Shown here piece by piece: positions 1 through 41,027 of a stretch of DNA of 41,027 nucleotides. The stretch covers positions 1,358-42,384 of the forward strand of contig DAEG01000062.1 in assembly GCA_002495235.1 (NCBI GenBank). The letters are read 5' to 3'. This DNA is from Euryarchaeota archaeon UBA287. GTDB lineage: Archaea; Thermoplasmatota; UBA186; UBA287. Position numbers and translations under genes: made by a program. The notes under the pieces were generated by a model. It saw only the letters and a program-made list of their open reading frames with translations, did not search any database and was not told where the DNA came from. Positions within the stretch are counted from its first letter, which is position 1. Each line of letters starts with the position of its first letter.

Positions 1-1
1 G

Positions 2-355
2 TTCGAGGGAAAGGACGAGAAGGGCAACACCGTGCGCATGGTGTCCGGTTCTGGTCCGACCCCCATGAGCCTCCTGCTGATGGCGTTTGGCGGCTGCACC
101 GGGCTGGACGTCGTATCCATACTGGAGAAGATGAGGGTCAGGCTGGATGATCTCGAGATAGACGTCAAGGGCGAGAGATCCGAGGAGCACCCAAAGACAT
201 ACGAGAGCATAGAGCTGGTGTACAGGATAAGGGGTGACGTGGACGAGGAGAAGGCCAGGAGAGCCATAGATCTCTCCATGGACAAGTACTGCTCCGTGGG
301 CGCGATGCTCAAGAATAGCGCTGATGTGACCTACAGGGTAGAGATCCTCCGCTGA
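2..355 (+). CDS. OsmC/Ohr family peroxiredoxin-like protein (5' end cut by window edge)
   Basis: The frame stays open to base 2 (FEGKDEKGNT precedes the listed GTG). The FGGCTGLDV and DKYCSVG segments carry the two Cys typical of OsmC-family proteins. Confidence 0.75.
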   Translation, partial: FEGKDEKGNTVRMVSGSGPTPMSLLLMAFGGCTGLDVVSILEKMRVRLDDLEIDVKGERSEEHPKTYESIELVYRIRGDVDEEKARRAIDLSMDKYCSVGAMLKNSADVTYRVEILR

Positions 356-364
356 TCCTTGCGC

Positions 365-898
365 TCAGCCCTCGAGTTCCACCGAGCCAACGATCCTGCT
401 GATGAACCTGTCCCAGTCAGTGTCATCAAAGGATGAGCGCTCCCTGCGGAACGACAGCATCATAAAGAGATCCTCTCCCGGACGGTCCTCCACCCAGACG
501 ACGTCCGTGATCTCATAGTCCCCGTCCTTTGAGGTCCTCACCATCCTGTAGGTGTCCTTTCCGCCGATCTCAGCTCTGCCCTTCGCTATGATGTCCCAGC
601 TCTCCTCCAGAAGTTCGGACCACTCTTCAACAGATCCCTCAACGTCGGGATTGCGTGTCAAGTCAGCCCTGATCATGATCAGGGGATTTTTAGCCCTGTC
701 GCTCTCGTAAACCTCCATACGCATCTCCCTGGGAGAAGCGTCGGTCATCTCCATAGTCCAGCCCTCCGGCAGATCTATCGAAAAGCCGTATGCGCTCTCG
801 TACTCCTCGAATTCGTCTGGCAGCTCACCGGCCCCGATGCAGCCGGAGGTGACCAGGGCGGTGACCACGGCCAACGCAAGAATGATGGTTCTGTTCAT
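365..898 (-). CDS. hypothetical secreted lipoprotein
   Basis: N-terminal signal with a lipobox-like LVTSGC. The rest is an acidic soluble domain with no recognisable catalytic motif. Confidence 0.55.
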   Translation of the reverse strand: MNRTIILALAVVTALVTSGCIGAGELPDEFEEYESAYGFSIDLPEGWTMEMTDASPREMRMEVYESDRAKNPLIMIRADLTRNPDVEGSVEEWSELLEESWDIIAKGRAEIGGKDTYRMVRTSKDGDYEITDVVWVEDRPGEDLFMMLSFRRERSSFDDTDWDRFISRIVGSVELEG

Positions 899-985
899 GG
901 AATTGGATGAGCTCTGGTCGGATATAAGGATTTCTGGACATGTTCGAGAAAATCATAATAAAACATCATGCGCATATGTGCCTTT

Positions 986-1429
986 ATGAGATCATTGGTA
1001 GCGTTGGTAGCGATCGGGCTTCTTCTCCCCGGCGTCCTCGCGCAGGATGCGGAGATAAAGAACATCAGTCAGGTCGACATCTCGAAAGGCGTGGTCGTTC
1101 TCGATTTCATGGCCACTTGGTGCGGTCCCTGCAGATCCCAGATGGGTGAGCTGAAGAAGGTCAAAGCCCAGTACGGTGACAAGGTGAGGATAATCTCTGT
1201 GGACATGGATGGCAGAGAGACAAAAGACATGCTTGCCAATTACAAGAAAGAGGTTGGGGCTGACTGGGAATTTGTGATAGACGACAACGGGACCTACAAC
1301 ACATACAAGGGCAGATTTCTCTCCGGCATCCCGACACTGGCGATACTGAAGGACGGCGAGAAGGTGTACAGTCACGTAGGGGTGACTTCCAGCACCGATC
1401 TAGCCAGAGAGATAGAGAAGGTCCTGTGA
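986..1429 (+). CDS. secreted thioredoxin-like thiol:disulfide oxidoreductase (TlpA/ResA-like)
   Basis: WCGPC active site and a signal peptide MRSLVALVAIGLLLPGVLAQ. The start is placed at ATG 986 rather than 968 by parallel with the downstream paralog and a TATA-like cataataaaa about 25-30 nt upstream. Confidence 0.75.
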   Translation: MRSLVALVAIGLLLPGVLAQDAEIKNISQVDISKGVVVLDFMATWCGPCRSQMGELKKVKAQYGDKVRIISVDMDGRETKDMLANYKKEVGADWEFVIDDNGTYNTYKGRFLSGIPTLAILKDGEKVYSHVGVTSSTDLAREIEKVL

Positions 1430-1499
1430 AGGATCCTGCTCCCCTCTCCTTTTTTGCGGTTCGGCCGACAGGATCGCCGGCGCCAGATGTGGAAAAGTG

Positions 1500-1506
1500 T
1501 ATTAAA
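1500..1506 (+). promoter_or_regulatory. TATA-box-like element upstream of second thioredoxin-like gene
   Basis: tattaaa lies 21 nt before ATG 1528, a spacing consistent with a leaderless archaeal transcript. Confidence 0.35.
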
Positions 1507-1527
1507 CGATCACCCTCATTCCGAGGT

Positions 1528-1968
1528 ATGAACGCATTACCGGTGTTTCTGGTGGCTCTGGTGATGGTGCTGCCCGGCGTTATCGCTCAGCAGGATGCGG
1601 GGATAATGAGAGTGAGTGAGATTGACCTGTCGGAGGGCGTGGTGCTGTTGGATCTCATGGCCACATGGTGCCCCGACTGCAGGAAGGAGATGGAGCAGCT
1701 CCGGGAGGTTAATGACGCTTATGGGAGTGAGATCATGATCATCTCCGTGGACGTAGACACGAGGGAGAGCGCCGAATTGCTCGCGGGTTACAGGGACGAG
1801 ATCGGGGCAGAGTGGCTCTTTGCGCTCGATGATGCGGGACTTAACGCAGAATACAGGGTCACGTACATTCCCACGCTGGTCCTCCTCAAGGATGGAGAGC
1901 AGGTCAAGAGGTACGTGGGCAATCCCTCTGCAGATACGCTGATGCGTGACATAGGAATGGTTCTCTGA
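1528..1968 (+). CDS. secreted thioredoxin-like thiol:disulfide oxidoreductase, tandem paralog
   Basis: WCPDC active site and a signal peptide MNALPVFLVALVMVLPGVIAQ. ATG 1528 lies 21 nt downstream of TATA-like tattaaa (1500-1506). The listed 1426 start is a GTG overlapping the previous stop and adds a non-signal extension. Confidence 0.75.
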   Translation: MNALPVFLVALVMVLPGVIAQQDAGIMRVSEIDLSEGVVLLDLMATWCPDCRKEMEQLREVNDAYGSEIMIISVDVDTRESAELLAGYRDEIGAEWLFALDDAGLNAEYRVTYIPTLVLLKDGEQVKRYVGNPSADTLMRDIGMVL

Positions 1969-2627
1969 TGGATCCTGCCCTTGCCGTAAGTGCCATGTTT
2001 GCTGGGGTCCTGACCTTTTTCTCCCCGTGCAGTTTCCCCATGCTCCCCGCCTACCTCGCATTTTATCTCGGTCTGGACGAGGAAGCGAGCGGAAAGGCGT
2101 GGAAGAGAGGGGTCATCAACGGACTCATATCCGCTCTGGCCTTTCTTATCATATTCTCGGCCTTTGGCATAATAACCTCTATTTTCGCATCCTACATAAA
2201 CCCGTACATGAGGTACATGGAGCCGGTTGTGGGCGTTGTTCTGATAGTTCTCGGCGTGCTGTTCATCCTCGGGAGGGGCTTTTCATTCCACGTCAACATA
2301 AAGAACCCCAAGGGCGGCATATTCTCTTTCTCAGCTCTGTACGCTCTGGCCTCGATAGGATGCACCCTGCCCGTCTTCATATCCATACTGCTGTTCGCTC
2401 TATCCGAGGGTGGATTTTACGGCGCATTGTTGGCCTTCCTGTTCTACGCCCTGGGCATGAGCGCCATGATGATCCTGATAAATCTCCTGCTGGCATTCGC
2501 AAAGCAGGGGGCTGTAAACGCGGTGCGCAGGAACATGGGTTTGATAAGGGTGCTCAGCGCAGCGCTGATGATCGGCATAGGGGTCTATCTCGTATACTAC
2601 TACTTTGACGTCTGGGTGCTCGCGTAG
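1968..2627 (+). CDS. ccdA: CcdA/DsbD-family transmembrane thiol:disulfide electron transporter
   Basis: Polytopic membrane protein with FFSPCSFPMLPAYL (first conserved Cys/Pro motif) and a second Cys in ASIGCTLPV. ATGA overlap with the upstream thioredoxin-like gene. Confidence 0.8.
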   Translation: MDPALAVSAMFAGVLTFFSPCSFPMLPAYLAFYLGLDEEASGKAWKRGVINGLISALAFLIIFSAFGIITSIFASYINPYMRYMEPVVGVVLIVLGVLFILGRGFSFHVNIKNPKGGIFSFSALYALASIGCTLPVFISILLFALSEGGFYGALLAFLFYALGMSAMMILINLLLAFAKQGAVNAVRRNMGLIRVLSAALMIGIGVYLVYYYFDVWVLA

Positions 2628-3388
2628 GCCACACGGTTCCTGAGCGTCCCTATGCCCTCGATCCTCGCCTCCATGAGGTCTCCGTCCCTCAGGAACTCAG
2701 GAGGATCCCTGAAGGCCCCTACCCCGGCGGGAGTGCCGGTGGCTATGACGTCACCGGGCAGCAGCGTCATGGTCTGGGTTATGTGCTCGATGATAGACGG
2801 TATGTCAAATATCATCTCGCTGGTGTTAGCCCTCTGCTTAACCTCACCGTTCACTCTCATCTCTATCTCCAGGTCCATGGGATCCTCTACGTCATCCACG
2901 ATCCACGGGCCCATCGGGCAGAAGGTATCGCAGCTCTTCCCCCTGAACCACTGCCTGTCGCCGAACTGGAGGTCCCTGGCGCTCACGTCGTTCAGCACGG
3001 TGTATCCCAGAATGTACTCGTATGCGCTTCTCTCCGGGACGTTCCTCGCTCTTTTACCCATGACCAGGGCGAGCTCAGCTTCATAGTCAAGGTCCCTGAC
3101 GATGTCGGGTTTTATCACAGGATCCCCATCGCCCACCACAGAGCTCACGGCCTTTGAGAACAGTATGGGCCTCTCCGGCCTTTTCGTCCTGTTCTCCTCG
3201 ACATGGCTGCCGTAGTTGAGCCCGAGGCAGATTATCTTTGTCCCGAAAAATGGGGCTGATAGCTCACACCCATCAAAGGTCTTTCTCGTCTCCTCTGCAG
3301 ACAGAGGTCCCTCAGTCTCTATCACCGTTCCGCTCTTGAGTATGCCCCAGTGCTCATGGCCCTCCGCTACGAATCTCGCCAGTTTCAA
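2600..3388 (-). CDS. fumarylacetoacetate hydrolase (FAH) family protein
   Basis: LDYEAELALVMG, GYTVLNDVSARD, GKSCDTFCPMGPW and PGDVIATGTPAGVG motifs. The TTG at 3388 gives an MKLARF-type N-terminus and a TTGA overlap with the upstream stop. GTG 3415 is the alternative start. Confidence 0.8.
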   Translation of the reverse strand: MKLARFVAEGHEHWGILKSGTVIETEGPLSAEETRKTFDGCELSAPFFGTKIICLGLNYGSHVEENRTKRPERPILFSKAVSSVVGDGDPVIKPDIVRDLDYEAELALVMGKRARNVPERSAYEYILGYTVLNDVSARDLQFGDRQWFRGKSCDTFCPMGPWIVDDVEDPMDLEIEMRVNGEVKQRANTSEMIFDIPSIIEHITQTMTLLPGDVIATGTPAGVGAFRDPPEFLRDGDLMEARIEGIGTLRNRVAYASTQTSK

Positions 3389-5052
3389 GGTGCACCGCTC
3401 GTTCTCGCTATGCACTCGGCGAACTTGTAGTCCATCAGCGGCTGTGTTGATTCCTCTTCCTCATGGCTCTCACCACTCTCCAGGTAGGCTAGCGCGAGCA
3501 CGGGATTTATGCCAGAACTCTGAGCCCGGGCTATGGCGCTCCTCGCGTTCTCCCGAGCCACCGCTATGCTTTCACCATCCATGCCCCTGGCACCCAGCTC
3601 TATGACAAGCTCGGATAAGGCCAGTGCTTTTGAGGCGAGCACGACGGCTCCGGCGGTGTAGCTGTCATTCACGGCGCTCTTGGCCCTGACGAGCTCATCA
3701 TTGGCCTGAGCGAGCACGGATAGGAGCTCCGTCGGTGTGGAGAACTGAGCGTACATGAGGGTCTCTTCCGCCGCGTTCGTGGTTGAGAGGGCCAGCGACG
3801 TTACGTAATCCTCGCTAAACTCTTCACTCGCCTTTGTCGATTTTGCCATGTCGAACCACCACTCGGCGCTTTTTGCCCTCTCTGCGGCGTAGGAGAGGGT
3901 GAACATTCCGTCCGCCACGTTGCCGTTCTCTGTGAGGTTGTAGCCCATCTCGAAGTTCTCCTTTGCCTCTATGATCTTCTCCTCCGCGGCTCCGAAGCAC
4001 TGCAGATACGCCATGTTATAGTTCTTGGTCTCGTTCTTTATCCTGCTATCCACCCTCTCGATCTCATCCCCTATCTCTTTGAGGCCTCTCTGCGGGTCTG
4101 TGCGGTATTTCTCATAGTTTGACACATAGCTGGAGTATATTATCGATTCGAAGAATGAGGACGCGGCAGAATAATACTTCCCCCGGGACATGAAGTTCTG
4201 ACCGTTTACGATCCTGTTGCGCGACTCTTCAAGGTATCCCTCTGTCGATGAGCTGTTGGCCCTCTGAGCGCTGGCGTAGCCGCCCTTTGCCTCAGCCTCC
4301 AGCTCTCTTGCGTGCGTTTCCATGAGCTGTTGGTACTCTGAGTCGTCTATCGTCCCTGCGCTCTGTCGTTCTATCCTCTCGCCGGTGAACTCTCTCACCG
4401 CCTCTCTCACGTCAGAGATCTCCTTCACCACCACGCCCAGCTCCTTTCCGTAATCTATCAGGTTCATCTCCGCAGGTTTTTGACTTGTTATGACAATGGG
4501 GCCTATCTGTCTTGCGCTTGTTTCCATGTAGGAGTAGTTGGCCTGGCCCTTAGGCAGGAGAAAGACCTTTGCCCCCCCCTCCTTGGCAGCCTCCATCTTC
4601 TGAGGTATGCCGCTCACAGGCCCTATGCTGCCGTCAGGGCTTATGGTCCCGGTCATCATGACATCCTTTCTCAGCTTCAGACCATTCAGCGCGGAGACCA
4701 TGGCCACGGTCATGGCACCGCCAGCCGATGTACCGCCTATCATCTGTGCTTCTCCGCGCACGACCACGAAGAAATCGTAGCTGTTCAGGCTCTTGTTGGC
4801 CACCGAGCAGGCGACGCTCGCGGCCATGCGGGCGCTGCTCTGCATGTCTATCTCGGTCAGGGGAAAAGTGTCCACGAACACGTGCCCGCTTCCGGGCTCC
4901 ACTCTCACGCGCATGGTTGAGAGAGAACCCACCATTCCTTCATCTGTCTGGGCAACAGCCGGCGCATAGACCTCGGCCCATTCCTGATCCTTCAGGGCTA
5001 AAGCCGGCATAGCTAGCGCCAACACTATCAGCGCAACCATGATCTTTCTCAT
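3385..5052 (-). CDS. secreted S16 (Lon C-terminal proteolytic domain) peptidase with long helical C-terminal region
   Basis: GGTSAGGAMTVAMVSAL (catalytic Ser motif) and GTISPDGSIGPVSGIPQKMEAAKEGG (catalytic Lys region). Signal/TM segment MRKIMVALIVLALAMPALA and no AAA+ domain. The start is uncertain (5052, 5070 or 5163). A TATA-like gttataca about 26-35 nt upstream favours 5052. Confidence 0.7.
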   Translation of the reverse strand: MRKIMVALIVLALAMPALALKDQEWAEVYAPAVAQTDEGMVGSLSTMRVRVEPGSGHVFVDTFPLTEIDMQSSARMAASVACSVANKSLNSYDFFVVVRGEAQMIGGTSAGGAMTVAMVSALNGLKLRKDVMMTGTISPDGSIGPVSGIPQKMEAAKEGGAKVFLLPKGQANYSYMETSARQIGPIVITSQKPAEMNLIDYGKELGVVVKEISDVREAVREFTGERIERQSAGTIDDSEYQQLMETHARELEAEAKGGYASAQRANSSSTEGYLEESRNRIVNGQNFMSRGKYYSAASSFFESIIYSSYVSNYEKYRTDPQRGLKEIGDEIERVDSRIKNETKNYNMAYLQCFGAAEEKIIEAKENFEMGYNLTENGNVADGMFTLSYAAERAKSAEWWFDMAKSTKASEEFSEDYVTSLALSTTNAAEETLMYAQFSTPTELLSVLAQANDELVRAKSAVNDSYTAGAVVLASKALALSELVIELGARGMDGESIAVARENARSAIARAQSSGINPVLALAYLESGESHEEEESTQPLMDYKFAECIARTSGAP

Positions 5053-5197
5053 AGAGGTGATAAAGGACATCGGTGTATAACTTTTTTTCCAATGCTCTGG
5101 AATGTGTCTTCGGGCGGGAGCCTGACATAGCCGACGCAGGATGTGATCGCGGTATCCTGACAATGTTCATCACGCTGGTTATCATGTACAGAAAAGG

Positions 5198-5206
5198 TAT
5201 TTATAG
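5198..5206 (+). promoter_or_regulatory. TATA-box-like element upstream of caspase-like peptidase gene
   Basis: tatttatag lies 23 nt before ATG 5230, in the divergent intergenic region shared with the S16 peptidase gene. Confidence 0.35.
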
Positions 5207-5229
5207 ATAAAGCGGGGACAGTTAATAAC

Positions 5230-6081
5230 ATGATGAAAAAAAGCCTTGCCTTTTTATTAGTGGCACTGCTCATCGTTCCCGTGGTCCCAATAGGAAGAGC
5301 GCAACAGCAGGAGTACAGGGCTGTTGTTGTTGGGATAGAGAACTATGAAGAGATAAATGCGTGCTCATGGGCTGATGATGATGCAAGGGCCATGGGTGAG
5401 GTCCTCTCTCCAAAGTGGGATGCGGTCAGGGTCCTGATAGACAGGGATGCGACCAGGGCGGGCATATCCGGTGCCGTGGACTGGCTTGCCTCTGAGGCTG
5501 GAGATGAGGACGTGAGCATGTTCTACTTTGCCGGGCATGGGACTAATGATGGGCAGGACACGTACATCTGCTGCTATGATGCCACGTTCGAGGGCGGCTC
5601 CGGGAAGATAGGCGATCACGAGCTTGCGGAGATGCTCGGGAGCGTGAAGGGGCAGAAGATCGTCATTCTTGACTCGTGCTATTCGGGTGGCTTTATTTAC
5701 AAAGAGTCCGCATCTATCAGGGGTCTGCCCGAATTTGTTCCCAGAGTCATGGCCGGAACGCCCGAAGTGGAGCTTGACAGCGGTCTTGCCGAGAAGCTCA
5801 GCGATCTCGCCATCGACAACTATGAGGTCATGACAGCGTGCGCCGTGGATGAGACCGCTCTCGGATCCCGCGCTCTTAAGCACGGGGTCTTCACTCACTT
5901 TCTGCTGGAGGGGATGAGCAACGCCGATCTGGTGGCGGATGGGGCTGTGACCACAAGGGAGGCCTTTGACTACGCGGATCCCCGGACGGTGGAATTCACC
6001 CAGAACAAAAACCACGACGAGCACCCGCAGTGGTGGGACGGCGTTTACGGCATGGACATCAGTATGGTGATGCTCTTATGA
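5230..6081 (+). CDS. secreted caspase-like peptidase (C14 family fold)
   Basis: Signal peptide. FYFAGHGT (catalytic His) and IVILDSCYSGGF (catalytic Cys) in canonical order and spacing. Confidence 0.75.
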   Translation: MMKKSLAFLLVALLIVPVVPIGRAQQQEYRAVVVGIENYEEINACSWADDDARAMGEVLSPKWDAVRVLIDRDATRAGISGAVDWLASEAGDEDVSMFYFAGHGTNDGQDTYICCYDATFEGGSGKIGDHELAEMLGSVKGQKIVILDSCYSGGFIYKESASIRGLPEFVPRVMAGTPEVELDSGLAEKLSDLAIDNYEVMTACAVDETALGSRALKHGVFTHFLLEGMSNADLVADGAVTTREAFDYADPRTVEFTQNKNHDEHPQWWDGVYGMDISMVMLL

Positions 6082-6371
6082 GCGGTAAAATTGCTGCCCT
6101 GCTGGTGGTTCTTGTGATCCTGGCAGGGTGCGCTGAAAAGACGGTCGGCGCGGATGAGGCGATAGAGATCAGCCGCGAGACAGACGAGGTGAAGGCTCTT
6201 CTGGAGTTCGATCCCGATGCACGCGCAGAGGTGAAAGAGGGGGAATACGACGGTGCGAAATGCTGGGAGGTCAGCTGGTATACCAAAAAATCGGTCAATC
6301 CGGATGAACCCGCCGTTTCAGTCTTCGTGGCCAAGGATGGGATCGTTCTTGATGTGCTGGGCATAAGATAG
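6078..6371 (+). CDS. small lipoprotein, possibly PepSY-like
   Basis: ATG 6078 forms an ATGA overlap with the caspase-like gene stop. Lipobox VILAGC. The C-terminal CWEVSWY...VFVAKDGIVLDVLG resembles a PepSY-type beta-hairpin pattern, which is weak evidence. Confidence 0.45.
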   Translation: MSGKIAALLVVLVILAGCAEKTVGADEAIEISRETDEVKALLEFDPDARAEVKEGEYDGAKCWEVSWYTKKSVNPDEPAVSVFVAKDGIVLDVLGIR

Positions 6372-6432
6372 CTCTGTCCCAGCGCCGTCTTCACGCAGCA
6401 AATTATTTATACGGCCATGCGGTATAGAACAT

Positions 6433-6873
6433 ATGGAAAAAAAGATAGCATCTCTGGCCTTCTTTATGTCGGCCGCGATCCTTCTTGCGCCGCTTCAGAC
6501 GGAGGGTGGGATGTGCGGCGGCATACTCGGCAGGATCTCTGAGCTTATACGCCCCGGGGAGGCGGATATGAAAGCAAATGAAACGATAAGTGTGAAGATG
6601 AATGAGCAGTTCACCGTGGAGTTGGAGCAGGCCCTCAATCCGAGCTATGAATGGAGATGCACCAGGTACGATGAGGGATACGTCGAGCTGGTCGATGAAG
6701 GGTTCAAAGCGTCATCAGATCCAGATCGCCTCGGTGTGACGGTGAAGTACTTCAGGTTCAGAGCGCTCAAGAGAGGAACCACGGAGCTGAATTTTGCATA
6801 CGGCAGCATAGACGCCAGCGGGGGTCTGAGCGGGATAACCAGAGAGAGGAGCTATGCCGTAAAGATCAGCTGA
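6433..6873 (+). CDS. chagasin-like (I42 family) cysteine-peptidase inhibitor candidate
   Basis: Signal sequence. NPSYEW resembles the I42 NPTTGYxW loop, and the later YFRFRALKRGTTELNFAY resembles the I42 F-x-F-x-A...G...L...Y segment. Confidence 0.5.
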   Translation: MEKKIASLAFFMSAAILLAPLQTEGGMCGGILGRISELIRPGEADMKANETISVKMNEQFTVELEQALNPSYEWRCTRYDEGYVELVDEGFKASSDPDRLGVTVKYFRFRALKRGTTELNFAYGSIDASGGLSGITRERSYAVKIS

Positions 6874-7567
6874 TAGCCTCTATGATTGACCTCAGGGCGT
6901 CATACAGGCCCTCGATGGGCGTCTGCTCCACCAGTGTGCCTGTCACTATGTAGTCGCATCCGGCCAGGGAGAGGGCCCTGGCCTGTTCTCCCGTTCTTAT
7001 GCCGCCGCCGACTATGAGGGGTATGTCCAGTTCTCCCTTGACTTTTCTTACCGTGTCACTATCCACGGGCCTCTCCGCCCCGGATCCCTTCTCTACGTAC
7101 ACGGCCTTCATGCCGAAGAACTGGGCTGCAAGCGCGTAACCCAGGATCCTCCCGGAGTCGCGCTCATCTATGAACTCCGCCCTCCCGACCTCCGCGACCT
7201 TTTCGCCCCTTCCGACCACTATATAACCCAGAGGGATCACCTGCAGCCTTGATCTCTTTATCAGCAGTGCTCCTTTAGCCTGTTCCTCTATGAGGTATCT
7301 CCTGTCCTTCGAGTTGAGCAGCGACATGAAGAATATGCCGTCAGCGTGCAGGGATATCATGGCGCTGGAGGAGGGGAACAGTATCGTCTTAAGCCCGCTC
7401 CTCTTTTTGATCTCCAGTATAGTCCTGTCGATAATGTCCTGCCCCGGGTTTGTAGAGCCGCCGACGAGAATGGCCCTGCTCCCCGCCCTCTCGGCTATCC
7501 CGGCTATCATGCCCGCCTTTTCCGGTTCCTGTTTCTCCGGGTCTATCAGCGTGAGATGCTCTGTCAT
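6866..7567 (-). CDS. geranylgeranylglyceryl phosphate synthase (PcrB/GGGPS family)
   Basis: RAILVGGST and PLIVGGGIRTGEQA...IVTGT motifs. ATG 7567 forms an ATGA overlap with the upstream UbiA-type gene. The longer 7723 start adds a non-homologous extension. Confidence 0.8.
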   Translation of the reverse strand: MTEHLTLIDPEKQEPEKAGMIAGIAERAGSRAILVGGSTNPGQDIIDRTILEIKKRSGLKTILFPSSSAMISLHADGIFFMSLLNSKDRRYLIEEQAKGALLIKRSRLQVIPLGYIVVGRGEKVAEVGRAEFIDERDSGRILGYALAAQFFGMKAVYVEKGSGAERPVDSDTVRKVKGELDIPLIVGGGIRTGEQARALSLAGCDYIVTGTLVEQTPIEGLYDALRSIIEAIS

Positions 7568-8361
7568 ATCGCTCCTCCTATGAAAGATATGAGTGCAACC
7601 AGCATGGAGTACCTCATGGTGGATGAAGCTCTCTCTCCCTTCAATAGCTTTACCGCAGAATAGATGAACAGCGCGTCCGCGATCATGACCAGCGCCATAT
7701 AGACGCCGGACAGGATGCCGCACAGGTAGGGTAGCGGGCTCAAGGCTATGGCCAGGGTCACGAACGCTGCAGACAGCGATCTGGCCATACGGGGGTTTAT
7801 GAGAGCTATCGTCCTCCTTTTTCCTCTGTCACCCTCCGCGTCCTCTATTCCCTTAGCTATCTCCCTGCCGAAGGTAGCAAAGAAAGCAAGGAGAAAGAGC
7901 GGAAGAGCGCCTCTGGCCCGTCCCGCGATGGCGCCGCCGAAGAGGAATATGGAGCCCACAAGGTAGCTTATGATCATGTTCCCTGCCGGGTTCTTCTTTG
8001 CGACGGTCTCGTAGGCTACCATCAGAGATACATTTATCAGGACTATGATGAAGACGGAGACGCCGAGAGGCAGTGATGCAAGAACGGCGAGCAGGAACAG
8101 CGCTGTTGACAGGTACAGCGCTCTTTGCCTCCCTATTCGCCCGGAGGGGAGTGGTCTGTCAGGGTGGGCTATCCCGTCTATCTCCACGTCCGTATAGTCA
8201 TTCAGCACGTTTCCTGCGGCCATGGCCAGAGAGGCGGTGACAGCGCCGAGGACATAGCCGTCTATCGGGCCTCCTCCGGAGATGAACACCGCTGCCAGAG
8301 TTCCAAGAGCGCCCATCGCGCAGTTGAGAGGTCTTATCAGCTTCAGGTAATCGAGCAGCAC
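7564..8361 (-). CDS. UbiA-family prenyltransferase, digeranylgeranylglyceryl phosphate synthase-like
   Basis: Polytopic membrane protein with NDYTDVEIDGIAHPDRPLPSGRI (Asp-rich motif 1) and a second acidic motif region (GIEDAEGD). Confidence 0.8.
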   Translation of the reverse strand: MLLDYLKLIRPLNCAMGALGTLAAVFISGGGPIDGYVLGAVTASLAMAAGNVLNDYTDVEIDGIAHPDRPLPSGRIGRQRALYLSTALFLLAVLASLPLGVSVFIIVLINVSLMVAYETVAKKNPAGNMIISYLVGSIFLFGGAIAGRARGALPLFLLAFFATFGREIAKGIEDAEGDRGKRRTIALINPRMARSLSAAFVTLAIALSPLPYLCGILSGVYMALVMIADALFIYSAVKLLKGERASSTMRYSMLVALISFIGGAI

Positions 8362-8382
8362 ATGTCATCAGCGGCATACGCA

Positions 8383-9210
8383 TTAAAAAGTCTGTCGTAG
8401 CGATTTAAGAGTGTCAAGGTTCCTCTTAAAGTCCTCTTCGTCACCCTGTGTCTCGAGTATCCCGGGGATCTCTGAGAACCTCGGATCATTCACGAATCTC
8501 CTGAAGGTCTCTGTACCGAGCGCTCCTTTGCCTATGTCTTCATGTCTGTCAAGGTGGCTCCCCAGCGTGCCTCTCGAATCATTCAGATGAAAAACGCTCA
8601 TATTCTCAATACCGACGGTTCTGTCAAACTCCTCCATGACCGCATCGTAGTTACCCCTGATGTCATAGCCCGATGCATAGGCATGGCACGTGTCAAAGCA
8701 CACAGCGACCCTCTTTTTTTCCGTGCGCTCCATTATGCCGGAGATCTGCTCGAATCTTCGTCCGATGTAGCTCCCCTGCCCCGCTGTTGTCTCCAGGACT
8801 ACTGTCGCTCTCGTCCCGTCCAGCGTCCTCCTGATGCCCTCGGCTATCCTCTCAACACCCTCGCGCTCGTCCTTGTTGGATCCGGGGTGTATCACCAGGT
8901 GCTTTATGCCCAGAGCATCGCACCTCTGCGCCTCGTGCACGAAGGACTCGACAGACTTATTCCACAGATCATCGTTTGGGCTTCCGAGATTTATCAGGTA
9001 GGAGGCATGAGCCACGGCTTCTTTCAGTCCGGTCCTTTTCATGCCTTCCGCGAAACCGTTCGCCTCCTCCGCGCCGATGTCCCTAGCCTTCCACTGCCTC
9101 TGGTTTTTGGTGAATATCTGTATCGCCTCGCAGCCCACAGCCATGCCTCTGTCCGGGGCCAGAGCGATCGACTTTGCTATTGACACATGGGCTCCCAGGT
9201 GCATGCTCAC
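8383..9210 (-). CDS. nfo: endonuclease IV (AP endonuclease, TIM-barrel Nfo family)
   Basis: LGAHVSIA, IQIFTKNQRQW, HASYLINL, LVIHPGS, VCFDTCHAYASGYD and HLNDS motifs. GTGA overlap with the upstream gene stop. Confidence 0.85.
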   Translation of the reverse strand: MSMHLGAHVSIAKSIALAPDRGMAVGCEAIQIFTKNQRQWKARDIGAEEANGFAEGMKRTGLKEAVAHASYLINLGSPNDDLWNKSVESFVHEAQRCDALGIKHLVIHPGSNKDEREGVERIAEGIRRTLDGTRATVVLETTAGQGSYIGRRFEQISGIMERTEKKRVAVCFDTCHAYASGYDIRGNYDAVMEEFDRTVGIENMSVFHLNDSRGTLGSHLDRHEDIGKGALGTETFRRFVNDPRFSEIPGILETQGDEEDFKRNLDTLKSLRQTF

Positions 9211-10331
9211 TCCTCGTAGACGATGTTGCCCTCTCCTATGCAGAGCGCTGGGTGGTTACCCAGCACAAAGGGATCATCGTTCCACAGGACCATTGAGGCC
9301 AATTTTCCCTCCTCCACTGTTCCGAGCTCGGCGAGTCCGAGGATCTCTGCGTTGTTCCTGGTTATCACGCCCATCGCCCTCTCTCTGCTCATACCGAAGC
9401 GAAGGAAGTGCCTGAGCTGGAGGAAGAGGTCCCTCTGAAGGATAACGGGATGATCGGTCATTAATCCGAACATAGGATTTACTGCCATGAGCGATTCCAC
9501 GTTCTTCCAGGTGTTGTGCTTCAGCTCTACCTTGTACGAAAACGAGTCTATGGGCCCGTAGATCACGGGGATGTTGGCGTCCTTGAGCGCCCTCCATGTG
9601 CTCTCCTCGAACACATCTCCGCAGTGATTGGCGACCACCCTGAGGCCGAACTCCGCTGCCACAGCCATCATGGTGTCTATGTCATCACTCTTGTGGACGT
9701 GGACCATCATGGGCATGCCTCTGAGCAGTTCTATCATCCCCTCGGTCACAGGATCCGTCTCCTCTGTGCTCCTCTTCCCCTGTTTGATCAGCACTTCCGC
9801 CTTCTTTGCCTTGTACAGCTCTCTTCTCAGGAGGCCTATGGCTCCCATTCTCGTAGTCGGCCTCTCTCCCTTCCATTCTCGTGTTGATCTCGGGTTGTAT
9901 CCCAGAGCCGCCTTCATCCCTATGTCTCTGACAAAGGCCCTCTTCACACTCCGCTCCCAGTTCCTTATCAGGCATGTCCTGCCTCCGATGATATTCCCGC
10001 TTCCCGGCATGACCTGCGCGTAGAGAACGCCGTGCTCCACGCTGTCCTCGAAGGATGGGTCATCCATGTACACCGAATCTATCGCCCTGTTCAGCGGCAG
10101 GAACTCCGCGAGTTCGTCGTTCGCCTCCCCCTCGTTGGAGGGTTCTCCCGCCCTGTCCAGTCCTATGTGGCAGTGCCCGTCTATGAAAGCCGGCGTCAAC
10201 ACGCCCTCGCCCAGGATCTCGCAGTCGGGTTTTTTGTCCGTTATCCCTGTTATCCTCTCCTCAAATGTTACGTACACGTCTCTCTTGAGTGTTGTCCCAT
10301 CGTACAGCTCTTTTGCCCGGATAGCGCGCAT
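9207..10331 (-). CDS. amidohydrolase-superfamily metal-dependent hydrolase
   Basis: AFIDGHCHIG (HxH metal motif) and later His/Asp-containing strands. ATG 10331 sits 20 nt downstream of minus-strand TATA ttatata (10352-10358). Confidence 0.7.
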   Translation of the reverse strand: MRAIRAKELYDGTTLKRDVYVTFEERITGITDKKPDCEILGEGVLTPAFIDGHCHIGLDRAGEPSNEGEANDELAEFLPLNRAIDSVYMDDPSFEDSVEHGVLYAQVMPGSGNIIGGRTCLIRNWERSVKRAFVRDIGMKAALGYNPRSTREWKGERPTTRMGAIGLLRRELYKAKKAEVLIKQGKRSTEETDPVTEGMIELLRGMPMMVHVHKSDDIDTMMAVAAEFGLRVVANHCGDVFEESTWRALKDANIPVIYGPIDSFSYKVELKHNTWKNVESLMAVNPMFGLMTDHPVILQRDLFLQLRHFLRFGMSRERAMGVITRNNAEILGLAELGTVEEGKLASMVLWNDDPFVLGNHPALCIGEGNIVYEE

Positions 10332-10396
10332 AACGAAAAACGCAGAGTGCGTATATAACACTTGTGCGCTCGTTCCCTCGCTCAGCGCATGAAAAG

Positions 10397-10413
10397 TTAT
10401 TTAAAAATAAAAG
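10397..10413 (+). promoter_or_regulatory. TATA-box-like A/T block upstream of rpl15e
   Basis: ttatttaaaaataaaag is centred about 24 nt before ATG 10429. The divergent partner TATA (ttatata on the minus strand, 10352-10358) serves the amidohydrolase gene. Confidence 0.4.
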
Positions 10414-10428
10414 AAACTATAGCCACGG

Positions 10429-10995
10429 ATGAAAGGAATGTACTCATACATGAACGAATTCTGGAAGGGTCAGAACAAAGAGGATTTCAGGGCACTGAGA
10501 TGGTCCAGGCTCATAGAGTGGCGCAGGGAACCGACCGTATGCAGGATAGACAGGCCGACAAGGCTCGACAGGGCCAGGGCTCTCGGCTATAAGGCAAAGC
10601 AGGGCATAGTTGTGGCTAGGGTCAAGGTGAGGAGGGGAAGTCTGAGGAAGCCGAGGCCAAGAATGGGGAGGCAGCCATCAAAGATGGGTGTGGCAAAGAT
10701 AACGATGAAGAAGAGCCTCAAGCGCATAGCCGAGGAGAGAGCGGCAAAGCACTATCCCAACCTGGAGGTTTTGAACTCCTATTTCGTTGCGAAGGACGGG
10801 AAACACAAGTATTTTGAGGTCATCCTCTTTGATCCTCTCACGTTCAGAAATGACAGCAGATACCCGAAGCAGATAGGAAGGGTCTTCAGAGGCCTCACCT
10901 CAGAGGGGAGAAAGAACAGAGGCATGGGTGCCAAGGGCAAGCGCTCCGTCCACTCAAGGCCGAGCGTGAACGCGGGTGCGATCCGGGGAAAGTGA
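10429..10995 (+). CDS. rpl15e: 50S ribosomal protein L15e
   Basis: [55 protein letters not shown] is unmistakably L15e. Confidence 0.95.
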
Positions 10996-11999
10996 TGGGA
11001 GTAGCGATCGGGGATATAATAAACCCGTACGCAGAGAGATGCTCGCTCGAATACTTTTCCTCCAAGACTCTGGCCGTTGACGGTAACAACGCAGTCTACC
11101 AGTTCCTGTCCAGCATCAGGCAGAGGGATGGAACACCACTGATGGATTCCCGTGGGAGGGTGACATCGCACCTCTCCGGTCTTTTGTACAGGAATTCCAA
11201 CATCGTTGAGAACGGAACGAGGCTCGTTTACGTCTTTGACGGCAGGCCGCCGCTGCTGAAGCACAGGACCCTGGATGAGAGGGCATCAAGGAAGCGAAAG
11301 GCGGAGGGCGAGTGGAGGGATGCTCTGGAGCGCGGTGACCTTGAGAAGGCAAAGACGAAGGCCGCGCAGACGTCAAGGCTCACGACCGACCTCATCGAAG
11401 ACTCAAAGGATCTCCTCGGCGCTCTGGGCATACCGGTGATACAGGCGCCGCAGGAGGGAGAGGCCCAGGCGGCCTTCATGGCATCGAGAGGAGACTGCTT
11501 CGCCAGCGTGTCACAGGACTACGACTCCCTGCTGTTTGGCGTTCCGCTGCTTGCGAGGAACGTCGCGGTGACGGGCAGGAGAAAGCTCCCGGGAAGGAAC
11601 GAGTACGTGGAGATCACTCCGGAGACGATAAGTCTCGCAGAGGTGCTCAGTGGACTGGGTATAACCAGAGAACAGCTCGTGGACATAGGGATAATCATAG
11701 GGACTGACTTCAACGACGGAATCTCCGGCTATGGGCCAAAGAAGGCTCTGGCCGCCGTAAAGGAGGGCAGGGACATCCTCAAGGACGTTGAGAACTGCGA
11801 CGAGATAAGGAGACTGTTCCTAGAGCCGGCGGTCACTGAGGATTACGTTCTAGAGTGGAGAGAGCCGGACGAGGAAAAGGTGCTAGAGATGCTGTGCGAG
11901 GAGCACGATTTCTCTGAGGACAGGGTCAAAAAAGCGCTCGAGAAGTTCGGACAGAAAGCCGAGAGCAAAAAGCAGAAGACCCTTGATTTTTTCGGTTAG
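10992..11999 (+). CDS. fen: flap endonuclease 1 (FEN-1)
   Basis: MGVAIGDI N-terminus, [17 protein letters not shown] and GTDFN motifs, and a C-terminal PIP-like QKTLDFF. ATGA overlap with rpl15e. Confidence 0.95.
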
Positions 12000-12031
12000 C
12001 GGGCTCCACGGCGGTTCTGCGCTCCAGTAAG

Positions 12032-12038
12032 TTTATAT
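12032..12038 (+). promoter_or_regulatory. TATA-box-like element upstream of hutH
   Basis: tttatat lies 22 nt before ATG 12061. Confidence 0.35.
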
Positions 12039-12060
12039 CTACACTTCTCATTCTTAACAC

Positions 12061-13569
12061 ATGCAGATAGACGGAGAGGGGCTGACTCTCGAGCAGTTCG
12101 TGAAAGTCTCCAGACAATTTGAAGAAGTGGAGCTTGGTTCTGCGGACAGGATAGAGGACTCACACAGGATCGTCAAGGAGATCGCGGAGGGTGAAAAACT
12201 GGTTTACGGGATCACCACGGGCTTCGGCGAGTTCGCTCACATCAGGATAAGCCAGGAGCAGAGGAAGACGTTGCAGGTGAACCTGATAAGGAGTCATGCG
12301 TGCGGCGTCGGTAAGCCCCTGAGCGAGGAAGAGGTCCGGGGGGCCATGCTCCTGAGAGCCAACACTCTGGCTAAGGGGAACTCGGGGGCGAGAGTTGAGG
12401 TTGTTGAGAGGCTGATAGAGATGCTCAACAGGGAGGTGTACCCATTTGTGCCGGAGAAGGGCTCTGTTGGTTCGAGCGGGGATCTCGCGCCGCTGGCACA
12501 CATGGCTCTTGTGCTGATCGGTGAGGGCAGAGGCTTTCTGGGGGGTGAGGTGCGTCCGGGCATTGAGTGCCTGAAACAGGCAGGGATAGAACCGATAGCG
12601 CTGGAGGAAAAGGAAGGGCTGGCGCTCATAAACGGGACACCGGTCATGACCTCTATAGGCGCTCTGGCGCTTAATGACGCGATAACCCTCCTCAAGGCAT
12701 CGGAGATCGCCTGTGCCATGTCCATCGAGGCCCTGCTGGCGAGCAGAGCTTTCCTTGACGGGAGAGTGCACGAAGCGAGAGGCATCGAGGGGCAGATAAA
12801 GAGCGCTGCGAACCTTCGAAGACTGGTAGAGGGCAGTGAGGTGATAGAGAGCCACACCGCGTGCAGGACTGTCCAGGACGCTTATTCCCTGAGGTGTGCC
12901 CCACAGGTCTTCGGCATAGCCCATGAGACCCTCGCATTTTGCAGGAGGCTCGTAGAGAGAGAGATGAACGCCAGCTGCGACAATCCCCTGGTCTTCGCAG
13001 ACACGGGGGAGGTCATATCGGCAGGCAACTTCCACGGCGAGCCTATGGCGCAGGTCATGGATTTCCTGTCGATCACCACTAGTGAGCTGGGCAGCATCAG
13101 CGAGCGGAGGATCTTCAGGTACATGGACGAGCACCTGAGCAACCTGCCCGCAGCACTGGTTGAGGACAGCGGCCTTAACAACGGGTTCATGATAGCGCAG
13201 TACGTGGCAGCCGCTCTGGCCTCTGAGAACAAGTCGTTATCACACCCCGCCAGCGTAGATTCTATACCAACGGCCGCAAATCAGGAGGATCATGTCAGTA
13301 TGGGCACCATCGCCGCTAGGAAGGCTCGGGAGGTTGTCTGGAACGTGAAGCGCATAGTCGCCATAGAGCTGTTATGCGCTGCGCAGGCGCTGGATTTCAG
13401 AAAGCCTCTGTCCTTCGGGAAGGGAAGTGAGATCGCCTATGAATGGATGAGAGAGCGCGTAGGCTTCGTCGAAGAGGACAGAAGCCTGAGCGGGGACATA
13501 GAGGGCATAGCCGGTGCGCTGGAGAATCTCGTTGCTGCCGTTGAGAGCGAGATAGGGCTGGAGCTTTAG
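12061..13569 (+). CDS. hutH: histidine ammonia-lyase (aromatic amino acid lyase/MIO family)
   Basis: YGITTGFG, GSVGSSGDLAPLAH (MIO-forming tripeptide region) and SANQEDHVSMG-type motif (AANQEDHVSMG). Leaderless-type TATA at 12032-12038. Confidence 0.85.
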   Translation: MQIDGEGLTLEQFVKVSRQFEEVELGSADRIEDSHRIVKEIAEGEKLVYGITTGFGEFAHIRISQEQRKTLQVNLIRSHACGVGKPLSEEEVRGAMLLRANTLAKGNSGARVEVVERLIEMLNREVYPFVPEKGSVGSSGDLAPLAHMALVLIGEGRGFLGGEVRPGIECLKQAGIEPIALEEKEGLALINGTPVMTSIGALALNDAITLLKASEIACAMSIEALLASRAFLDGRVHEARGIEGQIKSAANLRRLVEGSEVIESHTACRTVQDAYSLRCAPQVFGIAHETLAFCRRLVEREMNASCDNPLVFADTGEVISAGNFHGEPMAQVMDFLSITTSELGSISERRIFRYMDEHLSNLPAALVEDSGLNNGFMIAQYVAAALASENKSLSHPASVDSIPTAANQEDHVSMGTIAARKAREVVWNVKRIVAIELLCAAQALDFRKPLSFGKGSEIAYEWMRERVGFVEEDRSLSGDIEGIAGALENLVAAVESEIGLEL

Positions 13570-13619
13570 GCACGCCTCCGCAACGATTCAGTCCGATCCC
13601 TCTGGGGTTATCGTGCCAG

Positions 13620-14441
13620 CTATCCCGAAACAGGGGCTGTTGTCTCGGTCAGTTGCCCGAACTGGGTTCCGGTCTCGTTCATCAAGCCGCGGATCTGCGG
13701 GCCATATTCTTTCCACAAGCGTGACGCCAGATACGCGACCGTGCCCATGAGGGGGCTGCAGCAGAAGCCTCCAGAGCAGGACAGCAGGGCGCAGGGCGGA
13801 GAGGCGACTGCGAAGATCAGGGAGCATACGCCAAGCGTCAGCATTACCAGGGTAAAGATCGCTGGTGCCAAGAGCAGGAGCGACACAGTCAGCAGGCACA
13901 GCACGAGCAGTGACGGGACTATCAGCGCTACAAGCCAGCAGATCGCTACAATGAAAGCACTTACATCCGCGAGAAGAAATACTAGGTTTAGGCACGGGAC
14001 ACACCCGTTCGCGCATAGCAGCAGCGACAGCAGCGACAGCGTCACGAAGAGAAAGGCCACCACGAACAACCAGAAGAGCAGCAGCGACAGCGAGATCGCC
14101 AGCAGAACCAATGCAACAGGGGTGAGAACTAGGGTCGGGGGCAAAGACAGACAGAAAAGGGCAAAGCACACCACACTCACGATCACGGCCGCAGGCCCCA
14201 TCAAAAGGATCAGGATGCCGCCGCCCGTGCCTGCGAGAAAGGTCGAACAGCAGCCCAGCAGACCAAAGCCCAGGGCGTTCGCGTCCAACCTCTCCGTGAT
14301 CACATTTTCCTCGTTGGTGGTGTTCTCTTCCGTCGCGCCCGCTCCCAGAGGGATGCCGGCTGACAGCCCCACCATCAGGATCGCCATGATCAGGACAAGC
14401 GGAATTTCCTGCTTCACCTGCCAACAGGTGCGTCCGCTCAT
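13620..14441 (-). CDS. orphan Cys/Leu-rich polytopic membrane protein
   Basis: This is the only one of three overlapping long ORFs with protein-like character: a signal-like N-terminus, an acidic TEENTTNEEN segment, then about 8 hydrophobic spans. No family recognised. Confidence 0.45.
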   Translation of the reverse strand: MSGRTCWQVKQEIPLVLIMAILMVGLSAGIPLGAGATEENTTNEENVITERLDANALGFGLLGCCSTFLAGTGGGILILLMGPAAVIVSVVCFALFCLSLPPTLVLTPVALVLLAISLSLLLFWLFVVAFLFVTLSLLSLLLCANGCVPCLNLVFLLADVSAFIVAICWLVALIVPSLLVLCLLTVSLLLLAPAIFTLVMLTLGVCSLIFAVASPPCALLSCSGGFCCSPLMGTVAYLASRLWKEYGPQIRGLMNETGTQFGQLTETTAPVSG

Positions 14442-14553
14442 TTAAAAATTTTGTTTTTTATGTCTTTGTGATCCCTGCGGGATGGGAGTGGCGCAACGCT
14501 GCATCGTTTTGAACGGATGGAAAAAAATATTATGATCTAGTCGGATAACAGCC

Positions 14554-15528
14554 ATGGATCCTTTGTCGGTCACAAGCTTCCTGTTCGCGGCTCTCCTCTG
14601 TGTCGTTCCATTCATTTTTGTGTACTTTCTGGCAGAGAGGCTTGAGAGCTATTTCCGTTCGAGGTCTTATCTCTTCATCCTGGGTTGCGTGTTCTCGGCC
14701 CTATCTTTCTCCCTGCTGGTGACTGATTCTATCTTGAACCCGAGCTCTATCTCGCTCGGCTCTGGGATGCATCTATCTGGAATCAATCTTGCAGGAACTC
14801 TGTTCTTTCTCCTGGCGGCCCTGTCGCTCTACATCATGACCGGAGGGGTCGTTGAGGCTCTTGGAGGGCAGAGAGAGGATCCCCTGCCAGCCCTGTTCGT
14901 TGTCGCGGTTCTCGCCGCTCTTTACTACGTTTTTGCTACCATGGAGGTGGATGAGCCGCTGTCCATGTCCCTGAACTTCGTATTTTCCATACTCTCTTTT
15001 CTGTTTCTCATTCTCTCGTTCAGGGATCTGTCTTACATATACGCGTCTCTTGCCTCAGGTTACCGGCTTTTCTCGCAGGTCTCATCCTACCTCCTCCTCT
15101 GGCACGTCTTCTATCAGGCATTCGGTTTTTTGGAGTATGTGGTGTCTTCAGGCATCGATGTCACGCTCTTCTACGAGGTGCAGATCTCTCTGACGCTAGT
15201 TATTCTGGTCCTTATGGCCTTTCCTGTGTTCAGGATGGTCAGGAGCCTGAACACGACGGTCAGTAATGACATCTCACCTTTTCTCAGCAGGATATCGGCC
15301 CTGATAGGTGGTTCTGCCCTGACCATACTCGGAATGGCCATGGCCGAGTACAACGGGAAGCACCGTGCATCGATACGTTACGATCCTGAGAGAGGGTTGA
15401 TAGGCGCGGATGAGGATTTTTTACCATTCCTCGCCTCGTACTTCGAGAGATACATAGGCCCGGTCGCGGGGAGGATATACTCAGAGTCGGTACCTCAGCA
15501 TGGCCGCGATCCCGCCAAAACTTCTTAA
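14554..15528 (+). CDS. hypothetical polytopic membrane protein with soluble C-terminal tail
   Basis: About 7-8 hydrophobic spans. TATA-like aaatattatg about 20 nt upstream of the ATG. No recognisable motifs. Confidence 0.55.
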   Translation: MDPLSVTSFLFAALLCVVPFIFVYFLAERLESYFRSRSYLFILGCVFSALSFSLLVTDSILNPSSISLGSGMHLSGINLAGTLFFLLAALSLYIMTGGVVEALGGQREDPLPALFVVAVLAALYYVFATMEVDEPLSMSLNFVFSILSFLFLILSFRDLSYIYASLASGYRLFSQVSSYLLLWHVFYQAFGFLEYVVSSGIDVTLFYEVQISLTLVILVLMAFPVFRMVRSLNTTVSNDISPFLSRISALIGGSALTILGMAMAEYNGKHRASIRYDPERGLIGADEDFLPFLASYFERYIGPVAGRIYSESVPQHGRDPAKTS

Positions 15529-16509
15529 GGTAACCCCTGCGTCGTGTTCCGAGCTGATTATGCGCACCCTGCACCCCGTCTTTTTTGCGAGCTCCATAGC
15601 GTCTCTGGAATCGCGCAGCCTCTCGTCAAGAATGAGGAGAGTCTCCGCAGCACCAAGCTCCAGAGCCTTTATGGCGTTGTCGCCGAGAGCGCACAGTTCT
15701 GGATCTCTCCTCAGAAGGCTCAGCAGCTCATCGATGAGCTCGTACTCCTCAGCCACCCGCGCCTCGCTCTCAGCCCTCTTCAGCACGCCCTTCTTTATGG
15801 CCTCCACCACGCCGTTCATGCCCTCATCACTGGTGCTGTCCAACAGCACTCTCTCTGTTCCCTTCCCCTTCAAAAAGTCAGCGAAGGAGTCCTTCACGAA
15901 GCCGGGGCCTACAACAGCCAGTCTTGTGCCCTCCTCCATTCTCCTCCCCACCTCGGCAGCGGCCTCTCCGAAGAACTCCCTCTGCCACTCCCTGCTCTCG
16001 TACTGCTTTCCCGACCTGCCCGAGCTTATGCTCGCCAACCGTTCTATCCCGTAAGCCCTCACCAGAGCGATGGTGGCTTCCTCATCGTCTATGGACACTA
16101 TGATGAGCTTTGCCCTTCTGCTGCTCTCCTCAGCCTCCTTTATGAGCGATAGTTCGCTCTCCTGCCAGTCCTTTATTACGGTCAGATCTGAGCCGGGCTG
16201 CACTGTCAGGGTGTGATATTCGCCCACGGCCTCGGGCGCTTCCGTTATCCTTCCCTTTATGCGGAGGTAGTTGGAGAATGGGTGGAACTCCACAGACTCC
16301 ACCTCTATGGTTATCAGCATCGGCACCTTCTCGCTCTTCTTCTCTCTCAGCTTGTCCGATGCTTCCTCCCTGCTCCTGAATGAGAGCATCCTCACCTGGT
16401 CGTTCTCTCTTATCACATTCTTCAGGTACCACAGGTCGTCCATGGTATCGACGTACATCCGTATTCTGCCATACCTGAGGTCCTTATTTATGATCCTCAA
16501 TCTCAACAC
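15481..16509 (-). CDS. pelA: Pelota (Dom34) ribosome-rescue/mRNA surveillance factor
   Basis: N-terminal Sm-like DDLWYLKNVI motif and eRF1-like central and C-terminal domains (VGPGFVKD, ETLLILDE). GTG start overlaps the upstream NFACT gene by 26 nt. Confidence 0.9.
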   Translation of the reverse strand: MLRLRIINKDLRYGRIRMYVDTMDDLWYLKNVIRENDQVRMLSFRSREEASDKLREKKSEKVPMLITIEVESVEFHPFSNYLRIKGRITEAPEAVGEYHTLTVQPGSDLTVIKDWQESELSLIKEAEESSRRAKLIIVSIDDEEATIALVRAYGIERLASISSGRSGKQYESREWQREFFGEAAAEVGRRMEEGTRLAVVGPGFVKDSFADFLKGKGTERVLLDSTSDEGMNGVVEAIKKGVLKRAESEARVAEEYELIDELLSLLRRDPELCALGDNAIKALELGAAETLLILDERLRDSRDAMELAKKTGCRVRIISSEHDAGVTLRSFGGIAAMLRYRL

Positions 16510-18142
16510 CTCTGGTGGGCAGCACTCTGGCTATCGCGCTCTCATCGCCGCCGAGTATACCGGCTATGTCCCCGGCGGCGCGCTCAACGCTCTTATCCCC
16601 GGGCACTATGTCCACGTGTCTATCGCACCTGCCAGCGATAGCGCTCTCTGGCGCGCACATGGCCCTTTCACCGCCCAGATCGACGAGGCCTACAGCCAGT
16701 CTCATGGGCATGTTCCGGTGGTAGTTCTTCTTGCCGTATATCATGAAGGAGCCCTTCGCGAGGAACTGCCCTGATGGGGGCCTCTTGCTCACCTGGTCAG
16801 GTTTCACCCAGTAGGCGTCGCAGCTGCTCATGCTGCCCCACGCCTTTGAGAAGCAAGCTACGAAGTGGCAGGCCTCTCTGAGAGCATCCTCGGAGGGCTC
16901 TCTGCCGTATGTCTTCATCACGCCGCTAGAGCCTCCGTGTATGTCCGCATGCAGGTACACATCCTCCTCGGTCAGGTATCTCTTGACTATCCTCTCATTG
17001 TCATTGGCGTCCTTGCCGGCGATGACCAGAAAGCCGTCGCTCGTGAAGAACCACCAGAATCTCTCGTACCACTCCCCAGCGCTTCTCGTCTCCTTCTTGT
17101 CTTCTTTCCGGGTCCTTTGCTCCCTGTCAGAGGCCTTCTGCAGTCCCTCTATCTTCTCCTTCAGCGCCTTCCTCCGCTCATAGAGAACCTGCAGATTCTG
17201 CTCGACGCTCTTTGACGGATCGAATGAGAGGTCACCCAGCCTGAACTCCACGCCACCGGCGAGAGCTTCGTAGATCTCCCCGTACCTCGAGTAGGCATCC
17301 TCTATCAGTGTCTCAACTAGTCTCAGCTCAACCTCCGCTTTTCTTATCTCATTTCCCTTCTTTTCGGGTTTTTTCTTCAGAAGCTCCACGTAACTCTCGA
17401 TGGCCTCGGAGAAGCTTCCGTGCTCTTCACCCTTATCGTAAAGAACGCTCTCGAAAGGCATCACGCTGATGGCCGTGCCATCCTGATGGTACACGTAACC
17501 CCTGCCATCGTGTCTCTTTACGGTCTGGAGGGCTGAATACAGGCGCTCCGCTTCTTCGTTCCTGACCTCGTTTGCCTTTTTGCCTTTGTCTATCTCGGCT
17601 CTCGCGCACAGTTCCTCTGCGTATTCCCCTCCGAGCCCCAGGTCCACGGCAAGAGCCCTCACGACATCGTATTTTCCCTCACCTATCATGCGCGAGAAAT
17701 CCTCAAAGCCTGCGTCAAAGAAGTTGACGCTCTCAGGCGGCGGCTGATAGGTCTCCCCGACCTTCACGCTTCTGTCACTGAAGATCCTCTCCTTTGCAGC
17801 GAACTCTATGACGTTATCTCTGGTGACGATGAGGTTACCGCCGCCGAAGAGCTCAACCACTATCGCCATATCACCGAGATCAAAGGTGATTATCCTGTCG
17901 CTCCCGCGCTGCCTTATCTCCCTTATTCTCCTGTTCTCAAGGTACCGCAGGCTCTCTATCTTTTTTGCTTCCACCTCTCTGTCGGATGCGTACATCCACC
18001 CCTCAAGCCGTACGTTCACGTTCCTGCTGCACTTTATCACGAACGCGTTTTTGCCCGTGGCCCCGAACTTTTTTATGTAACCCGTTGGGATCTCGTCGAT
18101 CAGCGCTCTCAGATCCAGCCCGCTGAGATTCTTTTTCATCAC
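16484..18142 (-). CDS. NFACT-family protein (Rqc2/FbpA homologue, ribosome quality control)
   Basis: NFACT-N-like N-terminus (LSGLDLRALIDEI), a central coiled coil, and an NFACT-R/DUF814 motif (VIAGKDANDNERIVKRYLTEEDVYLHADIHGGSS). Confidence 0.85.
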   Translation of the reverse strand: MMKKNLSGLDLRALIDEIPTGYIKKFGATGKNAFVIKCSRNVNVRLEGWMYASDREVEAKKIESLRYLENRRIREIRQRGSDRIITFDLGDMAIVVELFGGGNLIVTRDNVIEFAAKERIFSDRSVKVGETYQPPPESVNFFDAGFEDFSRMIGEGKYDVVRALAVDLGLGGEYAEELCARAEIDKGKKANEVRNEEAERLYSALQTVKRHDGRGYVYHQDGTAISVMPFESVLYDKGEEHGSFSEAIESYVELLKKKPEKKGNEIRKAEVELRLVETLIEDAYSRYGEIYEALAGGVEFRLGDLSFDPSKSVEQNLQVLYERRKALKEKIEGLQKASDREQRTRKEDKKETRSAGEWYERFWWFFTSDGFLVIAGKDANDNERIVKRYLTEEDVYLHADIHGGSSGVMKTYGREPSEDALREACHFVACFSKAWGSMSSCDAYWVKPDQVSKRPPSGQFLAKGSFMIYGKKNYHRNMPMRLAVGLVDLGGERAMCAPESAIAGRCDRHVDIVPGDKSVERAAGDIAGILGGDESAIARVLPTRGVEIEDHK

Positions 18143-19260
18143 TTTTCCTCCGTCACATCCATGTAATCATAGAAAGCCCAGCCAACCACGCCTGCAGGTA
18201 CTGAGAACGCGGCGACGTAGATAAAGTTCATCATCAGTGTTCTGTTTGGCATATACGGGCCGCTGAAAAACCTAACGATCTCGAGAACGGCGGCCACGAA
18301 CAGGGAGGTTACGGGAACAAGAAAGCTCAGAAACCACGGGCTTGGGCCATAAAGAGAATCAAGCACGTAGGAAAAGATGAACGATATCATGACCACGATC
18401 CCCGGGTAAGAATACCCAAATCCCGCGGTATCATCCAGCACCTTCAGAAGGAAAGCGATGAAGAAGAGAGCTTCCACGGCCAGGGATGTTTTTCTTATTC
18501 TATGGAAAAACGACAGGATGAACAGAGAGAGCGAGACGAAGAGGGATACGGTGTCTCTTCTCACAAGGGAATAGGCAATAAATAGCCCCATCACGCAGGG
18601 TATGAGCCAGTGAAGGTTTGGTCTCTTTATGCTCGGCACGTCCGTTTCAATGTCTATCAGCCTCTCCACCCTGCCTCTTCTCACATAGCTCGGAGCTAAT
18701 ATTGCAACGCAGACGCCGCCGATCGCGTCAACTGCCAGGTCGTGCATTGTATCGAGATAGCCGCGCTGCTCAAAGGTTCCGAAGAAAGAGTCAGAGGCAA
18801 ACTCGCCGAGCTCCCACAGCACGCCAGCGGCGATGGTAAACACGACTGTGAGAAATGCCAGAGCGGCGGGGCTCAGCTCTATTGAGTCAGTGTACCTGTC
18901 AATGGTGTAGATGGCAGTCAGACCTAGTGTGGCGATGAGCATGGATGAGACGAAATGAGTTACGTAATCCCAGTCGTACTTCGTGTATAGCTCGAACACA
19001 CCGCCAAGGATGTGCAGGAGAAGAGAGATCATTATCAGGATCTCTAGCTCGACTCCGATGGAAACGCCAAACTCTCTCCTGATGATCGTCGGCAGGAACG
19101 TCAGGAAGAGAGATACGAATCCGGCCGCCGCCCACAGCTCATCACCCCTGATGAGCGATATGACCGCCAGAACCAGTATGGCTGCCCTGAAACACGCCTC
19201 AACCCTCACATTTGGAAAAGTATATACACTATAAAAAATGTTTTGGTCTGATGGTTTCAA
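18139..19260 (-). CDS. hypothetical polytopic membrane protein
   Basis: About 9-10 hydrophobic spans. ATGA overlap with the NFACT gene. The start is uncertain (TTG 19260 or GTG 19209), with no in-frame ATG near the 5' end. Confidence 0.6.
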   Translation of the reverse strand: MKPSDQNIFYSVYTFPNVRVEACFRAAILVLAVISLIRGDELWAAAGFVSLFLTFLPTIIRREFGVSIGVELEILIMISLLLHILGGVFELYTKYDWDYVTHFVSSMLIATLGLTAIYTIDRYTDSIELSPAALAFLTVVFTIAAGVLWELGEFASDSFFGTFEQRGYLDTMHDLAVDAIGGVCVAILAPSYVRRGRVERLIDIETDVPSIKRPNLHWLIPCVMGLFIAYSLVRRDTVSLFVSLSLFILSFFHRIRKTSLAVEALFFIAFLLKVLDDTAGFGYSYPGIVVMISFIFSYVLDSLYGPSPWFLSFLVPVTSLFVAAVLEIVRFFSGPYMPNRTLMMNFIYVAAFSVPAGVVGWAFYDYMDVTEEK

Positions 19261-19757
19261 AAGAGTTCTATGAAAAGAAGGTCAGAGAGATCATGAAGAG
19301 CGTCGATACAAAAGAGATCCCCATCATAGCCGTTGACGCGTCCATTGAAGACGTGCTGAAGATGCTGCGTGCCAAAAGTCACGTGTGGGTTGTCGACAGC
19401 CTGGAGAACAAAAAACCACTCGGGATCATAACGGAGAAGGATTTCCTCACCGTGGTTAGCCCCATGCCGAGGAGGACGTGGGTGACTGGAGTGACGATAT
19501 TCAAGACGATACAGCAGAGAGAGCTTGAGACCGCAGAGGACCTGATGACAAGGAACCCCATAGGCTGCAAGCCGGATGACACGGTTGAGAAGGCCCTGGA
19601 TCTCATAAGGGATCATGGCATAAACAGGCTGGCTGTTGTTGAGTCAAAGAGACTTGTGGGTGAGATAACTCTGGATAGCATACTGGAGTGGTACAGCTCC
19701 TGCAGCCTGCTCTCTCATCGCGCGACGCAGCAAAAGACGGAAGAATCAGAGAGATAG
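19251..19757 (+). CDS. CBS-domain pair protein
   Basis: Two CBS-like repeats (VREIMK...PIIAVDASIEDVLKML and AEDLMTRNPIGCKPDDTVEKALDLIRDHGINRLAVV). ATG 19251 is preferred over the listed upstream alternative start. Confidence 0.75.
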   Translation: MVSKEFYEKKVREIMKSVDTKEIPIIAVDASIEDVLKMLRAKSHVWVVDSLENKKPLGIITEKDFLTVVSPMPRRTWVTGVTIFKTIQQRELETAEDLMTRNPIGCKPDDTVEKALDLIRDHGINRLAVVESKRLVGEITLDSILEWYSSCSLLSHRATQQKTEESER

Positions 19758-19769
19758 CCGGACATCGCG

Positions 19770-20561
19770 ATGCCAACGCCATACGAGAGGATAGCAGAAA
19801 GAGCGAAGGATGCCGGGATTCTGGTCACGCCCCCTAAGCACTGGGAGATCCTAGGGGACGTCGCGGTGCTTAAGATGGACAGGAGTGACGAAGAGCAGAG
19901 GCTGGGTCAGATCTATGCAGAGATCCTTGGCGTGAAGACCGTCGTGGTCGATGAGGGTATATCCGGGATAAAGAGGAGACCGAGCGTGAGGAAGATATAC
20001 GGGGACGGCACGGAGACGGTAACCAGGGAGAACGGCATAATCTACAGGCTTGACGTCACAAAGGTCATGTTCTCCAGCGGCAACAAGAAGGAGCGCATGA
20101 GGATGGGCTCCGTCGTCAGAGAGGAAGAGAGGATCCTTGACATGTTCGCGGGCATAGGGTACTTCTCCGTACCGATGGGTAAGATAGCTGAGGTCTTCAG
20201 CTGCGAGGTCAACGAGGACGCTTTCCACTATCTCCGCGAGAACATAAGGCTCAATAAGGCCAGCGTGAAGCCTTTTCTTGGGGACAACAGGGATGTAGTG
20301 CCCAATCTGAATACAAAGTTCGACAGGATCGTTATGGGATACCTGAAAGACACCTATGAATTTCTTCCCACAGCGCTGAGCGCCCTTAAGGATGTGGGGA
20401 CCATACATTACCACGAGGCTTTTAGAGACAAAGAAGATGCTCTGACAAGGGTAAAGAGCATATGCGAGGGCTGCGGCAGGGATATCCGGGCGATCAGGGA
20501 GAACAGGATAAAGTCGATAGCGCCGCGGGTGGAGCACTACGTCTTTGATCTGAGCTTCTGA
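19770..20561 (+). CDS. TRM5/TYW2-family tRNA methyltransferase/aminocarboxypropyltransferase (Taw2-like)
   Basis: ILGDVAVLK, ILDMFAGIGYFSVP (SAM motif I) and VMGYL motifs. The short length (263 aa) fits Taw2/Trm5a-type archaeal enzymes. Confidence 0.75.
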   Translation: MPTPYERIAERAKDAGILVTPPKHWEILGDVAVLKMDRSDEEQRLGQIYAEILGVKTVVVDEGISGIKRRPSVRKIYGDGTETVTRENGIIYRLDVTKVMFSSGNKKERMRMGSVVREEERILDMFAGIGYFSVPMGKIAEVFSCEVNEDAFHYLRENIRLNKASVKPFLGDNRDVVPNLNTKFDRIVMGYLKDTYEFLPTALSALKDVGTIHYHEAFRDKEDALTRVKSICEGCGRDIRAIRENRIKSIAPRVEHYVFDLSF

Positions 20562-20741
20562 TCGGATACGTCTGCTTTCCAGGCTCAGACCAACCATTAT
20601 TTGTTGTAACTTGTTTTGGCATGCACGAAGCGCTCTCACACGCAACTCAGATAGCCTGTTCAGGATCTGTCGTTTGCAGAGGTTTTTGTTGACCGAGATC
20701 GTGGCGCTGTCTTGTTTCTCTCTCTTAGTCCTTTTTTCGTT

Positions 20742-23700
20742 CTATTTCTGGAAGTTGCTTCGATTTATGCCAATCCCGTAAAGCGAATTAACCAAATCTT
20801 CTAAATGACATAAGCGTACAGAATATTCACTACATATCTCACTATCTTTATAATCCCTCAATTCTATAAGATTTAATACATCATCTGAGATTTGTTCGTA
20901 TAGTGACACATCGCAAGAGATCAAATTTTTTGGTACAGGAAGTTTTTCTAAAAATTTTGATCTATATCTCAGATATCCTCCGCCCATGTGCATCCCTGCA
21001 AATAATATTTCATATATTTTTGATAACAATTGTGAATTTAACAATCCTAATATCATTTCAATTTTTAAATCGATGTTATCTTTGATTACTGCAAAGTATA
21101 CGCCGCCCTGTGGAATCATTTTTTCGCAATCTAATGTTGCCTCTATCTCAAGAGCATCTTCTGATATTACTATCTTTCTTTTTAAAGAATTTTGATACCT
21201 TTCTGAACTTTGAGATGTAATCTTTCTTAAATTTTGAGCGCTTATGTACGTCCCTTTCTTTATTTTTGAATATTTTGAGAACTGGTATTGTTTAACAATA
21301 GGAAAGTCCCCCGATTCTTCTTCGTATTTTTCAGGAATTCTCAATCCCTCACTTATCTTTATTATTTCGCCAACATATACTGAATTTTTATAAAGGCCCA
21401 GTACAAAATCGATGTCTTTTTGATCCACATTAATTGGAATGACTCTATATGGTAACAAATTAAGTTGTTCTGTCGTTATCTGATATTTTTTATGCGATGT
21501 CCGTAGTCCTTTAAAACTTAATTCTTTTGCTTCCCTAACTGTAACTGGCATCATGTGCTTGTCTCTAGTAAAAATTGATATGACAGGATAATTTGCAGCG
21601 CTATCAAAAACGCCTAACCTGGAAGTACTTATTATTTCAACTTTTGAGGTGCTATCAAATAAAAAATTTCTGAGATCTATGGCGGAGTCTGCAGCACAAT
21701 ATTTGTTTGGCGTGATAAAAGTAAAATTGCCATTCTGCGCTGATATCTTTTTTGCCAATTCAAAAAACAGATAATACAGATCATATTTGCCTTGGCTTGA
21801 AATATAAATATTTTTATATATGCTTTTTTGATAGGGATCTATTTCATCAACTCTAACATATGGTGGATTCGCAATAACAACATCAAATCCAGGATTCTCT
21901 CTCTGAAAGACCTCGGCAAAGTAGAGTTTCCAGAGGAAGAATGGTTTTACATTGGTCTTTCTGTATTGTTCGAGTTTGGCCATGGCCTCTTCACGGCCCT
22001 GCTCTTTAAGCGTAGCTTCGATAAGCTCCCATTCTATCCGGTCTATCCTTTCCCTGAGCTTTTTCTTGTTGTTCCTGTTCTGCTCGTTGAAGAACCCTTT
22101 CTGGAGCTCTCTCAATTCCTTCAGTTTTATCTGGGATTCTCTGATCCTCTGCTCCAGTGCCTGCTCCAGTGCCTGATCCCTGCTTATCTGCGCTCCCTTG
22201 CCATTCTGCCTCTTCTCCAGCGCCGCCTTCCTCTTCTGCAGGTTCTCCAGCTCTTCAGCGTATTTCCTTATTTCGGGTCGCTGGTCACCGAATCTGGTCT
22301 CTGACAGGACCCTGTTGAGGCGTGATATCTGTTCTTTGACCCATTCGATCTCCAGCTCGGTCGGGCTTTTGGATGCTATTTCCCCAAGCAGTCTCTCATC
22401 GAATAGTCTGATACCCTCAAATTCTTCCAGAAGGCTGTTGCCGCACATTATCTTATGGTCAAGGTTAGGGAGTGGTTGTATGTTCTCTCTCTTTTCTTCA
22501 TCCACGATCAGTGATAACCAGAACCTGAGCTTGGCTATCTCTACGGCGGATGGATCGATATCCACGCCGTACAGACAGTTCTCAATGCACTGCCGTTTTA
22601 GATTGTACTCTGTTCTGGACTCCCGTTCTTCGGGGGAGAAGAAAAGTGTGAGGATAGAGCGGGCCTTGACGATCTCGTTCATCATACCTACCGGAAAAGC
22701 ACCTGAGCCGACAGCAGGGTCTACCACCTTGATGTCCTGCAAAAGTTTGTCTATTTTCCGGTAGTTGTCAGCGATCGATCCTGGAACAAGCGAGCTCTCA
22801 TCAACATAGCTTTTACCACTATAACGTTCCTTCTGCGCCATATATCTTATTGTCTGGTCCAAAGCTATGTCACCATACTGGACAAAACGCTCTATGTCCT
22901 CTCTTGATATGTTCTGGGTGTTTGTTTCAAGGTAGTTGATCAGACTCTGCTGACACATGTAATGAACGATCTCTCTGGGCGTATAGAAAGCGCCCCTGTC
23001 CTTGCGCTCCCTGACCTCTAGAAGATTTTCAAAGACTTTTCCGAGCATCTCAGGATCAATTGCAACCTCCTTTTCGAGCGGTTCATCCTCCTTGACTGTA
23101 AAATTGTATCTGTCGAATACGTCAAGTATCCCTGTCCCTGTATCTCCCGCGTTTGTTCTGACCGAGTTTGAAAAAAGTTCATTAGGTATAATTATATCAG
23201 TGTCAGTCCAGTTGTAGTCGTTCAGCGGTTCAAAAAGGCCACCATTTAGGAATGGTATCTTGCATCTGAAACGGCTGTAATAATCGTTGTCTGCGCTCCT
23301 GTCGGTGGATAGAGCTTCATAGAATAGCGGTTCCAGCACGTCGTTGAAGAAACTGTCGTAAGACGTGGTCTTCTTATCGAACAGTTTTCGCAGGAAATTT
23401 CTTGGTCCGGTCCCCCATTCATCGAACGTGCCATCGGATCTCTTCTGAACGCCGAGCCACCCCTTCTTTTGCAGGAAGTAGATGAACACAATCTGTCCCA
23501 TCAGCTTCTTTGAGAAATCTATGGCGGAAATGCCTTTGTTGCTGAACTCCGCCCCTATCCTCTGATCCTTTGCCAAGATCTCATCCACGGCTTCCTTGAG
23601 CTTGATCGTCAATTCCTTGTACTTCTCGAAGAACTCCTTTGTCACGTTCTCGACACTGAACGCCTGTTCAATCTGGCTGATTAAGGGATTTGTCTTCTCT

Positions 23701-24215
23701 TCAATCACAAGATCAAGAAACTGCTTCTGGCAGGTGTGATTGGGTTCGTTTACTCCTACAAGGAATGAATAACGTTTTGCGGGTGTCAGTTCCTTTGTGG
23801 GCATCGCTATTCCATTCTCGTTTTTGACCAGGTCATATTCCATCTTTACGTATGAAAGACGCCAGTCTTCATCATCGTCGCCATAGAACGCTACAAGCGC
23901 CGCGTCTACGCCATAGTTAGATAGCCACGAGGCGATGAAGTTTCTCTGCATGGTTCTGGCTCTGTCCCGTGATGACGTTCTTTTGAGCTTTACAGCAAGT
24001 ATCTCCATACTCTTTTTTGATGTGTCTCTGTACCCTGCGATCTTTTTACAGTCGGATATGTACTCTCTGAACTGGCTTGCGACAAATTGGGTTTTATCCT
24101 GAATGTTGATCTGGATCTCATTGAACAACTCCTTGATGAATCTGGAAAATTGGTCAATGTCAAAATTTTTTTTGAATGTGTCATCCAGCAGTTTGACGGC
24201 TTGTATCCTATTCAT
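20742..24215 (-). CDS. large gamma-class N6-adenine DNA methyltransferase (MmeI/PglX/Eco57I-like) with TaqI-like C-terminal specificity domain
   Basis: IPFLNGGLFE, GAFYTPREIV (motif X), VVDPAVGSGAFP (motif I), YGVDIDPSAVEIAKLRFWL, NLDHKIMCGNSLL, a charged coiled-coil insertion of about 150 aa, then FDVVIANPPYV (motif IV, nt 21858-21869). The C-terminal domain of about 370 aa ends with GGGYLRYRSKFLEKLPVP. ATG 24215 lies inside the last codons of the upstream gene (aacAATGAATAG). Confidence 0.85.
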   Translation of the reverse strand: MNRIQAVKLLDDTFKKNFDIDQFSRFIKELFNEIQINIQDKTQFVASQFREYISDCKKIAGYRDTSKKSMEILAVKLKRTSSRDRARTMQRNFIASWLSNYGVDAALVAFYGDDDEDWRLSYVKMEYDLVKNENGIAMPTKELTPAKRYSFLVGVNEPNHTCQKQFLDLVIEEKTNPLISQIEQAFSVENVTKEFFEKYKELTIKLKEAVDEILAKDQRIGAEFSNKGISAIDFSKKLMGQIVFIYFLQKKGWLGVQKRSDGTFDEWGTGPRNFLRKLFDKKTTSYDSFFNDVLEPLFYEALSTDRSADNDYYSRFRCKIPFLNGGLFEPLNDYNWTDTDIIIPNELFSNSVRTNAGDTGTGILDVFDRYNFTVKEDEPLEKEVAIDPEMLGKVFENLLEVRERKDRGAFYTPREIVHYMCQQSLINYLETNTQNISREDIERFVQYGDIALDQTIRYMAQKERYSGKSYVDESSLVPGSIADNYRKIDKLLQDIKVVDPAVGSGAFPVGMMNEIVKARSILTLFFSPEERESRTEYNLKRQCIENCLYGVDIDPSAVEIAKLRFWLSLIVDEEKRENIQPLPNLDHKIMCGNSLLEEFEGIRLFDERLLGEIASKSPTELEIEWVKEQISRLNRVLSETRFGDQRPEIRKYAEELENLQKRKAALEKRQNGKGAQISRDQALEQALEQRIRESQIKLKELRELQKGFFNEQNRNNKKKLRERIDRIEWELIEATLKEQGREEAMAKLEQYRKTNVKPFFLWKLYFAEVFQRENPGFDVVIANPPYVRVDEIDPYQKSIYKNIYISSQGKYDLYYLFFELAKKISAQNGNFTFITPNKYCAADSAIDLRNFLFDSTSKVEIISTSRLGVFDSAANYPVISIFTRDKHMMPVTVREAKELSFKGLRTSHKKYQITTEQLNLLPYRVIPINVDQKDIDFVLGLYKNSVYVGEIIKISEGLRIPEKYEEESGDFPIVKQYQFSKYSKIKKGTYISAQNLRKITSQSSERYQNSLKRKIVISEDALEIEATLDCEKMIPQGGVYFAVIKDNIDLKIEMILGLLNSQLLSKIYEILFAGMHMGGGYLRYRSKFLEKLPVPKNLISCDVSLYEQISDDVLNLIELRDYKDSEICSEYSVRLCHLEDLVNSLYGIGINRSNFQK

Positions 24216-27200
24216 TGTTCTCACTACTCACAAGGTATTCTGAGAGCACAACCTCCCGTACTCCAGAAGTATTGGTTGAAGTGTCCGAATGAACTTTTCT
24301 GAACCGATCCGGCGATATCCCGGCTCTGATTTTTGCAACTATCTTTAATGGATCAATATCATTTTCGATACTTTTTTCCACCTCGGTCACCCTGGGCTTC
24401 TGCAATCCGCCATCTCTTATCAGGTCAAGAACTGCCTGAAGATAATCTTCATCATCGTCGGTTAGCTCTGGTTTGTGGATTATGGCCTTTATTCTCTTGA
24501 TCAATTTTGACTCATGACTCGTTCCTGTTGGGATTCTGGCGGATTCCTCCGCGCTCATCACGACCCCATCAAAAGCTTTTTTATTACGCTCCAGATGCTT
24601 ATAAAAATCTGGTTTTAACTCTCTTCGCTCTGTGTTTTTTTGCGCCTCGAGGATCTTGGAGGCCGTGGAAAAATCCACTTCTTTAACATTTTCGCCCTCG
24701 GTCTGGAAGATTTTTCTGAACTTATCCTGTCTGAAAAATGTGATCACGGAATCTTGTTCGGAGTCATAGCCCCTTGCGGTTCTTGCCTTCTTTGGGAGGC
24801 GCTTTATTCTTTCATACAGCTCCTTGTTGTTGTCCCGGAGATCTCTCAAAAAAGTTAGGTACCCCAATTCAGGATTCTCCTCTTCGTTCTCTCCGGTAAT
24901 CTGCTCTTTTGAGGTCAATTTTTTGAACAGATCATGTGATTTGATTTCTTCGTCTGTGAGTAAAACTGCATCATTTCCCAGCATCTCGATGAATGCCTTT
25001 ATCTTTGATTCCGCCGCTTCCTCCAGGCCAATGTTTTCGTTTATTGGTCCGGCAGGGAAAAAGTTGTACGTGTATATCTGGCCGAATGGTGGGTTCTTAC
25101 TGACTCTGTTGACCCTGCCGACTCTCTGCATCATCCGGACCGGATTCCATGGGATATCGTAGTTTATAACAACATTGGATCTGTGGAGGTTTACGCCTTC
25201 TGATAATATGTCTGTAGATATCAGTATCCGAACATCATCCTCTTGTTTTTGAGGGCTGAGATTCGCATCAAAATTCTGCAGGATCTTTTTTCTCATGCCT
25301 TCGGGAGACTGGCTGTGAAAAGCAAGGACAGAGCCTTTGAAATATCTATTGAGTTTGGATTCTAGATAGGTTGCAGTATCTTTTGATTCTGTAAAGACTA
25401 TCAACTTGTGCTTTTTCAGGGTTTCATCTGATTTTAATATCTCAATAAATCTGTCGAGCTTAGGGTCCTGATCAATATGACTCCACATCTCCCCAATTTT
25501 TTTCAGGAGGTTTAAATCGTGCTCCAGATCTTTAATGAGATCGGGAGTGAAATCCTCCGCAGGATATATCGAGACTTTGTCTTCATCAATCAATCTTTGT
25601 ATGGTGTCTTCATCATCTCTCTCCCGCAACTCAAAGATTTTTTTAATATTCTTGCTCGTACACACGTAGCCCTTGTTGTATTGCGCGATAAATCCAGATG
25701 TTGAATCGATAAAACGGCCTATTGTTTTTTTGAATGCACAGAAACTGCTTTCGAGACGTTTCAGTAGCAGTATCTTCATTAAACGGCCCATGTTCCTCTG
25801 GTGTGTCTGCTGATTCTCAGGCAGTTCCTCTTTCAGATATAACAGCGGCGTGTATCTTGCATACCTGAAATCATTTATGATAAGTTCCAGCGTGGTGTTG
25901 AAGGTTTTATCCAGGTCTTCATCAAAATGGTAGACCACAGGCTCAGGATCCCTGATCTCCGGGAATTTTAATTTGTTTCTATTCAGATCCTCTTGGTAGT
26001 ATTTTATGATGTTACTTCTTGTTCTGCGAACCATCAGATATTGTAAAACGTTCTCCCGAATGTCCTTTGCGTTCTCCTGAACGACCCGGATATACTCATC
26101 TTTATCGGTTTGTCTGCTCAGATTTTTCAGTCTGGTCTGGAGGGTGTTGAAATATCTTTCAATATCGCGAACTTTAGGATTTGGTAATGTTGATCTGTGT
26201 GCGAGCTGAAAAAGCTTGATCTGGCTGAGGATATCGAGTGGTGTATTGTTCAGGGGCGTGGCGGATACGAGAATGACACGCTTGCCACTGCAGATACTAA
26301 AAAGCTCATCGTACATCTGGGTGGTTTCGGTTCTGAATCGGTGAGATTCGTCAATAAATACGTTTGTATATCCATCGACGCCCTGTTCTACCAGCTTATC
26401 CAGCTTACCTATCGACTCAAATTTTGACTGCCTCACCCCAAAATCCCTGAAAACGTTGGGCCAGGAACCCGGGTTATCTTCATCGATGAGAGCAGGTGGA
26501 GCGATAACAAGGTTTCTACCATCCAGCTGCTTGGCCAGCATTGCGGCGATATAGGTTTTTCCAAGACCCACCACATCCGAAAGAAATACACCATGGTATT
26601 CTTCCAGCTTTGATTTTGCATCTATTACGGCGTCTTTTTGATATTCCAGCTCCATGAAGTTATCCGGGTGATAATCGAAATCCAGCTCTTCTTGATCCAG
26701 ATCTATTTTTTCTTTCAGATACTCATAAAGGAATTTTAAATAGAGCTCGTAGGGAGTGATTTCATTGTTTATCCACGTGTGCTTTTGAACGGTTTCAATA
26801 TATTTTTCTGAAACGTCAATAGCCTTTTCCCACAGCTCATTGAATTTTACCTCAGAGAACTCGTAATCTGCATAGTTTTTAAGTTCAACATTGAATTCGA
26901 GGTTGTTTCTAAGTCCGGATTCGGTGAAGTTGCTTGAGCCCGTTATTACTCGGCCCACATCCCTGTCGCCTTCTTTAAATCTCATTATGTACAATTTTGC
27001 GTGCATATTTCCTTCCGGATAGGCTCGAATTTCCAATTTCTTGTTTTTAAGCCACTCTATGAACTTCAGCACTCCTTCTTCCACATCCTCAGAATCATTT
27101 GATTCATCCATCTCGGATATGACTTTTTTGTCGAAGTCATCTTTTAACTCTTTTGCAGATAGTAGTTCTTGTTGGCCATAGCGCGACTCTTCAATCATCC

Positions 27201-27405
27201 GATATGTTTTTTGATCTGTGTTTATTCCTATGAGAATTCTTATCTTTTCTGTGTTCTCCAAGGATTTATAGATCGCCTTGAAACCTGAGGAGCGAAAGTA
27301 TCCTACAAGGCAATCGAAGAAACGAGTGTCTTTGATGAGTTCGGAGAAGCGCTGCTGAAGATTATGACCCTCCTCGTTTGTGATAAATGTAAGATCCTCT
27401 GTCAT
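24208..27405 (-). CDS. PLD-family (HKD) nuclease domain fused to SNF2/SF2 helicase, with uncharacterised C-terminal region
   Basis: N-terminal domain with FDCLVGYFRSSGF, KIRILIG, NMHAKLYIM (H-x-K) and ITGSSNFTESGL (GSxN). Helicase motifs are DVVGLGKTY (I), FIDESHRF (II), LVSATPLNN (III), STDILSEGVNLH (V) and NPVRMMQRVGRVNRV (VI). ATG 27405 is preceded by ggagag. TTG 27438 is the alternative start. Confidence 0.85.
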   Translation of the reverse strand: MTEDLTFITNEEGHNLQQRFSELIKDTRFFDCLVGYFRSSGFKAIYKSLENTEKIRILIGINTDQKTYRMIEESRYGQQELLSAKELKDDFDKKVISEMDESNDSEDVEEGVLKFIEWLKNKKLEIRAYPEGNMHAKLYIMRFKEGDRDVGRVITGSSNFTESGLRNNLEFNVELKNYADYEFSEVKFNELWEKAIDVSEKYIETVQKHTWINNEITPYELYLKFLYEYLKEKIDLDQEELDFDYHPDNFMELEYQKDAVIDAKSKLEEYHGVFLSDVVGLGKTYIAAMLAKQLDGRNLVIAPPALIDEDNPGSWPNVFRDFGVRQSKFESIGKLDKLVEQGVDGYTNVFIDESHRFRTETTQMYDELFSICSGKRVILVSATPLNNTPLDILSQIKLFQLAHRSTLPNPKVRDIERYFNTLQTRLKNLSRQTDKDEYIRVVQENAKDIRENVLQYLMVRRTRSNIIKYYQEDLNRNKLKFPEIRDPEPVVYHFDEDLDKTFNTTLELIINDFRYARYTPLLYLKEELPENQQTHQRNMGRLMKILLLKRLESSFCAFKKTIGRFIDSTSGFIAQYNKGYVCTSKNIKKIFELRERDDEDTIQRLIDEDKVSIYPAEDFTPDLIKDLEHDLNLLKKIGEMWSHIDQDPKLDRFIEILKSDETLKKHKLIVFTESKDTATYLESKLNRYFKGSVLAFHSQSPEGMRKKILQNFDANLSPQKQEDDVRILISTDILSEGVNLHRSNVVINYDIPWNPVRMMQRVGRVNRVSKNPPFGQIYTYNFFPAGPINENIGLEEAAESKIKAFIEMLGNDAVLLTDEEIKSHDLFKKLTSKEQITGENEEENPELGYLTFLRDLRDNNKELYERIKRLPKKARTARGYDSEQDSVITFFRQDKFRKIFQTEGENVKEVDFSTASKILEAQKNTERRELKPDFYKHLERNKKAFDGVVMSAEESARIPTGTSHESKLIKRIKAIIHKPELTDDDEDYLQAVLDLIRDGGLQKPRVTEVEKSIENDIDPLKIVAKIRAGISPDRFRKVHSDTSTNTSGVREVVLSEYLVSSENNE

Positions 27406-27706
27406 GCGTTTCTCTCCTGGCGCTGGTCTTTTGTGCAAGCTCTTTTTACGGCGTCTTTAGACCTCTTTTCTGTACCTCTCACTCTCATCATGCGGAACCT
27501 CGTTTGTAGATAGGCAGACTTATTTTTAAATCTTTTTGCATCCCACTGCATTGGCTAGAAACAATCCTGTTAGAACGCTTATAATATAAGCCACGACGGT
27601 GTAAACTTTTGATGATCCTCCTTGTGGGGATCGTTCCCATACAAAAGCGATTGGTTGCGGCTCTTCAAACGGCTAACCTTTTATATTGAGACCGGAATGA
27701 GCGTAT

Positions 27707-28408
27707 ATGAAGGCTCTGGTTAGGGATCTGCTATTGACGCTGCTCACAGTTCTGTGGGCTGCGATAGCTCAGGGCTTTCATGCGCTCACAGAGGGCAGCG
27801 CATCTGTGATCCCTGGCAACCTGATCCTCTGTTCTATCTTCTTTTTTCCTCTGTGGTTCGAGCTGATAAGAAAGAGATCACCATTCGAGCAGTACGGTTT
27901 CAGGATGGACAGGAGTATAGTGCTGAACACGGTTCTGCTGGGTGTGGTCATGCCCCTAATATCGCTGATGGTCATCTCTATTTTTGGCCTTGTTGCAGAG
28001 TACGCAGTGATCTATGCATCCGTGGATCCTCGAATTTCGGGGCTTTCTCACCTCTGGTGGCGGTGTTCGTCCTTTTCCCACAGGCGCTTTACGAAGAGCT
28101 CATATTCGGAGGCTTTCATCCAGTTCAAGATAAATGCCCTGACGCACAGGAGATGGCCCGGCATAGCTGTGCAGTCTATCCTCTTTGTTCTGGTTCATGG
28201 GATCATATTCCCGAGCGCTGCGACAGGAGAGCTCCTGACAGATCCCAGGATAATAGTCATCATGGTGTCCATTGTTCTTCCGAACTCGCTGCTCTTTGGT
28301 ATGGCTGATGAGAGAGCGAGATCAATAGTTCCTTCATGGATCATGCACGGTATCGGACTCGTGGTTTCAACCATATCGGGCTATGGCATAAATTTTTTAG
28401 CGCTCTGA
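27707..28408 (+). CDS. CPBP-family (CAAX/Abi-type) intramembrane protease, apparently disrupted by two compensating frameshifts
   Basis: SILFVLVHG and SWIMHGIG motifs lie in the ORF frame. The expected Glu-Glu motif (PQALYEELIFGGF) is encoded only in the +2 frame, between about 28036 and 28116. Confidence 0.6.
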   Translation: MKALVRDLLLTLLTVLWAAIAQGFHALTEGSASVIPGNLILCSIFFFPLWFELIRKRSPFEQYGFRMDRSIVLNTVLLGVVMPLISLMVISIFGLVAEYAVIYASVDPRISGLSHLWWRCSSFSHRRFTKSSYSEAFIQFKINALTHRRWPGIAVQSILFVLVHGIIFPSAATGELLTDPRIIVIMVSIVLPNSLLFGMADERARSIVPSWIMHGIGLVVSTISGYGINFLAL

Positions 28409-28436
28409 CAGAGGAGCCCGAGATCGCTGAGATCTT

Positions 28437-29768
28437 TCACGCCTTTGAGGCGTAGAGCGCTCCCTTGAAACCGTCCTTCCTGAACTTTGCGTAGACCGTT
28501 ACGCCCTTGAAGATCATGTCGAACAGCATGCCAAGCCATATGCCGAGGATCCCCATATGAAGGACAAATCCAAGGACGTATGCAAAGACAAGCCTGACGG
28601 CGAATCTTCCTATGAGCGTGACGTACATCGGGAACATCGTGTTGCCAGCCCCCCTGAGCGCCCCGGTCATTGAGAAGTCCAGCGCCAGGAATATCTGTGA
28701 GACGCCCATGAGCCTCAGATACAGGCGGCTGGTCTCTATGACCGCCGGCTCTCCGGGCACGAATATCCACGATAGCTGATCCGGGAAGAAAAAGAACGTG
28801 AGTCCGAGAACACCCATCAGAATAACGCTCATTCTGAGAGATTCCTCGGCGGCCCTCTTTGCCTTTTCTTCATCTCCCCTGCCGAGGTTCTGCCCGACAA
28901 GAACGGCAGAACTGGTGTAGAAACCGAAGCCCGGCATGAAGGAGAGAGCCTCTATCCTGTTGCCTATCAGATGCGCAGCGAGGACTACAGGACCCAGAGA
29001 GGACACCATCCCCGTGTATATCATGTTGGACACCTGTATGCCTATCTGTTCCGCGGAGTTTGGAAGACCTATGTACAGTATCTCCCTCCAGTGACGCCTT
29101 TTCATAGAGAGACCCATGCGAAGCGCTCTGTTGCCTGAGGAGAATACCAGAGCGTACATGACGGCGCTCACCGCGAAAGCCATGGTTGTGGCCACAGCGG
29201 CTCCGCCGACCCCCATCTCGGGAAAAGGACCTATGCCAAAGACCAGCAGTACGTCAAACACGGCGTTTAGGGAGTTGGCCACCGCGTCCACGTAGAGTGG
29301 TGTTCTCGTATCGCCCGCTCCCCTGAAGACGTTTGCGCAGAGATAGCCGTACGACATGAATGGCACGCCCAAAAGCACTATTGTCAGGTACTCTCGTGTC
29401 CTATACATCACGACGGGGTCATCGGTCATGACCGAGATGAAGGGATCCTGAGCGATCAGACCCACGATCATCAGAACCACACCTATTATGAGGGACAGAA
29501 GTGAGGACTCCGCGAGGACCTCATTAGCTTCATCGTACTTTTTCATGCCGAAGAAATGCGCGACCACCACCATGGCTCCGGCGGATATTGCTATCATGAC
29601 AGCCTGAAATAGAAAGATCAGTATGTTGGATATGCCTACCGCGTCCACTTCGCGGTATCCTAGCCTGCCTACAACTATCATATCGACCGTTGTGACAAGG
29701 AGCCTGAGAATGTTTGATCCTATAGCGGGAAGGGCTATGTCTATGACCTCTCGTCTGGCGCCGTCCAT
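28437..29768 (-). CDS. MATE-family efflux transporter
   Basis: 12-TM profile. The N-terminus REVIDIALPAIGSNILRLLVTTVDMIVVGRLG and a repeated half-transporter pattern are typical of MATE/NorM-DinF proteins. Confidence 0.85.
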   Translation of the reverse strand: MDGARREVIDIALPAIGSNILRLLVTTVDMIVVGRLGYREVDAVGISNILIFLFQAVMIAISAGAMVVVAHFFGMKKYDEANEVLAESSLLSLIIGVVLMIVGLIAQDPFISVMTDDPVVMYRTREYLTIVLLGVPFMSYGYLCANVFRGAGDTRTPLYVDAVANSLNAVFDVLLVFGIGPFPEMGVGGAAVATTMAFAVSAVMYALVFSSGNRALRMGLSMKRRHWREILYIGLPNSAEQIGIQVSNMIYTGMVSSLGPVVLAAHLIGNRIEALSFMPGFGFYTSSAVLVGQNLGRGDEEKAKRAAEESLRMSVILMGVLGLTFFFFPDQLSWIFVPGEPAVIETSRLYLRLMGVSQIFLALDFSMTGALRGAGNTMFPMYVTLIGRFAVRLVFAYVLGFVLHMGILGIWLGMLFDMIFKGVTVYAKFRKDGFKGALYASKA

Positions 29769-30329
29769 TCAGAACCTGAATTTCTTCAGTCCTTTTCTAA
29801 TTTCCTTATATCTGGGGCAGAGTTCCTCCACTGTCTGCCAGAATAGCTTTGAATGACTGAAATGTATGAGGTGCGCCAGCTCGTGAACCACGAGATATTC
29901 CCGCATCTCTCCGGGGAGACAGGCGATGCGGAAGTTGAATGAGAGCACACCCTTTGCGGAGCAGCTTCCCCAGTACCTCGTGTCAACGATCCTGATCCCC
30001 TTCGGCCTGACGTTCATGAGGTCGGATAGCCGTTTCACGGCATTGTCGAGATATTTTCCGCTCTCTCTGCGCAGAACGCTCTCGCCGTCCCTGCCGCTGA
30101 TCCACTGGCCATCAAAGTAGAACCCGTTCGCCGTGAGTAGCTGTGTCTTATCCGCGCTTTTTCTGTAGATTCTCTCTACGTCCCTGGGGTCAACAAGGTA
30201 GAGCCAGTGCTCGTCAGGCAGGACTATCTCGACTACGTCGCCCTTCATTCGCAGGTATATGTACTTCCTGCTTCTCCCCTTTTTGACCTCGTATTCTACG
30301 GTATTTCCATCTATGTCTATGAATGGCAT
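29769..30329 (-). CDS. YgjP-like (DUF45/M48-related) zinc metallohydrolase
   Basis: YWGSCS and VVHELAHLIHFSHSKLFW (HExxH) motifs. It abuts the MATE start codon directly. Confidence 0.75.
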   Translation of the reverse strand: MPFIDIDGNTVEYEVKKGRSRKYIYLRMKGDVVEIVLPDEHWLYLVDPRDVERIYRKSADKTQLLTANGFYFDGQWISGRDGESVLRRESGKYLDNAVKRLSDLMNVRPKGIRIVDTRYWGSCSAKGVLSFNFRIACLPGEMREYLVVHELAHLIHFSHSKLFWQTVEELCPRYKEIRKGLKKFRF

Positions 30330-30604
30330 GACTCTTCCCTTATCAGCTCTATGATATCATCAGCAGATATGCCTATCGCTTCAACGCCGTCAAAGAAGGA
30401 TCTCACCAGAGTCTCCGCCTCTGTCAGCGTCGTTCCGGACAGTGAGCTCTCGAGAGATGCCAGCCTTTCTTCAGGATAGATGAAGAAGTCCCCTGTCAGC
30501 CTTACTCCCTCTATCCTTCCACCGCTGAACGAAGCGCTGCACCTTATGAGCTTTCCGCTCTTCTTAACGCTGATAGTTCCACTCCCTGCTAACGAACTTT
30601 GTTC
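30317..30604 (-). CDS. lplB: lipoate-protein ligase C-terminal domain protein (LplB-like); stop-to-stop frame with no canonical start
   Basis: Not in the ORF track. My translation of the minus strand gives ...ISVKKSGKLIRCSASFSGGRIEGVRLTGDFFIYPEERLASLESSLSGTTLTEAETLVRSFFDGVEAIGISADDIIELI..., the LplA C-terminal domain pattern with the GDFF motif. The first in-frame ATG/GTG/TTG lies downstream of GDFF. Confidence 0.5.
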   Translation of the reverse strand, partial: EQSSLAGSGTISVKKSGKLIRCSASFSGGRIEGVRLTGDFFIYPEERLASLESSLSGTTLTEAETLVRSFFDGVEAIGISADDIIELIREESCHS

Positions 30605-31319
30605 TCAGCTCTTCCTTTTTATTCCGCTCTTTTTCGCTGAGTTCGCCCAGCATGACGTCCACTCCGAGGCCGGATGAGAAGCCTTTCGCCAGGGCCTCTG
30701 TGATTCTGTCCTTTCCTACATCGCCGAGCTCTCTCTTTATGGACGTAACCCGCGCCTCTGCGCTCTTTATACCCTTGTCAGATATCTTCTCCTTACCTAT
30801 CCTGAGTGCCTTGAACATGAGATCCTCATCTATCTCATAGATGAGAGTGCCGTGCTGCAGCAGGCTGCCCTTCTTCATGGTCTGGGCGCTGCCAGATATC
30901 TTTTTTCCGTTGACCTCCACGTCATTTATGCCTCTGAACTTGGCGTTCAGACCAAGATTCTCCAAGGCTATCACTAGGCAGTTGCACACGAGCTCGAAGG
31001 TCTCTCTCACATTCTTTCCGTTCTTTCCCAATCCCTCGGCAATGCTCTCCCATCTGTCTATAGGGCAGACAAAGCTGTAGGTTATCTCGTCGTCGTGAAA
31101 GACCGCCCCGCCCCCGGTCATCCTGCGCACAACGTCTATGCCGTGGGCTCTGCAGAACTCCTCATCCACTTCGTCACTGATGGACTGGAAGTAGCCTATT
31201 GATACCGCTATCGGTCTCCAGGTGTAAAGCCTGAGAGTCGGCTCGCTGGAGAGCTCCGTCAGCGCGGCATCCTCTGCCATGTTGTTGTAGGCGTCCTGCG
31301 ACTCTACCAGGAGTCTCAT
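30564..31319 (-). CDS. lplA: lipoate-protein ligase A catalytic (N-terminal) domain protein
   Basis: RLYTWRP, VVRRMTGGGAVFHDDEITYS and GKKISGSAQTMKKGSLLQHGTL (catalytic Lys) motifs. It ends at ...SREWNYQR, where full-length LplA continues into the C-terminal domain. ATG 31319 forms an ATGA overlap with the upstream gene. Confidence 0.85.
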   Translation of the reverse strand: MRLLVESQDAYNNMAEDAALTELSSEPTLRLYTWRPIAVSIGYFQSISDEVDEEFCRAHGIDVVRRMTGGGAVFHDDEITYSFVCPIDRWESIAEGLGKNGKNVRETFELVCNCLVIALENLGLNAKFRGINDVEVNGKKISGSAQTMKKGSLLQHGTLIYEIDEDLMFKALRIGKEKISDKGIKSAEARVTSIKRELGDVGKDRITEALAKGFSSGLGVDVMLGELSEKERNKKEELRTKFVSREWNYQR

Positions 31320-32620
31320 AGGCGTTTCAGGGCTTTTCTCATTCTGCTGTCCAGATCGTTTATCTCTTCCTCTGTTATGCACAGGATAGGTCTGAAGCGT
31401 ATCGACTTAACGCCGCAGGCAAGGATGAGCAGCCCCTCCTCAAACGCGAGGTTTCTGAGCTTGTCTCTCGTGTTTCCGTCTGGCAGATCGAAGGCGCACA
31501 TGAGTCCGAGGCCTCTGACGTTGGATATCACAGGGAAATCCTTTTGGAGCTCTGCAAGGGTTTTCTGGAGCTCTTTGCCCATGCGTGATGCATTGTCCAG
31601 GAGATTGTCCTCCCTTATTATATCGAGTATCTCTGTGCCTCTCGCCATGTCCGTGAGGTTGCCGCCCCATGTTGAGTTTATCCTGCTGCTCTCCACGAAG
31701 CAGTTCTTTTCTACTTCATCAACCCTCTTTGTGGCCATGACGCCGCAGACCTGGAGCTTCTTGCCGAAGGCCATGAGATCAGGTGCGACACCGAAGTGCT
31801 CATGGGCCCACATCCTGCCCGTTATGCCCCCACCGCTCTGCACCTCGTCGAATATGAGCAGCATATCATTCTCGTCGCAGACCCTGCGCAGGTACTGGAA
31901 GAACTCCCTGCGGAAATGGTTGTCTCCTCCCTCTCCCTGCACCGGTTCTATTATTACTGCGGCCATGTCCTCTCTGTCCTTTAGGGCCGTTTCTATCTCC
32001 TTCTTTGCTCTCTCCTCAGCCTCCTCCACCTCTTTCAGATGTTCCTCGAGCGGGAATGTTATCTTCGGGTTCGTTATCCGCGGCCAGTCGAACTTCGGGA
32101 AATACATGGTCTTTCTCGGGTCTGCCGTGTTCGTCAGAGACATGGTGTATCCAGTCCTTCCGTGGAAAGCCTCCCTGAAATGGATGATCTTTGTTCCCAG
32201 AGCGCTCCTGCCGCTGGCTAGGTTCTTCCTCACCTTCCAGTCGAAGGAGATCTTGAGGGCGTTCTCAACGGCCAGTGCCCCGCCGTCTATGAAAAAGAAG
32301 TGCTTGAAGTATTCCGGCGTAGCTGTCCTTGCCAGTGCGTCAACGAAGTCCGCATAGTACTGAGTGTATATGTCAGAATTGGCCACCTTGTGCACTGCAG
32401 CCTTGAACACGTAGTCTCTGAACTCCTTATTGTTCAGCCCCGGGTGGTTCATGCCGAGAGCGGATGAGCCGAAAAAGGTGTAGAAATCCAGGTACTTCCT
32501 GCCGTTCCTGGCGTCAACTATGTAACTGCCGTGGCTTTTGTCAAAGTCTATGACAATGTCAAAGCCATCCACCAGTATCCAGCGCTTCAATACATCCATG
32601 ACCGTATCAGGTTCCATCAT
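31316..32620 (-). CDS. class-III PLP aminotransferase, L-lysine 6-transaminase-like
   Basis: The N-terminal LVDGFDIVIDFDKSHGSYIVDARNGRKYLDFYTFFGSSALGMNHPGL closely follows the Lat-family pattern. Also LIFDEVQSGGG and the FGKKLQ PLP-Lys region. Confidence 0.75.
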   Translation of the reverse strand: MMEPDTVMDVLKRWILVDGFDIVIDFDKSHGSYIVDARNGRKYLDFYTFFGSSALGMNHPGLNNKEFRDYVFKAAVHKVANSDIYTQYYADFVDALARTATPEYFKHFFFIDGGALAVENALKISFDWKVRKNLASGRSALGTKIIHFREAFHGRTGYTMSLTNTADPRKTMYFPKFDWPRITNPKITFPLEEHLKEVEEAEERAKKEIETALKDREDMAAVIIEPVQGEGGDNHFRREFFQYLRRVCDENDMLLIFDEVQSGGGITGRMWAHEHFGVAPDLMAFGKKLQVCGVMATKRVDEVEKNCFVESSRINSTWGGNLTDMARGTEILDIIREDNLLDNASRMGKELQKTLAELQKDFPVISNVRGLGLMCAFDLPDGNTRDKLRNLAFEEGLLILACGVKSIRFRPILCITEEEINDLDSRMRKALKRL

Positions 32621-32650
32621 GTTACGAAATTTACATCTCGCTATTTATAC

Positions 32651-33820
32651 TTATCTTTTTCTGCCGTAGGGTTCAACGTGCACTTCTACGTCTCCGGGGA
32701 AGAATGACGATATCTCTTTCTTGAGCTGGTGGACCAGCCCGTGCGCCTCTTCCACGGTCATGGTGCTGTCAACCTGTATGTGAAAATCCACTCTTCCAGA
32801 GACCCTTATCTTGTGGAAGCTTCTGATCTCTCTGTGCCTCCTTATTATGCTGGTTATCTTCCGCTCTATTTCCTCTTCCTCCTTAGTGTGGACGGGCTCA
32901 ACGTGTATGACAGTGCTGTCTATGTCCTTGTATCTCTCGTTTATCTTTTCTTCCACACTCTCGGTTATGGCATGCGCCTTATCCGCGCTCAGTCCTTCCC
33001 CCACCTCGAGGTGCATTGCCAGCACCCCCCGTGGTCCGTAGGAATGTCTGTTTATGTCGTGCACTCCGGTCACACCGTCAACAGACAGGATCAGGTCCTT
33101 CAGCGCTTCGTCATTGTATGCCTCTCCCATCAGCTGGGATGAAGCGCTTCTGACGAACCTGACGCCCACCGAGATTATCATCAGCCCGATGAATATTCCT
33201 GCTATGGCATCCATGTGCTGGAAGCCGGTGAGGTAGTAGACCACGAAAGACGCCAGAACGACCAGCGAGTTCAACACATCTCCCAGGTAGTTGAGGGCAT
33301 TCGCCTCTACGCTCTCGCTCTTCAGCTCTCTGTTTATCGCGTATGAGAATCTCACAAGGAAGTATTTCATCAGAACGTTGAATACAACCACGATCATTGC
33401 CCACAGTTCGACCCACAGTTCGCGAGACATGACTGCGTCTGTGAAAAGTCTCGAGCTGCTCTCATACGCCAGTACTGCCCCGGATATCATGAGCAGCATG
33501 GACAGAATGATTGTGGCTATGCTCTCAAAGCGTCCGTGACCGAACGGGTGCTCTTTGTCAGCCGGCTTGAACGCCACGACAAAGCCCACCAGCATGACCG
33601 CGGCGATCACCACGTCAAACAGGGTGTCTATGCCGTCTCCCACGAGCGCTATGCTCCCTATGAGGATCCCTGTTGCGATCTTTACAATAAAGAGGATGCA
33701 GTTGGCAACGATGTTGAAGATGGAGCTTAGATAGCTTATCCTCCTTTCATCTCCGCCGTATCTCTGAGCTATCCTGTGTGCAAGAGCACCGGAGAGAGCC
33801 ATAACGTTAAATGATCTCAT
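32651..33820 (-). CDS. cation diffusion facilitator (CDF) family metal efflux transporter
   Basis: Six TM spans, the HPFGHGRFES motif, and a C-terminal cytoplasmic domain (VHDINRH...LAMHLEV). Confidence 0.85.
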   Translation of the reverse strand: MRSFNVMALSGALAHRIAQRYGGDERRISYLSSIFNIVANCILFIVKIATGILIGSIALVGDGIDTLFDVVIAAVMLVGFVVAFKPADKEHPFGHGRFESIATIILSMLLMISGAVLAYESSSRLFTDAVMSRELWVELWAMIVVVFNVLMKYFLVRFSYAINRELKSESVEANALNYLGDVLNSLVVLASFVVYYLTGFQHMDAIAGIFIGLMIISVGVRFVRSASSQLMGEAYNDEALKDLILSVDGVTGVHDINRHSYGPRGVLAMHLEVGEGLSADKAHAITESVEEKINERYKDIDSTVIHVEPVHTKEEEEIERKITSIIRRHREIRSFHKIRVSGRVDFHIQVDSTMTVEEAHGLVHQLKKEISSFFPGDVEVHVEPYGRKR

Positions 33821-33831
33821 TACCTTTTAAT

Positions 33832-34917
33832 CTATTCCTTTACCTGTTTGTTTCCCTTCACTCTCGCTCTGACATACCCGTATGAGACGACCCCCGCGAC
33901 GACTATCCCTATGCCGAGGGCTATCTCAACTATCACAGGAACGAACATCCCTGAGGTGTAAGGCACCCCCTCAATGGAGTACCTGATTATGTTGGTGGAG
34001 CCCAGGACTATGAACCACATGGCCGCAATGGAGAAGAAGAACACCCAGTAGGATATCAGGACCTCCCTCTCCGTTATGTAGGCCTCTATGACCCTGCCCG
34101 CGCCGCTGGTGGCGAGCGCTATGACCACCCATACGATCTCCCTGTCCACGAAGGAAAGGATCTCATCGTAGGCCCATCTCTTAAAGGACGTCGATGTCAC
34201 TATGGAATTGTAGATGTATATGAAGCTCCCTGCGAGGAGTATCACGCTTATGAGCTGCATGAAAAACGATACCTTGCCCGTTGTGACGCTCCTCCAGAAA
34301 TAGCGCAGCAGTTTGAACATCGGGTTTGACATGAGATATGCTCCCACAAGCACTGCGATTATCGGCAGGAGTGTGAGCTCCATCCTGTTGAGGATCTCAA
34401 AGAGTCCGGCAACCAGCAGGACGAGAGCCACAGGAACTATGAGTCTTATCTGGGTCTTTTCATCCTCGAAGAATTTCTTTATCACGTAATAGGTGTCCTC
34501 TATGCTCTTGCTCTGCTTAACAACGATCCTGCGCACAGAGGCGACCTTTATCCTGGACGTTATTATCGGAAGTATGTACTCGTCCTCAGCGCCGTCGCTG
34601 ACCAGAAAGACCTCGTCCGCTTTTGTCCTCTCTATGACTTCCTCGAGCTCCTTGGCAAGCTTCCTGTCGCTCTCTATGCCGACCGACCTGCTCCCGCATA
34701 TCAGCGCGACATCTGTTTCATAGCCTTTTCCTACAAGATCGTCGTATATGCTTATCGCTCCGAACATCGCGTTCGTGTCAGCCTCTTCAGGATCGGCGGT
34801 GCCGAGCGCTATGACTGCTTTCAGGTTCTCCTCCCTACCAACTATGGGAGAGTGTATCCCTGTTTTCCTTCCGAGGTCATCATCCCTGTCGACGCAGAGG
34901 ACAAGAATCACAATCAT
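33832..34917 (-). CDS. DUF373-family archaeal membrane protein
   Basis: The N-terminus MIVILVLCVDRDDDLGRKTGIHSPIVGREENL...GTADPEEADTNAMFGAISIYDDL is typical of DUF373, followed by TM spans. ATG 34917 is preferred over the listed longer ORF. Confidence 0.75.
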   Translation of the reverse strand: MIVILVLCVDRDDDLGRKTGIHSPIVGREENLKAVIALGTADPEEADTNAMFGAISIYDDLVGKGYETDVALICGSRSVGIESDRKLAKELEEVIERTKADEVFLVSDGAEDEYILPIITSRIKVASVRRIVVKQSKSIEDTYYVIKKFFEDEKTQIRLIVPVALVLLVAGLFEILNRMELTLLPIIAVLVGAYLMSNPMFKLLRYFWRSVTTGKVSFFMQLISVILLAGSFIYIYNSIVTSTSFKRWAYDEILSFVDREIVWVVIALATSGAGRVIEAYITEREVLISYWVFFFSIAAMWFIVLGSTNIIRYSIEGVPYTSGMFVPVIVEIALGIGIVVAGVVSYGYVRARVKGNKQVKE

Positions 34918-34987
34918 AAACCTTTTTTTGCTATTTATTCTTTTGTTTTGGAAAGTGATATAGACAGAGAAGGATATATTGCAGTGC

Positions 34988-35287
34988 ATGGAAGGAAGGC
35001 TATACCGATATCATTTTAGAATAGTCCTATCAACAACCAGGTCGCTCGATGAAGAAGAGCGAAGGCATCTGGATGCTCTGATGAAGGAGCTTATGAAGAA
35101 GTCGGGGTTTGAGATGAAAAAGATCGCGATTCACAGGAATGCGGCATCTCTGGATTTTATCGGGGATGAGGAACAGGACGCAGAGAAGCTCGTAAGGGCG
35201 AGCGAGGCAGCATTTGGCTCTGGTCTGTGGTCGGACTTCAAAGTCCAAAAGACCATAGTGATCGATGGAAAAACCCTGATCCCGTGA
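34988..35287 (+). CDS. small hypothetical protein
   Basis: A 99-aa soluble ORF with host-like codon usage. No motif recognised. ATG 34988 is in frame with the listed TTG 34979. Confidence 0.45.
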   Translation: MEGRLYRYHFRIVLSTTRSLDEEERRHLDALMKELMKKSGFEMKKIAIHRNAASLDFIGDEEQDAEKLVRASEAAFGSGLWSDFKVQKTIVIDGKTLIP

Positions 35288-35290
35288 GGC

Positions 35291-35659
35291 TCAGCGCACT
35301 CGGTAGTACAGGCCGCTGGCTGTGGCTATCAGCTCTCCCGAGCTCTTCTTTATCTCGCACTCACAGAACGATAGCTTGTTGCCCTGTTTCTTAACCCGTC
35401 CACATCCTGTCACTTTTCCTTCACTCACGGAGCTGATGTAGTTCACGTTCATCTCAGCCGTTACTGCCACGCACTCGTTCATTGAGTAAAAGGCGGTGCC
35501 CATGCAGTAGTCTGCAAGCGTGGCTATCACACCACCGTGAAGCAGGCCCCATCTCTGCCGGAGGTCATCCCTCACATCTAGCTCGACCACGCTCTCTCCA
35601 TTCTCGGCGCTTATGAGCCTGTAACCAACCGTTCTGTCGAAGTTGCCGTCAGCCTCCAT
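35291..35659 (-). CDS. PaaI/hotdog-fold thioesterase
   Basis: The LHGGVIATLADYCMG motif and the length (122 aa) are typical of PaaI-family acyl-CoA thioesterases. Confidence 0.8.
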   Translation of the reverse strand: MEADGNFDRTVGYRLISAENGESVVELDVRDDLRQRWGLLHGGVIATLADYCMGTAFYSMNECVAVTAEMNVNYISSVSEGKVTGCGRVKKQGNKLSFCECEIKKSSGELIATASGLYYRVR

Positions 35660-35694
35660 AGGGGCTAGTCTCTTATCTGCTTATATTGTTAACT

Positions 35695-36504
35695 TTACGA
35701 GTCCTGCAGATCTATGCCAAACACCTCTTCAGGCATGTCAGTCATGGCCCTGCCGACTTTCTCCTCGAACCCCTCCTCCAGCAGCTTTTTCACGGTCCTC
35801 GGCAGTGTCCTTGGTCCTATGACCGCTCCCGGCCTGTTTGTGTCGTCCATGTAATCGCTCTCGAGCATGAACTTCCGCATGGTCTCGCAGGCGCTCCTTG
35901 CATTGCTGTGCGTCGCTATTATGCTCGGCGTCAGCCCGTGCGTGTCATCCGTAACGGGTGAGAAATGCTTTACCACTCTCTTTTTGTCGATCCCTGCAAT
36001 GTCAGCTATCCTGCTGAGATCCTCATACGTTCTCTCCGCGCTCTCGCTGTGCACTATGACCGCGCATCCGAGATCCTTTGCGGCCTCAAACGCATGCTCT
36101 ATGACCTCATTTGAGGCCTCAAGCACCTCCTCGCTGACATCGTAGTGCGGTCTGCCTATCTCTCCTATGGCGCACGCTCTTTTTTCTGCGATATAATCAG
36201 CAGCGATGTCTATAGCTTCCTCGAGGACCCTTTTTCCCTCTTCAACGTCAGAGAACTCGCTTATTCGCGCCGGGTGGATGCCAAGCGCAGTAAAAACCTT
36301 TATGTGTGTCTCTCTCCTGACCTTCTCCGCTATGGAAAGGAGCATTTCGTATTCCTCGATTATGTCTTCTTTTCCTCTGACCGCCCGCAGGTATGGCATG
36401 CTCACCAGCATGAGCGCGCTTCCACCCGCGCGCTCGAAATCCTTTGCGGCCTCTACGCATCTGCCTGCAGGATCCAGATGGAAGTGCGCGTCGAAGATGA
36501 TCAT
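35695..36504 (-). CDS. TatD-related metal-dependent hydrolase/DNase
   Basis: MIIFDAHFHLD (HxH) start, AIGEIG, VIVHSE and later His/Asp motifs. ATG 36504 has a TATA-like cttatatttttattta about 25 nt upstream. Confidence 0.8.
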   Translation of the reverse strand: MIIFDAHFHLDPAGRCVEAAKDFERAGGSALMLVSMPYLRAVRGKEDIIEEYEMLLSIAEKVRRETHIKVFTALGIHPARISEFSDVEEGKRVLEEAIDIAADYIAEKRACAIGEIGRPHYDVSEEVLEASNEVIEHAFEAAKDLGCAVIVHSESAERTYEDLSRIADIAGIDKKRVVKHFSPVTDDTHGLTPSIIATHSNARSACETMRKFMLESDYMDDTNRPGAVIGPRTLPRTVKKLLEEGFEEKVGRAMTDMPEEVFGIDLQDS

Positions 36505-36569
36505 CTCGGAACATAGACCTCCATAAATAAAAATATAAGTGATAAGTCTCATTAGCATCGGGTGTTAAA

Positions 36570-37457
36570 ATGGTGCCGGCGGATGTTCCGAAAGAGATGA
36601 GAGAGGAGTATGAGAGGAATTACAAGACGATAACAAAGGGCAGGGACAGGCTCATGCTCTTTGCGGGGGATCAGAAGGTGGAGCACATGAACGACGATTT
36701 CTACGGCGAGAGTGTGCCCAAGGATGATGCCGACCCTGAGCACCTCTTCAGGATAGCCTCGAAGGCAAGGATAGGCGCCTTCGCGGCGCAGCTGGGCCTG
36801 ATAGCAAAATACGGCTCGGATTACAGCAAGGTGCCGTACATAGTGAAGCTCAACTCAAAGACGCACCTCATAAAGACGACCCAGAGAGATCCCTTCAGCA
36901 ACCAGTGGGTAGACGTCGAGCAGGTCGCAGAGTTCAAGAAGGAGAGCGGTCTGAACATATGCGCCGTTGGCTACACGATATACCCGGGCTCGGAGTTCGA
37001 GGGTGAACAGTACAGACAGGCCGCGCAGGTCATATACAAAGCGCACAGGAATGGGCTGGTCACGATCATATGGGCTTACCCTAGGGGGAAGGCTGTGCAG
37101 AACGAGTCAGACCCGCACATAATAGCAGGTGCCGCGGGTATAGTCGCGTGTCTTGGTTCCGACTTCGTCAAGGTGAACTATCCCAAGGCGGAGAAGCCGG
37201 CGGAGGCTCTGAGGGAGGCGGTCCTTGCTGCTGGCAGGACAAGGCTACTTTGCGCAGGCGGCTCTAAGATAGGCGAGAGAGAGTTCCTGCAGATGCTGTG
37301 GGACCAGATACACATAGGCGGTGCGAGCGGCAACGCCACAGGGCGCAACATACACCAGCACTCTCTGGACGAGGCTATAAGAATGTGCAATGCCACATAC
37401 GCAATAACCGTCGAGGACAAAAGCGTTGAAGAAGCATGGTCAATATACAGGGACTGA
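36570..37457 (+). CDS. class I (DhnA/FbaB-type) aldolase, fructose-bisphosphate aldolase-like
   Basis: LMLFAGDQKVEH, IVKLN and SDFVKVNYP (Schiff-base Lys region) motifs of the DeoC/DhnA aldolase family. Confidence 0.7.
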   Translation: MVPADVPKEMREEYERNYKTITKGRDRLMLFAGDQKVEHMNDDFYGESVPKDDADPEHLFRIASKARIGAFAAQLGLIAKYGSDYSKVPYIVKLNSKTHLIKTTQRDPFSNQWVDVEQVAEFKKESGLNICAVGYTIYPGSEFEGEQYRQAAQVIYKAHRNGLVTIIWAYPRGKAVQNESDPHIIAGAAGIVACLGSDFVKVNYPKAEKPAEALREAVLAAGRTRLLCAGGSKIGEREFLQMLWDQIHIGGASGNATGRNIHQHSLDEAIRMCNATYAITVEDKSVEEAWSIYRD

Positions 37458-38806
37458 GCAGGACAAAGATAGTCTGCACGATAGGGCCCGCGTCTGAGAA
37501 AAAGATAAAGGCGCTCGTGAGGGCTGGTATGAGTTGCGCGAGGCTCAATCTCGCGCACGGGAGCATCGAGGAGCACATCAACATTGCGGACAGGATAAGA
37601 AGCATATCGGGCAGCGTGGCAATCCTGGCTGATCTGCCGGGGCCGAAGATAAGGCTTGGTAAATTAAAGGATGAGCCGCGCCTCTTAAAGAGAGACGAGG
37701 TCGTAGAGCTCACCGAGGGCGGCGAGGCCGTGGACGAAGCTATCCCGGTGGATTATGACGGCTTTCTTGGGACTGTTGATAAGGGGGACACGATATTCAT
37801 AAATGATGAGCTCATCCAGCTCAGGGTGATAGGGAAAGAGAACAAGGGGGCAAGGTGCAGGGTTCTTGCCGGAGGGGAGATCCTGTCGCACAAAGGCGTC
37901 AATATTCCCACAAAGAGGATCAAGTACGACAGAACAAGAGACCTCGAGCTCTGCGAGAGGATAGCGGAGCACGTCGACGTCATCGATGTCTCATTCGTGA
38001 GCGACGAGAGGGACATAGAGGCCGTCAAGGACAGGGCAAACGGAGCGCGGGTCATAGCGAAGATAGAGAGAAGGGCGGGTGTTGAGAACATCGAACACAT
38101 CCTCGGTAGTGCTGATGGTGTGATGGTTGCCAGAGGCGATCTTGGTGTAGAGGTGGGGCTCGAGAGCATACCCATGGTGCAGAAGAGACTGATAAGGGAG
38201 GCGAACATGGCAGGCAAGCCGGTTATAACAGCGACCCAGATGCTCCTGTCCATGGTCGAGAACAAGAGGCCTACCAGGGCGGAGGTTGCGGACGTGGCCA
38301 ATGCAATACTCGATGGCACTGACGCGGTCATGCTATCCGAAGAGACGGCCATGGGAAAGCACCCGGTAGAGGCAGTGAGCATGATGAAGCGCATAGCGCT
38401 CACCACAGAGAAGAGCAGAGGAAGCTTTATCGTGGATGGATGGAGAAAGGAGGGCAGCGTCGAGGACGTGATATCCTATGACGCATATGAGGCAGCGGAG
38501 ATGATGGGGATAAGGTACATCCTGACCCCGACTCGCACCGGCAGCACACCAAGAAGAGTGTCCAGGTTTAAACCCAGAGCAAGGATCCTGGCTTTTAGCA
38601 GCGACGAGAGGGTCAGGCGATTTCTCTCCCTGTCGTACGGCGTTTATCCAGTTAGTAGCGAAGAGGATGAAACTGAGGTCATCCGGAGAGCGAGAGAGCT
38701 GATAGGCCACAAGCAGGGCGAAAAAAAGGAGAGGGTCGTGCTCACCAGGGGCGCGATTGCCGGCAGGGCGGGCGGCACGAACACGCTGAGGATAATCGAG
38801 ATCTGA
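37436..38806 (+). CDS. pyk: pyruvate kinase
   Basis: TKIVCTIGPAS, ARLNLAHG, KIENxxG-type (KIERRAGVENI), MVARGDLGVE and MLSEETAMGKHP motifs. It overlaps the aldolase gene by 22 nt. Confidence 0.9.
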   Translation: MVNIQGLSRTKIVCTIGPASEKKIKALVRAGMSCARLNLAHGSIEEHINIADRIRSISGSVAILADLPGPKIRLGKLKDEPRLLKRDEVVELTEGGEAVDEAIPVDYDGFLGTVDKGDTIFINDELIQLRVIGKENKGARCRVLAGGEILSHKGVNIPTKRIKYDRTRDLELCERIAEHVDVIDVSFVSDERDIEAVKDRANGARVIAKIERRAGVENIEHILGSADGVMVARGDLGVEVGLESIPMVQKRLIREANMAGKPVITATQMLLSMVENKRPTRAEVADVANAILDGTDAVMLSEETAMGKHPVEAVSMMKRIALTTEKSRGSFIVDGWRKEGSVEDVISYDAYEAAEMMGIRYILTPTRTGSTPRRVSRFKPRARILAFSSDERVRRFLSLSYGVYPVSSEEDETEVIRRARELIGHKQGEKKERVVLTRGAIAGRAGGTNTLRIIEI

Positions 38807-38814
38807 GCTCTTGT

Positions 38815-40449
38815 TCACTCTCCCTTCAGCGACCGCGCCCTTATCGCGTAGAACTCGCTGCTCTCACTCCATTGCGGGTACTTCTCTGCGAAAGAGAGGT
38901 CAACTCCTATGCGGAAGATGAGCTCAATATCCTGCATCACGCCCGAGTAGTCCCAGTCTTCGCTGTATTCGTCCTCTACCGTATGATAGTACTTCTCGTT
39001 CCATTCCTCCTTGAGCTTCTGTCCACGTTCCTTGCCCCCCTCTTCATAGTCTATCCCGCTCTCCACATAGACGCTCGGAACGCCGACCTTTGCCAGGCTG
39101 AAGTGGTCCGAGCGGTAGAAGGAGCCTGCCTCAGGCTTAGGGTCAGGCGTGAGATATCTTCCCTGTTTTTCCGCCTCTTTTTCGGCAAGAGCCCTGATGT
39201 CCTCGCTCTGATCATAGCCCATCATCACTACATCCTTTGTTTTGCCCCACACGTTAGCGCCGTCTATGTTTATCACGGCCAGAGTCCTGTTCAGCGGGAG
39301 CAGAGGATGCTGAGCGTAGTGCTCAGAGCCCAGAAGGCCCTGCTCCTCGCCTGTCGTGGCAAGGAAAATGACGCTCCTCTGTGTCTGGGGCTTAAGAGCC
39401 TTGAACGCCCTTGCGATCTCTATAATGCCGGACATTCCTATTGCGTTGTCCATAGCCCCATTGTATATCTGGTCTCCCTCGAGTGTCGGGTCTGTACCAA
39501 AATGGTCCCAGTGGCCCATGTACAGCACGTATTCGTCTTTCTTGCTTCCGCCCTCAAGGACGCCTGCGACATTCTTGGAATCCACGTGCCTGAGCTCGGT
39601 GTCTATCGAAACGCTAGCGTTTGCCTTAAGGTCTATGGGCTTGAAATCATCCTTCAGGGCCAGCTCCTTTGCTTCTTCATAGGTAAGTCCCACGTTTCTC
39701 AGGAGTCTGTCACCAGCGTCCATGGTTATCCATCCTCGAACCTTCAGTTTGGAAGGGCTTCCTGAAAGGGAGAACAGCTCTCCGGTGTTTGAGCTCACGA
39801 CAACGTTCCACCCATAGCTGGCAGGCTCCGTTTCGTGTATCACTAAACATCCTGCGGCGCCTTTTCTCTCAGCCTCCTCGAACTTGTAGCTCCAGCGCCC
39901 ATAGTATGTCATCTCTTTCCCCTTGAATCTTCCGTCCGGAAGGGGAGGATCGTTTATCAGGACAACGATTATCTTGTCTTTGACGTCCTCCTTGAAATCG
40001 TTCCAGTTGTACTCCGGTGCCTCAACGCCATAACCAAGGAATACGAGAGGGGCATCCACACTGACACGTGTTTTTTCTTCTTCGTTCCAGGCCACAAAGT
40101 CATCCTTGTACTTGAGGGTAATGCCTGTTTTGCCCTCTATTGTGAGATCGCTCGGCTGCGGCTTCATACCGACCATAGGCACATCCTGGAAATAGCTTCC
40201 GTTGTTTGCGGGAGAAAGCCCCAATTCCTGGAACTTTTCGGCTATGAACTGGGTTGCTCTCTCCTCCCCCTCGCTTCCCGGTGCTCTGCCCTGCATCTCA
40301 TCATCAGACAGTGCTCTGGTGTTCTCGGCCAGCGGCTCTGTGCTCATGGCTTTTACCGCCGTAGTTACGGCTTCGTCGCTTGGTTGTGTGCTGGTTTCAA
40401 CACAGCATGCTATCAGCAGAGCTGCCAATATCAAAATCGAGCGCTTCAT
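38815..40449 (-). CDS. secreted M28-family aminopeptidase with PA domain (lipoprotein)
   Basis: Lipobox-like LLIACC after ATG 40449. Zinc-ligand motifs MGHWDHFG, GAMDNAIGMSGIIEIA, ATTGEEQGLLGS and a late HYH region (YYHTVED). Confidence 0.8.
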   Translation of the reverse strand: MKRSILILAALLIACCVETSTQPSDEAVTTAVKAMSTEPLAENTRALSDDEMQGRAPGSEGEERATQFIAEKFQELGLSPANNGSYFQDVPMVGMKPQPSDLTIEGKTGITLKYKDDFVAWNEEEKTRVSVDAPLVFLGYGVEAPEYNWNDFKEDVKDKIIVVLINDPPLPDGRFKGKEMTYYGRWSYKFEEAERKGAAGCLVIHETEPASYGWNVVVSSNTGELFSLSGSPSKLKVRGWITMDAGDRLLRNVGLTYEEAKELALKDDFKPIDLKANASVSIDTELRHVDSKNVAGVLEGGSKKDEYVLYMGHWDHFGTDPTLEGDQIYNGAMDNAIGMSGIIEIARAFKALKPQTQRSVIFLATTGEEQGLLGSEHYAQHPLLPLNRTLAVINIDGANVWGKTKDVVMMGYDQSEDIRALAEKEAEKQGRYLTPDPKPEAGSFYRSDHFSLAKVGVPSVYVESGIDYEEGGKERGQKLKEEWNEKYYHTVEDEYSEDWDYSGVMQDIELIFRIGVDLSFAEKYPQWSESSEFYAIRARSLKGE

Positions 40450-40538
40450 AGATGTGAAGCCGTGGATCGGTATAAAAGGATTCCTGAGGCATCCCGAAGA
40501 GAGGTGTGTCATCACCGGTCAGGCTCAGCAGCCTTTAG

Positions 40539-41018
40539 TCATTCTATGACCTCTTTTACCTCTAGGTTTTTTTCGAGATAGTTTATGAACTGCCTGAAGA
40601 GCCTCTTCTCTATGTCACCCTCGAACTGGACATCTATAGCATGGTCAGCTTTTCTGTGTATCCTCTTTATCTTTACTACGGCTCTGTGTTCCTTGTCCAT
40701 CATGGCCGTGATCCTAACGCTTTTGGATCCTTTCCAGCTGTCACCAAGCCCTATCAGCATCTCTATGGTGTCACGCACGTCGTTCTCTCTTTCAGGGTGC
40801 GAGTATATTGCCTGTCTGTCGATTCTTATCTCGGCGACGTTCTTGAATTTAGCGTAGGCAAGCGCTCTCAGGAATTTTTCTGCGGTCACGATCATGTCGA
40901 ACTCTTCCAGCACTCTCTCGCGATCCAGTCTTTTTGCCAAAAATCTCTGGAGATCCCCCTCCGGCAGGACTGCGTTCTTTTTCGTATCGAGCTCTACGTA
41001 TACGTGCGGGTTGTGCAT
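40539..41018 (-). CDS. hypothetical protein
   Basis: A 159-aa soluble ORF with host-like composition. No family recognised. Confidence 0.45.
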   Translation of the reverse strand: MHNPHVYVELDTKKNAVLPEGDLQRFLAKRLDRERVLEEFDMIVTAEKFLRALAYAKFKNVAEIRIDRQAIYSHPERENDVRDTIEMLIGLGDSWKGSKSVRITAMMDKEHRAVVKIKRIHRKADHAIDVQFEGDIEKRLFRQFINYLEKNLEVKEVIE

Positions 41019-41027
41019 GACCTCTTC

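Follow-up and report, generated by a model that had tools for sequence, protein, structure and literature searches.

What is encoded by a low-GC block of two very long genes set among housekeeping genes of an archaeal genome, and does it belong to a known class of defense system? We analyzed the block within a stretch of 41,027 nucleotides (the 41-kb window). Our main reading, to which we give a probability of roughly 0.7, is that the pair is a self-contained, horizontally mobile, ATP-dependent restriction-modification (RM) system in which a methylase, P2, directs a translocase-nuclease, P1.

A two-gene block in archaeal housekeeping DNA

The GC content of the region from 20646 to 27706 is 0.421, versus 0.552 and 0.526 in the left and right flanks. 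A low-GC block had been noted in an earlier, sequence-only reading, but its composition varies: GC content is 0.326 in the final 1.2 kb of P2 (20742-21950) and 0.466 in the remainder of the gene. The neighboring genes are archaeal housekeeping genes, with matches to fen_arch and RqcH_arch that exceed the NCBIfam cut-offs, and others coding for Taw2, CBS, MatE, LplA and pyruvate kinase. The gene pair was acquired horizontally by this archaeal genome. Its features are as follows.

27521-27530, minus strand: TATA-like TTTAAAAATA upstream of P1 (read from the sequence)
27402-27491, minus strand: basic ORF of 29 codons, its TGA overlapping the P1 ATG (read from the sequence)
24208..27405, minus strand: P1 gene, 1065 aa; HKD/PLD nuclease, Swi2/Snf2 motor and C-terminal region (ORF, Pfam, PADLOC)
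26830..27318, minus strand: single PLD (HKD) nuclease domain, P1 aa 30-192 (PLDc_2, 3e-12)
26983-27009 and 26923-26940, minus strand: P1 HxK motif and GSSNFT
25102..26649, minus strand: P1 Swi2/Snf2-type SF2 ATPase core, aa 253-768 (Pfam SNF2-rel_dom, ResIII, Helicase_C)
26554-26568, 26341-26352 and 25102-25128, minus strand: P1 Walker A, DESH and motif VI
24211..24873, minus strand: P1 C-terminal region, aa 845-1065, a four-stranded beta sheet and helical bundle in the AF2 model
24208-24215, minus strand: 8-nt overlap ATGAATAG of the P2 start with the P1 stop
20742..24215, minus strand: P2 gene, 1157 aa; N-domain, MmeI-like helical linker, gamma-class N6-adenine methyltransferase (MTase) and TaqI-like target-recognition domain (TRD)
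23511..24215, minus strand: P2 N-domain, aa 1-235, family-specific alpha/beta (alignment and AF2)
22776..23510, minus strand: P2 helical linker, aa 236-480 (weak MmeI_hel match, 0.015)
23232-23246 and 22977-22988, minus strand: NGGLF and FYTP, both within the linker
21516..22775, minus strand: P2 gamma-class m6A MTase domain, aa 481-900 (Pfam Eco57I, 5e-35)
22695-22721 and 21858-21869, minus strand: P2 motif I and NPPY
21936-22400, minus strand: P2 insert of ~150 aa, rich in E, R, K and L, aa 606-760, between CGNSLL and NPPY
20745..21515, minus strand: P2 TRD, aa 901-1157 (TaqI_C, 7e-8 at aa 982-1094)

The maximal P1 ORF extends from 24208 to 27438 on the minus strand, beginning with a TTG at 27438 that had been taken as the start. 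Translation almost certainly begins instead with the ATG at 27405 (MTEDLTF...), because 60 homologues begin there. The maximal P2 ORF spans 20742..24224, also on the minus strand. Both ORFs are intact, and the 8-nt overlap described earlier was confirmed, with the P2 ATG at 24215-24213 and the P1 TAG at 24210-24208. In most loci of the family the junction falls between -4 and +18 nt, and the median gap is ~10 nt; such close start/stop coupling is usual but not obligatory, as several relatives have an extra gene between P1 and P2. The 29-codon upstream ORF is not conserved in relatives, where its place is taken by an RHH-like ORF of 47 aa (~12 of 75) or, in others, by HTH ORFs. These small controller-like ORFs overlap the P1 start.

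Domain content of the two proteins

The domains assigned to both proteins from sequence alone agree with Pfam, which gives PLDc_2, SNF2/ResIII and Helicase_C for P1 and Eco57I/MmeI_Mtase and TaqI_C for P2, and all the motifs quoted were present and could be placed. In P1 they are NMHAKLYIM (aa 133-141), GSSNFT (156-161), GLGKT (280-284), DESH (352-355), SATPLNN (381-387) and QRVGRVNRV (760-768). HxK occurs once in the whole protein. In an alignment of 60 homologues, H135, K137 and N159 are invariant, as are the GxGKT, DExH and motif VI residues; the mean column identity of 73% denotes a strongly conserved effector. The top PADLOC match of P1 was C3a139 'HKD+Snf2' (2.8e-43); P1 also matched DrmD (1e-36 to 9e-38), BrxHII and NF042964. 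The top Foldseek matches of its core were RapA, Chd1, CSB, Rad54, SauUSI and ZorD (E of 7e-12 to 5e-9), and the SauUSI structure 7clg aligned along the length of P1 over ~1040 columns. The AF2 model of P1 as a whole is moderate (pLDDT 72.6), with values of ~85-90 across aa 845-950. The C-terminal region (aa 845-1065) gave nothing in a Pfam search and is kept in the 60 homologues. A search of aa 780-1065 for a modified-base reader revealed no DUF3427, SRA or EVE domain.

The P2 motifs are NGGLF (aa 324-328), FYTP (410-413), DPAVGSGAF (499-507), CGNSLL (591-596) and NPPY (783-786), with motif I and NPPY invariant in 42 homologues. The Eco57I match covers 325 residues over a 171-position profile, and PDB profile searches with the MTase domain retrieved CamA, BseCI, PglX/BrxX and TaqI. 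P2 also matched DrmMI (2.1e-36) and PglX, and a protein from a JGI metagenome (P0121) is identical to it. The linker is its best conserved part, with a median identity of 66%. While the MTase and TRD had been correctly recognized, the N-domain of 235 aa had been overlooked. This domain has a pLDDT of 84.8 in the AF2 model, and its invariant residues include R87, Q90, R91, W118, R119, R148 and E157. It had no match in Pfam, none in a PDB profile search at E<=10, and TM scores below 0.3 against PDB and of at most 0.31 against BFVD with Foldseek. We found it in 2167 cluster representatives; in the best 150 of these it lies at or near the N terminus of proteins mostly 1000-1300 aa long.

Conservation of the pair across loci

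In 20/20 genome loci and 10/10 IMG/VR viral contigs, P1 is followed directly by P2. Conversely, P2 has P1 directly before it in 73/80 metagenome loci; upstream DNA is shorter than 1.4 kb in the remaining seven, hence 73/73 where the arrangement can be judged. The identities of P1 and of the P2 core to the window pair correlate (r = 0.90, 70 pairs): the two genes are co-inherited. No third gene was conserved in 25 loci compared. Co-occurrence across genomes, proposed as a check in the sequence-only reading, was thus borne out, the pair being invariant in more than 100 loci from many phyla that keep just these two genes with their motifs intact. The pair is a strictly conserved and very widespread module.

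The loci have a defense-island and mobile-element context, with Gabija-like and Kiwa genes among the neighbors. In some, AlbA_2/HATPase_c_4/wHTH riders typical of Type I RM operons are inserted. In bacterial relatives, inverted partial MTase/TRD genes and an Mpi invertase accompany the pair; programmed inversions in such loci have been described (Milman 2023, PMC9881135). The TRD of P2, which has its own low GC in the window (0.33), is hypervariable: it aligns in 30 of 119 homologues at 35% identity, and the rest of P2 in 113-119 of 119 at 53-66%. Diversification is of the RM type, with a conserved effector and a hypervariable TRD.

Might P2 instead be an autonomous Type IIG enzyme with a divergent endonuclease in its N-domain, P1 being an accessory such as a processive degrader of already-cut DNA? 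The PADLOC model REase_MTase_IIG (PDLC03596) matches P2 end to end at 1.1e-204, profile positions 1-402 included. The label that such REBASE-derived models give to the family had escaped the sequence-only reading, and if the REBASE entries behind the model are truly bifunctional, P2 might cut by itself. Likewise, REBASE classes Pin17FIII of Prevotella as Type IIG (PMC5608340), D117, K124 and E157 of the N-domain are conserved, and a few very weak BFVD matches (TM 0.18-0.23) bear PD-(D/E)XK or Cas4 labels. However, no nuclease domain was found in P2 despite that label, which in REBASE-derived sets is mostly similarity-based. Besides the lack of Pfam, PDB-profile and Foldseek matches of the N-domain, its predicted strand order and conserved residues yield no D...(D/E)xK, and Pfam detected neither MmeI_N nor an Eco57I-type nuclease domain. 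Finally, an autonomous enzyme would not need P1, which is always present where its presence can be judged. We thus consider stand-alone cleavage by P2 unlikely and favor an RM system in which P2 directs P1.

Relation to known systems and proposed mode of action

Type ISP enzymes recognize asymmetric sites, methylate one strand and carry out ATP-driven, long-range cleavage. The pair is best read as a Type ISP analogue that is split in two and armed with PLD, or as a minimal relative of MANTIS. Like LlaGI and LlaBIII, it has, in N-to-C order, a nuclease, an SF2 double-stranded DNA translocase, a gamma-class m6A MTase and a single TRD (Type ISP properties are cited in PMC7913695, PMC2790908 and the MANTIS preprint, bioRxiv 10.64898/2026.09.23.753747). 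In contrast with Type ISP, the modules are divided between two polypeptides, an HKD/PLD nuclease stands in place of the Mrr-type PD-(D/E)xK one, Foldseek puts the motor nearest to Swi2/Snf2 and RapA, and the P2 N-domain occupies the place of the ISP 'coupler'. The N-terminal nuclease and res-then-mod order had been regarded as anomalies, but Type ISP has that very order, and both SauUSI (Foldseek 7clg) and MtsD (bioRxiv 10.64898/2026.09.23.753747) are N-terminal PLD nucleases with SF2 motors. Type III was for these reasons the wrong closest comparator. The proposed logic of the pair is nevertheless similar to it, with a methylase that would find the site and load a helicase-nuclease, one-strand methylation of an asymmetric site and an inverted-site rule for cleavage. 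Mod, however, belongs to the beta class of MTases and carries its TRD internally, the PD-(D/E)xK nuclease of Res is C-terminal, and the genes run mod-res, none of which holds here.

MANTIS (MtsABCD; also Gao_RL, Gao_29 or Type-2 BREX-related) resembles the pair in that its effector MtsD, a dimer with one PLD active site, joins an N-terminal HKD nuclease to a Swi2/Snf2-type helicase. A partner N6-adenine MTase sets specificity, and some operons include an Arc/CopG repressor, comparable to the RHH-like ORF above. Class 1 DISARM has homologous parts: an SNF2 helicase (DrmD, 1.2e-36 for P1 in PADLOC), an Eco57I-family m6A MTase (DrmMI) and a PLD nuclease. Is the pair a detached piece of class 1 DISARM (DrmD and DrmMI) or of Type-2 BR/MANTIS (MtsC and MtsD), dependent on partners or non-functional alone? 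The matches of P1 to DrmD, BrxHII and NF042964 and of P2 to DrmMI and PglX suggest such an origin, as does the dependence of MANTIS methylation on MtsA and MtsB (bioRxiv 10.64898/2026.09.23.753747). Yet the scores are far under the curated cut-offs (130 versus 610, 140 versus 1100 and 76 versus 500 bits, the second being P1 against NF042964), for both P1 and P2 in the case of the NCBIfam DISARM models. As the sequence-only reading had stated, DISARM and BREX partners are absent: the 20 flanking ORFs include no DrmA/B, PglZ, BrxC or DUF499, and the Lon-like protein at 3385-5163 gave the sole match, a weak one of its Lon domain to BrxL. DUF499, DUF1998 and PglZ are absent across the 41-kb window, where no DISARM, BREX or MANTIS partner was found. 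Thus, the defining DrmA and DrmB (DUF1998) are missing and PLD is fused to the helicase, whereas DISARM has a separate DrmC; the DUF499 AAA+ ATPase MtsA and the DUF3780/DUF3870 protein MtsB are absent from the window and from related loci. Moreover, P2 has its own TaqI-like TRD, its family-specific N-domain has no counterpart in PglX structures, its probable relative Pin17FIII methylates without helpers (PMC5608340), and more than 100 loci hold the pair with no conserved third gene. A detached piece is accordingly improbable, and a self-contained system preferable.

Least probable is that P1 acts as a Type IV, modification-dependent nuclease in the manner of SauUSI, with P2 either marking invading DNA for destruction (Pgl model) or serving as an epigenetic regulator. 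SauUSI has the same N-terminal PLD and SF2 architecture, with a dimer that shares one PLD site, and TRDs are phase-variable in relatives as in phasevarion regulators. But SauUSI cuts modified DNA with its own reader and no partner methylase, whereas in P1 no reader could be detected and a methylase is its constant partner; a nuclease cutting the product of its fixed neighbor would be self-toxic, the pair sits in the host chromosome, and strict operonic pairing with controller-like ORFs upstream of P1 suits classical RM.

The pair is a defense-type, methylation-based module, marked by its domain content with intact catalytic motifs, strict pairing, co-inheritance, TRD hypervariability, context and lack of other partners. 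For a P2-directed RM system, we propose the following mode of action, with Type ISP, Type III, SauUSI and MANTIS as the analogues for its inferred steps. P2 would be the subunit for specificity and protection: a short asymmetric sequence would be read by its one TaqI-like TRD, and its gamma-class domain would methylate one adenine (N6), probably on one strand of host DNA. P1 would be the effector, a Swi2/Snf2 motor that translocates on double-stranded DNA and has only one HKD half-site, so that two P1 PLD domains would have to join to form one nuclease active site. At an unmethylated, foreign site, P2 may recruit or license P1, which would use ATP to travel along the DNA and cut away from the site. 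Cleavage would most likely need two sites in inverted orientation, and the newly replicated, transiently unmethylated host chromosome would therefore be spared. The P2 N-domain and/or the P1 C-terminal region may form the interface. In MANTIS experiments, a dimer of HKD and SF2 motor guided by an MTase restricts unmethylated DNA and prefers inverted sites; MtsA and MtsB are required to load the methylase, and restriction could not be reconstituted in vitro (bioRxiv 10.64898/2026.09.23.753747), so a two-protein system may work differently. Pin17FIII, the probable Prevotella relative, has an SNF2 helicase gene upstream and alone methylates the asymmetric site GGYGAB in E. coli (PMC5608340).

The same architecture is probably present in the 'Type IIG' loci of REBASE that have an SNF2 helicase upstream (Pin17FIII of Prevotella intermedia; Milman 2023 Table 3; C3a139 'HKD+Snf2'). 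In a Prevotella nigrescens locus (L116), PLD and SNF2 precede an Eco57I MTase that has the N-domain (6e-17). The reports differ from our reading in treating the methylase as a Type IIG enzyme that works by itself and mentioning the helicase in passing, and the bacterial loci have TRD shufflons, of which the window has none. The family was noticed in passing by Shah 2018 (C3a139), Milman 2023 (Table 3, PMC9881135) and Johnston 2017 (Pin17FIII, PMC5608340). PADLOC, NCBIfam and the searchable literature hold no named two-gene system of this kind, as expected for a pair said to fit no named class, and we found no paper in that literature defining or testing it. The family itself is large and had already been seen; its architecture has been touched on, but neither named nor characterized. 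The pair is best seen as a pared-down relative of known ATP-driven restriction-modification systems.

Gene architecture of the island

An ORF scan of the window yielded two long ORFs on the minus strand (24208..27438 and 20742..24224). The ATG of the downstream gene, P2 (24215-24213), overlaps the TAG of the upstream gene, P1 (24210-24208), by 8 nt, as ATGAATAG. The two giant minus-strand genes with overlapping stop and start described in the sequence-only reading were thus recovered, and all the motifs that it had quoted were found in the P1 and P2 translations. Sixty full-length homologues begin with MxxDLTF, so that P1 almost certainly starts at the ATG at 27405 and not at the TTG at 27438. 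The earlier proposal that the two genes are co-translated stands in part: the overlap supports translational coupling, but such coupling is not essential, because relatives carry a 1.4-kb gene between P1 and P2. The features of the pair are as follows.

24208-27405, minus strand: P1, 1065 aa, HKD/PLD nuclease and Swi2/Snf2 motor protein
P1 aa 30-192: PLDc_2 domain, with the sole HxK of the protein (Pfam and motif positions)
P1 aa 253-466 (SNF2-rel_dom and ResIII) and 649-768 (Helicase_C): Swi2/Snf2-type SF2 core (Pfam)
P1 C-terminal region, about 220 aa: without family assignment by Pfam
20742-24215, minus strand: P2, 1157 aa, methylase protein
P2 aa 1-235: N-domain
P2 helical linker: holds NGGLF and FYTP, weak MmeI_hel match
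P2 methylase: gamma-class m6A enzyme of the Eco57I/MmeI type, motif I at aa 499-507 and NPPY at aa 783-786
P2 aa 606-760 (window 21936-22400): charged insert of about 150 aa between CGNSLL and NPPY
P2 C terminus: TaqI_C target-recognition domain, TRD (Pfam)

P1 is highly conserved, with a mean column identity of 73% among 60 homologues. Invariant in all of them are H135, K137 and N159, the Walker A GxGKT, D352/E353/H355 and Q760/R761/G763/R764/R767. The best Foldseek matches of its AF2 model (pLDDT 72.6) were RapA, Chd1, CSB, SMARCAD1, Rad54 and Mot1, and ZorD and SauUSI, a restriction enzyme of the PLD-helicase type, aligned with the model over its full length.

In P2, Pfam matched Eco57I and MmeI_Mtase, and the nearest relatives of the methylase-TRD half by profile were CamA, BseCI, BREX PglX/BrxX and TaqI. 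The insert is rich in E, R, K and L, varies among homologues, breaks tblastn alignments and probably forms a coiled coil. The N-domain had no match in Pfam (E<=10) or, by profile, in the PDB (E<=10). It folds confidently in AF2 (pLDDT 84.8), and Foldseek returned no PDB neighbor with a TM >0.3 from a library that includes PglX, BrxX and MmeI structures, and only very weak matches among viral models (BFVD). Nevertheless, the domain is a signature that the family conserves strongly: 2167 cluster representatives at 50% identity carry it, 512 of them at E<=1e-30; in the best 150 carriers listed it is at or near the N terminus, mostly of proteins of 1000-1300 aa. Basic or polar residues predominate among its invariant positions (R87, Q90, R91, R119, R148 and E157), and no PD-(D/E)xK arrangement could be derived from the conserved residues and the predicted strands. 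Searches for a nuclease in P2 by phmmer against the PDB, by the N-domain profile against the PDB, by Pfam (E<=10) and by AF2 with Foldseek (PDB, BFVD) gave nothing convincing. The few BFVD matches of P2 labelled PD-(D/E)XK, with TM values of 0.18-0.23, were discounted as evidence.

The sequence-only reading had described a low-GC block in a GC-rich archaeal housekeeping region, which the composition confirms: GC is 0.421 in 20646-27706 and higher on either side (0.552 and 0.526). Among the flank genes, those for flap endonuclease and RqcH, both of the archaeal type, score above their NCBIfam cut-offs, and others encode Taw2, a CBS protein, MatE, lipoate ligase, pyruvate kinase and histidine ammonia-lyase. 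No tRNA gene was found in the window, and the flanks held no convincing direct or inverted repeats bracketing the island. A TATA-like sequence, TTTAAAAATA, is followed after about 30 nt by a 29-codon basic ORF, MMRVRGTEKRSKDAVKRACTKDQRQERNA (window 27402-27530), whose TGA overlaps the ATG of P1 (ATGA). As the closest relatives do not conserve this ORF, it may be spurious. A gene for a YgjP-like/WLM metallopeptidase (29769-30329), a family often linked to Type I restriction-modification (RM) loci, comes after CAAX-protease and MatE genes, three genes away from the island. On another contig, L114 (JGI Ga0394088_088205, 97.5 kb), the same left-flank genes accompany a methylase that matches P2 at 100% identity; the contig begins inside P1, and its assembly may be broken at the island.

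Conserved pairing and a variable recognition domain

In a scan starting from P1, with one genome per species, 20 close loci with downstream DNA were obtained, and a P2 homologue lay directly downstream on the same strand in 20/20. Starting from the N-domain of P2 instead, P1 was found directly upstream in 73 of 80 metagenome loci; the remaining 7 end less than 1.4 kb upstream, so that P1 is present in 73/73 judgeable loci. Both genes were also present on 10/10 IMG/VR contigs. The P1-P2 junction usually ranges from -4 to +18 nt. All-against-all clustering of ORFs from 25 loci revealed no third universal gene, P1 and P2 alone being universal. Across 70 distinct pairs, identity to the window protein correlates between P1 and the P2 core (r = 0.90), which indicates that the two genes are inherited as one module. 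The pair is a strict unit, and the conserved co-occurrence for which the sequence-only reading had proposed a test was borne out in all three samples.

The same pair has unrelated neighbors in a Methanobacterium genome, a Peregrinibacteria bin and a Lokiarchaeota bin, and the family ranges over Thermoplasmata, methanogens, Asgard and DPANN archaea, CPR bacteria, Bacteroidota and viral contigs. Methanogenium marinum DSM 15558 (L020) and the Methanobacterium sp. of L002 are cultured carriers. In Nostoc, separate searches placed the two genes about 2.6 kb from each other on one plasmid. The ten IMG/VR contigs (L117-L126), which are classed as viral, have both genes in full, with 50-60% identity to P1, so that archaeal or CPR viruses or proviruses may carry the module. 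GenBank phages contained no close relative, the best match having 27% identity.

Conservation is distributed very unevenly along P2. Its N-domain, linker and methylase were aligned by 113-119 of 119 homologues with median identities of 53-66%, whereas just 30/119 aligned the TRD, at 35% identity. Thus, a highly conserved P1 is paired with a P2 whose TRD is hypervariable. GC also changes inside the P2 gene, from 0.466 (21951-24215) to 0.326 (20742-21950), and the low-GC 3' 1.2 kb, from NPPY onward and including the TRD, coincides with the stretch over which most homologues fail to align. This step suggests that recombination swapped in a specificity module from a donor of lower GC.

The same order, PLD-SNF2 followed by an Eco57I-type methylase, occurs in Prevotella nigrescens (L116, NZ_CP082843.1 379667-391493) and on the Lactococcus plasmid pJM1F (L008). 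Both loci contain an Mpi invertase along with partial methylase/TRD genes in inverted orientation, which implies phase-variable specificity in these bacterial versions. Programmed inversions in loci of this sort have been reported (Milman et al. 2023, PMC9881135). An AAA_14/DUF4143 ATPase gene is located inside the Prevotella shufflon. The Prevotella methylases carry the N-domain of P2 (1e-24 and 6e-17), and relatives devoid of this domain, such as that of Lactococcus, likewise pair with PLD-SNF2 proteins.

Several riders accompany the pair occasionally, none of them universally. Some of them are located as follows.

L005 3813-3956: RHH-like ORF; also in L012, L013, L015, L023, L029, L039, L043 and L052
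L014 4919-6334 and L024 10201-11607: AlbA_2, HATPase_c_4 and wHTH gene between P1 and P2 (Pfam)
L003 6862-8229: AlbA_2, HATPase_c_4 and wHTH gene just upstream of the pair (Pfam)

The RHH-like ORF, of about 47 aa and with the consensus MSSKNVTLRVNE.LYD.YR.FCK..GW..SRQFE.MME, precedes P1 in approximately 12 of 75 loci and ends 4-11 nt into its start. In other loci, ORFs of the MerR/excisionase or HTH_3 type occupy the same spot, where the window has just its non-conserved 29-codon ORF. These small ORFs resemble RM controller proteins, which delay expression of the nuclease. The 1.4-kb gene combining AlbA_2 (Schlafen), HATPase_c_4 and wHTH encodes a common passenger of Type I RM operons. Gaps of similar size (1.2-1.4 kb) separate P1 and P2 in L023, L036, L041, L043, L044 and L079. 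Directly downstream of the methylase, an HTH_3-peptidase M78 gene and a DUF4411 gene, possibly a toxin-antitoxin-like or regulatory rider, are found in L005 (10864-12503), L015, L024 and L029. Gabija-like and Kiwa genes are among the neighbors of the pair elsewhere.

More distant PLD-helicases, with 25-29% identity, are encoded by Thermus oshimai pTHEOS02 (L007) and a Thermococcus profundus plasmid (L009). There, a methylase gene, followed by a hypothetical gene, lies upstream of the helicase gene, adjoining it in Thermus and separated from it by three further genes in Thermococcus. The Thermus methylase has 744 aa and no TaqI_C match, and the hypothetical protein, of 412 or 601 aa and without a Pfam match, might be a separate specificity subunit. 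These loci were treated as a separate, related architecture and set aside as evidence on the window pair. A DUF365 gene follows the helicase on the Thermococcus plasmid (11326-11784) and the methylase in Methanobacterium (L001/L002, 16718-17125); it may be a coincidence or an archaeal accessory gene.

Relation to known systems

DrmA/DrmB, PglZ, BrxC, DUF499 and DUF3780 were absent from the window and its relatives (20 flanking ORFs; 25 clustered loci), and NCBIfam equivalog scores were all far below cut-offs. The pair is, as had been proposed, devoid of DISARM and BREX partners and outside any named multi-gene system. Type III, with which it had been compared, is not its nearest counterpart, Type ISP, SauUSI and MANTIS being better comparators. 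Type III Mod is a beta-class N6-methylase with an internal TRD, whereas the order FYTP, DPAVGSGAF, NPPY in P2 is that of the gamma class, followed by a C-terminal TaqI_C TRD; Res is an SF2 helicase whose nuclease is a C-terminal PD-(D/E)xK domain, and that of P1 is an N-terminal PLDc_2. In Type ISP enzymes the order nuclease, motor, gamma-class methylase and TRD is the same as across P1 then P2. However, they are single chains with an Mrr-type PD-(D/E)xK nuclease, in contrast with the HKD/PLD nuclease of P1 and two ORFs that overlap by 8 nt and are also separate in the relatives examined.

The REBASE-derived PADLOC model REase_MTase_IIG is the best one for P2 (1.1e-204), and this database label is the one argument for considering P2 a true autonomous Type IIG enzyme. 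Type IIG enzymes unite endonuclease and methylase in one polypeptide and act without an ATP-dependent partner, whereas P1 is an obligate partner, always upstream of P2-type genes where this can be judged, and no nuclease domain was detectable in P2 aa 1-480 (Pfam, PDB profile, Foldseek). The pair could also be a fragment of DISARM or MANTIS, yet more than 100 loci keep only these two genes. P1 reaches 130 bits on the model of DrmD of class 1 DISARM, whose cut-off is 610, the PADLOC match of P2 to DrmMI (2e-36) falls far short of that to the Type IIG model, and the DISARM core, DrmA helicase and DrmB (DUF1998), is found neither in the window flanks nor among conserved neighbors. On the BREX model BREX_1_MTaseX (PglX), with a cut-off of 500 bits, P2 reaches 76. 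Finally, P1 is unlikely to be a Type IV enzyme of the SauUSI type, with which it shares an N-terminal PLD and an SF2 motor: such enzymes have a C-terminal reader (DUF3427) and no cognate methylase, whereas P1 aa 780-1065 yielded no Pfam match, no nuclease and no DUF3427 or other modified-base reader, and a methylase is its fixed neighbor.

The closest comparator of the pair is MANTIS (Gao_RL, Type-2 BREX-related). P1 resembles its effector, MtsD, in the fusion of an HKD nuclease to the N terminus of a Swi2/Snf2 helicase, but it is not an equivalog (140 against 1100 bits for the phospholipase-D anti-phage protein NF042964). MtsD is a dimer of HKD and Swi2/Snf2 chains with one shared PLD site; the MANTIS methylase modifies N6-adenine on one strand of an asymmetric 6-bp site and guides MtsD, and inverted sites favor restriction (bioRxiv 10.64898/2026.09.23.753747). 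A DUF499 AAA+ ATPase together with a small co-factor is required to load that methylase (bioRxiv 10.64898/2026.09.23.753747). Both loading factors are missing beside P1/P2, MtsA (DUF499 AAA+) and MtsB (DUF3780/3870) being absent from the window and related loci.

The best PADLOC match of P1, C3a139 "HKD+Snf2" (2.8e-43), is listed among neighbors of type III CRISPR loci with no function assigned (Shah et al. 2018). Pin17FIII of Prevotella intermedia 17F, a probable relative with a SNF2/RAD54 helicase upstream, methylated the asymmetric motif GGYGAB when expressed alone in E. coli (PMC5608340). The literature full text searched contained passing mentions only and no published name, definition or test of the pair.

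A working model and its significance

The pair is almost certainly a functional, mobile defense module of the RM type. It belongs to a large family, noticed by a few papers and not studied, whose two proteins are kept apart in databases as a "Type IIG methylase" and a helicase without assignment, and its kind would be ATP-dependent, methylation-based restriction. The analysis itself establishes the domain content, the intact motifs, strict pairing, co-inheritance, TRD turnover and the genomic context. Cleavage by Type III RM enzymes is ATP-dependent and needs two inversely oriented unmethylated sites. By analogy with Type ISP, Type III, SauUSI and MANTIS, we infer that the single TRD of P2 would read a short asymmetric site and P2 would methylate one adenine, on one strand. 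At an unmethylated site, P2 would recruit or license P1, which would translocate on duplex DNA using ATP until two HKD half-sites combine to cut. Cleavage would probably be favored by inverted site pairs, sparing newly replicated host DNA. We hypothesize that the N-domain of P2 and the C-terminal region of P1 form the interface between the two proteins.

More tentatively, with a probability of about 0.3, the pair may represent a distinct, self-sufficient class of ATP-dependent RM. The N-domain, not described before and with no fold relative in the PDB, would couple site recognition directly to the PLD-Swi2/Snf2 motor nuclease without the AAA+ loaders of BREX and MANTIS. Such a class would be the minimal, possibly ancestral core of DISARM DrmD+DrmMI and MANTIS MtsC+MtsD, especially common in small-genome archaea (DPANN), CPR bacteria and their viruses.

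The pair is less surprising than the sequence-only reading held, yet it is a tractable minimal system with an uncharacterized conserved domain. If P1 and P2 suffice for restriction, they would be among the simplest motor-driven, methylation-based defenses known, consisting of one specificity/methylase protein and one translocase-nuclease. They would then permit clean tests of two questions that extra ATPases obscure in MANTIS and BREX: how an unmethylated site is passed from a methylase to a Swi2/Snf2 motor, and how a single-HKD nuclease assembles on foreign DNA only. Current tools see a "Type IIG" methylase alone and leave the helicase-nuclease without a system. Recognizing the pair would correct the annotation of probably thousands of loci and add a type of defense seemingly of particular relevance to archaea.
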